NCBI GenBank assembly: GCA_964565125.1
Contig: CAZMCX010000055.1
Coordinates: 1 to 5,637 of the forward strand
Length of the DNA: 5,637 nucleotides
Direction: 5' to 3'
From: an uncultured archaeon
Lineage (GTDB): Archaea; Iainarchaeota; Iainarchaeia; Iainarchaeales; 0-14-0-20-30-16
Shown: positions 1-5,637 of the stretch, in pieces
Layout of the letters: each line of letters starts with the position of its first letter
How positions within the stretch are numbered: position 1 is the stretch's first letter
Notes under the pieces: model-generated
Database searches by the model: none
Told to the model about the DNA's origin: nothing
Seen by the model: the letters and a program-made list of their open reading frames with translations, nothing else
Made by a program: the position numbers and the translations under genes

Positions 1-30
1 AAAGTAAAATTGTTTCAGGTTCTTTCAAAT

Positions 31-36
31 GAGGTG
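31..36 (+). promoter_or_regulatory. Shine-Dalgarno site for rrp4 (GAGGTG)
   Basis: It is complementary to the conserved archaeal 16S rRNA 3' end (..GAUCACCUCC..) and lies 6 nt upstream of ATG 43. The same GGTGA-type motif recurs at 648-653, 1351-1357, 2150-2155 and 3382-3388, each before a gene start. Confidence 0.6.
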
Positions 37-42
37 TTAATT

Positions 43-648
43 ATGAAAGAAATAATTTTTCCGGGCGATATTATTAACGAAAATCTTAAACCTGGCTTTG
101 GAACATACAAAAAAGATGGAAAAGTGTATTCCAAATATTTGGGGATTTTGTATAAAGATGAAGGAATAAAAGTAATACCAATAAATGGAAAATATATTCC
201 AAAAGAAAGTGACAATATAATTGGGATTGTTTTAGAAGAAGATAATTTTGTGTATTTGTTGGACATAAATAGCTATAAACAGGGAGTTTTATTTAAGAGG
301 GCAAATAATGCAAAATTATATGATGTTTATCTGATGAGGGTAAACAGCGTAAACGAAATTAGAGATGTTGAATTAGAAGTAATTAGTAAGTTAGCAAATG
401 GGGAAGCAGTAAAAGTAAATCCCAAAAAAGTTGCAAGGCTTATCGGAAAAAATAAATCTATGCAAACTTTGATAGAAACAAAAACAAACACAAAAATCAT
501 AATTGGATTAAATGGAATTGTTTATGTAATTGGAAATGATGTGGAAAAAATAAAAGAAATAATAAAATTTATTGAAGATTACAGCCATGAAGATAATTTG
601 ACTAATAAGGTAAGTGAAATTTTAGATAAAATGAATGTTAAAAAATAA
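43..648 (+). CDS. rrp4: Exosome complex RNA-binding cap subunit Rrp4 (N-terminal domain, S1 and KH)
   Basis: The N-terminus MKEIIFPGDII...GFGTY..DGKVYSKYLGIL....IKVIPINGKYIPKESDNIIGIV matches the typical archaeal Rrp4 N-terminal/S1 pattern (M.kiV.PGD.l....G.GtY...g.vya...G.......v.VipL.G.Y.P..GD.ViG.V). The C-terminal KH-like segment is VNPKKVARLIGKNKSMQTLIETKTNTKIIIGLNGIVYV. It sits directly upstream of rrp41 and rrp42. ATG at 43 is preferred over the track's TTG at 10 because GAGGTG (31-36) lies 6 nt upstream and homologs begin at this Met. Frame 1 stays open to the window edge, so a longer N-terminus cannot be strictly excluded. Confidence 0.85.
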   Translation: MKEIIFPGDIINENLKPGFGTYKKDGKVYSKYLGILYKDEGIKVIPINGKYIPKESDNIIGIVLEEDNFVYLLDINSYKQGVLFKRANNAKLYDVYLMRVNSVNEIRDVELEVISKLANGEAVKVNPKKVARLIGKNKSMQTLIETKTNTKIIIGLNGIVYVIGNDVEKIKEIIKFIEDYSHEDNLTNKVSEILDKMNVKK

Positions 649-658
649 GGGTGTATAT

Positions 659-1357
659 ATGGTGAAGAAGAGAGTTGATGGACGAGAAATGAATGAGTTA
701 AGACCAATAAAAATAACCCCGTCAGTAGTTGAAAGGGCAGATGGATCTGCATATTTGGAGTGGGGACAAAATAAAATGATTGTGGCGGTATATGGCCCCA
801 AAGAACTGCTTCCAAAGCATTTGGCAAATTCACAAAGAGGAAAAATAAATTTTATATACAGAATGGCGCCATTTTCGGTTCCCGAAAGAAAGAATCCAAA
901 GCCAGGAAGAAGGGATATAGAAATTTCAAAAGTTGTTGGAGAAGCATTATCTTACGCAGTTTTATTGGAAGAATTCCCAGGGATGGTAATAGATGTTTAT
1001 GTTCAAATATTGGATAGTAATGCTGGAACAAGAGTTGCGGCTTTAACTGCAGCCTCTGTTGCTTTGGCTGATGCAGGAATCCCAATGAAAGATTTAGTTA
1101 CTGCTGTAGCTGTAGGGAAAGCAAATGGAAATATAATTGCGGATTTAAATAAAAATGAAGAAGATGCGGATGATGCGGTAGATATGGCATTTGCAATGCT
1201 TCCCGGTAGTGAAGAAATTGTGTTGCTTCAGGCAGATGGAATCCTAAGTGAGGATGAATTTGACAAGGCAATAAAAATAGCAAAAGAAAAATGCCAAGAA
1301 GTAAGAAAACTACAAATTGAAGCTTTAAAGTCAAAATTTAAGGCTTTAAAGGGGTGA
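659..1357 (+). CDS. rrp41: Exosome complex exonuclease Rrp41 (RNase PH domain, catalytic subunit)
   Basis: RNase PH hallmarks are present: R.DGR...ELRPIKI, ADGSAYLEWGQNKMIVAVYGP, PGRRDIEISKVV, VQILDSNAGTRVAALTAASVALADAGIPMKDLV and EEDADDAVDMAFAM...IVLLQADG. These include the phosphate-binding Arg/GTR motifs and the acidic residues expected for an active subunit. ATG 659 is preceded by AGGGTG (648-653). The track's ATG 635 would overlap rrp4 by 14 nt and has no SD. Confidence 0.9.
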   Translation: MVKKRVDGREMNELRPIKITPSVVERADGSAYLEWGQNKMIVAVYGPKELLPKHLANSQRGKINFIYRMAPFSVPERKNPKPGRRDIEISKVVGEALSYAVLLEEFPGMVIDVYVQILDSNAGTRVAALTAASVALADAGIPMKDLVTAVAVGKANGNIIADLNKNEEDADDAVDMAFAMLPGSEEIVLLQADGILSEDEFDKAIKIAKEKCQEVRKLQIEALKSKFKALKG

Positions 1358-1362
1358 TAATT

Positions 1363-2148
1363 ATGATAGACTATTCTTATGATATAGAAATGGTAAAAGG
1401 AAGAATTGAAAAAGGAATTAGGACAAATAACCGAAAAGATGATGAATACAGAGAAATAAAGATAGAAACAGGAATATTGAAAAATGCTGCAGGATCAGCA
1501 AAGGTAACTTTAGGAAAAACAATGATCTATGCTGGAACTAAATTAGAAATAGGTACCCCTTACCCAGATACTCCTGAAGAGGGTGGAATCACTGTTGGTG
1601 TAGAATTGAGCCCAATTGGTGCACCAGAGTTTTATGCAGGCCCACCAAGCGAGACTTCAATTGAATTATCAAGAGTTGTAGATAGAGGCATAAGGGAAGC
1701 AAAAACAATAGATTTCAAGAAGCTTTTGCTTGTTCCTAAGGAAAAAGCATGGTTTGTATATGTAGATATTTATGTTATGAATCATGATGGTAATTTGTTT
1801 GATGCATGCCAAATGGCGGCAATGGCGGCCTTAAAAACCACAAAAATACCAAAAATAGATAAAGAATTTAACCAAATTAAAGGGGAATACTCTGGAAATC
1901 TGAAGCTAGAAAAATTACCTGTGCTGAACACATATTCAAAGATAAGTAATAAAATAATTTTGGATCCTGATTTAAATGAAGATTATGCCACGGAAGCAAG
2001 ATTGTCTATTGCAATAGATGATAATTTGAATATCTGTGCATTACAAAAAGGCGAAAAAGGATTCTTTACTCAAGATGAATTAAAAGAAATGATAAAAACT
2101 TCAAAGAAAAAATATAAAGAAATGAGAAAAATTTTCGAAAAGTTATAA
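1363..2148 (+). CDS. rrp42: Exosome complex subunit Rrp42 (RNase PH-like, non-catalytic)
   Basis: It has a second RNase PH-fold pattern: R.DGR-like NNRKDDEYREIKIETGILKNAAGSAKVTLGKTMIYAGTKLEIGTPYPDTPEEGGITV.VELSP, SRVVDRGIRE and VDIYVMNHDGNLFDACQMAAMAALKTTKIP. Position after rrp41 is canonical. ATG 1363 lies 6 nt after GGGGTGA (1351-1357), which contains the rrp41 TGA stop. The track's GTG 1354 is inside that SD. Confidence 0.9.
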   Translation: MIDYSYDIEMVKGRIEKGIRTNNRKDDEYREIKIETGILKNAAGSAKVTLGKTMIYAGTKLEIGTPYPDTPEEGGITVGVELSPIGAPEFYAGPPSETSIELSRVVDRGIREAKTIDFKKLLLVPKEKAWFVYVDIYVMNHDGNLFDACQMAAMAALKTTKIPKIDKEFNQIKGEYSGNLKLEKLPVLNTYSKISNKIILDPDLNEDYATEARLSIAIDDNLNICALQKGEKGFFTQDELKEMIKTSKKKYKEMRKIFEKL

Positions 2149-2159
2149 AAGGTGAAAAC

Positions 2160-2531
2160 ATGACAATATCATCTGGATTTGGATCAAAATATGGACGAAA
2201 GATAAGAAAAAAATATGACAATATTGCACAAATCTACAAATTCAAAAAATTGGTTTGTCCGTTCTGTGGAATGAAGAAAGTTACTAGAGAGGCGTCAGGA
2301 ATATACGAATGCCTGTACTGTAAAAAGAAATTTGCTGGCGGAGCATATGAAGTTGAAACAAGAATCGGAAAAACAATAAAAAGTTCAATGGCAAAGAAAA
2401 ATGTTAAGGAAATGGAACTGTTTATAGAAGAAGAAACAAAAGTAGAAGAGAAAGGCGAAAAAGTAGAAAAAGCAGATAAAGCAGACAAAAAAAAGAAAGG
2501 AAAAGAGAAAGTAAAAGAGAGTGAGCAATAA
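2160..2531 (+). CDS. rpl37ae: Large-subunit ribosomal protein L37Ae/eL43 (zinc ribbon) with an unusual ~43-aa Lys/Glu-rich C-terminal tail
   Basis: The core FGSKYGRKIRKKY....(x)..CPFCG.KKV.R.ASGIYEC..C.KKFAGGAYEVET matches the eL43 signature (G.RYG..iRk.....E.......CP.CG...vkR...GIW.C..C....AGGAY...T) and has four Cys. AGGTGA (2150-2155) is 4 nt upstream of the ATG. The position after rrp42 is canonical. Confidence 0.85.
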   Translation: MTISSGFGSKYGRKIRKKYDNIAQIYKFKKLVCPFCGMKKVTREASGIYECLYCKKKFAGGAYEVETRIGKTIKSSMAKKNVKEMELFIEEETKVEEKGEKVEKADKADKKKKGKEKVKESEQ

Positions 2532-2668
2532 TGGTTGTCTATAAATGCATAAGATGTGGTGCAGAATTTGAATCATTAATAGATGGCGAAGTAAGATGCC
2601 CGCAATGCGCCTTTAGAGTTATAGAGAAAAAGAGACAAAGATTTGCAAAGTCTGTAAAAGCAATATAA
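2531..2668 (+). CDS. rpoP: DNA-directed RNA polymerase subunit P (RpoP, Rpb12 homolog), 45 aa; not in the supplied ORF track
   Basis: Manual translation gives MVVYKCIRCGAEFESLIDGEVRCPQCAFRVIEKKRQRFAKSVKAI*. It has the CxxC...CxxC zinc ribbon, the YKC.RCG start, RCP.C..R[IV]..K.R and the C-terminal VKAI typical of archaeal RpoP. The ATG overlaps the rpl37ae stop (TAATG, 2529-2533). The position between L37Ae and Brix is canonical. Confidence 0.8.
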   Translation: MVVYKCIRCGAEFESLIDGEVRCPQCAFRVIEKKRQRFAKSVKAI

Positions 2669-2705
2669 CTCTCTTTTTATTTGCTATCACAGATTTAGGA
2701 TTTTT

Positions 2706-3176
2706 ATGATCAATCTGATTACAACTTCAAGAAAGCCCGGACGAAACCTACGGAAATTTGTCAGGCAGGTTTGTCCAATTTTTAACACAAAATATTTTGT
2801 TCGGGGAAAAACATCAGTAAAAGAACTTGCAGATTATTTGGAATATGAAGGCTATGACAAATTGATTGTTGTGTCAGAATTTAAAGGAAATCCTGGGTCA
2901 ATGATATTTTATACAAGTCAGAAAGGATTTTTTAAGCAAGAAAGAAAATATAAAATCACTTATTACAAACTTTCTGAAAAGAAAATGCAGTTCCCCAAAT
3001 ATGAAATAAACTTGGAAGATAAAGAAAACAAAGATTTTTTTAAGTATTTGGGAACAGAAAATGAAAAATCAGAAGCAAAGATTTTTGATGAAAAAGGAAT
3101 AATAAAAATAAAAAAAGGGAAAGATGTATATCTTAGTTTTGGGGTGTCCAGGAGCGTGGAAAAATGCCTGAAATGA
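2706..3176 (+). CDS. Brix domain protein (archaeal Imp4/Brix family, probable ribosome biogenesis factor)
   Basis: The N-terminal ITTSRKPGRNLRKFVRQV...VRGKTSVKEL......GYDKLIVVSEFKGNPGSMIFY matches the archaeal Brix pattern (iTTSR.PS.r.r.F.k.L......RGk..l.el.......g.....vv.E.kGnP..l.f). AGGA lies 5 nt upstream of the ATG. Confidence 0.8.
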   Translation: MINLITTSRKPGRNLRKFVRQVCPIFNTKYFVRGKTSVKELADYLEYEGYDKLIVVSEFKGNPGSMIFYTSQKGFFKQERKYKITYYKLSEKKMQFPKYEINLEDKENKDFFKYLGTENEKSEAKIFDEKGIIKIKKGKDVYLSFGVSRSVEKCLK

Positions 3177-3388
3177 GGATATTTATAATTGAGAATTTTA
3201 AAGATATATATAAAATAATAACTCAAGAGAAAGAGATTAATAGTAGGACAAAAACAGAATTCAACCTGAAAAAAGATGGACTAGAAATAGTAACAATTGC
3301 AAAAGATTATGTTGCTTTAAGGGCAAATATGAATTCTCTTTTGCAAAAGCTTGCATTAATAAATAATATTTATTCGGAGAAGAGGTGA
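3164..3388 (+). CDS. pcc1: KEOPS complex subunit Pcc1
   Basis: RTKTEFNLKKDGLEIVTIAKDYVALRANMNSLLQKLALINNIY aligns by eye with the archaeal Pcc1 core (....f.l.g..l.i.i.A.D..ALRa..NSyLRwi.....v). Its small size and its position between Brix and prefoldin beta are canonical. The start is ambiguous: ATG 3164 gives a 13-nt overlap with Brix, and ATG 3173 gives an ATGA stop/start overlap. Confidence 0.7.
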   Translation: MPEMRIFIIENFKDIYKIITQEKEINSRTKTEFNLKKDGLEIVTIAKDYVALRANMNSLLQKLALINNIYSEKR

Positions 3389-3392
3389 ATTT

Positions 3393-3737
3393 ATGGATCA
3401 AAGAGAGATAATGGAATTTAATAACTATAGTAACCAAATGAACATGCTTAATGCTCAGACTATGAATGTAAAAGGAATGATGGATAAAATAAAAGAAAAC
3501 ATAGACGAGTTAAATAAAAGCAAGGAAACACACGGTTATAAAAACTTAGGATTAGTTCTAATAAAGAAACCAAAAGCAGATTTAGTAAAAGAGTTGGAAG
3601 AGACCAAGAAATCCTTGGATTTAAGATTAAAAACTATTGATAAGCAAGAGAAGATTGTTTCAGCAAAATTAGAAGAACTTAAAACTAAGTTCGAGTTAGA
3701 ACAAAAGAAACAAGAAGAAAAGAAGGATAAGAAGTAA
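3393..3737 (+). CDS. pfdB: Prefoldin beta subunit
   Basis: It is a ~114-aa coiled-coil protein with the central beta-hairpin motif HGYKNLGLVLIKKPKADLVKELEETKKSLDLRLKTIDKQEKIVSAKLEEL (compare vYK.vG.lLvk..k.e...eL.ek.e.le.ri..lekqe..l...l.el). GAGGTGA (3382-3388, containing the pcc1 TGA stop) is 4 nt upstream of the ATG. Confidence 0.8.
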   Translation: MDQREIMEFNNYSNQMNMLNAQTMNVKGMMDKIKENIDELNKSKETHGYKNLGLVLIKKPKADLVKELEETKKSLDLRLKTIDKQEKIVSAKLEELKTKFELEQKKQEEKKDKK

Positions 3738-3763
3738 GGTATTTAATTCCTTACTCTATTTTT
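3733..3763 (+). terminator. Hairpin plus oligo-T, putative end of the superoperon transcript
   Basis: A 7-bp stem AGTAAGG (3733-3739) / CCTTACT (3749-3755) has a 9-nt loop, overlaps the pfdB TAA stop, and is followed by T5 (3759-3763). Archaeal termination mainly needs oligo-T tracts. This is the first break in the otherwise gap-free gene string. Confidence 0.35.
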
Positions 3764-3768
3764 ATATT

Positions 3769-4560
3769 ATGCCTAGAAAACAGCCACAAAAATTGAAACA
3801 AAAAAAACCATATGTTGCCCCCAAATGTGTAGAACTTAAAGGTGAAGATGTAAGTATCTGGCAAAGAGATCAATTGCGTATGGCGCAAGCACTTGATAGA
3901 ATGGAAATAGACCCCCCAGAAATGGTTAGAAGAATAAGGGCTCTTCTTGAGAAAAGGACAAAAAAATACCTTGGACAAAATGTAACTATTTTTGTAAAAA
4001 ATGTAACTCAAGAAGAACTTGATATAATTGCAAGATTAAGGAAAGCAGGAATACTTACAGAGATGCCTTTTGATTTTAAGTTAAAAACAGCAAACGATCG
4101 CGAGCGTGGACCTATGGGCTTTTTGAATGCAGGTAAATCTTTTGCAGAGGTGGCGATTACAGAAAAAAATAATACAAAAATAGAGGCAATGTTTATGTCT
4201 GTAGCAGACATTATAGGAAAGATGCATGCCCTGGGCATAGAACACGGGCATGTAACTACTGGTAATGTTCACCTGCATAAAGGGAGACTGTGTTTAACAG
4301 ATTTTTCAATGGCAGAACAAAAAGTAGTGGATTGGAATTCTATGCAAAGTATATATAATGCCTTTGTAAGAGATTATGCTACAAGAATATTACGGAGTAA
4401 AGGCGGGGCAAATATGGCGTTTTGTAAAGAATTTTTTAGACGGATAATTTCTTACTATCCAGCCCCGGAGACAGTTAAACAAAAGTTGATTGAAAAGCTT
4501 AATAGAGATTTACTAAATTATAGGTATTATGATATTAACCCTTATCACGGGCCTTGTTAA
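3769..4560 (+). CDS. Divergent Bud32/RIO-like small protein-kinase-fold protein with a His-substituted catalytic loop (possible KEOPS Bud32 variant or pseudokinase)
   Basis: It is a long ORF with non-low-complexity composition. MHALGIEHGHVTTGNVHL-HKGRLCLTDFSMAEQKVVDW resembles the Bud32 C-lobe (lH..giiHGDLTTSNiil..g.l..IDFGL.e....EdkaVDL). ELKGEDVSIW resembles the Bud32 RGAEA.iY glycine-loop region. TIFVK resembles the VAIK lysine strand, and EELDIIARLRKAGILTEMPF resembles the alphaC/REA.ll..a..aGV.vP region. No SD precedes ATG 3769, so the start is uncertain. Confidence here refers to the functional assignment; that this is a real CDS is about 0.8. Confidence 0.5.
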   Translation: MPRKQPQKLKQKKPYVAPKCVELKGEDVSIWQRDQLRMAQALDRMEIDPPEMVRRIRALLEKRTKKYLGQNVTIFVKNVTQEELDIIARLRKAGILTEMPFDFKLKTANDRERGPMGFLNAGKSFAEVAITEKNNTKIEAMFMSVADIIGKMHALGIEHGHVTTGNVHLHKGRLCLTDFSMAEQKVVDWNSMQSIYNAFVRDYATRILRSKGGANMAFCKEFFRRIISYYPAPETVKQKLIEKLNRDLLNYRYYDINPYHGPC

Positions 4561-4561
4561 C

Positions 4562-5302
4562 TTATATTTTTATTTCTGTTTTTTTACAGTTATCTAGAAT
4601 GATTAGAGTTGTATTCTTTAATTTCTCAGAAGATCTTTCTTTAAGTTTATCCATGTTTGTTTTTATCAGGGAAAATGTGTTATAGTGCATTGGAATTACA
4701 ACTTTTGGCTCTGTTTTTCTTGCAAAGGCAACAAACTCAAAAATGTCCATTGTGAAAACCCCCCCGCAGGGAAGGATGGCAATATCTACTTTTACATCTA
4801 TGTTTTGGTCGTAAGTGTCACCCGCAAAATAGATTTCTTTTTCGTGATATTTTAACAAAAAACCAACACTATATTGGGATTGTGGGTGCTGTGCTGGAAC
4901 TACTGTAACGTCAATGTTTGCAACTTTTATTTTGTCATCTATTTTTATAGTTCTTTTTTGTGAATTTTCTATGTCTAATTGATTTATTACTAATGATGGT
5001 GCAATAATTGGACAGTTATCTCTTTTTGCCAAAAACTCAACCGCATCTTTGTCAAAATGATCAAAATGTTCATGTGTAATAAAGATTGCGTCTAATTTTG
5101 GAATATTTTCTTTTGTTATTTCAAGTTTTTCTGTTGCCTCAAAATTTTCTGGGGCATTGCTTCCAAAGAATGGATCAAAAAGAATTGTTTTGTCAAAGAA
5201 GTTAATTAGAAAAAAACTATGCCAATATTTTGTGATGTAAATCTTATCTTGTGTGCATTCTTCTATTTTTTTAAACATTAACTTTTTTAGAAGTTGAACC
5301 AT
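4562..5302 (-). CDS. MBL-fold (metallo-beta-lactamase superfamily) metal-dependent hydrolase
   Basis: It carries the HxHxDH motif (FITHEHFDHFD) and, in correct order and spacing, the downstream His (VPAQHP), the bridging Asp (YFAGDT) and the terminal His (VIPMHYNTF). The N-terminal beta strand ...ITKYWHSFFLINFFDKTILFDPFFG resembles small UPF0173/YtkL-like hydrolases. The start could instead be the internal Met at 5278. Confidence 0.85.
   Translation of the reverse strand: MVQLLKKLMFKKIEECTQDKIYITKYWHSFFLINFFDKTILFDPFFGSNAPENFEATEKLEITKENIPKLDAIFITHEHFDHFDKDAVEFLAKRDNCPIIAPSLVINQLDIENSQKRTIKIDDKIKVANIDVTVVPAQHPQSQYSVGFLLKYHEKEIYFAGDTYDQNIDVKVDIAILPCGGVFTMDIFEFVAFARKTEPKVVIPMHYNTFSLIKTNMDKLKERSSEKLKNTTLIILDNCKKTEIKI
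4567..4585 (+). terminator. Oligo-T tracts (T5 at 4567-4571, T7 at 4579-4585) just downstream of the 3769-4560 ORF
   Basis: These are the first T-runs after the TAA stop at 4558-4560. They lie inside the 3' coding end of the convergent minus-strand gene, where they encode Lys. This is a typical archaeal intrinsic termination signal, but such tracts are also common by chance in AT-rich DNA. Confidence 0.3.
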
Positions 5303-5384
5303 AAAATCAGATCCTGTATTTTATGGTGCCTGTTTTGATTTTTGTAGTTATATAATAAATCATAAACTTGACCATAAAAATAAT

Positions 5385-5516
5385 AAGGGGGGATAGCTTT
5401 AAAAACAACTTTGTTAATGGTTGTCTTAGCTTAAATAACTTTCAAAGCTCTTTTTGCTCTAAATTCCTTCGAAAAAGGGCCCCCAAAGCACCCATTATCA
5501 AAAGGTAACTTTTTTA
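5385..5516 (+). ncRNA. Candidate small structured RNA of unknown class (speculative)
   Basis: A TATA-like TTATATAATAAA (5348-5359) lies ~25-35 nt upstream of a G6 run. The G6 (5387-5392)/C5 (5480-5484) closing helix encloses nested helices, and a T6 tract (5510-5515) could terminate transcription. There is no match to tRNA, C/D-box or other classes I can recognise, and the strand is uncertain. Confidence 0.2.
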
Positions 5517-5520
5517 AAGC
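5396..5520. repeat. Perfect 10-bp inverted repeat GCTTTAAAAA (5396-5405) / TTTTTAAAGC (5511-5520) bracketing a region with nested dyads
   Basis: Read directly from the sequence. Inner dyads are AGCTTT (5395-5400)/AAAGCT (5444-5449), ACAAC (5404-5408)/GTTGT (5420-5424) and TCCTT (5465-5469)/AAGGG (5475-5479). G6 (5387-5392) can pair with C5 (5480-5484). Confidence 0.5.
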
Positions 5521-5637
5521 AATATACTTCTATAATAATATATCTAATCACAAAGCAAGTTTTTCCGAACCGAAACTTCTTTAAGATTAAGGCATTTCAT
5601 AAGATAATTAGATTTTTGAATGAAAATGAATAAAAAT

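Follow-up and report, generated by a model that had tools for sequence, protein, structure and literature searches.

The open reading frame at positions 3769-4560 of the window, the whole 5,637-nucleotide stretch of archaeal DNA analyzed here, is a real gene. Its product is probably a new relative of Bud32 rather than a mutated Bud32, because His normally replaces the catalytic Asp across the uncatalogued multi-copy family to which it belongs. On balance, sequence comparisons favor a family of Iainarchaeota/Diapherotrites that shares ancestry with Bud32 yet stands apart from it, is likely dependent on a Mg-nucleotide and most likely differs in role from the Bud32 of KEOPS. The features proposed to mark the family are the loop H-G-H-(P)-(H)-x-x-N, DF(K/S), a β3 Lys usually changed to Arg, an N-terminal (K/R)KPYxKP, a C-terminal YP...K, and the lack of both the GAEA loop and the RGRY tail. 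The orthologous group of the window, with the loop HGH-V/A-T, would be fixed 3' of the exosome/pcc1/prefoldin-beta superoperon behind a promoter-like element of its own.

Bud32 is among the few kinase-fold proteins inherited from the archaeal-eukaryotic common ancestor, and the way in which its ATPase activity powers t6A synthesis remains under debate. A lineage-specific radiation of Bud32 relatives in which Asp became His while the metal ligands were kept would be a natural experiment on the minimal kinase fold, and would lengthen the list of 'pseudokinases' that may have other activities. Annotation pipelines label the family 'LPS kinase InaA family', 'Ser/Thr kinase' or even 'Bud32', which may lead to false KEOPS calls in DPANN. 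For now the significance is limited by the narrow taxonomic range, and the proposed function is a prediction from sequence and modelled structure.

The gene and the family around it

The residues singled out by a sequence-only reading of the window, namely H159-G-H161-V-T-T-G-N166 with its CAT codon, D178-F-S and K77, were all confirmed (Table 1). That reading had proposed an ortholog alignment as a check on His161: all five orthologs have His, four with the codon CAT and one with CAC, and an Asp codon is found in none of them. Protein identity among the window and loci L015, L001, L003 and L016 is only 51-71%, the dN/dS ratios of the gene against four orthologs are 0.15-0.35, demonstrating purifying selection, and the frame is open throughout. 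That codon 161 contains a sequencing error, or that the gene is a decaying bud32 pseudogene, was an a priori possibility raised by the sequence-only reading and by nothing else. It can hardly be correct, being refuted by the conservation of His161 in five independent assemblies (one with the synonymous codon), by the dN/dS ratios and intact frame, and by His being the family consensus at this position.

Table 1. Coordinates of the target gene, its parts and its neighbors in the window
Feature	Positions	Strand	Remarks
pcc1	3164-3388	+	Two genes upstream of the target
Prefoldin beta	3393-3737	+	Between pcc1 and the target; these two genes close the exosome superoperon
Conserved upstream element GTAAGG-tatttaatt-CCTTAC-tctatttttatatt	3734-3768	+	Overlaps the prefoldin-beta stop codon (3735-3737)
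Target ORF, complete, 263 aa plus stop codon	3769-4560	+	Bud32-related small kinase-fold protein of the 'H-G-H' family
Basic N-terminal tail with family motif (K/R)(K/R)-P-Y-x-x-P-K	3769-3828	+	Ordered coil in the model, pLDDT 74-91
Clade-specific three-helix insertion at the site of the glycine-rich loop	3856-3951	+	Residues about 30-62
β2-β3 hairpin (residues 65-80, K77 on β3), then αC (81-92, E82/E83)	3961-4044	+	From the model
K77 codon	3997-3999	+	β3
Catalytic loop H159-G-H161-V-T163-T-G-N166	4243-4266	+	H161 at the catalytic-Asp position; N166 at that of the kinase Mg-ligand Asn
His161 codon CAT	4249-4251	+	Read directly
D178-F-S, DFG counterpart	4300-4308	+	D178 at the position of the kinase Mg-ligand Asp
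Family-specific 8-residue insertion with near-invariant W189, then F199-x-x-D202-Y203	4321-4377	+	From hhalign and family counts
C-lobe motif Y230-P231 ... K237	4456-4479	+	In and between the last two helices (216-227 and 234-254 in the model)
C-terminal tail Y259-H-G-P-C263	4543-4557	+	Conserved in the clade; differs from the basic RGRY tail of Bud32
MBL-fold metal-dependent hydrolase	4562-5302	-	Convergent; its stop codon is one base from that of the target

The composition of the gene is ordinary, and the suggestion that it is less AT-biased than its neighbors and hence of separate history did not hold: its GC content is 0.357, compared with 0.372 in rrp41, and its GC3 of 0.258 lies within the neighbors' range (0.216-0.330), and a foreign origin by composition was rejected on this ground. 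PADLOC matches that could have indicated a role in anti-phage defense were at noise level only.

An exhaustive profile search with the family yielded 158 matches, and canonical Bud32 proteins with HGDLTTSN appeared in it only at E-values of 1e-7 to 1e-4. The family forms about 100 or more clusters at 50% identity; its proteins are about 210-280 aa long and carry the loop H-G-H-P-H-x-x-N followed by D-F-K/S, and neither Pfam nor NCBIfam has a dedicated model for it. The five members with names all come from Iainarchaeota/Diapherotrites (DPANN), the source taxa being given as Ca. (I)ainarchaeum sp., Ca. Diapherotrites archaeon or 'archaeon'. A scan of a genome collection found the family in the STB_43 MAG only, and a scan of metagenomes found it in seven loci. 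Paralogs exist: P0002 and P0011 are both encoded in MAG GCA_028710695.1, a tandem pair of family genes occurs in L005-L008, and family genes sit in several differing genomic contexts. Fusion to Kae1 was also considered and rejected, as the longer matches (P0126, P0152, P0049, P0154, P0135, P0153 and P0144) contain no TsaD domain. One member, P0056, has a weak ABC1 match.

The window protein has the complete family-defining set, which comprises the P18 motif near the N-terminus and the residues H153, H159, H161, N166, D178-F179, W189, F199, D202-Y203, Y230-P231 and K237. Against the family consensus it has Val for P162, Thr for H163 and Ser for K180, three substitutions common to its clade. A crude neighbor-joining tree with long branches places the clade within the family and in no case with Bud32; 84 of 100 replicates recover group B as the sister of the clade. 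Asp-retaining members branch first in this tree, in an order that carries no bootstrap value. Given this nesting and branching order, the Thr-Thr pair before the Asn, which had been taken for a Bud32 hallmark, is not clearly an inherited signature. Among the three options offered by the sequence-only reading (a remodelled KEOPS ATPase, a pseudokinase scaffold and a new family derived from Bud32), the last one fits best.

Active-site residues and predicted fold

Residue frequencies were obtained from an alignment of 91 family members. Asp178 is present in all of them, Asn166 in 89, His159 in 86 and Phe179 in 83. Position 161 is occupied by His in 77 members, by Asp in eight and by Asn in three, so that His is the rule in a large separate family and not the product of one transversion in bud32. 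At position 163, 69 members have His and nine Thr; at position 180, 53 have Lys and 20 Ser; and at position 77, 44 have Arg and 18 Lys. The β3 Lys and the αC Glu are poorly conserved across the family. The active-site residues change in concert: K77, D161 and E180 occur together in three of the eight Asp-type members, and the commonest His-type pattern is R77, H161 and K180. Conservation is also high further along the C-lobe, at W189 (85/91), F199 (86/91), D202 (86/91), Y203 (75/91), Y230 (86/91), P231 (72/91) and K237 (75/91).

Pseudokinases are defined at the sequence level by lack of the β3 Lys, the HRD Asp or the DFG Asp. The window protein lacks one of these three catalytic residues, the HRD-type Asp, replaced by His161, and has the other two (K77 and D178). 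It might thus be catalytically dead and serve purely as a binding scaffold or an allosteric partner, a reading that also agrees with the missing glycine-rich loop, with the variable β3 Lys and αC Glu, and with the conserved N- and C-terminal peptide motifs, which are possible docking elements. We regard this as doubtful but deserving serious consideration: conservation in the family peaks at N166, D178, H159, H161 and H163, which is unusual for a dead site, and the coordinated K/D/E to R/H/K pattern does not look like drift.

According to an AlphaFold2 model built from a 70-sequence alignment (pLDDT 94.4, pTM 0.88), which replaced an 8-sequence model weak in the N-lobe (pLDDT 66.6), the protein has a small atypical kinase fold. 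The top Foldseek matches in the PDB are WaaP (6dfl_A, TM 0.55), Arabidopsis thaliana Bud32 (8k20_B, 0.56) and PRPK (6wqx_C, 0.54), so that the similarity to small kinases of the Bud32 type is on par with that to WaaP; ordinary protein kinases reach TM values of 0.25-0.40. The Bud32-like kinase fold proposed from the sequence alone is thus upheld by Pfam Kdo, NCBIfam Bud32, hhalign and Foldseek similarity well beyond chance.

Both termini are as the sequence-only reading described them, the N-terminus being basic (MPRKQPQKLKQKKP), with P18 of its motif present in 74 of 75 non-gap family sequences, and the protein ending in ...PYHGPC with no basic C-terminal tail. Y259, G261, P262 and C263 are invariant within the clade, and G261 occurs in 27 of 27 non-gap sequences across the family. 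The insertion noticed before the K77 strand is real, although its size is about 30 aa and not about 38; in the model it comprises helices 30-33, 35-47 and 50-61, its columns are gapped in 40-86 of the 91 family sequences, and most members have no insertion. In the profile alignment, the segment from β2-β3 to αC is paired with IRKxRTxxEA of Bud32, and D202 with the Asp of the Bud32 VDL. The resemblance of EQKVVDW to the Bud32 segment EDKxVDL was not borne out, as EDKAVDL is paired with N197-Y203 (NAFVRDY) and not with E183-W189; the VDW segment belongs to the 8-residue family-specific insertion.

The structural similarity to WaaP, which is the best Foldseek match by E-value, raises the question whether the target is a Kdo/WaaP/InaA-type kinase of sugars or other small molecules. 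An ortholog is named 'lipopolysaccharide kinase InaA family protein' by NCBI, and residues 81-186 match Pfam PF06293 with 25.8 bits against a cutoff of 21.3. This match is not specific, because canonical Bud32 is matched by PF06293 too. The specific NCBIfam models are far from their cutoffs (KdkA, 14.4 bits against 142; InaA, 12.4 bits against 235), and in the examined loci sugar or lipid biosynthesis genes are nowhere consistent neighbors. LPS is, to our knowledge, absent from archaea. Such a function is therefore very improbable.

Bud32 profiles, gene neighborhood and KEOPS

The relation to Bud32 is seen most directly in profile comparisons. The hhalign alignment of the family with Bud32 has a probability of 99.5% and an E-value of 7.7e-23 over 156 columns, columns 1-46 of the Bud32 profile remaining unaligned, and the top NCBIfam matches of the target are seven Bud32 models (best E-value 3e-10). 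By these sequence profiles the family is homologous to Bud32, and the NCBIfam ranking together with the match coverage in PDB sequences points to Bud32 as its closest relative. The scores are, however, low: 39.8 bits against a cutoff of 125 for TIGR03724, and 20-32 bits against cutoffs of 174-372 for the PRK14879 models. With our own Bud32 HMM, used to rank family members against true Bud32 proteins, the latter range from 200 to 296 bits and the window clade from 56 to 67 bits, with 63.7 for the window protein; other family members reach at most 47. Divergence of DPANN alone cannot explain this gap, because P0121 from Woesearchaeota, the sole named DPANN Bud32 among the matches, reaches 248 bits.

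The target lies two genes downstream of pcc1, as the sequence-only reading had noted, with prefoldin beta in between, and the same gene order is found in L001/L002 and L003. After pcc1 and prefoldin beta only the clade of the window was found, so the linkage to pcc1 is limited to this clade and is not family-wide. The MBL-fold hydrolase gene is a conserved neighbor of the target ortholog in L001, L003 and L016.

The element preceding the gene is nearly identical in the window, L015, L001, L003 and L016. It consists of a 6-bp stem with a TATA-like loop (TATTTAAT), centered about 25 nt before the ATG, and a T-rich run; the TATA-like box is at 3740-3747. The element may serve the target as a promoter from which a leaderless mRNA would start, may terminate transcription of the upstream operon, or may do both. 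A structured RNA was rejected as an explanation: neither the window nor the element has an Rfam match, and the hairpin energy is unremarkable (z = -0.95).

These observations bear on the possibility that the target is the genome's only Bud32, that is, a strongly remodelled KEOPS ATPase that joins Kae1, Pcc1 and Cgi121 in making t6A; the remaining family members would be its paralogous offshoots. Its clade tops the family in Bud32-HMM score, K77, E82/E83, T163, N166 and D178 are kept, the gene follows pcc1 at two genes' distance in all loci that reach far enough upstream (window, L001/L002 and L003), and a JGI pipeline labels the family member P0030 'Bud32'. Names of the canonical Bud32 matches include one Woesearchaeota protein and none from Iainarchaeota, the contigs L022-L024 coming from other samples. 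Supplements to two KEOPS papers list Pcc1 for Diapherotrites and hold no entry for Bud32 there.

In archaeal KEOPS, mutating the catalytic Asp or the invariant Arg of the C-terminal tail abolishes t6A formation, and Bud32 Asp451Ala is kinase-dead and yields no t6A (PMC11621456). All of 14 canonical Bud32 sequences have the catalytic Asp as well as R207-G208-R209; the target has neither this Asp nor the Arg-bearing tail. The GAEA loop is missing as well, the first 46 columns of the Bud32 profile find no counterpart, the TIGR03724 score is far below its cutoff although a DPANN Bud32 can score highly, the tree never places the clade with Bud32, and the gene has a putative promoter of its own. No kae1/TsaD gene was found within ±10 kb in L001, L003, L005-L009, L011, L013 and L025, and kae1 is adjacent to the family gene in no locus, whereas it overlaps canonical bud32 in L023/L024. 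Searches of all fetched loci by tblastn with Bud32 and TsaD returned family genes only. Adjacency or fusion to kae1 is typical for bud32, but not obligatory. Since every tested Bud32-specific functional feature is missing, the option of a remodelled KEOPS ATPase, raised by the sequence-only reading, is quite improbable.

Possible activity and comparison with known kinase folds

For the family as a distinct Bud32 relative, the residues suggest the following mechanism. Binding of a Mg-nucleotide is most likely retained via N166 and D178, given that both are near-invariant and that the active site shows coordinated change and no decay. The protein would probably be an enzyme or a switch that depends on ATP. 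In its remodelled active site, His161 stands in place of the catalytic Asp and may act as a general base or as a phosphate ligand. Against this stands the missing glycine-rich loop, replaced in the model by three helices in the window clade; with no such loop, and with the αC Glu and β3 Lys unconserved family-wide, ATP binding could have been lost.

A bolder proposal, which we consider distinctly unlikely, is that the H-G-H-P-H family is an active offshoot of Bud32 with a new kinase-fold chemistry. His161 would serve as a base or phospho-acceptor, or the three loop histidines would bind a transition metal together with N166 and D178, and the window clade may serve the adjacent exosome/KEOPS/ribosome-biogenesis machinery, in the extreme replacing Bud32 in Iainarchaeota KEOPS.

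Comparison with Bud32/PRPK (TP53RK), the kinase/ATPase subunit of KEOPS (TIGR03724; PDB 3EN9, 8UNK, 4WW5, 6WQX and 8K20), shows what is common to both proteins: a small two-lobed kinase fold of about 200-260 aa without an activation segment, homology from αC to the end of the C-lobe, the H-G-x-x-T-x-x-N spacing, the DF motif, the αF Asp and the pcc1 neighborhood. Unlike Bud32, the target has His for the catalytic Asp (H-G-H-V-T-T-G-N versus H-G-D-L-T-T-S-N), lacks the GAEA loop, the KxRxxKxYR...RTxxEA insert and the RGRY tail with its invariant Arg, and is neither fused nor adjacent to kae1. It has in addition the N-terminal KPY motif, the helical insert, the 8-residue W189 insert and the YP...K motif, and its family is multi-copy, whereas Bud32 is single-copy.

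Kinases of the Kdo/WaaP/InaA type (PF06293; PDB 6DFL) have a similarly compact kinase fold and are an equally good structural match (TM 0.51-0.55), but WaaP, a bacterial enzyme whose substrates are the core sugars of LPS, retains the catalytic Asp. RIO kinases (PF01163) are atypical kinases of archaea that are probably relatives of Bud32, and the location of the target beside ribosome-biogenesis genes is reminiscent of their function. The target differs from them in having no flexible loop, no winged-helix domain and a replaced catalytic Asp; it has no Pfam match to RIO1, and its NCBIfam Rio1 score is 14.3 bits against a cutoff of 480.

Kinase folds with an altered site are known among SelO-type 'pseudokinases', PI3K/PIKK (D-x-H-x-x-N) and APH/UbiB (HxDxHxxN). 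Like the family described here, they have lost the canonical base in its usual form but still possess the metal-ligand Asn and the DFG Asp. No specific sequence relationship to the family is detectable. We know of none among them with His at the base position and H-x-H-x-H. The consensus H163 of the family, two residues past the base position, recalls the loops of APH, UbiB and PI3K.

The gene and its locus

The window carries an archaeal exosome superoperon, all of whose genes lie on the plus strand (see table). The order pcc1, prefoldin beta, target, convergent MBL-fold hydrolase is kept in the related contigs L001/L002 and L003, and gene order is constant at every orthologous locus whose contig reaches far enough. 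Contig L016 begins just upstream of the target orthologue and continues with the MBL hydrolase and S19e; in L001/L002 the hydrolase is followed by S19e, L39e, L31e and eIF6. Within the protein family described below, a position after prefoldin beta is found only in the window clade (the orthologous group of the window protein, loop HGH-V/A-T).

Genes in the window are packed very tightly, with overlaps of 14 nt between rrp4 and rrp41 (635-648), 4 nt between rrp41 and rrp42 (1354-1357), 1 nt between L37Ae and rpoP (2531) and 13 nt between the Brix/Imp4-like gene and pcc1 (3164-3176), and a single base lies between the target stop codon and that of the MBL hydrolase (4560-4562). L37Ae has a Lys/Glu-rich C-terminal extension of ~45 residues (…EEETKVEEKGEKVEKADKADKKKKGKEKVKESEQ), the Pfam domain covering residues 4-79 only. 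The gene at 2706-3176 had zero Pfam matches and reached 61 bits with the NCBIfam 'rRNA maturation protein' (Brix/Imp4-like) model against a cutoff of 171; with scores so far under the cutoffs, it is a very divergent copy.

Directly upstream of the target ATG lies a non-coding element of 35 nt (GTAAGG-tatttaatt-CCTTAC-tctatttttatatt), which overlaps the prefoldin-beta stop codon and comprises a 6-bp stem (GTAAGG/CCTTAC), a TATA-like loop and then a T-rich run. Its counterparts (L001 ~9966-10000, L003 ~2748-2782, also L015 and L016) are near-identical, against a protein identity of only 51-71 % among the same orthologues. With the centre of its TATA-like loop ~25 nt ahead of the ATG, the element is possibly an archaeal promoter giving a leaderless mRNA; alternatively or additionally, the hairpin and T-run could be the terminator of the upstream operon. 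The folding energy of the hairpin is unremarkable, and an Rfam search with the element gave zero family matches.

A sequence-only reading had proposed a Bud32-like kinase with the catalytic Asp replaced by His. All residues that it named were found, by direct reading of the sequence, at the coordinates it gave, the basic N-terminus is present and the absence of a basic C-terminal tail was borne out; base composition shows no sign of the 'separate history' that it had suggested. Orthologues from independent assemblies are 96, 71, 58 and 51 % identical to the target, pairwise dN/dS ratios among them are 0.15-0.35, and by these comparisons the target is a real gene under constraint. A sequencing error at His161 is ruled out by the presence of His in every orthologue, from independent assemblies, the codon being CAT in four of the five genes (target included) and CAC in the fifth. 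The 175-aa prediction P0004 (ENA, 789-bp contig) is 100 % identical to the window protein over its first ~107 residues and ribosomal protein L11-like (PF00298) over the remainder; it is most likely an assembly chimera.

Features of the window (nucleotides) and of the window protein (residues). Structural elements are from the AlphaFold model built on 70 sequences; counts are from the 91-sequence family alignment in window-protein numbering.
Feature	Nucleotides	Strand	Residues	Count	Remarks
rrp4	10-648	+
rrp41	635-1357	+
rrp42	1354-2148	+
L37Ae	2160-2531	+
rpoP	2531-2668	+
Brix/Imp4-like rRNA-maturation gene	2706-3176	+			between rpoP and pcc1
pcc1	3164-3388	+
prefoldin beta	3393-3737	+
upstream element	3734-3768
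target ORF	3769-4560	+
MBL-fold hydrolase	4562-5302	-			convergent to target
N-terminal coil					basic, ordered in model; PY..PK motif
P18			18	74/75 non-gap	N-terminal motif
beta1			~26-28		short
three helices			30-61		clade-specific; in the expected place of the glycine-rich loop
beta2-beta3 hairpin			65-68, 73-80
K77	3997-3999	+	77	Arg 44, Lys 18	on beta3; covarying
alphaC			81-92		directly after hairpin; alphaC Glu unconserved in family
hinge, G122			122	87/91	hinge includes G122
H153			153	85/91
catalytic loop H159-G-H161-V-T-T-G-N166	4243-4266	+	159-166
H159			159	86/91
H161, codon CAT	4249-4251	+	161	77/91 (Asp 8, Asn 3)	covarying
H163			163	69/91	Thr in window clade
N166			166	89/91
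DFS	4300-4308	+	178-180
D178			178	91/91
S180	4306-4308	+	180		covarying
8-residue insertion, W189			189	85/91	insertion bears W189
F199			199	86/91
alphaF-like helix, D202			202	86/91	helix bears D202-Y203
two extra C-terminal helices					bear YP...K motif
Y230			230	86/91
P231			231	72/91
K237			237	75/91
C-terminal end					Y-H-G-P-C, conserved

A family with a histidine-rich loop

A word-seeded search returned just a handful of relatives; an HMM searched exhaustively against 1.84 billion cluster representatives gave 158 matches at E ≤ 1e-3, the majority being 200-300 aa long and combining the loop H-G-H-P-H-x-x-N with a downstream (I/L)-D-F-(K/S). Canonical Bud32 (HGDLTTSN ... IDFG) appeared in the same search only at E 1e-7 to 1e-4. 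Our own Bud32 HMM separated the groups cleanly: true Bud32 scored 200-296 bits, the window clade 56-67 and other members ≤47. Pfam holds no dedicated family for these proteins, which give weak Kdo, RIO1, APH, ABC1 and Pkinase matches or nothing. The earlier reading was right in its observation and partly right in its interpretation: the target is no point-mutated Bud32 but a member of an uncatalogued, paralogous, Iainarchaeota-restricted family related to Bud32 and marked out by a catalytic loop rich in histidine.

Public annotation of the members P0030, P0043, P0002 and P0013 is inconsistent across pipelines: 'tRNA A-37 threonylcarbamoyl transferase component Bud32' or 'serine/threonine protein kinase' at JGI, 'lipopolysaccharide kinase InaA family protein' at NCBI, and 'hypothetical protein'. 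The label 'Bud32' on family members could yield false calls of KEOPS, the tRNA t6A-synthesis complex, in DPANN genomes.

The source organisms are named 'Candidatus ainarchaeum sp.' (spelling of the source), 'Candidatus Diapherotrites archaeon' or only 'archaeon', and these names point to the DPANN phylum Iainarchaeota. Among GTDB species representatives, the window-clade gene was found only in MAG STB_43 (GCA_028710695.1), which has a second family member (P0011, loop HGHPHFQN) on a separate contig between giant surface-protein genes. A related group (group B, P0006-P0010) has a conserved locus of its own, flanked by UbiA and TyrRS at one end and by RadA at the opposite end, and in one population forms a tandem pair there. 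The second gene of this pair, P0009 (loop HGNLTFKN, DFA; contigs L005 6558-7358, L006 3480-4280, L007 6036-6836 and L008 6065-6865), carries an in-frame TAG that separates the N-terminal 50 codons from the remainder (…VPDKDER, stop, RDLAKRFLKKDTKK…), and four contigs, each from a different metagenome, have the identical stop. Either the gene is split or has fixed a nonsense mutation, or the stop is read through or recoded.

Other members adjoin a HAD hydrolase, GatE or unrelated genes. Two distant ones, P0013 (L013 533-1911) and P0043 (JGI 3300072015), overlap the stop codons of the upstream HAD-family hydrolase/phosphatase and GatE genes, respectively, which suggests operons with these partners; neither partner is common to the window clade. 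Family neighbours are often translation- or RNA-related (exosome superoperon, TyrRS, GatE), no consistent partner gene was found across the family loci, and kae1 is absent from every locus retrieved.

Fold, active site and descent

Profile and structure matches confirm the Bud32-like kinase fold. The top seven NCBIfam matches of the window protein are Bud32 models without exception, the best being TIGR03724 (E 3e-10; 39.8 bits, far under the cutoff of 125), with KdkA, Rio1 and InaA at 12-14 bits; in Pfam only the broad Kdo model was matched (25.8 bits, threshold 21.3). A first AlphaFold model, from eight sequences, was mediocre (pLDDT 66.6), and the model from the 70-sequence family alignment reached pLDDT 94.4 and pTM 0.88. 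Foldseek against the PDB gave WaaP (6dfl_A, TM 0.55), A. thaliana Bud32 (8k20_B, 0.56) and human PRPK (6wqx_C, 0.54), with ordinary protein kinases clearly below (0.25-0.40). Profile-profile comparison by hhalign, made with Bud32 only among Bud32, RIO and Kdo, aligned the family to 14 canonical Bud32 (probability 99.5 %, E 7.7e-23) over 156 columns that begin with helix alphaC and finish where the C-lobe ends, leaving Bud32 columns 1-46 (GAEA loop and beta3 Lys) unaligned. The N-lobe insertion and the assignment of K77 proposed from the sequence agree with the structure model; the segment EQKVVDW had been equated with Bud32 EDKxVDL, and hhalign instead pairs EDKAVDL with residues 197-203.

In a crude neighbour-joining tree rooted on Bud32 (100 bootstrap replicates), Bud32 formed a clade in 100/100 replicates, and the window clade was nested in the family, sister to group B in 84/100 and never grouped with Bud32. 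The Asp-retaining members P0070, P0085, P0115, P0016 and P0098 branch first in the family, a placement without bootstrap test. Of the eight Asp-type members aligned, three combine K77, D161 and E180, the commonest His-type combination is R77, H161 and K180, and the window clade (K77, H161, T163, S180) is intermediate at 77/161/180. Since these three positions change together, the active site looks remodelled in a coordinated way and not decaying; the covariation moves it toward positive charge. Given the early branching of Asp-type members and this covariation, the Thr-Thr pair, taken earlier as a mark of Bud32 and indeed present, need not be a signature passed down from Bud32.

Function and relation to KEOPS

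The kinase fold is retained, two positions matching kinase Mg2+ ligands are near-invariant, and the three loop histidines are under strong constraint. We propose that the window protein would still bind Mg-nucleotide and work as an enzyme or a switch that depends on ATP. In this scheme His161 would take over from Asp the part of general base or of phosphate ligand, the gamma-phosphate site would gain positive charge from H163 and K180 in most members of the family, and the conserved peptides at the N and C termini may be docking sites for a partner. A dead scaffold is a serious rival to such an active protein, and we consider it unlikely.

The window protein is probably not the KEOPS Bud32. 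Within the family the window clade comes closest to Bud32, as a remodelled KEOPS subunit might, and we hold that reading to be quite improbable: archaeal KEOPS forms t6A only with both the loop Asp (Asp451Ala) and the C-terminal tail's invariant Arg (Arg530) in place (PMC11621456), and both residues are missing from the window protein. Its scores lie far under Bud32 family cutoffs, and the family to which it belongs is multi-copy. P0121 (Woesearchaeota), the single named DPANN Bud32 among the matches, reaches 248 bits when scored with the Bud32 HMM, so rapid evolution in DPANN does not by itself account for the score gap of the window clade. Further against a KEOPS role, the GAEA loop is absent and the target does not lie beside kae1, which canonical bud32 overlaps in contigs L023/L024. 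Compared with canonical Bud32, the window protein is without the GAEA loop, the catalytic Asp, the invariant tail Arg and an adjoining kae1.
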